Origin: Myxococcota bacterium
GTDB taxonomy: Bacteria > Myxococcota_A > Bradymonadia > UBA7976 > UBA1532
NCBI GenBank assembly: GCA_036337435.1
Contig: JAYZEG010000058.1
Span: forward strand, 192,001 to 256,000
Direction: 5' to 3'
DNA: 64,000 bases
Shown: one piece after another, positions 1 to 64,000 of the stretch
Numbering within the stretch: the stretch's first letter is position 1
Layout of the letters: every line of letters begins with the position of its first letter
The notes under the pieces: model-generated
Seen by the model: only the letters and a program-made list of their open reading frames with translations
The model's database searches: none
Told to the model about the DNA's origin: nothing
Made by a program: the position numbers and the translations under genes

Positions 1-23
1 CAAGAATCGTTGGAAACATCAAA

Positions 24-1076
24 TTGCGTAGGCTAAAAGCTCGATATTGGTGGCTGCTAAGCGCCGTTTGGTTTGCGATCGCTGGGTGCTACTGGGCTAC
101 CTACTTCTATCAGAAAAGACAGTTAAAGCGACTCCAATACGAACAGAAAATACTCGAACACGTCTTTGACAAACTTGACATTAAGAATCCGAAACCGAGG
201 CCAGCAATCAGCGATCCCACGAGGCTGCAGGTCCATGTTGAAGCCCTGGCCAAGCCAAGATTCACGTCGTCTGAACGTAAGCGGGCTAGGCACTATATTG
301 TGCAGGTGATCTCACGCTGTGGGTACACACCGATGCGAGAGACTTTTGCGAGTGGAATGAACATTGTTGCAACAAAGCGAGGGCGTCTCAGTCCTCCGTC
401 GATAATCGTTATTGGAGCTCATTACGATACCGTTCAAAACTCGCCCGGTGCCAACGACAACGCCAGCGGCGTAGCTGCTGTGCTGGAGATCGCATGTCAT
501 TTGAAGACCGTCGACACTCAGTTAAGCTATCGATTTATTTTCTTCGATGGGGAAGAGCAGAACATGCTCGGGAGTAAAGCCCATCTCAACCACCAGTCCC
601 GCCGGCAAAATATAGTCGGTGCCGTCATTTTGGAAATGATCGGCTCGAAATGCACTAAGAAGGGGTGCCAAACCTGGCCAAAATCGACGCCTCCATGGAT
701 GAAACGAACTCCAGGTGATTTCATTGCGGTCGTTGGCGACATCAGCCATTTGGGGTTAATGAGCGCACTCGCCGAGAGCGGTGCGACAAATCGCCCACAT
801 GTCCATACGATTCCGGTTTCAGGCGGCGGACACGCATTTCCCGATTCAAGGCGAAGCGATCATTCTCCTTTCTGGGACGTTGGCATCGATGCTGTCATGG
901 TGACCGATACTGGTAATTTTCGTTATCCGCACTACCACCAGATGAGCGACGTGAGCGATCATATTAACTATGAATTTATGGCGGGCGTGCTCGATACTGT
1001 CATAGATGCAGTCATGAAAATCGACACGTCAAGTCTGTCGCTCAGTCCAAACACTATTCCACACTCGCGTCAATGA
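24..1076 (+). CDS. M28 family metallopeptidase with N-terminal membrane anchor
   Basis: Motifs GAHYDT, GANDNASG, GEE, LEM, RRSDH and YH are present. The N-terminus is hydrophobic. Confidence 0.88.
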   Translation: MRRLKARYWWLLSAVWFAIAGCYWATYFYQKRQLKRLQYEQKILEHVFDKLDIKNPKPRPAISDPTRLQVHVEALAKPRFTSSERKRARHYIVQVISRCGYTPMRETFASGMNIVATKRGRLSPPSIIVIGAHYDTVQNSPGANDNASGVAAVLEIACHLKTVDTQLSYRFIFFDGEEQNMLGSKAHLNHQSRRQNIVGAVILEMIGSKCTKKGCQTWPKSTPPWMKRTPGDFIAVVGDISHLGLMSALAESGATNRPHVHTIPVSGGGHAFPDSRRSDHSPFWDVGIDAVMVTDTGNFRYPHYHQMSDVSDHINYEFMAGVLDTVIDAVMKIDTSSLSLSPNTIPHSRQ

Positions 1077-1884
1077 GAGTAAAAACCTGGTTGTTCGTCG
1101 GCTGAAATTGCCATTGAACGATCCCAACACCTTGCTGAACCCAGTAGGTGCGGTTTTTGGTTCCCAATAAGCTATCGGATACGTCGATTTGGCGGATGCC
1201 TTCCCGATATTGACCCTCCATCAATATGACCTGCGGATCCACGGACGTTACGACTTGAATACTGAGGTTAGATTGAGTCACACGAGGCTCGTCCTCACCG
1301 GCTCGAGTTAAGGTTTCCGTCATCGAATGATCTTCGATGGTATTTGTACTGAAACTCCCTGTTCGCCATGCGTCAGCCATCAATGTGTACGGGGGTAGGT
1401 AATCCCTCTCAATCTGATTCAGGAAAGTATCATCAGACGCCAAGAATTCTTTGATTTTGACGCTTTTAATCTTGAGGACCGGCCCCACATTCATGTTGGC
1501 CGGCTCAATCAAAAAGGTCTCTTCGAAAACCTGACGCACGAGCTGCGACTCGCCATCGATATCAATGTCAAGAAATGCTGTGGTCGACCGCAAATATTCG
1601 TTCTCTCCATCTCCCGGTGTCAGTGTTGAGACGGCTCGTTCATTGGCGTTTGGTGGCGTCATCCAATCGTCGGTTTGTTTTCGGTAACGCCATTGCGCAC
1701 CGGGCACGACAGGGAAATAGCTGCGGGTATCGACCACGACCGAGTCAGGGAGCTGGGTCACTGAGCTATCGAAGTTAAGCGGGTCTGTAGCACTGTCTCC
1801 CATAGACATATCACCATTGCTGCTCGTCTCTGAACAAGCGAACAAGAGACTGGCTGACAGAGTGACAATGCATAATCGATTCAT
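1054..1884 (-). CDS. Hypothetical lipoprotein
   Basis: Signal peptide with lipobox LLFAC, then an S/D-rich linker and a YFPVVPGAQWRY beta-rich domain. Confidence 0.7.
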   Translation of the reverse strand: MNRLCIVTLSASLLFACSETSSNGDMSMGDSATDPLNFDSSVTQLPDSVVVDTRSYFPVVPGAQWRYRKQTDDWMTPPNANERAVSTLTPGDGENEYLRSTTAFLDIDIDGESQLVRQVFEETFLIEPANMNVGPVLKIKSVKIKEFLASDDTFLNQIERDYLPPYTLMADAWRTGSFSTNTIEDHSMTETLTRAGEDEPRVTQSNLSIQVVTSVDPQVILMEGQYREGIRQIDVSDSLLGTKNRTYWVQQGVGIVQWQFQPTNNQVFTLIDASVE

Positions 1885-1887
1885 GTT

Positions 1888-2661
1888 CTAAGACCTTTCT
1901 ATCAAATCGGAGTCTGGGCCGGCTTGGGGTTCCAACTTGGGTCGTACCCATTGCCGCACATCAGGAGGTAGTTCACGCTCAGCCAAGTCCGTGGCATCCG
2001 ATTCCGCAAGCCAAACTCGATCAACACGGTATGAATGGCCGTCATGGACCAAAGTCCAAAAATGTTGAACTTGGTCCATCCGAGCCCGTCCTTTTAGCGT
2101 TTTCCCGTTTTTATTCACCAAATGATATCTCGCCTTTTGCTCCAAGCGCAGCATCAATTCAACGTCCTTCGGAGCAGGCCCTTCGCCCACCATATACAAG
2201 CCAAGTGGGTGAACTTTCAAAACGGAGACAAACTCGCATTCAAGTTCCTGCCCTTGCTCTTGGACGCGCTGAACTTGCAGGGCCATATCTTGTTTAAATC
2301 GTTCTGTGACAAAGTTATCTATCTTGGACAAATCACCATGGACAAATCCATGCCATACATGAGGCGCACACAAGTGCACCCAGGTCTTGATATGGTCGAT
2401 GTCAAACTCTGTGTAAAATGGACCTATTTCTTTAATGAGCCTGGAGAGTGTTCGCCTCTCGTTCAGTTGCTCTTTAAAAATGATTCGACCCATCAAGACC
2501 ATAATTGATAAGCCCCCAACCCAGAATATGAGTTGGCTGCCGAGAGTATACTGAACAGGTCTTGGCTGCGGAGTCTGGCCGATTGCATAACCACACAGGG
2601 TGAGCGCGACAACTCCAAAAACACACCCTAGCCTTCGCGCAAATCCCCGCACAGAGTTCAT
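1888..2661 (-). CDS. Membrane protein with Tim44-like (NTF2-fold) domain
   Basis: Signal peptide plus a TM segment, then an FDIDHIK...GDLSKIDNFVTE...HFWTLV pattern like bacterial Tim44 domains. Confidence 0.6.
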   Translation of the reverse strand: MNSVRGFARRLGCVFGVVALTLCGYAIGQTPQPRPVQYTLGSQLIFWVGGLSIMVLMGRIIFKEQLNERRTLSRLIKEIGPFYTEFDIDHIKTWVHLCAPHVWHGFVHGDLSKIDNFVTERFKQDMALQVQRVQEQGQELECEFVSVLKVHPLGLYMVGEGPAPKDVELMLRLEQKARYHLVNKNGKTLKGRARMDQVQHFWTLVHDGHSYRVDRVWLAESDATDLAERELPPDVRQWVRPKLEPQAGPDSDLIERS

Positions 2662-4550
2662 TGAATTTCCTCGTCACGCTGATGCTGGGCATCAGGATAA
2701 TGCTCTGAACCTCCGATTTCTCTCAGAAATCGACTCGGTGCGAGAATAGAGCCATTTGTATGTTCTTGCCAAGCATGACAGAGATACAGCCAGCGCTGAC
2801 AGCGTGTCAAAGCGACATAAAAAAGACGCCGCTCTTCGGCCATATCAATACCTCGATCCCTCCCAAGCAGCGGAAATGACCCATCGGCGAGACCCACGAT
2901 GAAAACGGAGGCCCACTCCAGACCCTTGGCACGATGAACTGTTGACAATACAACACCTTGGTCTTGCCGAACTGTATCGGATGCCAGTGTCAATGCGTCT
3001 AAAAAATCGGTGGGTTCGGCAAAATCAAGAGACATGCGTATACAATCAACCAAGTCTTTCATACGAGAATCTGCATCGTCAAATGAACGCCGTATCCAAG
3101 GGTCGAGCACGCTTTTTCTCATCTGCGTCAGACATTGGAAGAGAGGTAATTTCAACGCTTCGAATATCGATCGAAGACAGGAATGAACTCGGATAATGGG
3201 GTCTCTTAATCGCGCTGGGACATCAATGTGTTCGGGTTCATGCTGTACCCAGTTTTGAAACGAGCCTAATCGTTTGATTTGACTGACAATTTCCTGAGAC
3301 GATCTTGGTCCGATACCCTCGAATATTTCAAGAATGGTCGCGTTTTCCAACGCGATTTCATCGCCGGAGATAAAAGACAGTAAATCGAATAACGGACGAA
3401 TATGAGGTCGTTCGAAGAGGCGCCGACCACTTCGCAATGTGTATGGAATACCAAATTCACCCAGTGCCAGTTCTAATTCTCGAGACTGCGAATGTGTTCG
3501 ATACAACACAGCTTGTTCAAAAAAAGGGACACCATGACCGTTTAATCGCTTGATTTCCTCGCACACAAAACGCGCTTGTTCAGCAGAGGTAAGAAAATCT
3601 TTTATAACTGGCATTGGTCCATCACTACGAATCGAATTTAACTTCAATGGACGCTGGTTTGGGTTGTTGGAAACGCTCTGATTGGCGAGGGCTATGATCT
3701 GAGGCGAGCTTCGATAATTATTGGTTAAATGAAGTACTCGAGCGTTTGGATATCGGTTTTCAAAATTCAAGATTGCATTCACATCCGAGCCACGAAAACC
3801 ATAAATTGATTGCTTATCGTCACCAACTACGGTCATGCGTTCGTGGGCGTGGGCAAGAGCATCTAAAATTGACACCTGTAACGGGTTTACATCCTGGTAT
3901 TCATCGACAAAGAGCGCATCGAAGCGAGAACGTATATCGTCATGACAAGCAGATTCCTTCGAAAGTAGCTGATTCAGGTAGAGCAGCAAATCATCAAAAT
4001 CCATGCAGTTATGCTCGATTTTCATGACCAAATAATCAATGTAAATGGCATCGATTAGGTCTAGATCCGCATTGGGTAAAAGCCGCTTTTGTGCGACCAA
4101 ATCCGACAGGGACTTATCAGCATTAACCGTGAGACTGTAAGCTCGCAATAAATGATTCGCTGTCAGATTGGGCGGAAGGGGTGGTGATTTTTCGAGAACA
4201 GCATTCATCAAGCGCTGGCAACGACTGTAATCCATGATTTGAAAATCAGCGCCATAGTTAAATTGATGTGCGTAATCCCGAAGTAAGCGGGCTGCAATAT
4301 GATGAAATGTGCCCACCCAAGGTCGACCGCCAATCGAATTGAGGCTACCGATGCGGTCACTCATCTCCTGAGCTGCTCGTTGAGTAAAGGTGACGAGCAG
4401 CGTACGCTCTGGTGTGAGGCCTCTATCAATCCAATGACAGACTCGATGAGTGAGCGTTCTGGTTTTTCCTGTGCCGGCACCTGCAACGACGAGGAGGGGT
4501 GCTAACGGTGCTTCAACAACGGTTTGCTGTTGATCATCCAAAGTTGCCAT
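2658..4550 (-). CDS. UvrD/PcrA/Rep family ATP-dependent DNA helicase
   Basis: Motifs AGAGTGKT, DEYQD, VGDDKQSIYGFRG, NYRS, TVHRAKGLEW and EERRLFYVALTR. Confidence 0.93.
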   Translation of the reverse strand: MATLDDQQQTVVEAPLAPLLVVAGAGTGKTRTLTHRVCHWIDRGLTPERTLLVTFTQRAAQEMSDRIGSLNSIGGRPWVGTFHHIAARLLRDYAHQFNYGADFQIMDYSRCQRLMNAVLEKSPPLPPNLTANHLLRAYSLTVNADKSLSDLVAQKRLLPNADLDLIDAIYIDYLVMKIEHNCMDFDDLLLYLNQLLSKESACHDDIRSRFDALFVDEYQDVNPLQVSILDALAHAHERMTVVGDDKQSIYGFRGSDVNAILNFENRYPNARVLHLTNNYRSSPQIIALANQSVSNNPNQRPLKLNSIRSDGPMPVIKDFLTSAEQARFVCEEIKRLNGHGVPFFEQAVLYRTHSQSRELELALGEFGIPYTLRSGRRLFERPHIRPLFDLLSFISGDEIALENATILEIFEGIGPRSSQEIVSQIKRLGSFQNWVQHEPEHIDVPARLRDPIIRVHSCLRSIFEALKLPLFQCLTQMRKSVLDPWIRRSFDDADSRMKDLVDCIRMSLDFAEPTDFLDALTLASDTVRQDQGVVLSTVHRAKGLEWASVFIVGLADGSFPLLGRDRGIDMAEERRLFYVALTRCQRWLYLCHAWQEHTNGSILAPSRFLREIGGSEHYPDAQHQRDEEIQ

Positions 4551-4553
4551 ATG

Positions 4554-6623
4554 CTATTGAATCAGCATCGTCTCAAAAGAAACGTCGTCAATGCAGTGCA
4601 GATAACGGCTTATCGGATCAGACTTCAGTGGCTCGCAAGTAGACTCCTCCTGGTCTACCACTGCAGTATAGATATCGTGGATAAACTGTGTGCACTGCCG
4701 GATACAATCGGCACTTGAGGTCGATTCTGATGATAAAGCATCTTGGGCACTCAGTAATGCATTCGTCACCAGGACCAAGCGGTCCGTCAGACCCTCATGG
4801 TTTCCATGCGCCTCGATGAGAGATTTAACTTGCCAAGCTGCAAGCTCGATTCTTGGGGCAAGATAAGGCAGGAGATGAGGTGACCTATCAGCTGAAATCA
4901 CCGGGCTTAACCTGGCGACCTGAACACGTTTGACACTGTCTAAATGACGACTGATCCCCATCAATTTCAACGATTTATCAGCATGACTGATTCGGCTTAA
5001 TTCTCGCAGAAAGCTCATACCTTCATACCAATTTTTTGTCATGGATTCGGCATCGATAGCACCGATCAAACAGAGTTGATGATCGGTATGACGACTGCAT
5101 TTATCAAGGCGCTCAGATTGAGTTGTCCACCATGCTCGTGCATGCGTCTGAGCGGCTTTTTCACCTGAGACATGACAATAGGCTGACCCGTCGGATCGTT
5201 TTGAACCACCCCAAACCGGGTCGACACTGTGGAGCAACGACTCAGTCTTGCTCAACCGATAATCCCCGTCTGGCCGGTCATCACCCATCTGTTTCCACGC
5301 TTCAAATTTTGGATCAATAGCCAGTGCAACCGTCTGACTATTTGGGCTCGACATGGGGGTCAGAACCCCGTAGGCAGGCTTCGCGGAAGCAGCCGAAAAT
5401 GCATCCGATGTGACAATAAAATAACGGATGCCCGCCTTGTGAAAAAGGGCATCGAATGACGGCATGTAACCCTGCTGACCCAGGTAGAGACCAGAGCTCT
5501 CGAATCCAAATGCCGACCGAAAGGTCTTTAATGCGGTTGCTAAGTTAAGCTCTACGCTTCCTCGGAAAGGTAAAATATCCGTGAGTGGCGCATTGGTGGC
5601 CCAGGTTGTCATCAACTCAATGCAACCAAGCTCATGAAGTCGTCGCAACTCTTCGAGAATATCTTTATCGATGATGTCAAAAACGGTCTGAAGCGAGTTC
5701 AAACGATCCTGATCTGCGGAAAAAATCTCAGGATGCTCGTGGACCACTTGACTCATAGCAAATCGACGGGCTTGTAATTCATCTACGACCGACTGTTTAT
5801 TTTCTTGTGAGTTCAGAAAACTGATCAACCTCGGGCAGATTGCCAACCCGAAACAAGATCCTTCACCAGCGATGGCGATATCACGGAGTGTTGCGATCAC
5901 AGGCAGACACACATCCACGACGTAATCTATGACCGCTTTTTGGTGATTTATCTGGTCAAATTCCAATTGGAGCCTAAGGACTGCACCGATTGCCGCACTC
6001 TGCTTCAGCTGAACAGATTGGGCCGACTCTAATCGTGCAGACTTCGAAGTTAATTTAGGCAACCAATGGGCATGATAGGGCCCGCTCAAACTTTGTGCAT
6101 ACGCTCGAACAAGGGAGTGTCCCTCCTTCGATGATACGTCAAGAACATCCGTCTTCCCTGTGGACCAATCGATTGAATTGAGTTTGATGGACTCTCTACC
6201 ATGGCTCTTGAGGGGTCTCTGGATCGGTGTCGATCGAACGATATGACTGAATCCTGAGGGCGTTCGAATTCCAATTGCACCCACCACCCGACTGACAGTC
6301 TTAGGCAAATCAACCCTTTTGAAACCAATCCATCGGTCTATTTTAAAATCCTGAGTACGTTTGGCACCTTGAGCGGTTTCAATATAAATGCGCAGAGTCA
6401 GTCGAGCTTCAGACCCCTCCGACTGCCTCGATTGACCACGGGTGATGCTGGCCGACGTCAGTGTCCAATAAAGCAGAATACCATCCGGCTCATTAATACA
6501 TGTAATCATGGGTTGTTCGATTCGATATCGCAGTTTTTCGAAATCAGCCGACTCCATTGAAAATAATTCATCTGTCGATTCGAACCGCTTTTCGATTTCA
6601 GTGCTGGTCTCGTCCTGTAACAT
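4554..6623 (-). CDS. DUF4912-like plus GH57 branching-enzyme-like fusion, probably catalytically degenerate
   Basis: N-terminal PDGILLYWTL...GAIGIRTPSGFSHIVRS resembles DUF4912. C-terminal ELMTTWATNAPL, GLYLGQQGY, AGIRYFIV and IDAESMTKNWYEG match GH57 conserved regions. Confidence 0.65.
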   Translation of the reverse strand: MLQDETSTEIEKRFESTDELFSMESADFEKLRYRIEQPMITCINEPDGILLYWTLTSASITRGQSRQSEGSEARLTLRIYIETAQGAKRTQDFKIDRWIGFKRVDLPKTVSRVVGAIGIRTPSGFSHIVRSTPIQRPLKSHGRESIKLNSIDWSTGKTDVLDVSSKEGHSLVRAYAQSLSGPYHAHWLPKLTSKSARLESAQSVQLKQSAAIGAVLRLQLEFDQINHQKAVIDYVVDVCLPVIATLRDIAIAGEGSCFGLAICPRLISFLNSQENKQSVVDELQARRFAMSQVVHEHPEIFSADQDRLNSLQTVFDIIDKDILEELRRLHELGCIELMTTWATNAPLTDILPFRGSVELNLATALKTFRSAFGFESSGLYLGQQGYMPSFDALFHKAGIRYFIVTSDAFSAASAKPAYGVLTPMSSPNSQTVALAIDPKFEAWKQMGDDRPDGDYRLSKTESLLHSVDPVWGGSKRSDGSAYCHVSGEKAAQTHARAWWTTQSERLDKCSRHTDHQLCLIGAIDAESMTKNWYEGMSFLRELSRISHADKSLKLMGISRHLDSVKRVQVARLSPVISADRSPHLLPYLAPRIELAAWQVKSLIEAHGNHEGLTDRLVLVTNALLSAQDALSSESTSSADCIRQCTQFIHDIYTAVVDQEESTCEPLKSDPISRYLHCIDDVSFETMLIQ

Positions 6624-6710
6624 GACTCGGCTCTCCCAAAACGAACATCAAATCCCTACGCCTACTCGACTCATCGAGCTGTAATCACTAACCGCCTCAA
6701 CGTCAACGCT

Positions 6711-7184
6711 TCATTCGCGATGATACGGATGACCCGACATCATAGACCCCGCACGATACAGCTGCTCACACAAAACGAGCCGCGCCAATTCATGGGGTAG
6801 TGTTAAAGTGCTCAATGACATGATTAAGTTCGCTCGTTTCAAAACGCTTTCTCCGTGTCCATCGGGTCCGCCGATGAGAAAAGCGAGGCTTGATGTGCCC
6901 TTGACTTGTTGTGCCTGAATCCAGTCAGCAAATTGAGTGCTTGAGAACTGTTTTCCGTGCTCGTCCAGAACCACCGTGAAAGCCGTCTTTGGTATATGCC
7001 GGGTCAAGTTGATTGCTTCTTGGTCCTTCCACGACTTTGATCCATCTGAACGACCTCTGCGAATATCCTTGAGCTCGATGTAGTCGACTTTGAAGAATCG
7101 CTTCATTCGCGACAGAAAGTCATCACAACCGAGGCGAGCATATTTCGCCTTGACGCGGCCGACAGCGCATATCGTGATTCTCAC
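6711..7184 (-). CDS. rlmH: 23S rRNA m3Psi1915 methyltransferase
   Basis: Motifs LDEHGKQFSS, FLIGGPDG, TLPHELARLVLCEQLYRA and GHPYHR. It follows rsfS. Confidence 0.95.
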   Translation of the reverse strand: MRITICAVGRVKAKYARLGCDDFLSRMKRFFKVDYIELKDIRRGRSDGSKSWKDQEAINLTRHIPKTAFTVVLDEHGKQFSSTQFADWIQAQQVKGTSSLAFLIGGPDGHGESVLKRANLIMSLSTLTLPHELARLVLCEQLYRAGSMMSGHPYHRE

Positions 7185-7202
7185 AAGTCCTCCGAAATCG
7201 GA

Positions 7203-7559
7203 CTAGGAGTCCATCGGCGTAAAGTCAATTTTCTTCGCATCCGACCAGAGGCCTTCAAGGTCATAGAAGTGTCGCTCATCTTCGCGAAACACATGTACGA
7301 CGGCATCGCCAAAATCGGCGAGTGCCCAGCGTCCTGATTTTGTTCCTTCAACACCCATGGGCAGTAAATCGAATCGTGCCTTCAACTCGGTGCGAACATT
7401 GTCGATCAGGGATTGCACTTGACGGTCGCTTCGACCACTGGCGAGGACAAAATAAGATGTGTAGCCCACAAGGCTTTCAACATCTAGGATAACAATATCG
7501 CGACCCTGTTTGGCATCGAGGGAACGCGCGATATGATTCACAAGTTCTAGTGGCTCCAT
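7203..7559 (-). CDS. rsfS: Ribosome silencing factor
   Basis: KQGRDIVILDV, SGRSDRQV and WALADFGDAVVHVF...FYDLEGLW. Confidence 0.95.
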   Translation of the reverse strand: MEPLELVNHIARSLDAKQGRDIVILDVESLVGYTSYFVLASGRSDRQVQSLIDNVRTELKARFDLLPMGVEGTKSGRWALADFGDAVVHVFREDERHFYDLEGLWSDAKKIDFTPMDS

Positions 7560-8816
7560 TCAACTCCTTATTTGACCTGCACCACGAATAATATATTTTC
7601 GTGTGGTTAAGTCATTAACACCCATTGGTCCATATGCATGAAGCTTGGATGTGCTGATACCAATTTCAGCCCCAAGACCCATTTGTCCACCATCGGAAAA
7701 CCGGGTGGATGCATTCGCCATGACGACGGAACTTTGGATGCGATGAATAAATCTCTCTATGGTTTCTTGGTCTTCAGAGACGATTGACTCCGTATGGTCG
7801 GACCCGAATTCGTCAATATGTGAGATGGCTGCGTCTACATCTGAGACAACCTTAACTGCGATTTTTAGGTCCAGGTACTCAGCATGATAATCTTCGAGAC
7901 TGGCTGGCGACACATCGCTATCAATTTTTGTCGTTTTCTCGCAACCGCAGATAGCCACACCAGCACCACGAAATCTTTCAAAAATGCGCGGTATAAATTG
8001 GCCAGCGACTGACTCATGAATCAGAAGCGTCTCCATCGCGTTGCAAACACCTGGACGTTGGACCTTGGCGTTGAAACAAATCTCTTCTGCTTTTGCCAGA
8101 TCAGCTCGCTCATCAACATAGACATGGCAAACGCCTTTGTAATGCTTGATGACTGGTACTTTTGAATTCTCGGTTACAAAGTCGATCAATGCTTCTCCAC
8201 CGCGAGGGATAATGACATCGATATGCGCGTCTGCCTTAAGCATAGCCATGATCCACGAACGATCGGTGGACGGCAAACTCATCAAAACATCCGGTGGTAA
8301 GCCGACCGTCTCAACAGCACTACGTAAACAATCTAGGATCGCTTGATTACTGTGCTGTGCTTCGCTACCACCGCGCAGAAAAACCACATTTCCACTCTTG
8401 AGACAGAGACCGGCAGCATCAGATGTCACGTTAGGCCTCGCTTCGTAAATCATGCCGATTACACCAAGTGGAATTCGAATCTGTGAGATCTGCAAACCAT
8501 TCGGTCGTACCCATTCATCGACGATTCGTCCGACAGGATCGCTCAGTTCGGCCACCTCTCGGAGACCCTGTGCCATAGACTCAATTCTCGACGGCGTCAG
8601 TTTAAGACGATCTCTCAGGGCACCTGTAATGCCTTTCTCATCGGCCCGAGCTAAATCAAGTTCGTTAGCCGCCTGAATGTTCAACGTCTTCGAATCGAGG
8701 GTTTCAGCCATGGCAAGTAGAGCCTGATTCTTTTGATCTGTTGACGCATTGACCAAAGCTCGAGCAGCCTGACGAGCACGCCGACCTAGACGGTCCATTT
8801 CTTGTAAATGGTTCAA
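7560..8816 (-). CDS. proA: Glutamate-5-semialdehyde dehydrogenase
   Basis: Motifs IYEARPNVT, LRGGSEA, PRGGEAL, CNAMETLL and NASTRFSDG. Start re-called at TTG 8816 after GGGGGA; ATG 8798 is an alternative. Confidence 0.95.
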   Translation of the reverse strand: MNHLQEMDRLGRRARQAARALVNASTDQKNQALLAMAETLDSKTLNIQAANELDLARADEKGITGALRDRLKLTPSRIESMAQGLREVAELSDPVGRIVDEWVRPNGLQISQIRIPLGVIGMIYEARPNVTSDAAGLCLKSGNVVFLRGGSEAQHSNQAILDCLRSAVETVGLPPDVLMSLPSTDRSWIMAMLKADAHIDVIIPRGGEALIDFVTENSKVPVIKHYKGVCHVYVDERADLAKAEEICFNAKVQRPGVCNAMETLLIHESVAGQFIPRIFERFRGAGVAICGCEKTTKIDSDVSPASLEDYHAEYLDLKIAVKVVSDVDAAISHIDEFGSDHTESIVSEDQETIERFIHRIQSSVVMANASTRFSDGGQMGLGAEIGISTSKLHAYGPMGVNDLTTRKYIIRGAGQIRS

Positions 8817-8952
8817 ATTGTCCCCCGACAAAACGACGCCCTGCATATTGGCTGGACTATCAAAGATTCCATCTCGGGCATAGGTTTTTTTGAGGGAAAA
8901 AAACCATTTCTTATGGATTTGACTGCCTCGGTCAGAGATCGACAATGAATTT

Positions 8953-10164
8953 TCAAGATGGGCGTCCAATCATCTCATAAATCCATCCCCTCGCCATCAA
9001 TCGTTGAATGAGATTTTCACCGAATGCCGTCATCGGTGTCAGTATACCTCCGCCACATTGAGAGACTGGATCAACGGTCTCTGTGAGACAAAAAGCTGAC
9101 TCGCAAAGAGCCATGACAGTGCTCCTATTTCCGGGATCGCCTTTGGCTTTCAACACCGCTCGATGAATAGATCCGTCATCAGCTTGAGCAACCATATCGA
9201 GCTTGAAAAAACCACTATCCATTGCTTTAACTGATGGTCCCTGCCCCGGTTTTGGTCCTACCCACTTGATGAATTGTCGACCCATTTTTGTACCCAAACT
9301 CGCTTCTGTTAAACGAGAAATACCTCCTATGAACGACGCTTTTGTTCGACTTTTCACAGACAAGCCTTCGAGATATCTAAAACTAGGGCCATAGGGACGA
9401 TTGATACCACCGAATAATCCATTGCTCCTGCGGACAACTCGCGTGTTTATCGGAGACATCACGAAGGGTGTAATCCACCCAAGATTTTCGTGAAACATCG
9501 GCTCATCTAAATCAGGACTTTCCGCGCGCTCAATTTCGGAGATTGCATCTGGAGGATTCAAGAGCAAGACGTCCTTCATCCGCGCTGTGTATGTGTCACT
9601 GCTCGATGTTTCGAGGGCTGTCGCCAATGTGCCTCCGTTAAACCCGCCTTTGAGCTTGAAGGCACCGACAACCTGGCCCAACATCAAGCCCTGTTTCCTC
9701 AGATGATTTGCCATGAAAAAAACCAGGCTATCACTCGGTACTGAATCAAACCCACAAAACGGAACGATCAAGGTCCCATCTCTTGCGGCTTGACCATGAT
9801 GTTTAGCAATGATGTCAGCGATGAAGGCCGTCTCGCCGGTGATGTCGACATAATGTGTCTTCTTATCGATGCATTGTTCGACCAAGAGTCTACCAAACTT
9901 TGAGTAAGGTCCCGCCGTAGTCAAAATAACCCTGGTCGACTCGGCCAGACGACTCATATCATCCGGATCCAAACCGTCGGCTTTGATGCATGGGATCTCT
10001 CGTCCGGGTGCCCATTTTCGGACTACGGCGTTTAATTTTTTGAGATCACGCCCGCTGACCGCCCAGCGTAGACTGGATGGTGCGTGTTGATTGACATACG
10101 CCACTGTTTGCTGGCCTGTGAAGCCACTGGCACCGTGCAATATCAAATCAAACGGTCGATTCAT
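8953..10164 (-). CDS. Saccharopine dehydrogenase-like / trans-acting enoyl reductase family oxidoreductase
   Basis: Motifs GASGFTG, AGPY, HYVDITGE, CGFDSVPSD and GGTLAT. Confidence 0.85.
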   Translation of the reverse strand: MNRPFDLILHGASGFTGQQTVAYVNQHAPSSLRWAVSGRDLKKLNAVVRKWAPGREIPCIKADGLDPDDMSRLAESTRVILTTAGPYSKFGRLLVEQCIDKKTHYVDITGETAFIADIIAKHHGQAARDGTLIVPFCGFDSVPSDSLVFFMANHLRKQGLMLGQVVGAFKLKGGFNGGTLATALETSSSDTYTARMKDVLLLNPPDAISEIERAESPDLDEPMFHENLGWITPFVMSPINTRVVRRSNGLFGGINRPYGPSFRYLEGLSVKSRTKASFIGGISRLTEASLGTKMGRQFIKWVGPKPGQGPSVKAMDSGFFKLDMVAQADDGSIHRAVLKAKGDPGNRSTVMALCESAFCLTETVDPVSQCGGGILTPMTAFGENLIQRLMARGWIYEMIGRPS

Positions 10165-10213
10165 GAATTATCGGGTCCGGAAGAACTCAGCCCTACTCGC
10201 CAGAAGAAAACGC

Positions 10214-11005
10214 TCAATCTCCGCACTTCTTCTTGGTCTTTTTATGCTTACGCTTTGCTCTTTTTAGATATTTATAGGAAGGATATTCATCGATTAATTC
10301 CTCGATGAACACCAGAGCGGTCTTGCACTTGTTGATTCGTCGAAAGGCGTCATGAGTCAATTCGAGTGCATCATCAACTTTTCGACCTTTCTTATACTTG
10401 GTCAGAATGATGTTGAGATGACGGATCGCCTCTTTCGGATTTTTATTCTGGTACTGACATTTGGCAGCCAGGTAGAGAGCACTGTCTGTCTGTTTGTACT
10501 TAGGAAATTTATTGTAGAGCTGCAAAAACGCCCGAATGGCCTCCTTACAATCCTTCTCTTTTTTACGATCGTAGCCGTATTCGTATAGTTCCTTGGCTGT
10601 CGTCGGCAACTTCACCGTTTCGGGTATGACTGTATCAGCAGGCGCATTTACAGGGCTCTCGGTCTGTGCTTTCAGAGAATCGTGTTTAAGCTTCGAAATC
10701 TCGCCTTTAAGACCTTTGATTTCATCTTTGATGCTTTGAAGTTCACTGTCACTATCCAAGCTGTCGTCCTGAAGACGTGAGATGGCTCGTTTGACTCGTT
10801 CGTCAATCTTATCGAATCGAGATTCTAGGGAACCGAAGCCTTTTTCGAGTTTTTTTCGGAGCTTTCGCTGGTCTTCCACTTGCTGTTCAAGCTGGGCTCT
10901 TACCATCTCAATGTCGGCTGACATCTCTTGGCCGCGCCAGTGGCTGACGCAGCTGGTCGATAAAGTACCGACCAGCGCGATGTAAGTGAGCCTGAGAACC
11001 ATCAT
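10214..11005 (-). CDS. cpoB: CpoB/YbgF-like coiled-coil plus TPR lipoprotein
   Basis: Lipobox (STSC), a coiled coil and C-terminal TPRs. It lies directly downstream of a pal-like gene. Confidence 0.75.
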   Translation of the reverse strand: MMVLRLTYIALVGTLSTSCVSHWRGQEMSADIEMVRAQLEQQVEDQRKLRKKLEKGFGSLESRFDKIDERVKRAISRLQDDSLDSDSELQSIKDEIKGLKGEISKLKHDSLKAQTESPVNAPADTVIPETVKLPTTAKELYEYGYDRKKEKDCKEAIRAFLQLYNKFPKYKQTDSALYLAAKCQYQNKNPKEAIRHLNIILTKYKKGRKVDDALELTHDAFRRINKCKTALVFIEELIDEYPSYKYLKRAKRKHKKTKKKCGD

Positions 11006-11018
11006 CGGTCCTCAATCC

Positions 11019-11789
11019 TTACTTATTTGGAGTGAATTCAGAGCGGCGGTTCTTACGCCATGCGCTCTCGTTACTGCCATCAGCAGCAGGTCGATTCTTG
11101 CCGTAGCTTATCGTTGAGAGTTTATCCTCAGGAGCACCCTTCTTGACCAGGTGCTTCTTGGTTGAGGCTGCACGCTTTTCACCCAAAGCCATGTTGTATT
11201 CCTCAGTGCCGCGCTCATCGCAATGCCCTTCGATGACGATGTTGGCGACATTGTCACCCTGTAGACAGGTTGCAACTGACTCGATCTTCTCTCGCTCAGA
11301 CCGTTTGATGTTGTGACGGTTGTAGTCGAAGTAGACCGGCTCCGCTGTACACTCGACGATCTTGATCTGGCATGCACCGCCAACGCATTCTTTACCCTCT
11401 GGGCATGCAGGGGTCAGAGCCTTATCGCCACACTCGGGTCGGTCCGAGCAGCTGCCGTTATCGCAGTACTTTGTCTCAGAGCACTCGTTATCGCCCATAC
11501 ATTCTGGTCCACAGCGATTGTCGCGGCACTTTTGGTTACCAGGACATGCGGTTTCGCCATCGCAGTAACCAGGTATCTGCTCACAGAGACCGCGGGTACA
11601 GCGCATACCAGGACCCTTACAATGGTCGTTAGTTGCGCACTGGCTACACTTACCGCTGTAGCAGTATTCACCCTTGTCAGAGCAATGGTCGTTGCTCTCA
11701 CACTTGGGATACGTTGGGCCACAGGCGGCGAAAAAAAGTGCTGCTGCAGCGAGGAGAAAATTACTTACCAATAGGCGAGTCGAGCTCAT
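11019..11789 (-). CDS. pal: Pal/OmpA-family lipoprotein with five N-terminal Cys-rich repeats
   Basis: Lipobox FAAC, then VYFDYN, IEGHCDERGTEEYNMALGEKRA, ISYGK and KNRRSEF. Start re-called at ATG 11789. Confidence 0.8.
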   Translation of the reverse strand: MSSTRLLVSNFLLAAAALFFAACGPTYPKCESNDHCSDKGEYCYSGKCSQCATNDHCKGPGMRCTRGLCEQIPGYCDGETACPGNQKCRDNRCGPECMGDNECSETKYCDNGSCSDRPECGDKALTPACPEGKECVGGACQIKIVECTAEPVYFDYNRHNIKRSEREKIESVATCLQGDNVANIVIEGHCDERGTEEYNMALGEKRAASTKKHLVKKGAPEDKLSTISYGKNRPAADGSNESAWRKNRRSEFTPNK

Positions 11790-11897
11790 GTCACTCATCC
11801 AATGAAATATGTTGAAAGTACGTGCATTCAATGCACAACAATGGCTAATGTTGGGGACGCTAGACGAACTCAATGCCGTTGTCAACTGATGCATCTC

Positions 11898-12590
11898 ATG
11901 AACCGTGGCACTTTTACTAAAATCATGCTCGCAATCGCATGCTGCGCATGCAGTTATCAACCGCAGGAGTCTATGCTCACTGTCGTTGACTCATTGCCTA
12001 GAGACCGGTCAACAATCGGGTCTGATGAACCTATAAGCATCATGTTCGACGACTATTTGTCTCTATCTAGCCTATCCACTGACGGGATTGTTCTCTCCTC
12101 GGGCGATCTAAGCGTTGACGTTCAGTTGAGCTATAATCCGGTGGACAAAGCCATCGTCATCAAACCAAAGCGTAACTTGCGGGTCGGTATAGGCTACAGT
12201 TTAACGATTGAGCGAAATAGCATCCTGAGTTGGAGCGGCCAGACGGGAAACGAAGAATATCGACTCAATTTTCGAACAGACGGTCCCATCGGATCCGCGG
12301 CGCAACCGATTTCATATGGGGCTGACATCCAACCTATTTTCGTAAAGCAGTGCGGATGCCATGGATTCGAAGACGATATTCATCCAAATCTCGACCAATG
12401 GCCGTCGCTGGTGGATACACCAAGCTCTCGTCAACCAGAATTTCCCCTCATCAGTCCAGGCCAGCCATTGAGCAGTTATCTGATCCTGCGATTACTGCCA
12501 GATTATCCAACTGTGTTCGGTTCACCGAAAAGCGTCACAAAAGAGGAGGTAAGACGTTTGGTTCGTTGGGTCAGACGACTGGCACCGTAA
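11898..12590 (+). CDS. Lipoprotein with SbsA/Big_5-like Ig domain and a cytochrome-c-like C-terminal domain
   Basis: Lipobox CCAC, an Ig-like segment (ISIMFDD...YSLTI...FRT), then DIQPIFVKQCGCHG...PGQPLSSYLI...VRWV. Confidence 0.6.
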   Translation: MNRGTFTKIMLAIACCACSYQPQESMLTVVDSLPRDRSTIGSDEPISIMFDDYLSLSSLSTDGIVLSSGDLSVDVQLSYNPVDKAIVIKPKRNLRVGIGYSLTIERNSILSWSGQTGNEEYRLNFRTDGPIGSAAQPISYGADIQPIFVKQCGCHGFEDDIHPNLDQWPSLVDTPSSRQPEFPLISPGQPLSSYLILRLLPDYPTVFGSPKSVTKEEVRRLVRWVRRLAP

Positions 12591-12594
12591 CGGC

Positions 12595-13416
12595 CTATTT
12601 GATGTCCTTGAGGAGCTTCTCGACCATGGCAGCAATTTTCTCAGGCGTCATTTCATCTGTGTACATACGCCCATTGATGTAGAGGGCTGGGGTTCCTTGT
12701 ATTTGGGCAGCAATTGCCTCTTTTTTATCCCGATCGAGTTGGTCCTTGACCGCGACGCCAACCATGTCGGCATTGAATCGTTTCAAGTCGAGACCCAATT
12801 GTTTGGCAAAGGCACTGAAGCTTTCGTTTGAAAGACGAGTCTGATTATCGAAGATGAGGTCGTGCATCTCCCAAAACTTACCTTGTCGCTGAGCAGCAAG
12901 GGCTGCTTTTGATGCACGTTCGGAATAGGTGTGGTGGGGCAATGGAAATTGCTTGAAGACCAATGCAACGTCGTTGGGATATTTTTTGGATACCGCCCCT
13001 AAAACGGCTCTCATGGCTGAGCAATGTGGGCATTCAAAATCAGCGAACTCAACGATAGTGATTCGCGGTTTCTCAGCCCCTTTTGTGGGGGAACTCGAGA
13101 CATCAAAGGTGTAACGAACGTGGTCATCGATATACTTCCGAATGACCGCCTCTCCAACTTGGCTCACACTCAAGCCTTCTTTAAATTTATCGACGCCATA
13201 TTGGGCCAGCTCAGTTGCAGCAGGACACGACTTTTGCTGGACACACGTGAGAATCGTCTGTTTGGGATCGCACGGGCAGACGCCTTGTCCCAGCAAACCA
13301 ACCAACGCCTGCATGTTGTCACCGGCAACGCCGCTTGAATTAACACCGGGAAGCGGATTGAGTGCGGGTGAACTCAAAATGAGTGCTAGAACACCGAAGC
13401 TGTAAGCTGGTAACAT
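12595..13416 (-). CDS. DsbA-family thioredoxin-fold protein with an N-terminal Cys-containing domain
   Basis: IVEFADFECPHC, FPLPHH, QGKFWEMHDLIF and GTPALYINGR. Start re-called at ATG 13416. Confidence 0.88.
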   Translation of the reverse strand: MLPAYSFGVLALILSSPALNPLPGVNSSGVAGDNMQALVGLLGQGVCPCDPKQTILTCVQQKSCPAATELAQYGVDKFKEGLSVSQVGEAVIRKYIDDHVRYTFDVSSSPTKGAEKPRITIVEFADFECPHCSAMRAVLGAVSKKYPNDVALVFKQFPLPHHTYSERASKAALAAQRQGKFWEMHDLIFDNQTRLSNESFSAFAKQLGLDLKRFNADMVGVAVKDQLDRDKKEAIAAQIQGTPALYINGRMYTDEMTPEKIAAMVEKLLKDIK

Positions 13417-13417
13417 A

Positions 13418-14041
13418 GTGGACCTCTTGTCGCAGGCAGATTTGGGTTGTGACCGTATTAAGACCACCCAAGCTTTGTCAACCGCGGTGTCGACGAACCG
13501 CAGTCGGTTGTTGCCGGATGAAACAAGAAAGCGAGCGTGGATTATTTCTGACAAGACCGAAATTTTTTGGATTGGCTTGGGCGGTAATAGCGGGGACGTA
13601 AAAAAGTGCTTTGATCAGGTCATCCAGCGAATCACCTCGGAGCTCAATGTCGTATTGAATCAGAGCCGGTTGTATAAGACGAAACCATGGGGGCCTGTTC
13701 CTCAGCAGGATTTCTTGAACCAAGTGGTCGAAATTCACACTGCCATGCCACCCCTCGCCTTACTCGATTATCTTCAAACTTTAGAAGGTCAGTTTGGGCG
13801 AGTCAGATCACAAGAGATCCGTTGGGGACCGCGAACGATCGACCTCGACATCTTGTCTTGGACAGGGCCTTCCTTGGCGATGAATAGACTGACCGTTCCA
13901 CATCCCTTGTTATCCGACCGTCAGTTTGTGCTAAAACCCTTCGCAGACCTGGCACCTGACCATAGGCCGCCCGGTTTGCAAAAAAGCATTAAGGACCTGC
14001 TCAAGATATGCCCCGATTCCACGAATGCCGATTTATTCTAG
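13418..14041 (+). CDS. folK: 2-amino-4-hydroxy-6-hydroxymethyldihydropteridine diphosphokinase
   Basis: IGLGGN, QQDFLNQV, RWGPRTIDLDIL, VPHP and RQFVLKP. The true start is probably 90-125 nt downstream of the ORF start. Confidence 0.93.
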   Translation: MDLLSQADLGCDRIKTTQALSTAVSTNRSRLLPDETRKRAWIISDKTEIFWIGLGGNSGDVKKCFDQVIQRITSELNVVLNQSRLYKTKPWGPVPQQDFLNQVVEIHTAMPPLALLDYLQTLEGQFGRVRSQEIRWGPRTIDLDILSWTGPSLAMNRLTVPHPLLSDRQFVLKPFADLAPDHRPPGLQKSIKDLLKICPDSTNADLF

Positions 14042-14679
14042 CCGTTGGCTTGATGGGCCTACTCGGATTTGACTCAGCGCACGCTCAGCCAAAGTTGCGA
14101 GATCAGCTTGGGCCTGAACGACCCATGCCTCCAGCTGGCGAACGCCATGCTTTCCAGGTTAACCAGACAGCGGCGACACAAATTAATCAAGATAACCTGC
14201 TCAAGAACCCAGCCAATTTGGTTCGGTTCTTCCGGGAAAACCCAACCCGGCTGTCGGTGGATTCAATGAATCCAGCCCTGGCACTGACGATCTCCCGAAT
14301 TTTGGTTGAGGGCGGCGCACTCTTTATTTCAGAAAAGCTCTTGGACATGTCGATACAGAAATGGACGATGAGAAATGATTTAAAACGCGAACACGGCCGA
14401 CTTTTGGTGCAACTGGGCCGACCAAACGCAGCGGTTCTCAAGTTGAGAAAACTCGTCGAGGATGAGCCGAACAATGCAGCCAATCATTTCATTTATGCGT
14501 TCGCCCTCGTTCGGCTAAAACCGGAAACTGACGCACGGAAAAACGAGGCTATCAAACATTTCGAAAAAGTGCTCTTTCTCGACCCCAACTACCGGGACTC
14601 CAGTGGCTGGTCTGCGAGTAATATCCGCAATCAACTCAATCGGATGAAGGGGAGCGACCCGACGGGTTTAGTGCCTTGA
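14008..14679 (+). CDS. Secreted TPR-containing protein
   Basis: Signal peptide (SAHA-Q) and TPR-like helices (AIKHFEKVLFLDPNY). Confidence 0.7.
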   Translation: MPRFHECRFILAVGLMGLLGFDSAHAQPKLRDQLGPERPMPPAGERHAFQVNQTAATQINQDNLLKNPANLVRFFRENPTRLSVDSMNPALALTISRILVEGGALFISEKLLDMSIQKWTMRNDLKREHGRLLVQLGRPNAAVLKLRKLVEDEPNNAANHFIYAFALVRLKPETDARKNEAIKHFEKVLFLDPNYRDSSGWSASNIRNQLNRMKGSDPTGLVP

Positions 14680-15919
14680 GGCGTTCAATGAATTGCTGTT
14701 CTTGGCCAACGCCAGATGGCTGAAATAAATGCCGTCCTTCCAATTGTTTGGGTAATGCATCCCGGGTATCGGCTTGCTCATCGAGTCGGTCGGTTTGTGG
14801 TCTCTGTGTAGATTGACGAAGCCAACTTGGAACAGGGGCTGAACCGGCGTCTTTAACCGCTTCGCGGCTCGCCAACAATGTCTTTTTGATGGTGTCGCTC
14901 TTTGGCGCCGTTGCAAGATAGGTAACAGCCTGCATTAAAGCATAGTTTCCCTCCGGCATACCGACAAAGCGAAACGCATCTAAGGCTGCCGTGGCCACCT
15001 GCAATGCATTTGAATCTGCATGCCCAATATCTTCGCTGGCGAAGATAATGAGACGTCTGAACAAAAACAGGGGGTCTTCTCCAGACATGACCAACCGTTG
15101 AGCCCAATACGCCGCAGCATCTGGTTCACTGGCCCTCATCGATTTGATCAAGGCGCTGATCACGTCATAGTGCGAATCTCCATCTCGGTCATGATCGAAA
15201 ACCGGTTTGCCGATAACTTCGCTAAGGAGGGCTGAATCCATAGCGCGACCATCATTGAGTGCTATCTCCAAAACATTCAGTGCCCGTCTCGCGTCGCCCT
15301 CGGACCTCTGTGCGATGAGCTTGATTACATCCTCGTCGAGATTGAGGCCTGGCCAACGCTTTACACATTCCGAATGGTGCAAGGCACGATGGAGAATAGC
15401 CACGATAGAATCAAGGTCATGACGCCCTAACGGGACAACTCGACATCGACTCAAAACAGCTGAATTTACGTAGAAACTTGGATTTTCAGTGGTGGCACCA
15501 ATGAGAATAAAAGTGCCGGTCTCAATATGCGGCAGTAGAGCGTCCTGCTGAGCTTTATTGAAACGATGAATTTCGTCGATGAAGAGGATGGTCTGACGGC
15601 CACTGTATCGTCGTTCTTCATGAGCGCGTTCAACGTGTTTCCTGATTTCCTTCACTCCATCTAAGACGGCAGAAATAGATTCGAATCTCCGCTTCGTTTG
15701 CTCGGCAATAATCCCAGCAAGGGTGGTTTTGCCCACACCAGGTGGACCCCAAAATAGAACACTCGTGACGCGATCTGACTCGATCATCCTGCGAAGAACA
15801 GACCCTGGGCCGGACACGTCGGACTGACCAAAAAATTCATCCAAGGTCCGAGGGCGAACCACGTCTGCGAGTGGTTTGGCATGGCCATGTTGATCGACAG
15901 CGTAATCAAAGAGATCCAT
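14636..15919 (-). CDS. rarA: Replication-associated recombination protein A (MgsA family AAA+)
   Basis: PLADVVRP, WGPPGVGKTT, DEIHRFNKAQQD, GATTENP, ISALIKSMRAS and SEDIG. Confidence 0.93.
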   Translation of the reverse strand: MDLFDYAVDQHGHAKPLADVVRPRTLDEFFGQSDVSGPGSVLRRMIESDRVTSVLFWGPPGVGKTTLAGIIAEQTKRRFESISAVLDGVKEIRKHVERAHEERRYSGRQTILFIDEIHRFNKAQQDALLPHIETGTFILIGATTENPSFYVNSAVLSRCRVVPLGRHDLDSIVAILHRALHHSECVKRWPGLNLDEDVIKLIAQRSEGDARRALNVLEIALNDGRAMDSALLSEVIGKPVFDHDRDGDSHYDVISALIKSMRASEPDAAAYWAQRLVMSGEDPLFLFRRLIIFASEDIGHADSNALQVATAALDAFRFVGMPEGNYALMQAVTYLATAPKSDTIKKTLLASREAVKDAGSAPVPSWLRQSTQRPQTDRLDEQADTRDALPKQLEGRHLFQPSGVGQEQQFIERLKALNPSGRSPSSD

Positions 15920-17213
15920 CGTGTTCCTCATCAGGGTTTAAAAAACCCGTAATGGCATGCTGATAAATCACTTTAATGGGAATACCAGAGGCGTTTGCAA
16001 TATTGCGGCAATCGTCAAATTCGGGTGCAACGTTACACATAATGCCGTCTCGATAGGCAACTTTGACCCGAACCTCACCCCAAGGGGTTTCAACAGTTTC
16101 AAGCGCTCTATCTAAGCAACGTCTGTCGATGGAAGAATACCGTAATCCAATGGCCGAGGATTGAGCAAAAATCGTATTTTCAATGGCCCTTCGATGTCTT
16201 GACTCAATCAAGACGCTCACCTTGGTTCCGGGACGATTCTTTTTCATTTGAATCGGCGTAAACCAAACATCGAGAGCACCCTGATTGAACAGTTCATCCA
16301 TGAGGTGACCTAATAGTTCGGGGGTCATATCATCAACATTGGTCTCCAACAGAACGGACGGCTGCGGCAGCTCCTCTGTTTCCCCTAAGACAAGACGGAG
16401 AGCATTGGGCCTGTCCGGGAATTCCGCATCTCCAAATCCCCAGCCCACTTTTGAGACGCGCATGGTCGGAAAAGGACCCACGCGAGTACCCCAAGCCTTA
16501 ATGAAGGCAGCCCCGGTGGGCGTGACCAATTCTCGTTCAAGTCCGGCATCGACGACTTGCAGACCTTGCGTAATGAGTAAGGTTGCCGGTGCGGGCAATG
16601 GAATTCGACCATGAGCGCATTTAATAAATCCCCGCCCCAGGGGCAGGGGGGCTGACTCAATTCTATCAATTTTTAGAGCCCACATGCACCAAGCAACCCC
16701 CACAATGTCGACAATGCTATCCACCGCACCAACCTCATGGAAATGAACGTCCTCCACCGGGACACCATGGACTTCGGCTTCCGCCTTAGCGACCACCTCA
16801 AATGCGCCGATGGCCATTTTTTTGACGGATTCCGGAAGACGTGATTTAGCGATAATATCGACAATATCCCTGTAATGACGGTGATTTTCATGGGTGTGAT
16901 CAGTCGGATTATGTCCGGGCGATTCGTCGTGATGAGCGGACCCATGACCATGTCCGTGATCGCTGAAATGTTGACCAGACTCGAGACTGCCCGCCGGTCC
17001 CTCCTTCTGGTCCCCAACCCAAATTTCTACATTTATTCCCCTCAGCCCTTGACGTCTGTCGACCCTCGCTGAAAGGGACCAATCCGGTAAATCTAAGCTT
17101 TTCAGAGCCTCAACCAACTGTTCTTTATCGACGCCTAAATCAATCAATGCGCCGAGCGTCATGTCGCCCGCAATCCCACTAAAGCAGTCAAAGTAAAGAA
17201 TGCGTTCAGTCAT
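15906..17213 (-). CDS. larC: Nickel-pincer cofactor nickel insertase
   Basis: YFDCFSGIAGDM, a His-rich loop, HFHEVGAVDSIVD, ELVTPTGAA, ETNVDD, MKKNRPG and PEFDDC. Confidence 0.95.
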   Translation of the reverse strand: MTERILYFDCFSGIAGDMTLGALIDLGVDKEQLVEALKSLDLPDWSLSARVDRRQGLRGINVEIWVGDQKEGPAGSLESGQHFSDHGHGHGSAHHDESPGHNPTDHTHENHRHYRDIVDIIAKSRLPESVKKMAIGAFEVVAKAEAEVHGVPVEDVHFHEVGAVDSIVDIVGVAWCMWALKIDRIESAPLPLGRGFIKCAHGRIPLPAPATLLITQGLQVVDAGLERELVTPTGAAFIKAWGTRVGPFPTMRVSKVGWGFGDAEFPDRPNALRLVLGETEELPQPSVLLETNVDDMTPELLGHLMDELFNQGALDVWFTPIQMKKNRPGTKVSVLIESRHRRAIENTIFAQSSAIGLRYSSIDRRCLDRALETVETPWGEVRVKVAYRDGIMCNVAPEFDDCRNIANASGIPIKVIYQHAITGFLNPDEEHDGSL

Positions 17214-17961
17214 CGGATGGTCTCCGATTAATCGACGACGCTGCGTAGCCAGCACCAAAACCATTGTCAATGTTGACTACGGTTACACCGGCTGCACAGC
17301 TATTTAACATGCCGAGTAAAGCGGTCATGCCATTGAAATTAGCGCCGTAACCAATACTTGTTGGAACAGCAATCACCGGCCTTGACACAAGGCCGGCGAC
17401 AACGCTCGGAAGGGCTCCTTCCATCCCCGCACAGACGATGATGACGTTGGCAGAACGAATCAGATCTAAGTGATTCAAAAGTCGATGAAGTCCAGCGACT
17501 CCAACATCCGTTAAACACGTGACCTGATTCCCATCAAGTCGCGCCGTAATCATGGCCTCGAGCGCAACGGGCAAGTCGCTGGTACCGGCAGAAATCACGA
17601 GGATCTGGCCAACACCACGATCATCAACATCCGCCTCCGTATATAAACAGCGAGCCAGTTCATCATAAATGAGTGGGACATGAACACACTGGCTGATGAT
17701 GATTTTTGCGGTGTCTGGTTCGACTCGCGTAGCCAAGCATGTTTGACCATTGCGCCACAAACTCTCAATGATTTGTCTAACCTGGTCTGCGGATTTCCCA
17801 GGTCCAAATATGACCTCGGGGGTACCACGACGCCGAACGCGTTCGAGATCAACTCGAGCAAAACCCAAGTCGTCTTCTGATGACTTGTTCAACAACCCAA
17901 ATGCGGTGTCCACGTCCAGTTGGCCCGACTGAAGTTTTTCTAAGATAGATTTAAGGTCCAT
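17206..17961 (-). CDS. larB: Nickel-pincer cofactor biosynthesis carboxylase/hydrolase
   Basis: AGTSDLPVALEA, DVGVAGLHRL, AGMEGALPSVV, PTSIGYG and VVNIDNGFGA. Confidence 0.95.
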   Translation of the reverse strand: MDLKSILEKLQSGQLDVDTAFGLLNKSSEDDLGFARVDLERVRRRGTPEVIFGPGKSADQVRQIIESLWRNGQTCLATRVEPDTAKIIISQCVHVPLIYDELARCLYTEADVDDRGVGQILVISAGTSDLPVALEAMITARLDGNQVTCLTDVGVAGLHRLLNHLDLIRSANVIIVCAGMEGALPSVVAGLVSRPVIAVPTSIGYGANFNGMTALLGMLNSCAAGVTVVNIDNGFGAGYAASSINRRPSDD

Positions 17962-18188
17962 ATTCTTCCTGACATAGAATGCACTCGGCGGTGCTGTATG
18001 CCAATCTGCCTTTTCATTGAGCGCAAAACCGAGCGTTTAAATAGCAAGTCAGATTGATTCTCGTGCACCCTTTGTTCCCATAAATGTCTATCACTGATCA
18101 ATCCTCCTGATGACCGAGTGTAAAACTATTTGACTCTCTCTCTGGTTGGTTTTTTTAACGTGTCACCCATGAGAGTGAAACGAACATC

Positions 18189-18217
18189 TTGACAAGATTC
18201 AAAAAACTACTTAGGTT
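18189..18217 (+). promoter_or_regulatory. Putative sigma70-type promoter of rho
   Basis: TTGACA (18189-94), a 17-nt spacer and TAGGTT (18212-17), about 160 nt upstream of the rho ATG. Confidence 0.5.
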
Positions 18218-18379
18218 GCCGCCGCTTTCGGGTATTTTACCTGAATTCTCTCCGGCAAATTTCGAGGACAAAGACCACCTTTCTCACATCGACCGAGTGA
18301 ACCCATTTTAGGCGCATTCAGTGAGGTACCTGCCGGACAGCACAATCGTGCTGAGTGAGAGGGTGATAGAAGGGAAATT

Positions 18380-19627
18380 ATGAATCTTCGAGAGCTTAAA
18401 CAGCTTAAAATCGCAGAGCTGGCCGCAATGGCCCGCGACATGGAGATAGAAAACGCATCTGTTTTGAGAAAGCAGGAATTGATATTTGCGCTTCTCAACG
18501 AGCAGACCAAGAAAAACGAACCCATTTTTGGCGAGGGTGTCTTAGAAATCTTGCCGGATGGATTTGGGTTTCTTCGCGCTCCGGATTACAACTATCTGCC
18601 AGGACCTGATGATATTTACGTATCACCGTCACAGATTCGCCGATTTGGTCTCCGAACAGGCGATACCGTAAGCGGACAAATCAGACCGCCGAAGGAAAGC
18701 GAACGCTACTTCGCGCTGCTGAAAGTTGAAACCATCAACTTCGAAGAGCCTGAAGCATCGAAACGAAAAATCTTGTTCGACAACCTGACGCCTCTCTACC
18801 CGGACGAGCGTCTGGTCATGGAATATCATCCTAAAAATTACAGCACGAGAATTGTCGACCTTCTCGTGCCAATTGGCAAAGGCCAGCGCGCTTTGATCGT
18901 TTCACCGCCGCGCGCAGGTAAAACGGTCCTCATGCAGAATTTGGCCAATGCCATTGTCGCCAACAATCCAGACATCGTGCTCTTGGTCTTACTCATCGAC
19001 GAAAGACCAGAAGAAGTCACTGACATGGAACGAATGGTCCAAGGAGAGGTCGTCAGCTCCACATTTGATGAGCCCGCACAACGACACGTTCAAGTGGCGG
19101 AGATGGTCATCGAAAAAGCAAAACGGCTCGTGGAACACAAAAAAGATGTTGTGATCCTTCTTGACTCGATCACTCGCTTGGCGAGGGCGTACAATACGGT
19201 CGTGCCTCCATCGGGCAAAATTCTGTCAGGTGGTGTTGATTCGAATGCGCTTCACAAGCCAAAGCGTTTCTTCGGTGCAGCCCGCAATATTGAAGAGGGC
19301 GGCAGCTTGACAATTATTGCGACCGCGCTGATCGACACCGGAAGCCGAATGGACGAAGTGATTTTCGAAGAGTTCAAGGGCACGGGTAATAGCGAATTGC
19401 ATCTCGACCGAAAGCTCATGGAGAAACGTATTTTCCCTTGTCTCGACATCAACAAGTCAGGGACCCGGAAAGAAGAGTTGCTGATGAACGAAGCTGATCT
19501 CAATCGAGTTTGGATTCTTCGACAGCTGCTTCACCCACTCAATGTGGTCGATTCCATGGAGTTTATGTTGGACAAAGTCAGTAAGACTGAGAGCAACGGC
19601 GAATTCCTGGAATCTATGTCTGGTTAA
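18380..19627 (+). CDS. rho: Transcription termination factor Rho
   Basis: [48 protein letters not shown] and EEFKGTGN. Confidence 0.98.
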
Positions 19628-19657
19628 GTACCGATTTCACAAAAGAAAATGATCATC

Positions 19658-19686
19658 TTGATCCGCGAGCCAGTGATCATTATGAT
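19658..19686 (+). promoter_or_regulatory. Putative sigma70-type promoter of rpmE-prfA
   Basis: TTGATC, a 17-nt spacer and TATGAT. Confidence 0.5.
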
Positions 19687-19764
19687 GCGCGGCTCAAATG
19701 ATCGTTATGAAAACCACACGTCTCGGTGCTGTAACTCGGCACTGTCACTGTGGGAGGATTGAAA

Positions 19765-20028
19765 ATGAAAGCTGAAATTCATCCAACACTTTATCCTGTT
19801 GTCTTTGTTGATGGAGAACATGAGATCGTAACCCGGTCGACTAAGAAGTCGTCTGAGACACGAGAGATCAATGGCGTGGAGCACTACGTGATTCCGGTCG
19901 ATATCAGTGCGTTCACACATCCATTCTTCACGGGTAAACAACGCATTGTTGACACTGAAGGTCGCGTTGAACGATTCCGACGCCGTTTCGGGTCACGCGG
20001 TGGCAGCAACTCAAACACTGCTGAATAA
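19765..20028 (+). CDS. rpmE: 50S ribosomal protein L31, type B (no Zn-binding Cys)
   Basis: MKAEIHP...[39 protein letters not shown] precedes ATG 19765. Confidence 0.93.
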
Positions 20029-20041
20029 GCAGGTTAGCTGA

Positions 20042-21112
20042 ATGCAGGAAAAGCTCGCCGAGCTCGCACGTCGTTTCGATGAATTAACAGCTCGGATGGG
20101 CGATCCAAACGTCTATTCAGAGCCAGGGCTTTTCCAAAAAATTGCTCGTGAGGCAGCCGATTTAGAGCCGCTTGTTAAGTGCTGGCGGACCCTAGAGAAA
20201 GTCGTTCAAGAACTGGCTGACGCTCGAGAGCTGCTCGATGCTGAAGACGATTCAGAGATGCGTGCTCTCGTCGAAGATGAGATCACGGACTTAGCCGACC
20301 AAGAAAACACACTCAGAGCAGAACTCCGAATCCTATTACTTCCGAAAGACCCAAACGATTCCAAGAACGTAGTGATTGAAATACGTGCAGGGACGGGCGG
20401 TGAAGAGGCTGCACTGTTCGCAGCGGACCTGTTTAGGATGTACGGTCGCTATGCTGAAAAAGAGGGTTGGCGAGTTGAACGACTCGCTGAATCTGCGAGC
20501 GACACAGGTGGTCTCAAAGAGGTCATCGCACTCGTGAGTGGCAAGGCGGTCTACAGCACACTTAAATTCGAATCGGGTGTCCATCGGGTGCAGCGGGTGC
20601 CAGCGACGGAAAGCCAAGGTCGAATTCATACATCGGCATGTACCGTTGCCGTCCTGCCAGAAGCCGAGGATATCGAACTGGCGATTCCAGATTCAGAGCT
20701 AAGAATCGATGTCTATCGCTCCAGTGGACCGGGTGGCCAAAGTGTAAATACGACAGACAGTGCCGTTCGAATCACACACGTCCCTACGGGCCTGGTTGTG
20801 ACCTGTCAAGACGAGAAAAGTCAGCATAAAAACAAAGCAAAAGCACTCAAAGTCTTAAGAAGTCGCCTTTTGGATCAAATGCAAGCAAGTGCTGCGGCAG
20901 AGCGCTCTGAAGCACGGCGAACACAGGTGGGGTCCGGTGACCGGTCGGAGCGAATTAGAACCTACAACTATCCGCAAAATCGCGTAACCGACCATCGAAT
21001 TGGTCTCACGCTTTACAAACTAAACGAAATCATCGAAGGCGATATCAATCCAGTCATTCTTCCGGTTCGTGAAGCACATCAAGCTGAACTTTTGAATCAG
21101 AAGGGCGAATAG
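20042..21112 (+). CDS. prfA: Peptide chain release factor 1
   Basis: GTGGEEAALF, the PAT anticodon motif (RVPATESQGRIHTS), GGQ and RTYNYPQNRVTDHR. Confidence 0.97.
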   Translation: MQEKLAELARRFDELTARMGDPNVYSEPGLFQKIAREAADLEPLVKCWRTLEKVVQELADARELLDAEDDSEMRALVEDEITDLADQENTLRAELRILLLPKDPNDSKNVVIEIRAGTGGEEAALFAADLFRMYGRYAEKEGWRVERLAESASDTGGLKEVIALVSGKAVYSTLKFESGVHRVQRVPATESQGRIHTSACTVAVLPEAEDIELAIPDSELRIDVYRSSGPGGQSVNTTDSAVRITHVPTGLVVTCQDEKSQHKNKAKALKVLRSRLLDQMQASAAAERSEARRTQVGSGDRSERIRTYNYPQNRVTDHRIGLTLYKLNEIIEGDINPVILPVREAHQAELLNQKGE

Positions 21113-21119
21113 GTCGAAC

Positions 21120-22235
21120 TTGACCGATCTGCAAGAGCGATCGAAGCTAGACGACATGTCAAAGCCTACGACCAAGCGGGCGAAAAGTGCCCACCTCGAT
21201 AAGAAAAGCATCAGGTCCGAATTGTTTTGGGTTGTTGGCTTGACGTTGGTGGTCACGGGTGGCTTGGCAGCCGCTCAATTTTCAATCGGTTGGATCAGAG
21301 AGTATATCTTGGCGGCTGTCGCTGCTCTCTTCTTGTATCTGCCCCTAGAAGTCCTTCATAAAAAAGGAATAGACCCCGCCGATTTCGGCATTAGCAGTAA
21401 ACCAGTTTGGCGGTCAATCAAACACGCTATTTGCGTCAGCATGATCATATTTCCCGGGTATTTTGCTGTCTACCATGTCTGGCAAACCCAGTGGCTCAAT
21501 AATCAGGTCAGAGAAAACTATGAGCGTCTAGATAAATGGCCGATGGAGATCCAAGACCGACCGAAAGTCGCGGACATGCAAGAGGGTGCTGTACGACTTT
21601 ACACGGAAGGCGAACTATTTTGGATTCGCTGGCACTTGCCCCCCGGGCAACAGTTCCATCTCCGCGCCAAAAGCGATGCTGTTTTAGAAACTCACGTGAG
21701 CAGACCCTATCATCGCTCTGAAAAAGAAATTAAGTATCGAGGGCCAAGCGATGGACGAGTTGCGTTCAAAACATCAGGTCAAAACCTCACACTTAACATT
21801 CAAGCCGGTGGGGATGAGCTTCCTGCAGACAGGTTAAAATTAGGTGCAAGTTTAAAATCAGCTGATGAAAATCCGATTTCATTTCACCGCAGTTATTGGT
21901 GGATCATTAATTTACTACTCGTCCAATTTTTACTCGTGGCACTCCCTGAAGAAGTTTTCTACCGAGGTTATCTTCAAACCAGGCTTGACCAACTGTTTCC
22001 AAAGCAAACGAAAGTGATGGGCGTCGATGTAAGCGTGATGAGTCTATTTCTGACCAGCTTGATCTTTGCTGTTGGACATTATGTTACAGTCCCATCACCG
22101 CATAGACTCGCTGTCTTTTTTCCAAGCCTACTCTTCGGATGGATGAGAAAAGCAAGTGGTGGAATACTCGCCCCCCTGATCTTTCATGCCCTTTGTAATC
22201 TTGCCGTTGAATTCGCATCTATGAACTATCACTAG
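21120..22235 (+). CDS. CPBP (type II CAAX) intramembrane glutamic protease, myxosortase-like, with a soluble insert
   Basis: EEVFYRGYLQ, FAVGH, RLAVFFPSLLFGWMR and HALCN, with multiple TM helices. Confidence 0.85.
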   Translation: MTDLQERSKLDDMSKPTTKRAKSAHLDKKSIRSELFWVVGLTLVVTGGLAAAQFSIGWIREYILAAVAALFLYLPLEVLHKKGIDPADFGISSKPVWRSIKHAICVSMIIFPGYFAVYHVWQTQWLNNQVRENYERLDKWPMEIQDRPKVADMQEGAVRLYTEGELFWIRWHLPPGQQFHLRAKSDAVLETHVSRPYHRSEKEIKYRGPSDGRVAFKTSGQNLTLNIQAGGDELPADRLKLGASLKSADENPISFHRSYWWIINLLLVQFLLVALPEEVFYRGYLQTRLDQLFPKQTKVMGVDVSVMSLFLTSLIFAVGHYVTVPSPHRLAVFFPSLLFGWMRKASGGILAPLIFHALCNLAVEFASMNYH

Positions 22236-22246
22236 GCCCGCCAAGT

Positions 22247-22651
22247 TCAGCGAGTCGCTTCAAGTTCTTTCACGCGTTTGAAGTAAGTGTTGCGATCATA
22301 CGGCTCATTGAGAATATGAAATTCTTTTCGAACAAGACCGACGCAACCGTAACAATAGGTACAATTCGAACAATCTTCGCAGTGGGATAAATATTGACTG
22401 TCTACGCAACGAACACTGTTTTTCGTATGGCTGCAACCGTGACAATCCGTACAACGATCAATGTGCGTGCAATGCGTGCACCGCGAACTAGACTGAGCAT
22501 ATTGACAGGCATAACAGGACTCACAGTCATCACAAAACATGCACTGCACACAACCTGTGCAGCCATCTGCGCTAAATGAATCAACATTACCCCGTTCGCT
22601 CAATTTCGTTCGAAGGGCTCTTAATTCTGACTCAAATTCCCTGCTATCCAT
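22247..22651 (-). CDS. Cys-rich Cxx-repeat protein of unknown function
   Basis: 18 Cys, mostly with 3-residue periodicity, ending CYGCVGL...ILNEPY. No signal peptide. Start is ATG 22651 or GTG 22678. Confidence 0.75.
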   Translation of the reverse strand: MDSREFESELRALRTKLSERGNVDSFSADGCTGCVQCMFCDDCESCYACQYAQSSSRCTHCTHIDRCTDCHGCSHTKNSVRCVDSQYLSHCEDCSNCTYCYGCVGLVRKEFHILNEPYDRNTYFKRVKELEATR

Positions 22652-22808
22652 CAAATAAACCTCACTTTGAGGGCACACTAGCGATGGTAGGTTGAGTGTG
22701 CAAGCAATGATATTAAGCTGTTATTTGAAGCGGATGCACAATGCTCGTTACATCTAGACTTTAGCCCTGTAATTTAGATGATAGAGTGTCGGCCAAAAGG
22801 TTTTAAGA

Positions 22809-23690
22809 ATGTCTCTAACAGAAGCGAGCATTGATACTGAACCGGAATCATCTCGTGATGAAACCGCAAACATCGCACTCTTGGTTACGATTCGTGGTCC
22901 AAAACTCGGCCAGAGACGAATTCTGGACCCACTCACGAAAGGGATAAGACTCGGTCGGGACGAAGGCGCAGATATTCCCCTCAATGATGACAGTGTATCT
23001 CGGTTTCATTGTGAGATTATTCGAGAGGAATCGGGCTGGTTTATTACCGATTTAGGCAGTACTAATGGGACCTATTTAGGTCATCAAGTCGTCGATAGAG
23101 CCCCCATCGAAAACGGTGACCTAATCAAGGTCGGCGCGACCATATTTAAGTTTTTATCTACAAAAGACATCGAATCCGCTTTCCACGAAGAAATTTACAG
23201 GATTGCCATCATAGACGGACTCACTCAAATCTATAACAGCCGCTACTTAGATGAGTTTCTAAATCGAGAAATTAGCCGCTGTCGGCGACACGGTCGACCC
23301 ATGTCACTCATCATGTTCGACCTAGACGGTTTCGAAGAGATTAACGAACAATTCGGTCAATTGTCAGGGGATCATGTTTTAAAATTCATCGCAGGAAAGT
23401 TGAATCGACGCATCAGGCGAGAGGAACTATTCGCACGATACAGAGCGGATGAATTCGTTGTCGCCCTCCCAGAGACCGATTTAGACGATGCCCTTAAGTT
23501 CGCAGATATAATAAGAGAGAGCGTTGAAATTATGCCCATCGCATTCGACGGCTGGAAGATACCGGTGAGTATTAGCGTGGGTGTCGGGCGCTTCGATCAT
23601 AAAATGACAAAAGCATCAGAATTACTCGACAATGCCCACGACGCATTAAATCGAGCAAAAGCTAAAGGTCGAAACCAGGTTTCCAGCTAA
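22809..23690 (+). CDS. FHA domain plus degenerate GGDEF domain protein
   Basis: FHA motifs GR, SRFH and GSTNGT. GGDEF-fold motifs DGLTQIYN and DLDGF; the signature reads RYRADEF. Confidence 0.88.
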   Translation: MSLTEASIDTEPESSRDETANIALLVTIRGPKLGQRRILDPLTKGIRLGRDEGADIPLNDDSVSRFHCEIIREESGWFITDLGSTNGTYLGHQVVDRAPIENGDLIKVGATIFKFLSTKDIESAFHEEIYRIAIIDGLTQIYNSRYLDEFLNREISRCRRHGRPMSLIMFDLDGFEEINEQFGQLSGDHVLKFIAGKLNRRIRREELFARYRADEFVVALPETDLDDALKFADIIRESVEIMPIAFDGWKIPVSISVGVGRFDHKMTKASELLDNAHDALNRAKAKGRNQVSS

Positions 23691-23697
23691 TACAACC

Positions 23698-26600
23698 ATG
23701 CGAAGGTCCACTTTTTTTGTCTTATTAATCATGGGTTGCTCCGGTAGTTCATCTTTTCAAAGTTGCTCTAGCGAGACCGATTATCAGTTTACGAGAACAG
23801 CAACAAACGTGATCGACGATAGCGTTCAAGGCGTCATAACATCACGAGGTTTTGACTTTATTTATGAAAACAGAGAAACGCTCGTAGGCTTGCTCTTCAA
23901 CATCGATTCAAATGGATGGGCGAGTATTCCAATCTCTGATTTTGGCCGAGATGGCGACAGCATCTCAGTTGCAGCCCGAGACTTAAATCTCGGGGTCGAA
24001 CTGCGCCGAGCAGAATTTGGAATCGAACTACTACCAAATCCATTGGCAATCCGAGTCGATATCCAAAATGCTCGACTCCGATTTAATGCCGGTATAGCGA
24101 GCATCATGGGACTATTCAACGGTGCATGCCTGCTGGGTAATGGGGTTGATCGAGACTCATTAAACGCATCTTTTGCATTGGTGGATTTAACAGTCATCCT
24201 CTATCCATCCATCGATTTGAATGGTTTCTTGAAAACGCGAGTTGAAGTCGAAAATCTCGTTTTAAGCGACATTAATGTAGACTTTATTTTCGATGAGGCA
24301 CTGCCGGAATGCCGCACTTCAAATTGTGCGACTCTTTGCAGCACAGGCGAGCTCGGTGCCGCAGTCACCGAAATTCTCTATGAGGCTTTCAGGGAAGAGA
24401 TCGGCTCATTGATTACTCCCGTGCTCGAAATTATCGTCAACGAGACCCTTGATGAATTAAACGACACGCCACTTCTGTTTGAGGGAGAATTACTTCCAAG
24501 TATTTTGTCGGCTGTTCTGCCATTGCCCCGAGATGCCCTTAAAATAGGTGTGTTGTTGGAACCAGGTTCAAATGCAATAGAGTACATCGCTGGAGCGAAC
24601 GAAAATCCAGGTATTGGTCTGAGATTAAACATTGGGACCGATGGACACGACCATCCATGCGTTCCAGAGCAAGTAGACGAACCTGGATTCCTATCAGGTC
24701 CTGTACCAGACTTGAGCGGGTCTGATCCAAACGGCAACCCAGCCCACTTCGGCATAAGTGTTTCTAATGGCACCATTAATCGGCTGATATGGAGTTTTTG
24801 GCGAGGTGGATATTTGTGCCTTAGACTCGATTCAGACCAAATTGAATCGAGCCTTGGAAGTCGAATCGATTCAGACACATTGTCCATTTTTTTACCGAGC
24901 TTGGCGACCCTCGCGAAACAATCAAAACCCATCATGGTGGTCATTGACCCTGGGTTTAGTTCATCAGATTTCCCACTCACGAAACTTAATAATGTGGAGA
25001 CAGCCGCGTCGATTCCACAAGCGGGCATAGAAATGAAATTGCCTCGACTGGGAATCGATATGTACGTCTATCTCAATGACCGATGGACCCGGATGACTCA
25101 AGTCGTTACCGATGCGGAAATGGATCTTGTGATTCAAGCAGGGGAAAATAATGAACTGATTCTGACAGGTGAAGCACCACGGATTGGGGAGATTCGTGTG
25201 ACCTACAATGAACTCTTAGAATCCGATGATGTCGAGGCGTTATTGAGAGCCATGTTGGATGTAGCAGTTGGTGCATTTTTAAGTGATGGACTCGACTTTG
25301 ACTTCTCTCTGACGGGTCTTATATCGAGAAGCACAGGCCTACCCTATGACCTCAATATCTCGACCATTTCTTCAACGGGAACCGATGGGGACCACCTTGG
25401 GATTTATATGAATCTCATACCTGAGACCAGTTCAAATGCGCTTCGAAGACAAATCCAAACCTGGGCCGAAATTAAGGCTATCAATGGATACGATGCCCGG
25501 CTCAAGGTACGCTCTGAAGGCATTGACAATCCTGCATATCAGTATCGATTCAATGGTGGTATCTGGAGACCAATCCGAGAGGCAGACAGCGGCATCCTAA
25601 GCATTTCAGAACCTCGGTTTGGTCTAAAAACGACACAATTTTTAGAGGTACGAGCTGTAGACAAAGATGATCCGAAAAGAGTCGACCATCGACCAGTAAG
25701 ACTCGTTTATCATCCCGACCTAAACGAGCATTTAAAAGACGAACCTTTATCGAGTGGTCATGGTTGCAACTCAAATCCAAATCGCAATGGTTCAAACATA
25801 GTCTTCTGTCTAAGTGTTTTGATTCTATGTCATCGACGGTTTCGAACCAGGTTAGTGACAGCCATTTTTCTAATCCTGTTCGTTGGGGCTTGCCAAGGTC
25901 CGTCAAAGGCACCTGACTTACCGTGTTCAACGGACGCAGAATGTCCCAGTGGACTTGCATGTCTAGATGACTTTTGCCGGCCTCAGAAACCATGCCAAAC
26001 AGACGATCAGTGCTGCGCCAAGCAAGTCTGTCAACAAGGGAAATGTCGATCCGCACCAACCGATGACTGCCAGAATTCTGGATGCCTAACACACCAGGAC
26101 TGTATCGATGATTACTGTGTCGCACGCGAGTGTGAACAAGATTCTGAATGTCGTGGTGCAAAATGCGTCCGAAATCTATGCCTTGAAAGCACACCATGTG
26201 GCGACCGTTGTACGCCTGAAGAAACCTGTGTTCCTCATCGTAACGTGTGTCGAATTCTCACAGGAAATTGCGCACAGACATGCCCAAGTGGTTCGGTGCG
26301 AGTCGCGTTAAATTCAAGTCAATTGAGTCAATCTGTATGCGATATTGAGGCGGTTGTCTGTGAATGTCTAAGTGCCTTTGGGCAGCATGTGGGTGCCATC
26401 GCACGCGAGGCGGACATGGCAATTGTCGAGGGGCAGCCTGTCTTTGCCGTCTTCGACGCATTCTATGAAGACTTGGTTTTGATCACCGGGCTCGGCACCG
26501 ACTTGGAATCTCATTATTACATGGATGGATTTCCGTCCTCGATAGACCAACCGACACCGAGTTTGACACGCTATGGAGAACAACTGGCGGGTCCTGTGAC

Positions 26601-27579
26601 AGGACTCTATCCACAAGTTGAATCCGACTCCGCAGGGCGCTTGCACTTTGCCTATTACGACGCAGATGAGAAGCATCTGCGATACATGAGACGAGACCGA
26701 CAAAACCGCTGGACAGGTCCAATTGTGGTCGATGATAGCGGCGACGTTGGCCACCATGTCAAATTAGAGATTGATCACCTCGACCGCCCTCACTTGGTCT
26801 ACTCCGTATTCAGTGATCCCAGAGGTCAGGATGGACTGAGGTATGCGTTAGGCTCCAACACAGCAGAAACTCGGTCTCACTTTGAAATCGTAAACATTGC
26901 ATCTGCACCGAGCCAAGGACCAGCTGGGCCATTGAGAGAAAGACCAACCCGTTTCGGTCAAAGACCGTGTATGTCGCTCGACGGTGATCAAGTGGTCACA
27001 GCATTTATGGATGGTAACGAAAAGTGGCTCTACATCGCCCGAGGCGGTTCACAGGGCTTCCGTATCGAACGCCTACGGGGCCGATTGGATGAATCGAACA
27101 TTAGGGTCCAAGATGAGCGTTATGAGGATTTCAATACCCATGAGATTGGTGAACATTGTGCGATCAAGTCACGCAACGGCACGATCGATCTCGCTTTCAC
27201 CAATGAACGAACTTGGGCACTCATGAGTTACCATGGCTCCATCGACGGCCAAGGCATCATTCAAGTGGTTGATTCGGGCCCTAAGGAGCAAAGAACAATG
27301 ATCGGCTCATCACCCGCGTTGGGATTCGTTGGCAACAATAAACTCATTGCCCTCTATCAAGACTCAACTCGCAATGACCTCTTGATGAATATTAGAGAGA
27401 ATGAACAATGGCTCGAGGAGCCGGTCGTTATCGAGTCGAACGGGGCTGTTGGTTATTCTAATAGTCTAGAAATCCAACAAAATGAGGCTTTGATCGGCAC
27501 TGTTAAATTCGTCACGGATATTGGAGGACGTGACCTGAGCCAGATTTTATTTATCCCCGTCAATCTCAGCGGATATTGA
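23698..27579 (+). CDS. Large multidomain surface lipoprotein / putative polyprotein: BPI/LBP-like, internal MYXO-CTERM-like, second lipoprotein signal, Cys-rich repeats, propeller-like
   Basis: One uninterrupted 1293-aa ORF with lipobox IMGC(14). Internal segment SSGHGC(690)...hydrophobic...HRRFR...LFVGAC(732). Confidence 0.75.
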   Translation: MRRSTFFVLLIMGCSGSSSFQSCSSETDYQFTRTATNVIDDSVQGVITSRGFDFIYENRETLVGLLFNIDSNGWASIPISDFGRDGDSISVAARDLNLGVELRRAEFGIELLPNPLAIRVDIQNARLRFNAGIASIMGLFNGACLLGNGVDRDSLNASFALVDLTVILYPSIDLNGFLKTRVEVENLVLSDINVDFIFDEALPECRTSNCATLCSTGELGAAVTEILYEAFREEIGSLITPVLEIIVNETLDELNDTPLLFEGELLPSILSAVLPLPRDALKIGVLLEPGSNAIEYIAGANENPGIGLRLNIGTDGHDHPCVPEQVDEPGFLSGPVPDLSGSDPNGNPAHFGISVSNGTINRLIWSFWRGGYLCLRLDSDQIESSLGSRIDSDTLSIFLPSLATLAKQSKPIMVVIDPGFSSSDFPLTKLNNVETAASIPQAGIEMKLPRLGIDMYVYLNDRWTRMTQVVTDAEMDLVIQAGENNELILTGEAPRIGEIRVTYNELLESDDVEALLRAMLDVAVGAFLSDGLDFDFSLTGLISRSTGLPYDLNISTISSTGTDGDHLGIYMNLIPETSSNALRRQIQTWAEIKAINGYDARLKVRSEGIDNPAYQYRFNGGIWRPIREADSGILSISEPRFGLKTTQFLEVRAVDKDDPKRVDHRPVRLVYHPDLNEHLKDEPLSSGHGCNSNPNRNGSNIVFCLSVLILCHRRFRTRLVTAIFLILFVGACQGPSKAPDLPCSTDAECPSGLACLDDFCRPQKPCQTDDQCCAKQVCQQGKCRSAPTDDCQNSGCLTHQDCIDDYCVARECEQDSECRGAKCVRNLCLESTPCGDRCTPEETCVPHRNVCRILTGNCAQTCPSGSVRVALNSSQLSQSVCDIEAVVCECLSAFGQHVGAIAREADMAIVEGQPVFAVFDAFYEDLVLITGLGTDLESHYYMDGFPSSIDQPTPSLTRYGEQLAGPVTGLYPQVESDSAGRLHFAYYDADEKHLRYMRRDRQNRWTGPIVVDDSGDVGHHVKLEIDHLDRPHLVYSVFSDPRGQDGLRYALGSNTAETRSHFEIVNIASAPSQGPAGPLRERPTRFGQRPCMSLDGDQVVTAFMDGNEKWLYIARGGSQGFRIERLRGRLDESNIRVQDERYEDFNTHEIGEHCAIKSRNGTIDLAFTNERTWALMSYHGSIDGQGIIQVVDSGPKEQRTMIGSSPALGFVGNNKLIALYQDSTRNDLLMNIRENEQWLEEPVVIESNGAVGYSNSLEIQQNEALIGTVKFVTDIGGRDLSQILFIPVNLSGY

Positions 27580-28683
27580 AGATAAGAGAACCAAGTCATC
27601 CCTGTGGATCACTTCAACACTAGAAATGCCGCGGTGTACATCGCTTCTTTGTCCTTTGATGGTTCGAAGAGTCTCCGAATCATAAGCAACCAATCCACGC
27701 GCGAATGGTTGCCCATCATCGTTGCAAATGTCTACGGCTGCACCAACATCAAATTCACCCTCGACAGCAGTTAAGCCAATTGGCAACAGGCTTCGGCCTT
27801 TATCAGTAATTGCGGTACAAGCACCATCATCAACGGTCAGATGACCCTCAACCTTGTGCGCGTAGGCGATCCAATGTTTTCGGCGAGAGATTTTGATGCC
27901 ACCGCTGTCAAACCACGTTCCAAGGTTATCACCCGCAAAAATTCGTTCTAAAACAGTTGGGACTTTCCCTCGAGCAATAATGGCAATGATGCCGAGTTCA
28001 TTGACTTGCCGAACGGCTTCGAGCTTCGTTCGCATACCTCCACTCCCAAGACCGGTTGAACTTTCACCGGCTTTGCTCATCAAATTCTCGGTGATCTCCG
28101 AGATATAGTCGGCAACTCGAATTCCATTGTTCTCAGGATTATCGACATAAAAACCATCGACATCAGACAAAATAACGAGAGCACTGGCACCAGTTAAGCT
28201 AACGACCTGACTTGATAACAGATCATTATCGCCCATTTTGATTTCTTCGATGGCCACCGTGTCATTTTCATTGATGATTGGAATCGCGCCCAACTCCAAA
28301 AGCGCGCGCAGTGTATGGCGGGCCGCGAGAAACCGTTTACGATTTTTAAGGTCATCATGAGTCAGCAGAACTTGCGCCGCCGTCAGTTCATAGTGATTGA
28401 GTTCATCAGTCCAAAATCTAATCAACCGACCTTGACCAACGGCTGCGGATGCTTGGAGTCGTTCGATTCTCTTTGGGCGGTCGAGTAAACCAAGCTCGGG
28501 AAATCCGAGGGCAACTGCTCCACTACAAACAACAATACATTCGATACCCTGAGCTCTAAGATAGGCGATTCCCCGGCAGATGGATGCGAAAGTCACGCGG
28601 TCAAAATCTGAACCATCTCTTAAAACAGAGCTGCCAATTTTGATCACGATTCGCTTGGCGCCGCCCAACATACTTTGTCTCAT
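27547..28683 (-). CDS. proB: Glutamate 5-kinase with PUA domain
   Basis: IVIKIGSS, SGAVALG, AAVGQ, PIINENDTV, GDNDLLS and GSGGMRTKLEA, plus a C-terminal PUA domain. Confidence 0.96.
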   Translation of the reverse strand: MRQSMLGGAKRIVIKIGSSVLRDGSDFDRVTFASICRGIAYLRAQGIECIVVCSGAVALGFPELGLLDRPKRIERLQASAAVGQGRLIRFWTDELNHYELTAAQVLLTHDDLKNRKRFLAARHTLRALLELGAIPIINENDTVAIEEIKMGDNDLLSSQVVSLTGASALVILSDVDGFYVDNPENNGIRVADYISEITENLMSKAGESSTGLGSGGMRTKLEAVRQVNELGIIAIIARGKVPTVLERIFAGDNLGTWFDSGGIKISRRKHWIAYAHKVEGHLTVDDGACTAITDKGRSLLPIGLTAVEGEFDVGAAVDICNDDGQPFARGLVAYDSETLRTIKGQRSDVHRGISSVEVIHRDDLVLLSSISAEIDGDK

Positions 28684-28691
28684 TCGGAATC

Positions 28692-29720
28692 CTATCTCTT
28701 GATGCCTCGGGTCCTCTTGGACGCCGGTAACACTTTCGGTTCTTTACGCGACGGCTGCAAGCCCAGTCTCAAATTAGCTCTATTAAATTCGTAACCGGTC
28801 AACTTTTCGTATGTCGACTTCAATGATGAGGGGGGTCTTACGATCCGATGCTTTGGTTCCTTAATCAGCTCACCAAATGAGTCTGATTCGACTGCGACTT
28901 TAATTAAAATTGTAAAGGGAATTTTTCCGTTAAATCCGTATTCAATTGCGATGTCGCCAGCCCTGATCGAGCCAGTCTCACTCTCGAATTCCAACCGAGC
29001 GTTTAAGGTTTGCAATGACCCGTACCGGGCCAGCATAGACGGAGAATACTGGTTATCGTCGTCCAGTAAAATATCCCAAACAAATGGTTCTTTCGGAAAG
29101 GTATCAGTCTTTATTTGGGGTGAATCATGACGAGTTAAAATCAGGGTTTTCCAGATATTTGGTGGTCCATCTGCCTCTACATCCGCACGACTGTCAGACT
29201 GAGTTGTTTCAACAAGCTGAGGAATCCAATCGAGCGAATTTTCGAGGCAATTCCGGTCGTATATGTGAGCTGGTTGAAACTGAATCCATGAGTCAGACTC
29301 TCGCTTGATCATAGACTGACCATTAATCTGCAAACAGCGGAGCACCCGGGTATGATCATATCCGTCTTGCCGTTTCAAGGTAGTCTCGATGCTATGCGTC
29401 CACGAGCCCTTGATATCAACCTTCGTTTTTGACACCTCAACCAAATGGAAAGCCAGACCATCCTTGTTTCTCAGGGACAGTTCAACACGGGCTTTTAAAG
29501 CCAGTCCCGTCAATGCAGAGACTCGACGATGAATATTCAATCCCGATGATTTGATGATGGGGTGTCTTGGGTCGGTTTTCAAAGACGACGGATTTTCTAA
29601 CCGAACAGCTTGCAAAAGTTCATGAGCGAGTCGTCCAGATTTTTCTTTCGTTTGAGATTGGCAAGCAAACAAGTGTGTAGCCAAGATCCAAGTACACACG
29701 TTGCGAATAACCAGTGACAT
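28692..29720 (-). CDS. Hypothetical lipoprotein
   Basis: A long ORF filling the gap, with lipobox-like HLFAC. The start is uncertain. Confidence 0.55.
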   Translation of the reverse strand: MSLVIRNVCTWILATHLFACQSQTKEKSGRLAHELLQAVRLENPSSLKTDPRHPIIKSSGLNIHRRVSALTGLALKARVELSLRNKDGLAFHLVEVSKTKVDIKGSWTHSIETTLKRQDGYDHTRVLRCLQINGQSMIKRESDSWIQFQPAHIYDRNCLENSLDWIPQLVETTQSDSRADVEADGPPNIWKTLILTRHDSPQIKTDTFPKEPFVWDILLDDDNQYSPSMLARYGSLQTLNARLEFESETGSIRAGDIAIEYGFNGKIPFTILIKVAVESDSFGELIKEPKHRIVRPPSSLKSTYEKLTGYEFNRANLRLGLQPSRKEPKVLPASKRTRGIKR

Positions 29721-29956
29721 AGAATCCATCCAAATGGGAAACCGATCCGGTTGTGACGCAAACAAAACTGAGTCAATGAATCAACAAAAATAGTCATGCC
29801 GATCCCTTTAATTCTTGGGCCCTTGACCGGTGTAAATCGTCCGCCAGGAACAGACCGAAAAGCATTGAACCTGCTCGCTGATGTTAAAAATCAACCTCGT
29901 ATTAGGTAAAAATGCCGTCAGAACGGCTAAATTGCCTCAAATAATCACTTCTTTCA

Positions 29957-29985
29957 TTGACACAAGGCCCGTCGATCATCAGTAT
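29957..29985 (+). promoter_or_regulatory. Putative promoter of metK-ahcY
   Basis: TTGACA (29957-62), a 17-nt spacer and CAGTAT. SD AGGAG precedes ATG 30014. Confidence 0.35.
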
Positions 29986-30013
29986 AAGCCACTTTTCCAG
30001 CAGGAGTTTTTAG

Positions 30014-31192
30014 ATGGCAAGTTACATCTTCACGTCCGAGTCAGTGTCTGAGGGTCACCCAGACAAGATCGCAGACCAAATTTCAGACGCGATATTAGAT
30101 GCACTCCTCGAGCAAGATCCGCGAAGTCGTGTGGCTTGTGAAACATTGATCAAAACCGGTTATGTCAATTTAGCTGGTGAAATCACGAGTAAGGCTGTCG
30201 TTAATTACGCCGACATTGTTCGTAAAACCATTCGAGAAATCGGTTATGACGATTCCAAAAAAGGTTTCGATGCTGATACGTGTGGGATTTTAGTAGCACT
30301 CGACGGGCAATCTGATGATATCGCGATGGGTGTCGATGTGGGCCGAGGTGATCACGCAGAGCAGGGTGCTGGTGACCAAGGACTGATGTTCGGATACGCA
30401 TGTAACGAGACAGCTGAGCTGATGCCCCTGCCGATCCTTCTCTCTCATAAACTGACAGCTCGACTGGCTGAAGTTCGGAAAAACGGAACGCTGCCGTACC
30501 TAAGGCCTGATGGAAAAAGCCAAGTGTCCGTTGAGTATGTCGATGGTAAACCGAAGCGCATCACCGCTGTCGTGATTTCGAGCCAGCACGATGAGACGTA
30601 CAAGGGTGAAGAACTCACCAACGAACTTTTGCGAGAAGGCATCAAGCGTGACGTAATCGATCCGGTCGTACCGATAGATATGATCGATTCGGACACGGTT
30701 TTTCACATCAATCCAACGGGTAAATTTGTCATCGGCGGTCCTCAAGGTGATTGTGGACTCACAGGACGAAAAATCATCGTTGATACCTACGGTGGTATGG
30801 GCCGTCATGGTGGTGGGGCGTTCAGTGGGAAAGACCCATCAAAAGTCGACCGCAGTGCAGCCTACATGTCTCGCTATATCGCAAAGAATATTGTCGCAGC
30901 AGGCCTAGCCGAACGCGCCGAGGTTCAACTTGCCTATGCAATCGGTGTTGCAGACCCTGTTTCTGTTTACGTAGACACGTTCGGAACAGAACAGATTGAC
31001 CCAACCCGGATCAGCGAATTGGTTCGGGAACACTTTCCCTTGAAACCTCAAGGGATCATTGAACATCTGCAATTGCTTCGTCCGATCTATCGAAAAACAG
31101 CGGCATACGGCCACTTTGGACGAGAAGAACCAGAATTTATTTGGGAGCGTACCGATAAAGCGGACGTATTAAGAAAGGCTGCAGGACTATGA
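30014..31192 (+). CDS. metK: S-adenosylmethionine synthetase
   Basis: [38 protein letters not shown] and [16 protein letters not shown]. Confidence 0.98.
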
Positions 31193-31227
31193 GTACAACA
31201 CACTACGACCATAAGGAGAACGGCACA

Positions 31228-32751
31228 ATGTCTAACGCCATCGCAACAATCGAGGCACCTTTTATGTCGACGGGGCTTCCGCTGTTCAGTGGATACGATT
31301 ACAAAGTGGCGGATCTTTCTGAAGAGGCCATTCGTTTTGGCCGAAAAGAGATCGAGCTGGCCGAACATGAAATGCCAGGTTTGATGGCCTTGAGGGAAGA
31401 GTTCGCAGGAACAAAACCTCTGGCGGGAGCTCGGATCATGGGCTCGTTGCACATGACTATTCAGACGGCTGTCCTCATGGAAACACTGCAGGACCTTGGC
31501 GCAGAAATACGCTGGGTCTCATGTAATATTTTCTCAACCCAGGATCATGCGGCTGCTGCCGTGGTTGCTGGTCGAGATAACAACGGGATTCCTGTTTTCG
31601 CCTGGAAGGGTGAGACGCTCGAGGAATACTGGTGGTGTACGCTACAAGCACTCAACTGGGGTGATGATGTTGCACCCACTCTGATCGTAGATGACGGTGG
31701 CGATGCAACACTTTTGATTCACCTGGGATACGAGTACGAGGTGAAGGGAGAGCGTCCTGACCCATCGACAGCCAGCAATGAGGAAGAGGCCGTCGTTTTG
31801 CAAGTTCTCGCTGACGTGCAAGATGCAAAAGGAATGCGGTACTGGCATCAGTTTGCAGAATCGGTCCGAGGCGTCTCAGAAGAAACGACGACGGGTGTAC
31901 ACCGCCTCTATCAGCGCGTTGAAAATAACTCGTTGTTATTTCCGGCCATTAACGTCAATGACAGCGTAACGAAATCGAAATTCGACAACGTCTACGGGTG
32001 CCGACATTCATTGGTCGATGCAATCATGCGCGCCACCGACGTCATGATCAGCGGGAAGCGCGCCATTGTTTGCGGCTTTGGCGATGTGGGTAAGGGATCA
32101 GTAGATGCACTCCGAGGTCAGCAAGCCAAAGTGTCGGTGACTGAGATCGACCCCATTTGTGCTCTCCAAGCCTCCATGGCTGGCATCGACGTGATCACGT
32201 TAGAAAGCGCGCTCGCTGATTTCGATATTTTTGTGACCGCGACGGGTAATAAAGACATCATCACAGCAGACCACATGCTGAAGATGAAGCATAACGCAAT
32301 CGTTTGTAATATCGGTCATTTTGATAATGAAATCGATATGGCTGGACTCGAAGCAATGCTGGACACAGGTGACGTCCAGAAGATTGAGATCAAGCCGCAG
32401 GTGCACGAATGGCGGTTCAACAACACCACACATGGACCAAACGGCGGAGGTCACTCGATCATCATTCTGGCAGAAGGCCGGCTCGTTAATCTTGGATGTG
32501 CCACAGGCCACCCAAGTCTAGTGATGTCAGCATCTTTCACCAATCAAGTTTTGGCACAAATCGACCTTCAGGAAAATGCAGAGAAAATCGGCATGAAGGT
32601 CATCACGCTTCCAAAGCACTTAGACGAGAAAGTTGCTCGCCTGCATCTTGCAAAATATGGCGTTGAGCTCACCAAGCTCTCAAAAGACCAGGCATCGTAC
32701 ATTGGTGTTGAGCAAGAGGGACCTTACAAACCAGGCCATTACCGGTACTAG
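31228..32751 (+). CDS. ahcY: Adenosylhomocysteinase
   Basis: [36 protein letters not shown] and GHPS. SD AAGGAG precedes ATG 31228; 31189 is an alternative start. Confidence 0.98.
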
Positions 32752-32773
32752 GACGGAAGTAGCCCGAGACAAG

Positions 32774-32802
32774 AAAGGCTGGCGCGATGCCAGCCTTTTT
32801 TT
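32774..32802. terminator. Intrinsic terminator, probably bidirectional, between convergent ahcY and murA
   Basis: Stem AAAGGCTGGC, loop GCGAT, stem GCCAGCCTTT, followed by TTTT. Confidence 0.85.
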
Positions 32803-32826
32803 ATTCTGAATCAACAAACAGGCTCA

Positions 32827-34110
32827 TTAATCAACGGAGTGTCGACTGATGGCAGCTCCAATCTTTACCAATTTTTCTTCGATTCTTTGGTAGCCACGAT
32901 CGATTTGGTGGATGTTGTAGATCTCTGTCTTTCCAACAGAGCATAAGCCAGCGATAAGCAGAGCCATACCCGCCCGTACATCCGGACTCTCAACTCGTCC
33001 ACCGCGTAGAGTTTGGGGTCCAACAACCACAACTCGATGGGGGTCACATAGAATAATTTGAGCACCCAGATTTTGCAGGTGGTCTGTAAAGAACATTCGA
33101 CCCTCGAACATTTTCTCAAAGAAAAGAACTGTCCCCTTACATTGAGTTGCGACCGTGATCACAATGCTCATCAAATCTGTTGGAAACGCCGGCCAAATTG
33201 CGTCGTCAACTCGAGGCACATGTCCATGATAATCGGGCTTTATTTGGAGGGATTGGTCCTCAGGTACAAATAGAGTGTCTCCATTCAACTCGGTACGCAC
33301 GCCAAGCCTGTCAAAAACCATTCTAATCATTCTTAAATTGTCAGGCTGAACCCGGTTGATGGTCAGAGGACTTTTTGTGACAGCAGCAAGGCCAATGAAA
33401 CTCCCAATTTCAAGATAATCACTCTCGATTGTATGGTCGCAACCTCCGAGTTTATCGACGCCTTCAATAAATAAGGTATTGGACCCAATGCCGTCTATTT
33501 TTGCACCCATGGCGACCAACATTCGCGCAAGACCACAAACATGCGGCTCACAGGCTGCATTTCGAATGATGGTTGTTCCCTTTGCAAGAGCTGCCGCCAT
33601 GATGGCATTTTCTGTACCTGTCACGGACGCTTCATCCAAGAATATGTCAGACGCAACTAAACGTCCTGCCCGAATATCGTACGCTTTTTCAACATCAATA
33701 CTGGCCCCGAGTGCTTGAAACGCATGGAGGTGAGTATCAACACGTCGACGCCCGATTACATCTCCTCCTGGCGGAGGTAGAATGACATGACCCAAACGAG
33801 CAACCATGGGACCCGCAAACAGGATAGACGCTCTAATTCGGCTACACAGTGCTGCATCTAGCGCGGCACCTTTTACATTCGCCGTACAAATTTTCACATC
33901 ATTTTCGCCGAGCCACTCGACAGTAGCCCCCTGACGCTCCAAAACTTGGCACATAACACCTACATCGCGGATGCGGGGTACGTTCCTGAGGATGACAGGC
34001 TCTTCAGTCAGTAGACATGCTGCGAGAGTTGGTAAAGCTTCATTTTTGTTTCCACTCGGTGTAACCGAACCAGATAATCGTCTACGACCATCAATGACAA
34101 ATTTTTCCAC
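32827..34110 (-). CDS. murA: UDP-N-acetylglucosamine 1-carboxyvinyltransferase (Asp117 variant)
   Basis: SGNKNEALP, RASIL, PGGDVIGRR, SVTGTEN, FPTD, FEGR and IDRGY. Confidence 0.95.
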   Translation of the reverse strand: MEKFVIDGRRRLSGSVTPSGNKNEALPTLAACLLTEEPVILRNVPRIRDVGVMCQVLERQGATVEWLGENDVKICTANVKGAALDAALCSRIRASILFAGPMVARLGHVILPPPGGDVIGRRRVDTHLHAFQALGASIDVEKAYDIRAGRLVASDIFLDEASVTGTENAIMAAALAKGTTIIRNAACEPHVCGLARMLVAMGAKIDGIGSNTLFIEGVDKLGGCDHTIESDYLEIGSFIGLAAVTKSPLTINRVQPDNLRMIRMVFDRLGVRTELNGDTLFVPEDQSLQIKPDYHGHVPRVDDAIWPAFPTDLMSIVITVATQCKGTVLFFEKMFEGRMFFTDHLQNLGAQIILCDPHRVVVVGPQTLRGGRVESPDVRAGMALLIAGLCSVGKTEIYNIHQIDRGYQRIEEKLVKIGAAISRHSVD

Positions 34111-34113
34111 GCG

Positions 34114-35199
34114 CTATGTCTCCTGTATCGATAAACTGCCACATTTGATGGCAAATTGACGCTTATCACCATCAATTCGTAGATAAGCAGGGTCTGTCGT
34201 TGTGATAAAGACTTGTCCTTCGAAACGGTTCAAGAAATGAAATAACCGCTCATTTCTGTAGGCGTCTAATTCACTTGAAACATCATCTAGCAAAACGACA
34301 GGCACCTGGTCTTGACTCATCTTTAGCAATTGAATTTCTGCAATTTTAAGTGCCAGTACTAACGCCCTTTGTTGACCTTGGCTAGCATAGTTTCGTGCGG
34401 TGTGACCAGACAACGAGATAACAAAATCTTCTGAATGCGGCCCTTTTTGGGTAAATCCTCGATCTCGATCACGCTCTCGATCTTTAAGCCAGATCTGAGA
34501 AAGCTCATCTTCAAGGGAATCAGAGACAGAGACAGACCTTTTATATCGAATCGCTGTGTTTGCTCCATCACCGAGAATGGCTTCGACATTTTCAACGAAT
34601 AAAGAATTAACAGATTCGATGAACGCTGTTCTCGACCTAATAATTTGAGCACCAGTACGAGCTAACGTCAGTTCGTATGCATCTAATAGATCATCGGATG
34701 CATTGTCTCTCAGTAACTTATTTCGAGCGTCAAGAGCCCGTCTATAGGCAATACAATCATCAAAATGAGTTGGTTTTCCCGTAAAAATTGCCCGGTCAAG
34801 AAAACGGCGACGGCCGTCCGGTGCCCCCCTGACTAAACCAACATCATCCGGTGTAAATAAAACAACAGAAAGAGCCCCAAAGTATTGATTTGCTCGGGCT
34901 TTCTTACCTTCTCGATGAGCTAATCTTTGACCGTTTTTTATTTGTACACTGAGTCTGTGATCCAGGCCTAAATGACGAATTTTTGACTCAACTGATGATT
35001 CATTTTCGGACCATGATATCAGTTCTTTAATTCGATTTGTTCGAAATGGCCGAAGAGTCGCTAACCAATAGATGGACTCAATAAGGTTCGTTTTACCTTG
35101 CCCGTTTTGACCACTGATGATGTTGAAACGCGGATGTGGTTCAAAATCAATGTGACGAAGATTTCGAAAATTTCGCACATTTAGAGTTTTTATATCCAC
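34114..35199 (-). CDS. recF: DNA replication/repair protein RecF
   Basis: NFRN, GQNGQGKTN, RRRFLD, SQGQQR and LLDDVSSELD. It follows dnaN. Confidence 0.96.
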   Translation of the reverse strand: MDIKTLNVRNFRNLRHIDFEPHPRFNIISGQNGQGKTNLIESIYWLATLRPFRTNRIKELISWSENESSVESKIRHLGLDHRLSVQIKNGQRLAHREGKKARANQYFGALSVVLFTPDDVGLVRGAPDGRRRFLDRAIFTGKPTHFDDCIAYRRALDARNKLLRDNASDDLLDAYELTLARTGAQIIRSRTAFIESVNSLFVENVEAILGDGANTAIRYKRSVSVSDSLEDELSQIWLKDRERDRDRGFTQKGPHSEDFVISLSGHTARNYASQGQQRALVLALKIAEIQLLKMSQDQVPVVLLDDVSSELDAYRNERLFHFLNRFEGQVFITTTDPAYLRIDGDKRQFAIKCGSLSIQET

Positions 35200-35204
35200 C
35201 GAAA

Positions 35205-36317
35205 CTAGAGCCGCATCGGCATGACAACGAACAAATATTCATCATTCTGATGTTCTCTAAATAATCCAGGAGAGAGTGCTTCGTTGAGCGCCATCTCAAT
35301 TTTAGCAGCACCCAGGGTACTTAAAATTTCGATGACATACTTAGCATTGAACGCAATAATTAAATCACCACCGTTATAGTCGATCTCGATCTCTTCTCTG
35401 GCTTTACCAAACTCTGGATTATCACTTAACAGAGTCATTAAACCGTCGGTAAGTTCGATTCTTACACCGTGAGTTCGTTCGCTCGCCAACAGACCAATTC
35501 GTTTCAGTGATTCGAGAAATGGGACTCGATCAAGAACGATAACCCGTTCACTCGACTTGGGAATAACCTGCATATAGTCAGGAAAGGTCGCATCGATCAG
35601 ACGGACAAATAAAAAGCTGTTTGCAGACGCGATAACAATGTTGTTGTCGAGAAAGCCAAATGAAACTTCTTTTCCTGCTTCATCCAACATTCTCTTAAGT
35701 TCAAGAATCCCCTTGCGAGGTATAATGACACCATCATGTGGTGGGATTGATGCCTCTCTGTCAACGCTCCTCTCACCTTGGCTCAAACGATGGCCATCAG
35801 TCGAGACCATGCAGATACGGTTGCTGTCTAGACATCTGAAATAGACACCATTCAAATTAGGTCGAGATTCGTCAGTTGAGATAGATAACATCGAACGTTC
35901 TAGAAGTTCCCTGAGTGCGACTCCGTCGACCGGAAATAGTTTAACTCCGTGAGCATCAGGGAGTGCAGGGTAGGTCTCAGACGATGTACCTAATAAGACG
36001 AATTCTGCATTTTTGCACTTAAGTACAATTCGCGATTCATCTGTTACATCAATGTCAACTTCTTCTCCAGGCAGACTACGAATGACCTCATAAAGTCTTT
36101 TACCATCAACAGTCACACTGCCCTTATCCGCACTTCGACAGAGCAGATAACCGTCGTAGGTTACATCTAGGTCAGTCGCCGAAATTCGGAGTTTACCCTC
36201 ATCCATCACTTCTAACCTTACGTTAGATAAAACGGGTAGACTTGCTCGTCTGCTCAAGACCCCTTGGATGCGGCCGAGTGCTTTCCCAAAAAGATCTCGG
36301 TTGATTGCAAATTTCAT
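35205..36317 (-). CDS. dnaN: DNA polymerase III beta sliding clamp
   Basis: PVLSNV, ATDLD, STDGHRL, IIPRK, LIDATFPDY, FNAKY and VVMPMRL. Confidence 0.97.
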   Translation of the reverse strand: MKFAINRDLFGKALGRIQGVLSRRASLPVLSNVRLEVMDEGKLRISATDLDVTYDGYLLCRSADKGSVTVDGKRLYEVIRSLPGEEVDIDVTDESRIVLKCKNAEFVLLGTSSETYPALPDAHGVKLFPVDGVALRELLERSMLSISTDESRPNLNGVYFRCLDSNRICMVSTDGHRLSQGERSVDREASIPPHDGVIIPRKGILELKRMLDEAGKEVSFGFLDNNIVIASANSFLFVRLIDATFPDYMQVIPKSSERVIVLDRVPFLESLKRIGLLASERTHGVRIELTDGLMTLLSDNPEFGKAREEIEIDYNGGDLIIAFNAKYVIEILSTLGAAKIEMALNEALSPGLFREHQNDEYLFVVMPMRL

Positions 36318-36418
36318 TTAAAGCTCCTATCCAACAGCAACTAGACTAAGTTGACTTACATGCAGTCAGAGTGCTTTGCAACGAGTAAAATAGCTCGACA
36401 GATCTCGAGTAAATTCGG

Positions 36419-36590
36419 TTTTCCACATGTGCCTTATCTATGACTTATATAAATTTATATAATTAGAAGTTTTAGTATTAGTTTTAGGCTATGTTGAAAT
36501 TGTTTTTAACTTCCTAACATTTTGATTTTATTTAATAAATTATTTTTTGCGCATGTTGATAAATTAGGTTTTTAAAAAGATTTTTCCATA
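36419..36590. other. Putative chromosomal replication origin (oriC)
   Basis: AT-rich gap upstream of dnaN. It contains DnaA box TTTTCCACA (36419-27), palindrome TTATATAAATTTATATAA (36445-62), a trio-like run TAG AAG TTT TAG TAT TAG TTT TAG (36464-87), degenerate boxes at 36492, 36501, 36554 and 36582, and an IHF consensus (36515-27). Confidence 0.75.
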
Positions 36591-36719
36591 AGCGGACTCT
36601 TGACAGTTCGCCTTCAAGCAAACGTCACGGTTAGTAAACAGAGATATAAACAAGGGGCTGGTGATAATTTTTTTTTCGTCTTAATAGAAAATAAATCAAT
36701 GCAGAGCACTTTCACGAAT

Positions 36720-37736
36720 ATGTATCGCTTAGTTAGACGTCTCTTATTTCTTTTAAAACCCGAAAGTGCGCACCATTTTGCACTGGGAGCTCTTCACTTT
36801 GTTTGCGCTGTACCGGGAGTAAAGTGGGTTTTGAAGCAGCTCTATCATAGACAGAACCAAACTCCACAGACGCTTCTGGGTCACACCTTTCTCAACCCGA
36901 TTGGTATCGCGGCCGGTTTTGATAAGAATGGAGAGCACATCGATGTGTTGTCCTGCTTAGGATTTGGATTCATTGAAATCGGCTCAGCGACCGCTCGACC
37001 AGCAGTTGGAAATCCTCAACCTCGATTGTTCCGCCTCAAAACTGATCACGCTCTCATCAATCGTATGGGTTTGAATAATCAGGGTGCCAAGGCGATTTCT
37101 GACAGACTTTCGCGGGTCAATCGCTGCTGTCCACTTTTCGTAAATATTGCCAAAACGCATGACCCAACCATCGTTGATGATTTGGCCATCGATGATTATT
37201 GCGAAAGTGTGAAACTGCTGGTCGATGTGGCGGATGTGCTTGTCATTAATGTGAGCTGTCCGAATTCGGGTGATGGCCGCACATTTGAGGATCCGGATGC
37301 CCTGGGTCAGCTTTTGCCTGCAATCAGAAAAACAATTGGAGATAGATCTGTCCCATACCTAGTCAAGGTGTCACCCGACTTGTCCGAATCTCAGCTTCAA
37401 GCTGTTGTTAGACTTGCTATCGACAATGGGGCGGCTGGATTCACCGCAACGAATACGACAGTGAGTCGTGATCGTCTAAATGCATCGGCAGAAGAGTTAG
37501 CAGTTATTGGTGCCGGTGGTCTGAGTGGTCGCCCACTCCACTCTAGGGCACTCAAGACCGTTGAGAATATTCGGTCGATGACCGACCTTCCAATCATCGC
37601 TGTTGGCGGTATTTCTCGGGTTGAGCATGCTCAGGCATTTATTGATGCAGGCGCCTCTTTGGTACAACTATACAGCGGATTTATTTACGAAGGGCCTTCG
37701 CTCGTCAGACGCATTGCCCATCAACTTCGTCTTTAG
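36720..37736 (+). CDS. pyrD: Quinone-dependent dihydroorotate dehydrogenase (class 2)
   Basis: GIAAGFDKNG, GNPQPRLFRL, INRMGLNN, NVSCPN, KVSPD, TNTT and GGLSG. Start re-called at ATG 36720. Confidence 0.95.
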   Translation: MYRLVRRLLFLLKPESAHHFALGALHFVCAVPGVKWVLKQLYHRQNQTPQTLLGHTFLNPIGIAAGFDKNGEHIDVLSCLGFGFIEIGSATARPAVGNPQPRLFRLKTDHALINRMGLNNQGAKAISDRLSRVNRCCPLFVNIAKTHDPTIVDDLAIDDYCESVKLLVDVADVLVINVSCPNSGDGRTFEDPDALGQLLPAIRKTIGDRSVPYLVKVSPDLSESQLQAVVRLAIDNGAAGFTATNTTVSRDRLNASAEELAVIGAGGLSGRPLHSRALKTVENIRSMTDLPIIAVGGISRVEHAQAFIDAGASLVQLYSGFIYEGPSLVRRIAHQLRL

Positions 37737-37796
37737 TTTTCTAAATTTTAGAGCGCAAATTGGCTTAGAAATGAAACTGGGACTAAAATTTAGGCT

Positions 37797-39440
37797 ATGG
37801 ACAAGGCATCGAAAATAAAAAGACTTCGCTCTGCACTCGCGCAGGCTCGTGGTGTACTCGTACTCGGTCCTTTATTTTCAAAACAGATAGAGTGTCTTTG
37901 CATCGATGAATTCATCAGTGAGATGCCATCACGTATCAGTGATGGCTCGAGCTGGGATGGAATGGATCTCCACGATAGATTTCGTCTTGTCGCGACCGAT
38001 CTGGGAGAGGAGCGGTTAAGAAATGAATTAGCTGAATATTTTCCATCGGAGGAAATGTTAGTTGGCCAAGTTAAATCGTTTCAGAAGCAGCTACTGAGTC
38101 TCCCTTTTTCAACGGTGATCGACCTTGATAAGCACAATCTCACCAATGCCGTATTGCGGTCTACCAATCAGAGATTTCGGTATATTTGTTCCGACTCAGA
38201 TTTAGTCTCTCAATCTCAAAACCTACCTGGTGAGAAAGATGTCATCAAAGTTCGAGGTGACCTCTGGCTTGATGAGTCGTCAGTTACAATCGATGATGTT
38301 AAAAAACGTTTATTTCAGAATCCGGGCGTCACAAGATTCATCGAAAAAACCCTTCGAGATGGACCCGTTATCCTCTATGGATTCGATCCTAACGACCCAA
38401 TTTTGAGGTGGATAACCGAGACATTTTCGCCCTTGGCAGGGACATCTTTTCTGTGTACTCGTTTGTCCAATAAACTTTGGTCTCAATATTGGAAAACTCA
38501 GGGTTTTCAGGTCTTACATGCTGCGACCATTCCGGAACTTGAGTCAGCTGTCTCTGAACTGTGTGACTCGATACAGCCAAAAAGTGACTTGCCAGATATC
38601 CATTCAATGCTCGATGAGGTGGGGGATGTCGTCGCTCGACAATTGGCATCAGTAGACCTTTTGCAATGGGTTCGACGGCCTAAATCCGAACTGGATGAAT
38701 TGACATCATCTGAACTCAATTCGGTTGCTCGTAGTATTCAAATGATGGCGCTCCTCAACGAACACGGCTTACCGATACCTGCACGTCCGGCTGCATATGC
38801 AGCCGAGGTATCTATTGGTGCAGGCGACCTGCCTGCTGCACGGCAAGCCCTTGAATTGGCGGTTCATTCCATTTCGAATCAACAACGATTCGATCACATA
38901 GCCATGGCTGCAGTTGGGCGAACATTGATCAGACTTGGTGACACGCATCGTGCTCGTCTCTATCTCCAGAGTGCACTTCATGCAAATGAGACCGATCCCC
39001 GCGCTCAAGCAGATGATTTTGCTTGGTTGAGTCGATCCGTGCTCAAAAAAATAGACCTCCTCAGAGCAAGAGGCAGACGACGTGCTGTGATCGAATTGGT
39101 GGCGGGGTTCCTAAAAGACCAAGCACCCTACATTTATCTGACTCAAGAAGAGACCGATGATCCTGAGTTTTCGCGGTCGATTTATTACATCAATTTACGG
39201 CTTGGACGCCTGATGGCACTGGCCAGCGAAATGGCTGAACAATCAGCACGTGTTTACGAAGAACAGGCAGTTATTCTGTTAAAACGCGCTATCGAAATGG
39301 TTCCGGGAAAGCCCGACGGTTATAAGGCCATCAGACCTCTATTAACGGATCGGAAATATTCGACGGCTGATTCCAAGTTATGGATGGCGCTTGTTGCATC
39401 AGCTCCGCCTGCTGTCCAAAGGCGACTTGGTGGTCGTTAA
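37797..39440 (+). CDS. SIR2-like (degenerate) domain plus helical/TPR C-terminus
   Basis: Spacing of VLVLGPLFS, LLSLPFSTVIDLD, IKVRGDL and VILYGFDPNDP matches the SIR2_2 layout. C-terminal TPR-like helices. Confidence 0.6.
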   Translation: MDKASKIKRLRSALAQARGVLVLGPLFSKQIECLCIDEFISEMPSRISDGSSWDGMDLHDRFRLVATDLGEERLRNELAEYFPSEEMLVGQVKSFQKQLLSLPFSTVIDLDKHNLTNAVLRSTNQRFRYICSDSDLVSQSQNLPGEKDVIKVRGDLWLDESSVTIDDVKKRLFQNPGVTRFIEKTLRDGPVILYGFDPNDPILRWITETFSPLAGTSFLCTRLSNKLWSQYWKTQGFQVLHAATIPELESAVSELCDSIQPKSDLPDIHSMLDEVGDVVARQLASVDLLQWVRRPKSELDELTSSELNSVARSIQMMALLNEHGLPIPARPAAYAAEVSIGAGDLPAARQALELAVHSISNQQRFDHIAMAAVGRTLIRLGDTHRARLYLQSALHANETDPRAQADDFAWLSRSVLKKIDLLRARGRRRAVIELVAGFLKDQAPYIYLTQEETDDPEFSRSIYYINLRLGRLMALASEMAEQSARVYEEQAVILLKRAIEMVPGKPDGYKAIRPLLTDRKYSTADSKLWMALVASAPPAVQRRLGGR

Positions 39441-40934
39441 ATGTTTATAAAATCTAAAATTCGTTTTCTGAACTCTCTGTCACATCTCTTGGTCGGTGTG
39501 CTATTTAGCATGACCCCTCACATCGGTTTTGCCCAGCAAAGCGGGGGGTCAAAAACGTCTTTCGAACCGGACCTCGCGTCCATGACGAAAAAAGCCAGAT
39601 CAATTCTCAAAGATAAGTCATTGGCGAAGATTAAGCTCAGCGTTATTTTTCAGCGAACGAAAACGGGTGAAATTCTCTTTTCGAGTTCTCCCGACCAAAA
39701 ATTACATCCGGCATCGAACACAAAACTGATTACAACTGCGGCCGGGTTAGAACTTTTGGGCCCTGGATACCGATGGAAAACCGTGCTTGCAACCGATAAA
39801 TACAGTCGGGGCCATGCTCGAAATCTATATTTGATAGGCAAAGGCGATCCGCGCTTTGTGAGTGAATCGCTGTGGACGTTAATCACCGATGCTAAACTTG
39901 AAAACGGGTTGAAACGTGTGGATGGCAACTTAGTCGTCGATGACACGTATTTTACGCCAGAGACCATGGCCCCTGGATTTAACGACAAAAACCAAGACAG
40001 TGCATACAGAGCAGCATCTGGAGCGATGAGTATTAACTTCAATAGTGTCTCAATCAACATCAGACCTGGCCAAACTGTTGACTCAGTGCCCATTCTCAGA
40101 ATCAGGCCGACTCGACACCATTTCAACATCAAGAATAATGCCCGTACAACAAATGCAGGCTCGGAAAGCTTAGGTTTAAGTGCGTCTGCATACGGAGACA
40201 AAACGCGACTTCATTTGACCGGTCGAATACCTAAATCCCACCGTGGACTCACCGTAAGACGGCGGATTGACAATCCGGCTCTTTATGCAGGCGATGCCGC
40301 CAAGGCGTTCCTCAAGAGGGCGGGGATTCGAGTTAAAGGGAAGGTGAAAAAGGGAAAAGCACCTCGTCGAATCAAAACTCTATCTCGCCTCATATCCCGG
40401 CCACTTTCGCTTATTATCCAAGATATCAATAAGCTGAGTAATAATTTCATGGCCGAACAATTGCTCAGGACCATTGGCCTTGTCCACGGACAAGCTGGTG
40501 ACTGGAAAAATGGAACCTCGGTTGTAAAAAAATATCTGGAACAACAGGTCCAACTTACCGATTTCAATTTTGTAAACGGTTCGGGCTTGTTTGGCAAAAC
40601 AGCGTTTTCTGCGAGACAGATAGCAGCCCTTCTACAGCGTATGGCTCATCATAAATCTTTACAGCCGGAGTTCTTCGGTTCCCTTGCATTATCTCGCCTC
40701 GATGGCACCTTAAAGAAGCGTTTTAGGGATATGCCTCAAGGGACCATTCGCGCTAAGACCGGTACTCTTCAGGGTGTGATCTGTCTCTCCGGCTACATCC
40801 ACCATAAAAACGGCGAGCTGATCACATTTAGTATTTTAATGAACGATGTACCGGGCCGAGGCTGGCTTGCCTACAAAACTCAAGATCGGCTTCTCCGTGT
40901 TTTCTCCGGTTATGGGGACAACACCAAAAAATAA
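39441..40934 (+). CDS. dacB: D-Ala-D-Ala carboxypeptidase/endopeptidase PBP4 (S13)
   Basis: PASNTK (SxxK), SNN, GSGL and AKTGTL, with a signal peptide. Confidence 0.93.
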   Translation: MFIKSKIRFLNSLSHLLVGVLFSMTPHIGFAQQSGGSKTSFEPDLASMTKKARSILKDKSLAKIKLSVIFQRTKTGEILFSSSPDQKLHPASNTKLITTAAGLELLGPGYRWKTVLATDKYSRGHARNLYLIGKGDPRFVSESLWTLITDAKLENGLKRVDGNLVVDDTYFTPETMAPGFNDKNQDSAYRAASGAMSINFNSVSINIRPGQTVDSVPILRIRPTRHHFNIKNNARTTNAGSESLGLSASAYGDKTRLHLTGRIPKSHRGLTVRRRIDNPALYAGDAAKAFLKRAGIRVKGKVKKGKAPRRIKTLSRLISRPLSLIIQDINKLSNNFMAEQLLRTIGLVHGQAGDWKNGTSVVKKYLEQQVQLTDFNFVNGSGLFGKTAFSARQIAALLQRMAHHKSLQPEFFGSLALSRLDGTLKKRFRDMPQGTIRAKTGTLQGVICLSGYIHHKNGELITFSILMNDVPGRGWLAYKTQDRLLRVFSGYGDNTKK

Positions 40935-40998
40935 CATTTTTTTAGATCGTTTCCCGAGCTCAACCGTTTCATGGGTACAACCTAATTTAGGAAAGCCC

Positions 40999-41829
40999 AT
41001 GTCGTACCAATTTATCTATTTCATCTCGATTTTTCTTATCAGCAGCCAAATGGCGTGTGCATCTGTTCACAGAAGTACGTCTGGACCGTATGAACTCCAA
41101 ATTGAAGATGTTCACGGATACCCACTAAGCACGTTCTCGAAAAACCAGACCACTTATGTTTTGGGTCAACATAGTCAACGATACAATATTCGGGTTATCA
41201 ATCGCAGTAACCATCGGATCGAGGCTGTAATCACTGTCGACGGTCGAGATGCTATATCTGGCGATTTGGGCGATTACATTAATCAGCGCGGATATATTGT
41301 GGAACCTAATGACTCGGTTGTCGTAGATGGTTTTCGTCGATCGATGAATACCGTTGCTGCGTTTCGATTTACCCATCCAAGCGACGGGTATTCGGCGCGT
41401 CGTGGAACGCCTCAGCATGCCGGTGTTATCGGCGTCGCCATTTTCAAAGAGAAACAACGGTTTAAACCAAGACCGCGACGAAGTCGGGCGACGAAAAAGT
41501 CTGGTCAGTCCGCCTATGATTCATCGCCCTCAGGTATGGCTCATGGCCGAATGAATCGAGCAATAGAATCATCTCGAGGTCGAGGACGCCTTGATTCTGC
41601 TTCCAGACGTTCGTCGGTCAACAATTTAGGGACTCGTTTCGGTGAAGATCGACACAGTCAGGCAGTAGAAACACCATTTGTGAGATCCAATACACGTCAC
41701 CCTACTCATCTGTTAGCTGTTTACTATGACAATCATTCCGGGCTGGTTGCTCGTGGCATCAGAGTCAATCCCATTAACTCTGCTGAACCAAATCCTTTTC
41801 CAAACAGGCGGTTTGCACCAGCCCCATGA
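40999..41829 (+). CDS. Conserved hypothetical secreted protein/lipoprotein
   Basis: Signal ending QMAC. Domain RYNIRVINRS..EAVITVDGRD..AAFRF..GVIGVAIF..LGTRFGE. Confidence 0.65.
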   Translation: MSYQFIYFISIFLISSQMACASVHRSTSGPYELQIEDVHGYPLSTFSKNQTTYVLGQHSQRYNIRVINRSNHRIEAVITVDGRDAISGDLGDYINQRGYIVEPNDSVVVDGFRRSMNTVAAFRFTHPSDGYSARRGTPQHAGVIGVAIFKEKQRFKPRPRRSRATKKSGQSAYDSSPSGMAHGRMNRAIESSRGRGRLDSASRRSSVNNLGTRFGEDRHSQAVETPFVRSNTRHPTHLLAVYYDNHSGLVARGIRVNPINSAEPNPFPNRRFAPAP

Positions 41830-41888
41830 CCATCAGATAATGGACGACAAAATAGTCAGTTCCACCGTTTGCGGTTATTGTCTACAAC

Positions 41889-43217
41889 ATGGGATGGGCG
41901 CGATCATGGATTAACGAGGCTCTAAGACAGTTCGATAAAAAAGGGCATCGTCGAATTGCGCGTTCAATGCAGATGATTCTGGCCATTGGCGACAAAATGG
42001 TCGGTGATCACGCGCTGCGGTGGGCTGCATCACTCACATTCACGACGATATTATCTTTAATGCCCTTGTTGGTCGTTGTGTTCTCCGTTTTGAATGCCTT
42101 TCTTCCAGGCCAGCTATCCGTCGTTCAAAGATGGATTCTTGGCGCGCTCTTTACCGACAGTATTTCCGATGTAACCAAGCATATTGAAATGGCACTTACA
42201 GCCAATCAGGGAACCATAAGCCTGGTTGGGCTAGGCCTACTATTGGTCGTCTCTATCTTGCTTTTTTTGTCCGTAGAAAATGCCTTTAATGACATTTGGA
42301 ATGTTCCTAAGAGCCGGCCAATGTATCGCCGACTTCTTACGTTTTATGCGGTCATTACTTTGGCACCAACCTTCCTGGCGCTTGGGTCTATTTTTGGGAG
42401 TCGTTTTCTGGACAGTGTCGGCATTAACTCTCTGGGCATCTACCTAGCTGGCTTTGTCAATTGGCTGCTCGTCGTTCTTGCATTGACGCTCCTCTACAAA
42501 TTGCTCCCTCATACCTATGTCAAAATGAAATATGCTTTCATCGCAGCTGTAGTCGCTGCCATCGTATTTCAGCTTTGTCGATTTGGGTTCAATCTGTACG
42601 TTGACACCATTTACACAGGTTCAACTCGTTCAAAAATCTATGGAAGCTTTGCCCTTATTCCCATTTTCTTTCTTTGGGTTTATCTGTGTTGGATCATCGT
42701 ACTTAGCGGCTCATCTGGCACGTATATTTTTCAGAATAGAGTTCGTTTAACACGAGACTTTGATGTGATTCGTCATTCTGGACAAGAACTCAATTCGGTG
42801 CCGACAGGCTATTTGCTTTGCAGTATTTATCTCGTGATTGCCAAGCACTTTCGTCGGAATGGTGGCGATATCGAACAATGGAAAGTAGCTCATGAATTGC
42901 GCATCGATGAAAACACGCTTGAACATTGCATTGGCCTTCTTAGATCAAACGAACTCATATGTTTGATTCACAGCGAAGGGCCACCGAGATTAATCCCAGC
43001 AAAACCACTCGACAAAGTTTTTCTGGGGGATGTCCATTCTTTGGCGAGACACATAGGCTATTGCCCAGACTCTCTTCAAATAGAAGGTCATAAAGCACAC
43101 AGCGAAATTGAAATTAGTGCTCAGAAAATAGCCCACGAAACGAGGAATCAGATTACATTTGCTCAACTTGTCGACCGTGTGAGCGAAGCCTCGCAAGCTG
43201 ACTCAAACTACACTTAA
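41889..43217 (+). CDS. YihY/BrkB family membrane protein
   Basis: AASLTFTTILSLMP, AFNDIW and IYGSFALIPIFFLWVY, plus a C-terminal wHTH-like extension. Confidence 0.9.
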   Translation: MGWARSWINEALRQFDKKGHRRIARSMQMILAIGDKMVGDHALRWAASLTFTTILSLMPLLVVVFSVLNAFLPGQLSVVQRWILGALFTDSISDVTKHIEMALTANQGTISLVGLGLLLVVSILLFLSVENAFNDIWNVPKSRPMYRRLLTFYAVITLAPTFLALGSIFGSRFLDSVGINSLGIYLAGFVNWLLVVLALTLLYKLLPHTYVKMKYAFIAAVVAAIVFQLCRFGFNLYVDTIYTGSTRSKIYGSFALIPIFFLWVYLCWIIVLSGSSGTYIFQNRVRLTRDFDVIRHSGQELNSVPTGYLLCSIYLVIAKHFRRNGGDIEQWKVAHELRIDENTLEHCIGLLRSNELICLIHSEGPPRLIPAKPLDKVFLGDVHSLARHIGYCPDSLQIEGHKAHSEIEISAQKIAHETRNQITFAQLVDRVSEASQADSNYT

Positions 43218-43219
43218 GT

Positions 43220-43867
43220 TCACTCAGCGACAAAGTCACAAGGCGGTAGTTTTTCAGTCCCGTCTTCCTTGCGTTCTGCAGGTGGCTCATCCTTAGGCAG
43301 AATAACGTCCATTTCTCGGACCGTTCCCCCCCGACACGGCTTGGCTTTCGGATGGCAATTCATGTCCGTCAAATCGTGCTGTCCACGGACTCGAACACCC
43401 ATTCTCAGTGTGACATCATAACTACCCAGTGGCAGCGATGGGAAGGTGAACACAGTCTGCAGTCCATCGGGGGGTGTTCGATTGTGAAGCGCGAGCCAAT
43501 GCTTTTTCTTGGTCTTTTGATTCTCGGCAAATAAGCTGGCACTCGAATTTGATGTATTTTTGTAGAAGGGACAAATTCGGACCTTGAGGCGACCTTCGCC
43601 CGGTTTGACCTGATTTCGAGCTATCTGTGCTTTCTTTTCTTTGTCTTCGAGGGCTTTTCTCTTCGCTTTAATTTCCGCTTCGGACCGCTCGCCTTTCTGG
43701 CATTTTCCATCCTTACAAATCGTACCCTTGATGCATTCCTTGTCGTCTTTACACGGTTTGACCTTGATCATTGCAGCAAAGCGGTCATCCAGACCGTTCT
43801 TATCTTTCTTATCACCACTGCATCCGAATCCAATGATGACCATTAGGCTGATAGCGATGTATTTCAT
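43220..43867 (-). CDS. Hypothetical lipoprotein with one Cys-rich module
   Basis: Lipobox GFGC and module CKDDKECIKGTICKDGKC. Confidence 0.7.
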   Translation of the reverse strand: MKYIAISLMVIIGFGCSGDKKDKNGLDDRFAAMIKVKPCKDDKECIKGTICKDGKCQKGERSEAEIKAKRKALEDKEKKAQIARNQVKPGEGRLKVRICPFYKNTSNSSASLFAENQKTKKKHWLALHNRTPPDGLQTVFTFPSLPLGSYDVTLRMGVRVRGQHDLTDMNCHPKAKPCRGGTVREMDVILPKDEPPAERKEDGTEKLPPCDFVAE

Positions 43868-43872
43868 GATCT

Positions 43873-45168
43873 TTATTCCCCCCGTATATGACTGCCTAAG
43901 TTCTCGATTTGAACGTGATCTTGGGAACCTGTTTGCATGTTCTTGAGGATAACCTCATTCCGAGCGAATTCACTTTTTCCCACCAGAACAACAAATGGAA
44001 TGCCCTGGCGGTTCGCATATTGAAGCTGCTTTTTCATTCGAGCGACACCAGGATACACTTCTGCGTTTATTCCCTCCCGTCTCAACGACGCTGCGACGGT
44101 ATAGCTGAGCTTTCTTTCATCGGTGCTAAACACACCGATCAAGGCATCACTTGGGCTCGCTTGTGCTTCGAGGAGCCCCATTTCGATCAGTCCATAGAGT
44201 AATCGATCAACCCCAAGGCTAATGCCCACAGCGGGGATTTCTTGACCACTGAACATGCTCAATAATGTGTCATATCGACCACCCGACATGACGGAGCCTA
44301 AGGATTCATCTGCTTTGAGGAAGGTCTCGTAGATGGTGCCAGTGTAATAATCGAGGCCCCGCGCGATGGAAAGATCTACATCGACGTATTGAGCAACACC
44401 GAGTTCATCGACGAGTTTGAGTAATTCGTTTAACTCATCAGCACCGAGCAAACCCAACTCATGACCACTAAACCAATCATGTAGCTGATTGGGTTCTAAA
44501 GTCAGAAACTCAAAAATACCGTCCACTGATGTCGCTGCTAAATTATGGTCGTTCATCAGGAGTTTTCGAACATTATCTTCACCAATTTTTGGCAATTTAT
44601 CGATACTTCTGAGGACTCCTAAAGTGTCATCAACACTCTCTATGTTGTACTTCGACAACATCGCTGTCAGCAGTTTCCGGTTATTAATTCGGATAACGAA
44701 ATCGTCAATTCCAAGATTCTTGAGTACAGAACAACCAACGAGAATACATTCCGCATCAGCCATCAAATCGGGTGCGCCAATGATGTCTACATCACACTGC
44801 ATGAATTCTCTAAAGCGGCCTCGCCCTGGTTTCTCGGCGCGCCAGACTGGTGCGATTTGATACCGCTTGAATGGTCGTGTCAGTTGAGTATTCATACCCA
44901 TGACTCGTGCTAATGGAACCGTAAGGTCGTAGCGCATCGCTACGTCACGTTCGCCATTATCTAGAAAGCGATAAAGTAACTTATCGCCTTCATCTCCGTA
45001 CTTTCCTAAAAGGCATTCTGCGTATTCTAATGCAGGCGTTTGCAACGGCGAGAATCCAAAGGATTCAAATGTACTTGCCACCAAATTGAGCATTTTCTGC
45101 TTTGGTAGCATATTCTCGGGCATGTAATCGCGAAAGCCCTTGAGAACACGGGCCTTAATTCGACTCAT
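43873..45168 (-). CDS. hisS: Histidine--tRNA ligase
   Basis: KGFRD, RYDLTVP, WRAEKP..GRFREFMQCD, ARGLDYYTG and GGRYD. Start re-called at ATG 45168. Confidence 0.97.
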   Translation of the reverse strand: MSRIKARVLKGFRDYMPENMLPKQKMLNLVASTFESFGFSPLQTPALEYAECLLGKYGDEGDKLLYRFLDNGERDVAMRYDLTVPLARVMGMNTQLTRPFKRYQIAPVWRAEKPGRGRFREFMQCDVDIIGAPDLMADAECILVGCSVLKNLGIDDFVIRINNRKLLTAMLSKYNIESVDDTLGVLRSIDKLPKIGEDNVRKLLMNDHNLAATSVDGIFEFLTLEPNQLHDWFSGHELGLLGADELNELLKLVDELGVAQYVDVDLSIARGLDYYTGTIYETFLKADESLGSVMSGGRYDTLLSMFSGQEIPAVGISLGVDRLLYGLIEMGLLEAQASPSDALIGVFSTDERKLSYTVAASLRREGINAEVYPGVARMKKQLQYANRQGIPFVVLVGKSEFARNEVILKNMQTGSQDHVQIENLGSHIRGE

Positions 45169-45197
45169 TGTATCGCTCCGGATAAAGAGAAGGTTGT

Positions 45198-46430
45198 CTA
45201 GCGAAACCTTGTTTGTCTCAAACCACCCAGGATGACCAAAACCCCCATCCAGAAGTATGTTGATTTGGTCGGGTTGTCGGCTGCGGAAACCAGTGAACAC
45301 CCACCACTACTTCCACCGTCACCACCACCGGCGGCTGCACCGCCATCTGATTGGGGTATTCCACCATCGGAGAGACGAACACCGCCATCACCTGTTGTTT
45401 CATCGCTGATTTCAGGGATCGCTTGATTTGCGTCACCGCCGTTGATTCCAATGAAGTCGCATTGTTGACCAGGGATTGGTGGTCCTCCTTCAAATGGATT
45501 GGGGTCGGGAAATACTTTTTGGCACATCATGACGTTTGGATCGCAGCCATCAGGACATGGAAGAAAAACCTCCAGGCTGATGCATGATTCGTTTGTCAGG
45601 TCTCCACGTTCTCGACCCCACTCGTCGAGGGCCATGACAGCAAAACAGTCTCGCCTTGGAAGTGGATAGTACGGCAGAAACATGCGTGAACTTCTGAGCG
45701 GCACCCCGGTCCCCAGTAAGTCTCGAGCGCCGTTTTCATAAGCAACGGGAACCGGTGTTAAGTCAGGCGGCTCTGTTTCAGGATTATCCAGCGTGGCGAT
45801 GGGCGTCGAAGACGTTCTGTAGATGACATAAGCGACATCCGACCGATTGAGTGGCTGAAAATCGATAGATGCATAGATTCGATTCGGCACGGGGCATATG
45901 GGGTTGGTATCATCTAACTCAAAGAATGCACCTGCTTCAATACAGCGGTCATCGTTTAATCGCGCTTCTCGAATTCCCTCAAAATCACCTAAATCGTCCG
46001 ATGGGCCACCCTTTGTTCTGAATTCGAGGGTATACTCACGAAAGATGGATAAGGCTGGATCGGGTGGTCTGACAATGACTTGATAGTCTTTTCGGCCCTC
46101 CAACTCTGCGATTGGATCGATCTCTATGATCGTTAATGGGTCAGGTCCATTGGGAACCAACTTGAAAGGGGTCTTTACACGGACTTGAGCGGGTACCACA
46201 GTTCCATCTTCATCTTGCATTTCGATTTGTGCGGGGTCAGGACACCATGGTCCAGAATAGGCTAAGCGAATGCTCGCATCCGTTGGCCATCGAGGCGCAT
46301 CGTCGCTTTCAATCGGGACATTATTCGGTTGGGACCAACTGATGATTTGTTGGCTTGGTCCACATTCTTGAGCCGCTGCCATTCCCGGACACGCCAACAA
46401 GACAAAACATAGGCACGAGAGTCTCAACAC
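45198..46430 (-). CDS. Secreted protein with C-terminal MYXO-CTERM-like sorting signal
   Basis: Signal peptide (MAAA-Q). C-terminal Gly-rich linker GGSSGGC, a hydrophobic helix FWMGVLVILGGL and a basic tail RQTRFR. Confidence 0.8.
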   Translation of the reverse strand: MLRLSCLCFVLLACPGMAAAQECGPSQQIISWSQPNNVPIESDDAPRWPTDASIRLAYSGPWCPDPAQIEMQDEDGTVVPAQVRVKTPFKLVPNGPDPLTIIEIDPIAELEGRKDYQVIVRPPDPALSIFREYTLEFRTKGGPSDDLGDFEGIREARLNDDRCIEAGAFFELDDTNPICPVPNRIYASIDFQPLNRSDVAYVIYRTSSTPIATLDNPETEPPDLTPVPVAYENGARDLLGTGVPLRSSRMFLPYYPLPRRDCFAVMALDEWGRERGDLTNESCISLEVFLPCPDGCDPNVMMCQKVFPDPNPFEGGPPIPGQQCDFIGINGGDANQAIPEISDETTGDGGVRLSDGGIPQSDGGAAAGGGDGGSSGGCSLVSAADNPTKSTYFWMGVLVILGGLRQTRFR

Positions 46431-46512
46431 CTGTCACCTCCATTATTGATGAGCGACTATACGTCTGCCGCCCATTGATAATCAATGCCGGTCTATTCAC
46501 CCGGTCGATTGC

Positions 46513-47700
46513 TCAACTTCTGTAGTCAGCATTAATTCGCACGTAATCAGCACTTAAGTCGCAGGTAAAGATCGAGTGGCTATGCTCGCCTTGTGCGAGG
46601 TCAAGCCTGATAGAATATTCATCTCTGAGCATAATCGCGTGAACCTGTTTTTCAGCGTCTGGTCCACGCCACTCGCCATCTGCATAGAGCTGGACATCAT
46701 CAAAATACAAGGCGATTCGATCAGGATCGATTTGAATGCCACTGCGCCCGGCCGCAGCGATGATCCGACCCCAATTAGGGTCTTCACCATGGATGGCTGT
46801 TTTGACCAGTGGGCTGAGTGCAATGGTATTTGCCACTGTCTGAACATCATCGAATGACAGGCCACCTGTTACATTAATCTCAACGACCTTAGTCCCACCT
46901 TCAGCATCGCGTATAATGTCTTTGGCGAGCTCGGATGTCAGTTTAATTAATGCGTCTTCGAATCGCTGTAAAACGGATCCTTTTAATGGGTCGCCGCCGG
47001 CAGCACCACTTGCCATGAATAGGGCTGTGTCGTTGGTGCTGGTATCTCCATCAATGGTTATTGCATTAAATGTTTTCTGGCATGTGCGGTGCCACAACGC
47101 ACCTATGTCAAACTCGGATATTGGGGCATCCGTGACCACGAATCCAAGCATAGTCGCCATGTTTGGATGGATCATGCCGGCCCCTTTTGAGGCACCAACG
47201 ATTGAATACGTTCGCTCATCGACGGTGACTTCAAGCCGTCTTGCCTTTGTAAATGTATCGGTTGTTCTGATGGATTCAGCAAAGGCGAAGAAGCTTGTCT
47301 GTTCAAGTGATTCAACCGCTTTGTCGATTCCGTGAGTTACCGTAGTCATGGGCAGCGGTGCACCGATTACGCCGGTGCTGCACACTTGAACATCTCTCGA
47401 CTCACATCCAAGGTGCTGGGCTACATAAGTTGCCATTTGATTGGCGTTGGCCGCTCCAATCTCTCCGGTACACGCGTTGGCATTACCGCTATTGACGATG
47501 ATCGCACGAGCGATCGCGCGTTCGGTCAGCCTCTCTTTGCTTTGCACGACTGGTGCCGCGACGACCTGATTGGTCGTGAAAACGCCTGCACATGGGATGG
47601 ACTTTTCGGCAACGATCAATCCGAGGTCGAGATGACCGTTTTTCTTAATACCACTGTTAATGCCGGCGAACTTAAACCCATCGACATGATACTGGCTCAT
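46513..47700 (-). CDS. argJ: Ornithine acetyltransferase / N-acetylglutamate synthase
   Basis: [42 protein letters not shown] and INADYRS. Confidence 0.97.
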
Positions 47701-50585
47701 GATTCGATCGCCGACTCGGCAGAGTCTCGATTTTCATCAGAGCCGCCGGATGCACGAGCCGCAGCGTTGTCGGCGGCCATATGGCATTTCTTGTATTTCT
47801 TTCCACTGCCACACCAGCAGGGATCGTTACGACCGATTTTCGGGCGCTCTCGTCTAACAGTGGTAGGACGGCGGCGTCTCTGCGGTTGATCAGGCTGACC
47901 TTCATCAGCCCCTGAATTAACCGAATCGGAGGAAAACATTCGCATTTGCCGTTGCTGTTCTTCGACACGCTCTTGATAGGCCCTTTGTGCGGCCAACACT
48001 TCGTCCTCGGATTCGATTTGGACCCGATAAAGTTGCCCCATGACTTTTGATTTGATGTCGACCAACAGGCTCGAGAAGAGTCTATAGCCTTCCTTTTGAT
48101 ACTCTTTTTTCGGATCACGTTGACCGTATCCTCGGAGGCCGATGCCCGTTCTCAGTTGGTCCATCGTCGTCAAATGGTCTTTCCACAGCTGGTCGATCTG
48201 CTGCAGATAGAGTTGCTTCTCGAGCTGATGCATCAACCCATCTTGGTTGGCATTCACCTCGTTGACCTTTTCAAGGTACGGTTTTTCCACGGCAAAGTAG
48301 ATGTGTTCGATGTAACGCTCTCGAGACCGTGGCAGACCGTGGAGATCCAATTCATGATTGAATTGAAATTTAACGCGTTCCATGAGTGCGTCGATGTCCC
48401 AATACTCAGGCTTTGTCCGCTCATCACAGTAGTCGTTGACCATCGCAAAAACTAAATCTTCGATGGCGTCGAGGCAGAGCTCTCTTAGCGACTCATCATT
48501 AGACCCTAAAACGCTTAAGCGCTGTTTGTAGATGGTCTTTCTTTGCTGATCCATCACGTCATCGTATTCGAGAAGATTCTTCCGACTATCAAAGTGTTGG
48601 GCTTCCACTCGCCGCTGAGCGTTCTCGATGGCCTTGCTGACCATATTGTGTTCGATGGGTGCATCGTCTGACATGCCGAGTGAGTCCATCATGGATGCCA
48701 TTCGGTCACTCGCGAAGATCCGCATGAGATCGTCTTCTAATGATAAATAAAATCGGCTCGCACCTGGATCACCCTGACGGCCTGCTCGGCCGCGGAGCTG
48801 ATTGTCAATTCGGCGACTTTCATGCCGCTCGGTGCCTAGAATGAATAAGCCGCCAGCGGCCAAGACACGCTCTTGTTCCTCTCCAAAAATATCTCGTGTT
48901 TCCGCAATTTGGCTAATGACCGAGTCTGGTATGTCACCGAGCACATCATGTTTTATTCTGAGTTCTCGAGCGTTCTCTTCATTTCCGATGCAGATTTGCT
49001 TGACGAAGTCTTCGACGTATTCCCATTCCGGCGTATATCGGATTGCAACGTCCATCTCTTCCAGCAAACATTGACCCCAATATTCGGCGTTTCCTCCGAG
49101 GATAATATCCGTCCCGCGACCCGCCATATTTGTGGCGACGGTGACTGCATTTAAACGACCAGCCTGGGCTACGATCGATGCTTCACGGGAGTGCAGTTTT
49201 GCATTTAAAACTTCGTGCTCAATCCCCTCAGCTTTTAACATTCTGTGAATAATTTCACTCTTCTCGACGCTGGTTGTACCGACGAGAATCGGCTGCCCTT
49301 TGGCATGTCGTTCTTTAATCTCTTTGACACATGCTTTGAACTTTCCGCGTTCAGACCTGTAAATGAGATCAGCTTTGTCTGCTCGCTGTATTGGCTTGTT
49401 TGTCGGGACGACGACAACATCGATTTTATAGGTCTTCTGGAATTCCTCTTCCTCTGTCTTTGCGGTGCCCGTCATGCCTGATAGTTTGTTGTATAATCTG
49501 AAGTAATTCTGGAAACTGACTGTTGCCAGCGTCTGGTTTTCAGATTGAATTTCGACCCCCTCTTTTGCTTCAACAGCTTGGTGGAGTCCATCGGACCAGC
49601 GTCGACCGGGCATAAGCCGGCCTGTATGTTCGTCGATGATCACGACTTCATCGCTGTGAACCAGGTAATTGACATCGCGTCTATACAGTGTATGCGCTTT
49701 CAGCGCGTTGTTCACATGATGAAGCAAGATAATATTGGCTGGATCATACAGATTGTCGCACGCCAGTAATTTCTGGATCGAGTCGACACCATCATCAGTC
49801 AGCGTTGCGGAATGAGATTTTTCGTCGACATTGAAGTGGATGTCTTTTTTGAGGCGCGGAATCACCCGGTCTACTTTTGTATATAATTCTGAGGAACCCT
49901 CGGCTGGACCACTAATGATCAGGGGGGTTCTTGATTCGTCGATGAGGATTGAGTCGACCTCATCAATGACAGCAAAATTAAGCTCCCGCTGAACGTAGTT
50001 GTCCAAATTGTATTTCATATTATCACGGAGATAATCGAACCCGTATTGATTGTTCTCCCCATAGGTAATGTCGGAGCCGTAGGCGATTTTTCGAGCAGCA
50101 TCGTCCATGTCGTTTATGATGACACCGGTTGACAAACCCAACCAACGGTAGACTTGACCCATCCATTCTGCATCTCGACGGGCGAGATAATCATTAACGG
50201 TGACGACATGAACACCTTTGCCTGAGAGTGCATTCAAATAGCAGGGCAGTACCGCAACGAGGGTTTTACCTTCACCGGTTTTCATCTCAGCAATCCGCCC
50301 GGTGTGGAGCACGAAACCACCCAGCACTTGGACATCGTATGGTCTCATACCCAAAACGCGCCAAGACGCCTCGCGTGCTACGGCAAACGCCTCATATTGA
50401 ATGTCATCGAGCGCGGCTCCATTTGATAGTTTCTGTCGAAACTCTGCTGTCTTAGCCCTGAGAGCATCATCGGAAAGCGCTTTGATTTGATTCTCAAGTG
50501 CGCTCACCCGAGCAACCTCAGGATTAAGTTTCTTCAAGGCACGTTCATTCGCTGTGCCAAATACCTTTTGAACAAAACCAAGCAT
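47697..50585 (-). CDS. secA: Preprotein translocase subunit SecA
   Basis: [43 protein letters not shown] and the SEC-C motif [18 protein letters not shown]. Confidence 0.98.
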
Positions 50586-50757
50586 GCGAGATGTCTCCTG
50601 CTAGGATCCTGACATGCTTCCTGATGAATGCGAATGATTCAGGATCAAGTATATGACCATTGTGAGCGGTTGACGAAGTGTCGTCTAAACCCCATAGATC
50701 TTGAGCCGCGAATATTAAGCACTTGGCGGCGGTATGCAAGGGAATGGCGTGTCTTTA

Positions 50758-51330
50758 TCACCGAAATTCGAATAGAAACCGTTCCCAATCCTCTCTTCTA
50801 TTCAAATTGCGGGTGATTGCTGCATCATTTATGTGTAGTTTTTGAATACCCACTTCATTAAAAATTTGTCTCAAGGACCGTTGATCTTGCCCAGTAATGA
50901 CGGGTCTAAGCCAATTTGGGATCAGGACAGGATGACCCGCCTGGCCCCGATAGGCCAAAACTCTTGGCCGACTAATTCGGCCAGCACAGAGTCTTCTCAA
51001 GGTTTCGTATTTGATTCCGGGCTGGTCGACGTGACGGACCAGAACATGCCCATCTGGAAGGGCTCTGAGGCCACTCCTCAGGCTGGACCTCATTCCGTGG
51101 TGCCAATCGACAACTGGATGCATTGCAATATGGGCCTGAGTTGCCTCCCGGATGGCATGATAATGGTGGCCAGCCGCGACGAGCACGATATCGCAAATCT
51201 CATCTAGATCGGACACAGCCTTTTCGATAAGCGAGCTGCTTCCCAGCTTCAACAAGCCTTTTGGTCGACCCATTCTTTGAGAGCGGCCAGCTGATAAGAC
51301 CAATCCGCGAATGGGCGTCGTCAAGTCCAT
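50758..51330 (-). CDS. MocA/MobA-like nucleotidyltransferase (probable Moco cytidylyltransferase)
   Basis: LSAGRSQRMGRPKGLL, GMRSSLRSGL, VDQP and GHPVL. It lies downstream of xdhC. Confidence 0.82.
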   Translation of the reverse strand: MDLTTPIRGLVLSAGRSQRMGRPKGLLKLGSSSLIEKAVSDLDEICDIVLVAAGHHYHAIREATQAHIAMHPVVDWHHGMRSSLRSGLRALPDGHVLVRHVDQPGIKYETLRRLCAGRISRPRVLAYRGQAGHPVLIPNWLRPVITGQDQRSLRQIFNEVGIQKLHINDAAITRNLNRREDWERFLFEFR

Positions 51331-52100
51331 TTGGGCCCATTGCGTCTGACTAAGATGAGTTCTGCAACGATGCTGAGAGCGATTTCAGTTGGCGTCTCAG
51401 CCCCGATATCTAGACCCACAGGACATGACACCTTGTTAATCCATTGTTGAGCCACGCCACGGTTTTCTAAACGTTTCTTGAATTTAGCCCACTTCCCTCG
51501 GCTTCCAATGAGACCGACGAATTTTGGCTCCTGCGGAGATAGGTGCCGCAGCAGGCTTTCATCCAATGCGTGGTCATGTGTGACGACAACCACAAAGTCG
51601 TCAGGTCCGGGTGGCGTGTTCTTTATGACTGTTTCTGGATCGTCCTCGATGATGTCCACAGCCGGATCAAATCGTGACGGATCAGCCCATTCGGGCCGAT
51701 CATCGACGACGCATATATCAAACCCACTTAGACCGGCGACTTTAGCCAGTTCTGTCCCGATATGGCCTCCGCCGAAAACCCAAAGCCGTGGTTTCGCTAT
51801 GACCTTTTCTAGGAATACAGACATTTTTCCTCCGCAGCACATCGCTAAGTCGCGCACTAAGTGAACGCTGATCATCTCTGTTGATCGGCTGGCATCAGAG
51901 AGGAGACGGCGCGCATCGAGGATCGTTTTGTGTTCAACTGCTCCTCCACCGATTGTACCGATGGTCTCAGCATCGGTGATCGCCATTTTTGCCCCTGATG
52001 TTCTTGGGGTTGACCCACCCGATTCGATGACTGTGGCCAAAACGAAATCCGTGCGGCCGTTCTGTAAATTCGCGAGTTGTTGAAAGAAAGTGGGCGACAC
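51321..52100 (-). CDS. xdhC: Xanthine dehydrogenase accessory protein XdhC/CoxI
   Basis: GSTPR..GAKM, GTIGGG, CCGG, FGGGH, VTHDHALD, GLIGSRGK and PVGLDIGAETPTEIA. Confidence 0.92.
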   Translation of the reverse strand: MSPTFFQQLANLQNGRTDFVLATVIESGGSTPRTSGAKMAITDAETIGTIGGGAVEHKTILDARRLLSDASRSTEMISVHLVRDLAMCCGGKMSVFLEKVIAKPRLWVFGGGHIGTELAKVAGLSGFDICVVDDRPEWADPSRFDPAVDIIEDDPETVIKNTPPGPDDFVVVVTHDHALDESLLRHLSPQEPKFVGLIGSRGKWAKFKKRLENRGVAQQWINKVSCPVGLDIGAETPTEIALSIVAELILVRRNGPKWT

Positions 52101-52214
52101 GTCGAGATGACTCCGGCTCTGATGCCCAATCAGCTCATTTGAGTTGAGTCAGGCCACGTTGGTGAGCATAGAACGAAGTTTTGGGGCACTCAACCTTCGC
52201 CATCTACTATTTAC

Positions 52215-52361
52215 GGGGTGCGCCGCGTACACCTACTCCTGGTCGGAGACATACAGTTTGTTTTTTCGGCTGCAGCTGGATGTTCAGGCCGGTCACAGAT
52301 TTGGAGACCTTGGGTGGGCCTGTCACATCGATTGTTCAGGATGAGTAGGGGTCGGAGCCTC
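52215..52361. ncRNA. Candidate structured RNA (unassigned)
   Basis: Nested complementarity in the tal-xdhC gap: CCTACTCCTG pairs with CAGG-ATG-AGTAGG, and GATGT-T-CAGGCC pairs with GGCCTG-TC-ACATC. Confidence 0.35.
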
Positions 52362-52367
52362 AGTTGT

Positions 52368-53012
52368 TTACTTTGGCACTTTTTCCCAGTCTGCGAGGAA
52401 ACGTTGCAAGCCGATATCTGTGAGTGGGTGCTGAGCGAGTTTATTGAGGACCCCGTACGGAATGGTCGCGACATGAGCACCGGCAAGTGCTGCGTCAACC
52501 ACATGCATCGGCGAACGAACACTCGCAACGAGAACTTCTGTTTCAAACATATAATTGTCGTAGATGTGGACGATTTGTCGAATCAGGTCCATTCCCTCAT
52601 GCTGGATGTCATCTAATCGACCCACGAACGGGCTGATATATGTTGCACCCGCTTTGGCAGCCATCAGTGCCTGTACGGCTGAAAAGCAGAGAGTCACATT
52701 GGTCTTGATGTCGTTATCGGTACACCATCGAGTCGCTTTTAGGCCTGCTTCGATCAATGGAATTTTAACGACGATATTTTTGTGGATTTTAGCAAGATTC
52801 TTCGCCTCGGCGACCATGCCGTCGAAGTCTGTACTCACCACCTCGGCAGAAATTGGTCCATCAACCACGTCACAAATCTCGGCGATCACCTCGTCGAAGC
52901 TTCGGCCTGTTTTTGCGATGAGGCTTGGATTTGTCGTCACTCCGTCCAGTAGGCCCATATCTTGCGCCTGTCGAATTTCATTAATGTCAGCTGTATCGAT
53001 AAAGAATTTCAT
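52368..53012 (-). CDS. tal: Transaldolase, small TalC/Fsa-type
   Basis: [17 protein letters not shown] (Glu), VVKIP, NVTL and YISPFVGR. The Glu/Phe pattern favours transaldolase over FSA. Confidence 0.92.
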
Positions 53013-53183
53013 GGCAACCTCCGAATGACGCCGATGTGTAGATGCTCGCCGACTTCATAACCGAGCTTGGACCAGAAATACAGGCGTCCGTGTTCTTTTG
53101 TTGCATTCATGTCTTTTTCGGGCATGTTTGGGTTCGTTGCCATGGAGACAAGTGGTCGTCTTAGTGGCTACAAAGGAGGTCTG

Positions 53184-54137
53184 ATGAAGATATTGATTAC
53201 AGGTGCAGCCGGTTTTATTGGGTCTCACTTGGTCGACCGACTTCTCCAAGATGGTCATCATGTTTTAGGTCTCGACAACTTCAACGAATTTTATGACCCA
53301 AAACTGAAGGAACGAAACTTAAAGACAGCTCTCGCTAACCCAAATTTTGAACTGATCAAGGGCGATATTTGTGACGCGGAGTTGGTCGACTCTGTTTTTT
53401 CCTCCTTTAAGCCTAAACGGTTAGTCCATCTCGCAGCCTGGGCTGGGGTCAGACCGAGTATTGAGACGCCCGCCATATACAGTGACGTCAATCTTGGCGG
53501 AACAGTGAACCTATTTCAGGCGTGCGTCGCCCATGGCGTCGACCGAGTTTGCTTTGCATCGTCATCATCAGTTTACGGCGACCGACAGACGGTGCCCTTC
53601 ACAGAAGAAGACGATGTTTCCAAGCCGATTTCTCCCTATGCAGCAACAAAGCGTTCAGGAGAGCTACTCGCATATACGTGGCACCACTTATTTAAGCTCC
53701 ACATTCATTGTCTTAGATTTTTTACCGTTTATGGACCACGGCAGAGGCCTGAAATGGCAATCGCTAAATTTGTGAATCTAATCGAGGCGGATCAGACCAT
53801 CGAAATTTATGGAGATGGCCATAGCGCACGAGATTACACGTATATCGATGACATCATCGATGGTGTGATTCAATCTATCGAACATGTAGACGGCTATGGG
53901 ATTTACAATCTGGGTAACTCGGTACCCACAAAGCTTTTGGATCTTGTCAACTTGATCGGTCTGACTCTAGGCAAGGAGCCTCGTTTGTCCTTTCAGCCCA
54001 ATCAGCCAGGCGATGTGTCCATCACCTATGCAGATCTCGCGAGATCGAAAACTGATTTGGGGTATCAACCGAAAACATCAATGAAAGCCGGCATTGCTCA
54101 ATATGTTGAATGGTACCGGCGCATTCACTCAGTTTAG
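53184..54137 (+). CDS. NAD-dependent nucleotide-sugar epimerase (UDP-glucuronate 4-epimerase-like)
   Basis: GAAGFIG, HLAAWAGVR, ASSSSVYG, YAATK and RFFTVYGPRQRP. SD GGAGG precedes ATG 53184. Confidence 0.88.
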   Translation: MKILITGAAGFIGSHLVDRLLQDGHHVLGLDNFNEFYDPKLKERNLKTALANPNFELIKGDICDAELVDSVFSSFKPKRLVHLAAWAGVRPSIETPAIYSDVNLGGTVNLFQACVAHGVDRVCFASSSSVYGDRQTVPFTEEDDVSKPISPYAATKRSGELLAYTWHHLFKLHIHCLRFFTVYGPRQRPEMAIAKFVNLIEADQTIEIYGDGHSARDYTYIDDIIDGVIQSIEHVDGYGIYNLGNSVPTKLLDLVNLIGLTLGKEPRLSFQPNQPGDVSITYADLARSKTDLGYQPKTSMKAGIAQYVEWYRRIHSV

Positions 54138-54153
54138 GTTTGGAACTGGTCCA

Positions 54154-55506
54154 TTAGACAGGTAACGCCTCGCCTCGACCAATGGCAAAATATCGAATAC
54201 CGAATTTCTTAAGACGGTTTTCATCGTAGAGATTGCGGCCGTCGAAGATGTTCAGAGATTTCAACTTGTCCACGAGCATTTCGAAGTCAGGTCTCCGATA
54301 CACACTCCATTCCGTGCAAATACAGAGGGCATCAGCCTGATGAAGGCAATCGTAGTGGTCGTCGCAAAACTGGATCCGGTCTCCGAAGAGAAGAGCCGCA
54401 TTGTCCATCGCTTCGGGGTCATGGGCGAGCACTTGGGCACCGGCCTCCAGGAGTCCGTTGATCAAATCAATGCTTGGCGCCTCGCGCATATCATCGGTTC
54501 TTGGCTTGAAAGCGAGTCCCCAAACCGCAATTCGTCGACCCGCGAGATCGCCATTGAAGTGCGCCGTCAATTTCTTGAGAAGGATTGATTTTTGGTCGCG
54601 GTTGACTTCATCGACGGCCTCTAAAATTCGAAGGGGATGGCCGGATTTAATACCGGTATGGGTCAGTGCTTTGACGTCTTTCGGAAAGCATGAGCCACCA
54701 TAGCCCGTTCCGGGAAACAGGAATTGGTACCCGATCCGCGGATCTGAACCGATGCCTTGCCTTACATCCTCTATGTCTGCTCCGACTCTTTCAGCGAGAT
54801 TAGACAAATCATTCATGAAGCTTATTTTGGTCGCAAGAATCGCGTTTGCTGCATACTTTGTGAGCTCACTAGACCGAACGGCCATAAACTGAATTCGCTC
54901 TCGTGTCCGAGTGAACGGTTCATAGAGTTCTCTGAGCACGCTTTGGGCGAGCCGTCCCAGTTCTGAGTCCGGCGTGCCGACGATAATTCGGTCTGGTTTT
55001 CTAAAGTCGTTGAGTGCATCACCCTCCTTGAGGAACTCAGGATTCGAGCACACGACAAAGGGTAGACTAGCCGATTCTTGAATGATCTCTGACACCCGGT
55101 CTGTCGTGCCAACGGGCACGGTCGACTTAGTCAAGACAATCTTGCACCCGTCGATGAGGGTATTCTCACCGCTTTGCAGTGTATCACCGATGGTTTTCGC
55201 AACGGACTCAACATACTGAAGCTCAGCAGATCCATCATCGCCTTGCGGTGTTCCAACAGCGATAAATATGATCGCGCCTTTGCGGCATGCTTCGGCTACA
55301 TCGGTCGTAAAACCCAGGCGGCCTGCCGTTAGGTTTTTTTTCACTAAGTCGCTGAGACCTGGTTCGAAGAAGGGGACTTGCCCGTCCATCAAATGGTCGA
55401 TTTTTCGTGCATCGATATCGGCGCAGACCACGTTATGTCCAACGTTCGATAAACACGTGCCGACAACCAATCCAACGTAACCACTTCCAATCACAGTAAT
55501 TTGCAT
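54154..55506 (-). CDS. ugd: UDP-glucose 6-dehydrogenase
   Basis: GSGYVG, AVGTP, KSTVPVGT, SNPEFLKEG, GYGGSCFPKD and FKPRTDDMR. Start re-called at ATG 55506. Confidence 0.94.
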   Translation of the reverse strand: MQITVIGSGYVGLVVGTCLSNVGHNVVCADIDARKIDHLMDGQVPFFEPGLSDLVKKNLTAGRLGFTTDVAEACRKGAIIFIAVGTPQGDDGSAELQYVESVAKTIGDTLQSGENTLIDGCKIVLTKSTVPVGTTDRVSEIIQESASLPFVVCSNPEFLKEGDALNDFRKPDRIIVGTPDSELGRLAQSVLRELYEPFTRTRERIQFMAVRSSELTKYAANAILATKISFMNDLSNLAERVGADIEDVRQGIGSDPRIGYQFLFPGTGYGGSCFPKDVKALTHTGIKSGHPLRILEAVDEVNRDQKSILLKKLTAHFNGDLAGRRIAVWGLAFKPRTDDMREAPSIDLINGLLEAGAQVLAHDPEAMDNAALLFGDRIQFCDDHYDCLHQADALCICTEWSVYRRPDFEMLVDKLKSLNIFDGRNLYDENRLKKFGIRYFAIGRGEALPV

Positions 55507-55744
55507 ACCTACCTCAACTCGCATGGGCCTTTGGGAACTGGAGCCACTCGTTCCCCGTTGGGTTACATATAACGAGTCAACATTCCGTGTCTTGTATTTT
55601 TCATTACAGTCCAAAATTCCATCGCGCTTTGTTCATCCAACTCGTCTGAATAAATTGGTCATCAAGCATAATGACGATGCATTTTGTCTCTGAACGAGTT
55701 AGTGACGAAGTAGACATATCCTTGTGGATGAGAGGTGGATCAAA

Positions 55745-56932
55745 ATGGGCATTATCGTCCAAAAATACGGCGGAAGTTCTGTAGCCACTCCCGACCAAAT
55801 CAGTGCAGTGGCGCGGCGAATTACAGAAACGCGCCAAAAAGGGCATTCAGTGGTTGTTGTTGTCTCAGCGATGGGCAACACCACAAATGAACTTCTGCAG
55901 CTGGCGAACCAAGTTAGTTTGAATCCTCAGCGTCGAGAATTAGATATGCTTTTGACCGTCGGAGAACGGATATCAATGGCACTCTTGTCGATGGCGATTC
56001 ACGAATTGGGCTACCCGGCTGTTTCATTCACGGGCTCACAAAGCGGAATCATCACGACGGACAATCATACGAATGCCCGGATCATTAGAGTCACGCCAGT
56101 TCGGATTCAGCAGGCGTTGGCGAAAGGTCAAATCGTCATCGTCGCGGGTTTTCAGGGTGTCAGCGAACGTTTAGAGATCACCAGCCTTGGTCGAGGTGGT
56201 TCCGATACAACCGCCGTCGCTCTTGCCGCAGCCTTAAATGCCGATTATGTAGAAATTTGTTCTGATGTGGATGGTGTCTACTCTGCTGACCCGCGCCTTG
56301 TGCCAGATGCAAGGCGAATTGAGCAAATGAGCTACGAGCACATGCAAACTCTCGCTGATGCAGGGGCTAAAGTTTTAAATGCTGAAGCGGTTGAATGGGC
56401 GCGTCGAAACGGGATCGAAATTCGATGTGCATCGACTCATGGGACCCAAGAGCCAGGCACCCGAGTGCGTCGAGTGGATGGCTTGGACCATCCCCGTGTT
56501 ATCGGGGTGACGAAGCATCCGGGGTTGGTTTATTTGGGGCCGACAGCATTTGGCTTGGAGGCACCGGATAGTCTGGAGAATATCCTTGTCGCCCATGGTG
56601 CTTCGAACGCTGTTGTCTGGCGATTTTCCGACACTTGGGCGGCCCTTGTCCCTCGGCAAAACATTCATGGCATCGATGCGTTTAAGGGCGCGATCTCAAA
56701 TCTCTCAGGAATCTTAATTCGGGAAGATTTGACTCTTGTGAGCATCATCGGACGGTCGCTTACGGCACCGCCCGCGATTCTTCCTATAGCGCGCACTGTT
56801 CTTTCTGAGAACCGAATTGAAATTCATGGGCAGGCATTGGAACCCAATCAAGTGGGATTCCTCATCGATGCGACCAAAGCTGATCTGGCTGTATCGGTCT
56901 TGCATGATGCGGTCATTGGGGCGGTCAGCTGA
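55745..56932 (+). CDS. lysC: Aspartate kinase
   Basis: [34 protein letters not shown] and [11 protein letters not shown]. Confidence 0.93.
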
Positions 56933-57006
56933 TCGATGAACAGGAAGTTTGGGAATCTACAATTTGCGAGGAATACTCTCCTTACCCAGAGGTGTTGCTC
57001 GTGACC

Positions 57007-57786
57007 ATGAACAGACGAAAAGCCATCAAACTGACAGCAGCAGTCTGCGCTGCCATCCTGGCGCCCCGACGCGGCTTGTCCATCGGGCGCGATTCAAAAG
57101 TCGGAATCGCCGTTCTCGATCGCGGGAATTCTCGCCAATTAAGACCCCGTTGTGTCGAGCAATTGATGTGGGAAGTATCAAAGCGAACCAGCATCAACGT
57201 GCGCGAAGAACCCGTTTATCTGAAGCTCACCGATGAATCTTTATTTCGAAACCCCTTTCTGGTGTGGTTTGGGCAAGGTTCGATTCAACCTCTCTCCGAG
57301 ATGGAGCGCCGACGCTTGTCTCTGTATCTGCGAGGGGGTGGAACGCTTCTCATCAGCGATGTATCACCACTTGGAGACGATGGTTTCGACACATCTATAC
57401 GCTCTGAGATGAGCCTGTTGTGGCCCGACAGAGATTGGATGCGATTGGGCAACGATCACACGGTTTACAGAACTTTTTATCTCTTGGAAACTCCCAAGGG
57501 GCGGGTGGCTCGAACAGATCATTTAGAAGGGGTCATTTTTGATGACCGTAGCCCGGTCATTTATGAGCGCAATGATCTCTTCGGTGCCTTTGGTCGAGAA
57601 CGATTTGGCGCATGGTCGATGCCTGTTTTTCCAGGCGGTGAGCGACAGAGAGAAATGGCTTTTCGCACAGGGCTCAACCTCGTCATGTACGCAACATGCT
57701 TAAATTATAAGCGTGACCAAGTTCATGTCACAGAGATTCTCCGTCGTCGTAACTGGCGCGTAGAGCCGTCCAAAACGATTCGATAG
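57007..57786 (+). CDS. DUF4159 domain protein with Tat-like signal
   Basis: Starts MNRRKAIK. Contains LYLRGGGTL, HTVYRTFYLL and AFRTGLNLVMYATCLNYKRDQVH. Confidence 0.8.
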   Translation: MNRRKAIKLTAAVCAAILAPRRGLSIGRDSKVGIAVLDRGNSRQLRPRCVEQLMWEVSKRTSINVREEPVYLKLTDESLFRNPFLVWFGQGSIQPLSEMERRRLSLYLRGGGTLLISDVSPLGDDGFDTSIRSEMSLLWPDRDWMRLGNDHTVYRTFYLLETPKGRVARTDHLEGVIFDDRSPVIYERNDLFGAFGRERFGAWSMPVFPGGERQREMAFRTGLNLVMYATCLNYKRDQVHVTEILRRRNWRVEPSKTIR

Positions 57787-57788
57787 CT

Positions 57789-60098
57789 ATGCTCAGAGAC
57801 CTTTTTGATACAGATGGCCAGTTTAACAGTGCGCATTGGGTTGTGTTGTCTGATTGGTCAGGATTGACTTGGACGGCAGTCGGCTTGCTGGTTTGTATTC
57901 TCATCGGATTCAGCTGGTGGAATACGCAACCCTTGAATCGAATGCGACGAATTACACTCTTGGCCTTACGAACGGCCACCCTGGTTGTGATTACGTTCCT
58001 TTTCATACAACCGGGGATTCGGTTAGAACATCGAAACATCGTTCGCAATCATGTTGCTGTCCTTATCGATCAATCCAGAAGCATGCTGCTGCCTGGTCAG
58101 TCATCTGGGTCTCGATTGGATCAGTTGAAGCGGTATTTGGAGGCGAACTTAGCCGTTTTCAAATCTTGGCAAACAGAACACCAGGTGGATTATTTCACCT
58201 TTGGCCGTTACGTGAAGGCCGTCGACGATCTCAAATCTATTCAGGCACTGGGTGAGATGACCGATTTGGCAGGTGCCCTTGATGATGTCCAGAGTCGGTA
58301 CACGTCAGGCGACCTGGCCGCTGTCATCATATTGAGCGACGGCACCGATACCACCAAGTTGAAAGAGATCAGTGATCCAAGTTTGATTCCTAATCGGGTT
58401 CAAATAGCCATCAAGAAACTCAATGCGCCGGTTCATACAGTCTTCATTGGGCCCGATAAAGTTGCCCCAGATTTAGCAATTCAAGATTTATCCTATGATG
58501 AGTTCGCATTCGTTCGGAATGCTGTGACCATTGATGCGAAGGTCTCGGTTTTCGGTTACGAGCAGTTGCGGATACCTGTCACGATGAAGAGAAACGGTAA
58601 GGAATTAGGGCGACAAGTCTTGGAGGTTGTGCCCGGAAAACAAAACTATGAGTTCTCCTTCGAGTTCGTACCTGACGAGACCGGTAAGTCGTCATTTACA
58701 TTTGAGGTTGGCTCGGCCCCAGGTGAACAAATTGTCATCAACAATCGGCGAGAATTTGTCATTCGAGTCATCCGAGACAAAATACGCGTCTTGCAAGTTG
58801 TTGGTCGACCCAGTTGGGACGAGCGTTTTTTGCGCAAGCTGCTAAAGAAAAACCCCAATGTGGACTTGATTAGTTTTTTTATTTTGCGAACGTCATCCAG
58901 TCTCCAGGTGGCGCGACGCAACGAAATGTCGCTGATCCCCTTTCCAACACAGGAATTATTCGAACAGCAGCTCGGTAGTTTTGACCTCATCATTTTTCAA
59001 AATTTCACTTACCGTGGTTACCAAATGCGACAGTATATGCCACTGATTAAGCGCTATGTGCAAAACGGCGGCGGCTTTGTCATGGTCGGGGGCGATATCA
59101 GCTTTGCGAACGGGGGTTATGCAGGTACACCCATCGCGGAGTTTTTGCCCGTGACTCTCCGTGGAGGCCAGCTCGGTGGTGGCGAAAAATCAGATTATAG
59201 GCCCACTTTGACGCCCGCAGGACAGTTTCATCCCATAACAAATTTAAAGCTCTCAAGAGATGAGAATCAAACCGCTTGGCAGAGCTTACCGATGCTCTCG
59301 GGTCTCAACCAAGTTGCAGGCTTGGCCCCTGATTCTGTCGTTCTGCTCGAGCATCCTACGAAGCGGGTCGGCGTAAAAAAGAGTCCTGTTGTTGCCGTTC
59401 GAAATTTTGGCAAAGGCCGAGTGTTGAGCGTTCTGACCGATTCTACATGGCGGTGGGATTTCGAGGCCTTTGGTTTAGGGGCAGATAATCGGAACTATTA
59501 CAAGTTTTGGGGGAATGCCATCCGATGGTTAATTCGGGACCCAGACCTGAAAACCATTCGAGTGACAACCGGCAAGGATCGGTACGCTGTCGGAGATCAG
59601 GTCTCTGTGACAGTGCGCTTGCAGGCTGATGACTATCGACCCGCCATCGATCAACCGGTTCGTGTTGAGGTCGGCAAACGCCACAATGAACAAACCAGCA
59701 CAGAGGCGCCGATCATTCGCCAAGGTAAGACCGATAAAGGGGGGCTATTTACTTTTTCGGTCCCCATTAAAACCGATGGCGTTTGGCGCGTTGTTGCGCG
59801 TTCTGGAGAAGATCAGGAGCTCGTTGACCAGGATGTGTTCGTCGTTACATCAGAGCCCATTGAATTAGCGACCACGAAAACCAACCCATTGTTGCTCAAA
59901 TCGATTTCGTCAATTGGTCAAGGGCGCTTCCTCGATGATGGCGATGATCTTGCGGACCTCGAGCGAAAGCCACCGTTGCTTCTCCAGGTAAACCGCCGCA
60001 AAGATGTTCCACTTTGGGCGAGTGCTTGGTTACTGCTTCTGGCAATCATTTTGCCGTCTACCGAATGGTTCTTGCGCCGTCGGTGGGGACTCCTGTAA
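57789..60098 (+). CDS. Membrane protein with vWA and GATase1-like domains
   Basis: N-terminal TMs (LALRT), MIDAS-like DQSRSM and LSDG, GGGFVMVGG, TDSTWRW, and a C-terminal TM ending EWFLRRRWGL. Confidence 0.8.
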   Translation: MLRDLFDTDGQFNSAHWVVLSDWSGLTWTAVGLLVCILIGFSWWNTQPLNRMRRITLLALRTATLVVITFLFIQPGIRLEHRNIVRNHVAVLIDQSRSMLLPGQSSGSRLDQLKRYLEANLAVFKSWQTEHQVDYFTFGRYVKAVDDLKSIQALGEMTDLAGALDDVQSRYTSGDLAAVIILSDGTDTTKLKEISDPSLIPNRVQIAIKKLNAPVHTVFIGPDKVAPDLAIQDLSYDEFAFVRNAVTIDAKVSVFGYEQLRIPVTMKRNGKELGRQVLEVVPGKQNYEFSFEFVPDETGKSSFTFEVGSAPGEQIVINNRREFVIRVIRDKIRVLQVVGRPSWDERFLRKLLKKNPNVDLISFFILRTSSSLQVARRNEMSLIPFPTQELFEQQLGSFDLIIFQNFTYRGYQMRQYMPLIKRYVQNGGGFVMVGGDISFANGGYAGTPIAEFLPVTLRGGQLGGGEKSDYRPTLTPAGQFHPITNLKLSRDENQTAWQSLPMLSGLNQVAGLAPDSVVLLEHPTKRVGVKKSPVVAVRNFGKGRVLSVLTDSTWRWDFEAFGLGADNRNYYKFWGNAIRWLIRDPDLKTIRVTTGKDRYAVGDQVSVTVRLQADDYRPAIDQPVRVEVGKRHNEQTSTEAPIIRQGKTDKGGLFTFSVPIKTDGVWRVVARSGEDQELVDQDVFVVTSEPIELATTKTNPLLLKSISSIGQGRFLDDGDDLADLERKPPLLLQVNRRKDVPLWASAWLLLLAIILPSTEWFLRRRWGLL

Positions 60099-60136
60099 GG
60101 CTTTTAACAAGGTTTCTACACAAGGATCGACTTTCC

Positions 60137-61027
60137 ATGGACACAGATTCGCTCGAGAAAATTGCCAGCGCCTTGTTACGTAGCTATGACCTTGATCAGG
60201 CCGAGAGACCCCGCCTTCCAGCCCGGCAAGTGGTTGTTGAAACATTGGATAAAATACGGCGCATACTTTTTCCCGGTTACTACGCTGAAGAGCGTTTACC
60301 GCCCGAGAGTCGCGCCTACTATGTCGGGACATGGCTGAGCGAATTAGAAACCTGCCTGGCCCATTTAATCGGTAAATCCATTGCTCATGCTGGTCCAAAT
60401 TCGGATCAGGCTGATCGGTCCAGCACCGTCGCTCTCGGTTTCTTACGCCAATTGCCGATGCTTCGCGAACAGTTAAGACTGGATGCTGAGGCCGCGTTGG
60501 CTGGGGATCCAGCCGCAAATAGCGTCGAGGAAGTTATCCTCACCTATCCTGGATTCGAAGCGATTACGGTACATCGAATCGCTCACTGGCTCTGGAAACA
60601 AAATGTTCCGTTTCTACCGAGAATTATGGCTGAGCATGCTCACACACAAACAGGAATTGATATCCATCCGGGTGCACACATCGGTGAGAGTTTCTTTATC
60701 GATCATGGGACAGGTGTCGTCATCGGTGAGACCACAAACATTGGAAACTGGGTGAAGATTTATCAGGGTGTAACGCTCGGTGCCCTTTCAGTTGAGCGGA
60801 GTCAGGCAGGTACAAAGCGTCATCCGACTCTGGAAGATGGTGTCGTCATTTATGCCGGTGCCACCGTATTGGGTGGTAAAACGGTCATCGGGCGGGATGC
60901 AGTCATTGGCGGTAACGTCTGGTTAACCGGATCGGTAGAGCCTGGTACGACTGTTCTTGAAAGTCCACCCGACCTAGACTTCCGCAGTGGCAATTCGTCC
61001 ACTGAGCCATCTGAGGATGCAGGATGA
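60137..61027 (+). CDS. cysE: Serine O-acetyltransferase (CysE/EpsC type)
   Basis: GDPAA, TGIDIHPGA, FFIDHGTGVVIGET, YQGVTLG and KRHPTL. Start re-called at ATG 60137. Confidence 0.92.
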   Translation: MDTDSLEKIASALLRSYDLDQAERPRLPARQVVVETLDKIRRILFPGYYAEERLPPESRAYYVGTWLSELETCLAHLIGKSIAHAGPNSDQADRSSTVALGFLRQLPMLREQLRLDAEAALAGDPAANSVEEVILTYPGFEAITVHRIAHWLWKQNVPFLPRIMAEHAHTQTGIDIHPGAHIGESFFIDHGTGVVIGETTNIGNWVKIYQGVTLGALSVERSQAGTKRHPTLEDGVVIYAGATVLGGKTVIGRDAVIGGNVWLTGSVEPGTTVLESPPDLDFRSGNSSTEPSEDAG

Positions 61028-61608
61028 GAGCTGCGCTGATCATCGCGATTCTTATCGTTTTTGGGTTCGCCTACCACTTGTTTTCAACGGCCACCGAGAA
61101 AAGGTCGAGTCGACCCAACCAAGTTAGCCCTGAGTACGTGACCGAGACGGCACTCCCTTTTGAACGGCGGATTGCGCAAGACAAAGTGCGTCCGGATGCG
61201 CCTGACGGCAAGGGACCCCAACAGCCCGGTCAGACAAGAGCCCAAATCGATAATGATTCCAGCGAAAGGGGTGCCGAACCAAGTGGGCCTTTTGAGGTGA
61301 GTCTAGGCCAGCACACGGTTCATTTTCGGAATCACCCAGGCTTCGCTATGAAACTTCGGCTTGGCGTCGTTGTCCAGAGTAAGCTGACTCGGAAAGAAGT
61401 ACTGCTTAATCGACGAAAATTGACAAGAATGCTGTACTTTCTTGGGTCTAATCGACGATTGGAAGGGGCGCGCGGCGATGCAGGCCGTGATCGTCTGATC
61501 AGCGATTTGAGCACGCGCTTTTCGAATGTGATTCGATCAGGAGCCATCGACGCCGTGCAGATTGAAGAGTACGAAGTCGTCGAAGTTCCGAAAACGAACG
61601 GTGATTAG
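61024..61608 (+). CDS. FliL-like single-pass membrane protein
   Basis: N-terminal TM, a linker, then a FliL-like pattern (VSLGQHTVHF...KLRLGV...GRDRLISDL...IDAVQIEEYEV). Confidence 0.5.
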   Translation: MRAALIIAILIVFGFAYHLFSTATEKRSSRPNQVSPEYVTETALPFERRIAQDKVRPDAPDGKGPQQPGQTRAQIDNDSSERGAEPSGPFEVSLGQHTVHFRNHPGFAMKLRLGVVVQSKLTRKEVLLNRRKLTRMLYFLGSNRRLEGARGDAGRDRLISDLSTRFSNVIRSGAIDAVQIEEYEVVEVPKTNGD

Positions 61609-61752
61609 CGACTGCATCGACAATTTAGCCTGAGAATAGACTGTTTAGCTGAGCAAATGCTCTCTGGTCGTGGTCTGACAGCGGACTGCCTAAATGCGGC
61701 AATTGAGTTGATTCTCACTTTAGATAAACCTGATTTCAGTGTAGTAGACCTC

Positions 61753-63972
61753 ATGCGCATATTTTGGATCATTTCTATTGTCGTTGGCCTTGGGCTGCTG
61801 CTTGCATCACAGATGATCAACACACCCGATCAGGAAAAAATCCATGAACCTTTGGCCGACAAGGCGAGCGTTGAAAACCCACCACCGCGCCCACCGCCCC
61901 CACCGCCCCCACCAGACCCTTTGAGGCCCCAACCGGATCTACCAGAGGCGGATCGGATGACGGTTTTCATCAAGGGTGAAGAGCGGATTGTTGACAGGCG
62001 AGCGGCCATCGAGGCTGGCTTCACCGAGATTGAACTCGGTGATGATTGGACGCCGGTTATTTTCGAAGAGAAGCGGGATGAATCCGGGCGTCTTCTCCTG
62101 AACAGATACAGAAAAACATTTCTGGACCTTGCTGATGACAAGACGGACGGTGATGGCCGCCCTCTCAAACGAAAAGAGCGCAATTACCTCGAAGTATTTG
62201 GCATTCCTCCGAGTATGAAAATAATGCGACAGCGGTTCTTGAAGGATGACCAAAGCACCTGCTTAAAAGAGATTGATTATGACCTCATCTCAAGTCTTAA
62301 AAATCTCACATACCGGCGCGAGAAAAGAGAGCAACGACATTTGGGGCAAATGAGGCGGTATCGGAAGCAATTCAAAAAGCTGATGAAGAAGGCCCAAGTC
62401 AGCTCGCTTATCGATTTCAAGCCCAAGACAAAAGAACTGAAGCGCAAGCGTAAGAAACTTCTGGCTCACCAGAAGGAAATGCGTGTGCTCGCAGAGATCG
62501 AAAAGCGTCTTGGTTGTGATGGCCATATGCACAAACGTTACCGTCACAAGAAGGGACGGTTAGACCAAGGTTTGCGAAATGCGGTTCGGCGCTTTCAGAG
62601 AAAGCATAAGATTTATGAGCGTACGCGTCTCGCGAAGAAAACCATGAAGATGATGGCCACGCCCCCGGCCGAGACCAATCATTTGGCCTTAGTTCGCGTG
62701 CTGCAAGAACGTATCATCAGCGCGACCGGAATTTTAGAGGACGGCTCGGTTCAGGAGAGAATGCCGAAAAATTCAACATTTATCGGAATGGATGGACAGT
62801 CTCGGCCCATCCGCAATTTAGTCGACGAATTTACAAAAACGCTCTTGTCTGAGATCGCGATCGACACACCTCAGAAGGCCGTTGGATTTTTCAAGTCACG
62901 GAATAGCGATCGATTTCAATCCTATCGAGTTGGGATTAAGTTTCCGCCCCTCCCTGAATATTATGGGTCCCAAATGGACCTTAAATTGGAGATCGATCGA
63001 GGGACCGTCTGGTACGAGATTCCATTCACAGAATCAGGACGTGCTCGATACCAACGTCGCAAGAAAATGCCTCGAATGACTCTGTATACCCGATACAAGG
63101 ATCAGTCTATCCCGCTGATTAACTGGCCGACCACAATCGGAGGTTGGCGAGAAGAGCTCGGTCCGGATGGATATGTTTACTTAAAGTATAAGAATTCAGA
63201 CGTTGGTGACCGCGTGATTCGCAAGATCGTAGCCGGTCCGACATGGATTCCACCAAAGACAGAGCCCCTCAGCGCGCTGGTCAAGCGTCGACGGGTCAAT
63301 GGATTGACTCAAAATACCGTTAACTATGACGCCATGGGACCTGGTTATTTGTCTGCATATGGGCTGGTTGCCGGATATTTTGTGATCCCGGGCAAAAATG
63401 GTCGCCCCGATCGAGACCTGATGATTCGAGCCCACGGCTCTTCTAATTATATGTCGATATTCAGCGAGTCGAAATATTCCCATGGCTGTCACCGATTGAT
63501 GAATCATCATGCGGTCAGGCTCTATGGCTTCATGCTTAAACATCGCAACCACACGGTCCATGGCGATCACCCGAGCTCATTTAAGAGACAATTTTTGTAT
63601 AACGATGAAGTCTATCGCATCCATGTTCCGTCACGAGGCTTTCGCTATGTGATGGATCCACCCGTTCCGGTGACGGTTTTACGCGGTCAAATTTACGGTA
63701 AGCAGAAGCGGCGCATCGAGGGTCTGGTTAAAATTCCTGGCAAACGCTATCCCGGTCCAAAGGAAGAGATCGACGAGGATGAAGATCGACCCGATGACCA
63801 GAAAAAAGAAGCACCGTCCTCCGACAAAGGCGGTACACCCATCAAGATTGTCGGGCCGCCAAAGACGGTTCCCTCGGAAAGTAAGTCGGTGGTAGAAAAG
63901 GTCGCAAAGCCCGACACCAGCACTGCCCCTGAGACCAAGACTAAGCCATCCAAAGGAGCCTCGAAACAATGA
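61753..63972 (+). CDS. L,D-transpeptidase (YkuD) family protein with PG-binding-like segment
   Basis: N-terminal TM, a poly-Pro linker, NAVRRFQRKH (PG_binding_1-like) and catalytic motif HGS...SHGCHRL. Confidence 0.8.
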   Translation: MRIFWIISIVVGLGLLLASQMINTPDQEKIHEPLADKASVENPPPRPPPPPPPPDPLRPQPDLPEADRMTVFIKGEERIVDRRAAIEAGFTEIELGDDWTPVIFEEKRDESGRLLLNRYRKTFLDLADDKTDGDGRPLKRKERNYLEVFGIPPSMKIMRQRFLKDDQSTCLKEIDYDLISSLKNLTYRREKREQRHLGQMRRYRKQFKKLMKKAQVSSLIDFKPKTKELKRKRKKLLAHQKEMRVLAEIEKRLGCDGHMHKRYRHKKGRLDQGLRNAVRRFQRKHKIYERTRLAKKTMKMMATPPAETNHLALVRVLQERIISATGILEDGSVQERMPKNSTFIGMDGQSRPIRNLVDEFTKTLLSEIAIDTPQKAVGFFKSRNSDRFQSYRVGIKFPPLPEYYGSQMDLKLEIDRGTVWYEIPFTESGRARYQRRKKMPRMTLYTRYKDQSIPLINWPTTIGGWREELGPDGYVYLKYKNSDVGDRVIRKIVAGPTWIPPKTEPLSALVKRRRVNGLTQNTVNYDAMGPGYLSAYGLVAGYFVIPGKNGRPDRDLMIRAHGSSNYMSIFSESKYSHGCHRLMNHHAVRLYGFMLKHRNHTVHGDHPSSFKRQFLYNDEVYRIHVPSRGFRYVMDPPVPVTVLRGQIYGKQKRRIEGLVKIPGKRYPGPKEEIDEDEDRPDDQKKEAPSSDKGGTPIKIVGPPKTVPSESKSVVEKVAKPDTSTAPETKTKPSKGASKQ

Positions 63973-64000
63973 GATATTTCATCATTTTTGGCATTGGTCT
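63969..64000 (+). CDS. Probable start of the next gene (truncated by the window end)
   Basis: ATGA overlap with the upstream stop. MRYFIIFGIG looks like the start of a signal peptide. Confidence 0.4.
   Translation, partial: MRYFIIFGIG

Follow-up and report, generated by a model that had tools for sequence, protein, structure and literature searches.

An internal MYXO-CTERM-like tail joined to a second lipoprotein signal in one open reading frame: a probable precursor of two lipid-anchored proteins in a myxobacterium-like bacterium

Background

Bacterial proteins are generally taken to carry export signals at their start and sorting tags at their end. The bacterial lipoprotein pathway relies on Lgt, LspA and a signal peptide with a lipobox. 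In viruses and eukaryotes, membrane signal peptidases cleave polyproteins at signal sequences that lie within the chain. To our knowledge, such cutting of polyproteins within membrane signals inside the chain is textbook matter for viruses but not for bacteria.

MYXO-CTERM sorting tails and their myxosortases are described for TraA and MrtX of Myxococcus xanthus and for MrtP in Bradymonadales (PMC11980579; 10.1101/2023.06.07.544157). According to the accessible text of the mBio 2025 article by Guo, Haft and Wall (PMC11980579), MrtX cleaves MYXO-CTERM, the cysteine is proposed to be lipidated prior to cleavage, and sorting tags function mid-protein; the lipidation and cutting of the MYXO-CTERM cysteine are named there as an open question. 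MrtP is named as the Bradymonadales myxosortase in the accessible part of the Haft preprint (10.1101/2023.06.07.544157). For an internal tail joint, the only published precedent found in a literature search is a remark, in the accessible text of PMC11980579, on MXAN_5598 of M. xanthus, whose internal MYXO-CTERM is attributed to the fusion of two genes and whose N-terminal part is proposed to be still processed and anchored. The same text describes overlapping, co-expressed ORFs for the MYXO-CTERM protein TraA of M. xanthus and its partner TraB.

The ORF described here lies in a 64,000-nt stretch of DNA (the window) from a marine myxobacterium-like bacterium, and its product consists of two halves on either side of an internal joint. 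It resembles MYXO-CTERM proteins in its Gly-Cys, short helix and Arg build, in its N-terminal signal and in belonging to a genome with many tails and one myxosortase; some of its orthologues, moreover, have tails above the curated HMM cut-offs. It differs in that the window's tail is internal and continues straight into a second export signal, in that the window copy lies below the HMM thresholds, and in that the role of MrtP is predicted. With MXAN_5598 it shares a mid-protein sorting tail interpreted as a gene fusion. However, in MXAN_5598 an adhesin precedes an outer-membrane barrel and an OmpA domain, no lipoprotein signal is mentioned after the tail in the accessible text, and it is a single protein, whereas the ORF has a phylum-wide family, split forms with ATGA overlaps and a second independent fusion. 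The TraA/TraB pair resembles the split state of the ORF family, a tail protein and a partner from overlapping genes, but the proteins are unrelated, the genes are unfused and TraB is not called a lipoprotein in that text.

The second signal of the ORF conforms to the Lgt/LspA pathway in its positive n-region, short h-region and Gly-Ala-Cys lipobox and in the presence of lgt and lspA in the genome; in split orthologues this stretch serves as an N-terminal signal of the ordinary kind. In contrast to such signals, it lies 718 residues into the protein with its n-region tethered to another membrane segment, and a literature search for an internal lipoprotein signal of this kind found no paper. As in viral and eukaryotic polyproteins, one chain would run back and forth through the membrane, with internal signals cut by membrane proteases of the host. 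The ORF is bacterial, however; signal peptidase II and a CPBP protease would do the cutting, and its products would carry lipid on both new ends. The manufacture of two lipoproteins from one gene is barely described in bacteria.

Extent and authenticity of the fused reading frame

The features of the locus are collected in Table 1. The ATG start codon is backed by two homologues (P0004 and P0005) that retain the same N-terminal signal. The initial annotation had singled out three cysteines, Cys14 (codon 23737-23739, context LLIMGC), Cys690 (tgc, 25765-25767, context SSGHGC) and Cys732 (tgc, 25891-25893), and the sequence bears out all three with their coordinates. A lipobox pattern of the PROSITE type matches the 1293-residue protein exactly twice, at residues 4-14 and 722-732. 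In a six-frame set of ORFs of at least 120 residues from the whole genome (n = 6947), only three match a pattern made of an internal cysteine, helix, basic cluster, helix and lipobox. These two counts place the joint beyond chance.

The annotation had regarded a stop or frameshift near 25840 as fatal to its reading, and none is present in the assemblies of three studies. Contigs from the runs of these studies cross the junction with 0 gaps (independent spans X2, 25500-25933; X4, 25500-25982; X5, 25816-26152), and the sister species also has a single ORF, at 80% identity; the ORF is therefore not an assembly artefact. A single clean ORF is likewise found in eleven relatives from 8 genera and additionally in G016, where the joint is locally garbled.

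Table 1. Coordinates of the fused ORF, its parts and the neighbouring protease gene in the window
Feature	Position (nt)	Strand	Evidence
Myxosortase MrtP, CPBP-family intramembrane glutamic protease	21120..22235	+	NF040674
Fused ORF, 1293 aa	23698..27579 (stop codon included)	+	Stop-free reading frame
Half-1 N-terminal lipoprotein signal, MRRSTFFVLLIMG-C14	23698..23739	+	Lipobox match aa 4-14
Half-1 two-lobed TULIP (BPI/LBP/CETP-like) lipid-binding fold (predicted), ~aa 38-578	23809..25431	+	AF2 and Foldseek
Half-1 C-terminal all-beta module, ~aa 587-673	25456..25716	+	Strands 574-658 of half-1 model
Internal MYXO-CTERM-like tail, G-C690, 10-aa polar spacer, hydrophobic segment and basic cluster	25765..25851	+	Sequence, conservation
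Second lipoprotein signal, h-region LVTAIFLILFV and lipobox G-A-C732	25852..25893	+	Lipobox match aa 722-732, conservation
Half-2 stalk, small Cys-rich beta-hairpin modules, aa 733 to ~896	25894..26385	+	AF2 pLDDT 86.4
Half-2 beta-propeller, aa ~897-1293	26386..27576	+	Foldseek

Architecture of the two halves

The lipobox cysteine at the N-terminus of half 1 is present in 14 of 15 aligned relatives. The recorded gene call for the 1293-residue ORF omits the N-terminal signal. Over about 570 columns, the AF2 model of half 1 (pLDDT 79.8) is matched in Foldseek by LBP (4m4d, 4.3e-16), BPI (1bp1, 2.3e-15) and CETP (2obd, 5.7e-15). On this model half 1 is folded like the BPI/LBP/CETP lipid-binding proteins, and lipid binding itself is predicted. 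The likeness covers the entire two-lobed fold (E 4e-16 to 6e-15); half 1 differs in being bacterial and without a sequence-family match, in its putative lipid anchors at both ends and in its propeller partner. Searched against Pfam at E up to 1, it matched no family, PF01273 and PF02886 included. One Atlas cluster (score 0.80) carries PF01273 on 21% of its members and is a lead only. The all-beta module that follows contains a conserved motif with the consensus YQWR..GGPWRP..EVRAV.

The internal tail has the three-part MYXO-CTERM build: G689-C690, followed by the spacer NSNPNRNGSN, the hydrophobic segment IVFCLSVLILC (aa 701-711; 25798-25830) and the basic cluster HRRFRTR (aa 712-718; 25831-25851). 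This is also the build of the host genome's own terminal tails. Here it ends at residue 718 of 1293 and so is not C-terminal, whereas in split orthologues it is terminal. Recognition by the MYXO-CTERM HMM, to which the initial annotation had looked, was obtained for part of the family and not for the window's own tail: TIGR03901 and TIGR03382 gave zero matches at E up to 10 when the tail was presented within the whole protein, as a 71-aa piece or as an 88-aa piece. Of 15 fused junctions, just 4 score at or above a curated cut-off (L006, 20.0; L009, 21.2; L011, 21.8; the paralogue L022, 27.7 and 23.5), together with the tails of two split orthologues, G008 (TIGR03901, 22.1 vs 20; TIGR03382, 24 vs 15.85) and G030 (TIGR03382, 22 vs 15.85). 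The model NF058595 (invert_tail, 'lipo-invert putative C-terminal anchoring domain') gave 13-22 bits on 8 of 15 junctions, short of its cut-off of 37 bits. It has nothing above cut-off in the genome itself, shows weak matches in all 14 control genomes, and at E up to 1e-6 is found in 0 of 151 genomes across the phylum.

Residues 719-731 (LVTAIFLILFVGA) lead up to Cys732, and the basic cluster of the tail (RRFRTR) doubles as the n-region of this second signal. A positive n-region, an h-region and a lipobox with cysteine at +1 are thus all present, and the lipobox pattern fits this internal site in 14 of 15 relatives as well. The signal is internal in the window and N-terminal in the five split orthologues. 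In the stalk of half 2 many alignment columns are invariant cysteines. An even number of cysteines follows the lipobox cysteine in 99 of 116 fused proteins, and 28 follow it in the window's protein, so that Cys732 would be left unpaired. In half 1 cysteine parity is uninformative (49 even vs 43 odd; 7 in the window). The propeller is matched in Foldseek by a pseudaminidase (2w38, 1.4e-10) and also by PLL/PHL lectins.

Prediction of a complex between the TULIP part and the propeller gave 0.90 in three runs, against 0.00 for the best control; this mark is attained by 116 of 157 solved complexes and by 2 of 215 mismatched pairs. At least 91% of contacts are shared between runs, with partner pLDDT at or above 88. 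Within the interface lie the invariant R-W-x-R of half 1 and a Q-D-x-T motif of half 2, in which Q-D is invariant and T nearly so. The half-2 propeller is therefore predicted to dock on the TULIP half. For a large family that lacks a Pfam or NCBIfam model, these models give an assigned fold and a predicted partner.

Fused and split forms in the family

Both joint cysteines, Cys690 and Cys732, are invariant in the 15 fused sequences of an alignment (A1) comprising 12 orthologues, the window's included, and 3 paralogues at 22-83% identity. Between them the helices keep their hydrophobicity and nothing else. When 1.84 billion representatives were searched with a profile, the internal joint was present by pattern in 114 of the best 150 hits, and about a dozen more of fused length have two hydrophobic peaks at the expected place. 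The conservation expected for the cysteines and the helix/Arg/helix hairpin is therefore found in A1 and in these hits alike. Glycine precedes the tail cysteine in 98 of the 114, which the pattern did not demand. The lipobox -1 residue is G in 75, A in 33 and S in 6, the pattern having required one of these three, and across the family a median of 17 residues separates the last basic residue from the lipobox cysteine. At the level of 50%-identity clusters more than 100 representatives are fused, while three hold half 1 only and end in such tails and five hold half 2 only and start with lipoprotein signals.

The initial annotation had proposed that one Arg cluster serves both signals and had advised a look for genomes with separate halves. 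Five relatives (G011, G018, G008, G034 and G030) have the two-gene form, and in all five the division falls exactly at the Arg cluster of the joint, the tail ending gene 1 and a lipoprotein signal opening gene 2. Gene 1 ends as GC-helix-RRRR-stop in four of them, and in G034 some 20 further residues follow the basic cluster. In every pair the TGA stop and the ATG start overlap as ATGA, and the pairs are, to judge by this overlap, translationally coupled. The half-2 tree implies at least four changes between fused and split states. A single clade made of the three split forms of the window's family is rejected by an AU test (p 0.00056); this group was defined after inspection of the tree. Such repeated change suggests that fused and split forms are interchangeable in function. 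Fused forms far outnumber split ones, and their dominance could mean that the covalent link itself is useful.

The same joint occurs in an unrelated gene of the genome (C95:23572-27087), in which trypsin and MopE motifs precede the joint and a C-type lectin follows it. This protease/lectin gene is fused in the four searched genomes of the genus; its relatives outside the genus and one paralogue in the same genome have a terminal tail instead.

Candidate processing enzymes

The myxosortase, Lgt and LspA invoked in the initial annotation are all encoded in the genome. MrtP matches NF040674 at 383.3 bits (cut-off 250) over positions 2-354 of 354; it is the genome's only match, and 40 of 41 relatives also have one. 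Its gene lies 1.5 kb upstream of the fused ORF, and MrtP is the candidate enzyme for cutting the internal tail, an action that is predicted. On contig C41, lgt (115.9 bits, 122.1 with its neighbours; cut-off 118.9) adjoins lspA (105.3 bits; cut-off 73.95). Possible further tails in the genome comprise 12 TIGR03901 matches (E up to 0.01) and 49 pattern matches that are partly noise.

Proposed processing and its alternatives

The product of the ORF is probably a precursor in which two lipoproteins are linked tail to head and which would be cut apart into lipid-anchored partners. Sequence and comparison show half 1 as a lipoprotein of TULIP fold closed by a MYXO-CTERM-type tail (Gly-Cys690, short helix, Arg cluster), and half 2 as opening directly with a lipoprotein signal, for which the Arg cluster of the tail supplies the positive n-region, ahead of the stalk and the propeller. 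We infer cleavage, lipidation and a surface location for the products. The hydrophobic segments of 11 and 13 residues around HRRFRTR would sit in the membrane as a hairpin, its Arg loop facing the cytoplasm and the two large halves lying on the non-cytoplasmic side. Lipidation of Cys732 by Lgt and a cut before it by LspA would free half 2 as an ordinary lipoprotein; lipidation of Cys690 and a cut behind it by MrtP would free half 1, which would then be anchored at both ends through Cys14 and Cys690. A 41-residue hairpin peptide (aa 691-731) would be left in the membrane. The mature halves would form a 1:1 TULIP/propeller complex, and the fused form would yield the same products as the two-gene form of its relatives.

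It is unlikely that processing is partial, with one signal in use, so that LspA alone would leave half 1 held in the inner membrane by the leftover hairpin, or MrtP alone would leave half 2 as a membrane protein whose signal anchor stays uncleaved. The tail that LspA would leave on half 1 is not a canonical MYXO-CTERM because of its second hydrophobic segment, which is absent from normal tails. The window's tail, moreover, fails both TIGR models, and according to the accessible text of PMC11980579 an mrtX mutant has sorting defects that fall short of a complete loss. In spite of this, an idle signal is hard to reconcile with two invariant cysteines and a Gly-Cys kept in most of the family; the split forms use each signal at a terminus, and the family has switched repeatedly between the fused and the split state.

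The predicted tight contact of the halves, like that of domains of one protein, is compatible equally well with an uncut two-domain protein, and the predominance of the fused state also fits a joint that is a plain helical hairpin anchoring such a protein in the inner membrane, its cysteines kept for a disulfide or for acylation free of any cut. This seems quite unlikely, since the hydrophobic segments are short, their sequence is unconserved save for hydrophobicity, a full lipobox stands in 14 of 15 sequences and the 17-residue median distance is typical of cleavable signals. The even cysteine number after Cys732 speaks against a disulfide partner, and the link is dispensable, as the split forms show.

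Separate translation of half 2 from an internal start at GTG720, which would make the long ORF two overlapping genes, is very improbable. This codon (25855-25857) does stand directly ahead of the h-region, and with the next base it reads GTGA, like the ATGA overlaps of the split forms. However, no Met or Val at the joint is conserved in 13 fused sequences aligned, and a natural variant has GCG for GTG720, so that a start proper to half 2 is not conserved. In the sister of 80% identity this place is occupied by Leu-Gly, an AGG lies a mere 3 nt upstream of the GTG, and half 1 would not end at this point, as translation runs through. It is hardly credible that the ORF owes its length to an error of sequencing or assembly, with a stop lost or the frame shifted between two genes: one indel could fuse the split relatives' genes, because these lie in different frames with a 4-nt overlap, but the contigs of three studies cross the joint with no indel or stop, and the clean ORF recurs in the relatives and in the fused representatives counted above.

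Conclusions

Beyond the single precursor, the joint may represent a general and hitherto undescribed bacterial polyprotein route of Myxococcota, a proposal that we see as evenly poised. A tail and a lipoprotein signal would stand back to back, and the hairpin that they form would be cut on either side by two intramembrane proteases, a myxosortase and LspA, to give two lipid-anchored proteins at 1:1 and a hairpin peptide. Here the outcome would be an obligate complex between a double-tethered BPI-like protein and a propeller lipoprotein, possibly an envelope lipid-handling device of these predatory bacteria, and the joint would have arisen independently in unrelated proteins, as in the protease/lectin gene.

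The joint of sorting tag and lipoprotein signal is kept phylum-wide, has a two-gene counterpart with which it interconverts, and is seen again in an unrelated gene. Should the precursor indeed be cut in this way, it would be a new means of fixing subunit stoichiometry and would provide a ready substrate for studying how the MYXO-CTERM cysteine is lipidated and cut. It would also be a caution for annotation pipelines that call such ORFs single hypothetical proteins.

An open reading frame with a sorting tail in its middle

The open reading frame (ORF) of the fused protein is real and stays open over 1293 codons, and every coordinate given for it in the initial annotation proved correct on the sequence. 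Its product begins with MRRSTFFVLLIMG-C14, and residues 686-733 read SGHG-C690-NSNPNRNGSN-IVFCLSVLILC-HRRFRTR-LVTAIFLILFVGA-C732-Q. The PROSITE-type lipobox pattern fits the 1293-aa protein twice and no more, at aa 4-14 and at aa 722-732. A regular expression for the order Cys, helix, basic cluster, helix, lipobox, confined to the interior of long ORFs, gives only three hits when applied to the 6947 six-frame ORFs that the 4.38-Mb genome contains. In the middle of the fused ORF, a sorting tail of C-terminal type is joined to a lipoprotein signal of N-terminal type.

In three different studies, public sequencing runs gave contigs that span the joint, and the stop or frameshift near position 25840 that the initial annotation had named as contrary to a fusion is not seen in them. 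The runs holding this stretch are marine or seawater metagenomes. The RNA-library contig of run X19 falls short of the joint and is no proof of transcription. The recorded gene call (P0002, 1256 aa) begins 37 codons downstream of the ATG at 23698 and loses the N-terminal lipoprotein signal; retention of the full signal in the homologues P0004 and P0005 supports this ATG as the probable start.

Positions of the features discussed (window coordinates unless a genome and contig are named; G000 is the source genome)
Feature	Position	Strand	Remark
Myxosortase MrtP gene	21120-22235		NF040674, 383.3 bits, cut-off 250
143-aa ORF	22247-22678	-	Between mrtP and FHA-GGDEF gene; no NCBIfam match
FHA plus GGDEF diguanylate cyclase gene	22809-23690	+	Ends 7 nt upstream of the fused ORF
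Fused ORF	23698-27579	+	1293 aa
5' end of the fused ORF, where the recorded gene call differs	23698-23811		
Contig of run X2	25500-25933		Spans joint, no gap
Contig of run X4	25500-25982		Spans joint, no gap
Contig of run X5	25816-26152		Spans joint, no gap
RNA-library contig of run X19	25958-26180		
GTGA at the joint	25855-25858		GTG is Val720 in frame
357-aa ORF	28692-29765	-	Adjoins proB; no NCBIfam match
Paralogue (L020)	G000:C58:27500-33000	-	Same contig, outside window; 1388 aa
lspA and lgt	G000:C41:38275-39742		Adjoining genes
Second fused ORF	G000:C95:23572-27087 (L037:1073-4588)	+	Outside window; 1172 aa
Weak NF058595 match	G000:C30:96341-96562		

Conservation of the joint

Twelve relatives from nine genera match the protein (P0001) over nearly its full length in a single open frame without stops, at 31-80% identity. 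One of them (G016), whose joint is locally garbled, was omitted, and the alignment comprised 12 orthologues, including that of the window, and 3 paralogues of 1388-1436 aa, one of which is encoded on the window's own contig. In the comparison that the initial annotation had proposed, Cys690 and Cys732 are invariant (15/15) and the helix-Arg-helix arrangement is kept, both hydrophobic segments being conserved in character only. Strong constraint thus acts on both candidate lipidation cysteines. Conservation reaches at least 90% at Gly689 and at one loop Arg, the N-terminal lipobox Cys is found in 14 of the 15 sequences, and the internal lipobox pattern is likewise satisfied in 14; no conserved Met or Val occurs at the joint of the aligned fused forms.

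The paralogue L020 has the same architecture and a joint of the same kind, GGCEC...helix...KPRRRLNRRR...helix...MVGC, and among the 41 relatives searched almost every one has a member of its family.

Family size and range

The database search for homologous proteins returned four close relatives and was of little help for the range of the family. Taxonomic statements on the family are based on the name of the MrtP family, on one source name ('Myxococcales bacterium', for P0003) and on group codes. The profile built from the 15 aligned sequences (aa 285 to end) and run against 1.84 billion representatives matched 20731 proteins at E up to 0.001, many of the weaker matches being merely Cys-rich or propeller relatives, and 2539 at E up to 1e-30. 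Among the best 150 matches, 114 carry the internal joint by regular expression and 12 have the fused length with two hydrophobic peaks at the expected place (both cysteines were present in the four checked by eye). Three consist of half 1 only and end in GC-helix-RRRR, five consist of half 2 only and start with a lipoprotein signal, and the remainder are long unrelated repeat proteins (12) and fragments (4). In the 114 joints the median loop length is 5 residues, 4 of them basic, the lipobox Cys follows the last basic residue at a median distance of 17 residues, and Gly precedes the tail Cys in 98, a residue that the expression does not demand.

Family matches (E up to 1e-20) occur in 71 of the 151 genomes sampled from the phylum; each of the 29 genomes taken from the window's class is among them, as are many from other classes.

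Genome setting and putative processing

The source genome is 87% complete, in 95 contigs, and the window corresponds to C58:192001-256000. The Haft preprint (10.1101/2023.06.07.544157) describes the MrtP family as the myxosortase of Bradymonadales, a predicted activity, and a single match is present in this genome and in 40 of 41 relatives. In the 21 genomes with the gene, mrtP lies 1.5-5.2 kb from it in 7; the distance exceeds 150 kb in 2, and 12 have mrtP on another contig. The closeness of mrtP to the fused gene is weak evidence. The FHA-GGDEF gene and the fused ORF may be co-transcribed. The 143-aa ORF nearby is rich in Cys-x-x-Cys and His-Cys motifs, and the 357-aa ORF has a hydrophobic N-terminus.

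TIGR03901 (MYXO-CTERM) has 12 matches in this genome at E up to 0.01, and a regular expression for Cys/helix/Arg tails at ORF ends finds 49, noise among them. The terminal tails of the genome run G-C, about ten polar residues, about twelve hydrophobic residues, then RRRR, and the internal tail is built alike.

The protein would be processed at Cys732 by Lgt and LspA and at Cys690 by a lipid transferase and MrtP, which would yield two lipoproteins together with a hairpin peptide of 41 residues. Of 116 fused proteins, which are relatives and not independent, 99 have an even number of cysteines downstream of the lipobox Cys, and that of the window has 28; because the count is even, Cys732 would have no disulfide partner, and this parity supports processing into two lipoproteins. 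Parity in half 1 (49 even, 43 odd) is uninformative.

Against such processing stand the non-canonical form of the tail that would remain after the LspA cut and the failure of the window's own tail in the MYXO-CTERM HMMs. The initial annotation had called this tail MYXO-CTERM-like, and formal membership failed for this copy, as no match was obtained for it or for the tails of its genus, a result that we attribute to the low GC content of that genus. A curated MYXO-CTERM cut-off is reached by 4 of the 15 fused joints. Among relatives in which the halves are separate genes, the tail of G008 passes both MYXO-CTERM models and that of G030 passes TIGR03382.

NF058595 ('invert_tail') was rejected as a home for the joint: its matches were weak (13-22 bits), never reached the cut-off, occurred in all 14 control genomes and were absent from the 151 genomes of the phylum. 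The weak matches on C30 and at several other places span 1-3 stop codons, and that on C30 starts inside the terminal tail of a MYXO-CTERM gene ending at C30:96438. Such places may be further close-set pairs of a tail gene and a lipoprotein gene, the raw material for fusions.

The sole precedent found in print, in a search outside most subscription journals, is a passage on the internal MYXO-CTERM of MXAN_5598 of M. xanthus (Guo, Haft and Wall, PMC11980579, mBio 2025). That passage mentions neither a following lipoprotein signal nor the fused TULIP/propeller family nor split forms. No list of internal tails was found in the supplement text of the paper, and its Table S1 may hold more.

Folds and predicted contact of the halves

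No Pfam or NCBIfam family was found for either half, and the Atlas search gave scores below 0.9, which serve as leads only. The AF2 model of half 1 (pLDDT 79.8) matches the whole two-lobed LBP/BPI/CETP fold (E 4e-16 to 6e-15, about 570 columns), its C-terminal part being an all-beta module. In that of half 2 (pLDDT 86.4), small disulfide-rich hairpin modules form a stalk that leads into a beta-propeller, which resembles the propellers of sialidases and bacterial lectins.

Prediction of a complex between the TULIP part (half 1 residues 20-600) and the propeller (half 2 residues 165-562) gave 0.90 in three runs, the best control giving 0.00. Of 157 solved complexes 116 attained this score, as did 2 of 215 mismatched pairs, a rough calibration since custom alignments were used. 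Contacts agree between runs to at least 91%, with partner pLDDT of at least 88. Among the motifs at the predicted interface are R-W-x-R of half 1 (aa 462-465), which is invariant, and Q-D-x-T of half 2 (aa 1221-1224), in which Q-D is invariant and T nearly so. The model supports binding of the halves to each other and fits the cut or the uncut protein alike.

A second joint and the exchange of fused and split forms

The genome-wide regular expression also located a tail-to-head joint on contig C95. This ORF encodes, in order, a lipoprotein signal, trypsin (PF00089) and MopE motifs, the joint (GAG-C-A-C...helix-RRPHRLRSK-helix-LSG-C) and a half with a C-type lectin (PF00059) at its end; the joint is the sole feature common to this protein and that of the window. 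All four genomes of its genus that were searched keep it fused. Outside the genus, the four best relatives examined, together with a paralogue on C69, consist of half 1 only with terminal tails. By these comparisons the C95 joint is a fusion of the same type that arose independently and later.

In the window's family, genomes carrying the halves as separate genes, which the initial annotation proposed to look for, do exist (G011, G018, G008, G034 and G030). Gene 1 finishes in a terminal tail (for example ...VGCATGEAFALWSMWLLLAVRRRR-stop) and gene 2 opens with a lipoprotein signal (for example MKRALVLCLALLGC). In all five, the TGA stop codon of gene 1 and the ATG start codon of gene 2 overlap as ATGA, which usually signals translational coupling. 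The GTGA at the window's joint, with TGA in the +1 frame preceded there by TAG at 25853-25855, resembles these overlaps; a natural variant (run X5) has C at 25856, and the resemblance may be due to chance.

Four genomes were excluded from the fused and split counts: G016 (L008), with a garbled joint, G021 (L016), whose joint region lies in a different frame, and two genomes interrupted by contig ends, G010 and G024. In L008 (G016:C10) and L016 (G021:C23), Arg/Pro-rich nonsense or another frame lies between two good halves, which could reflect local frameshifts, assembly errors or decaying joints.

One family in the phylum sample is mostly split. On the maximum-likelihood tree of half 2 (20 rows), at least four changes between fused and split forms, whatever their direction, are required, and an AU test rejects a single clade of the three split forms of the window's family (p 0.00056, the group having been named after the tree was seen). 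One-gene and two-gene forms of this protein pair replace each other in evolution.
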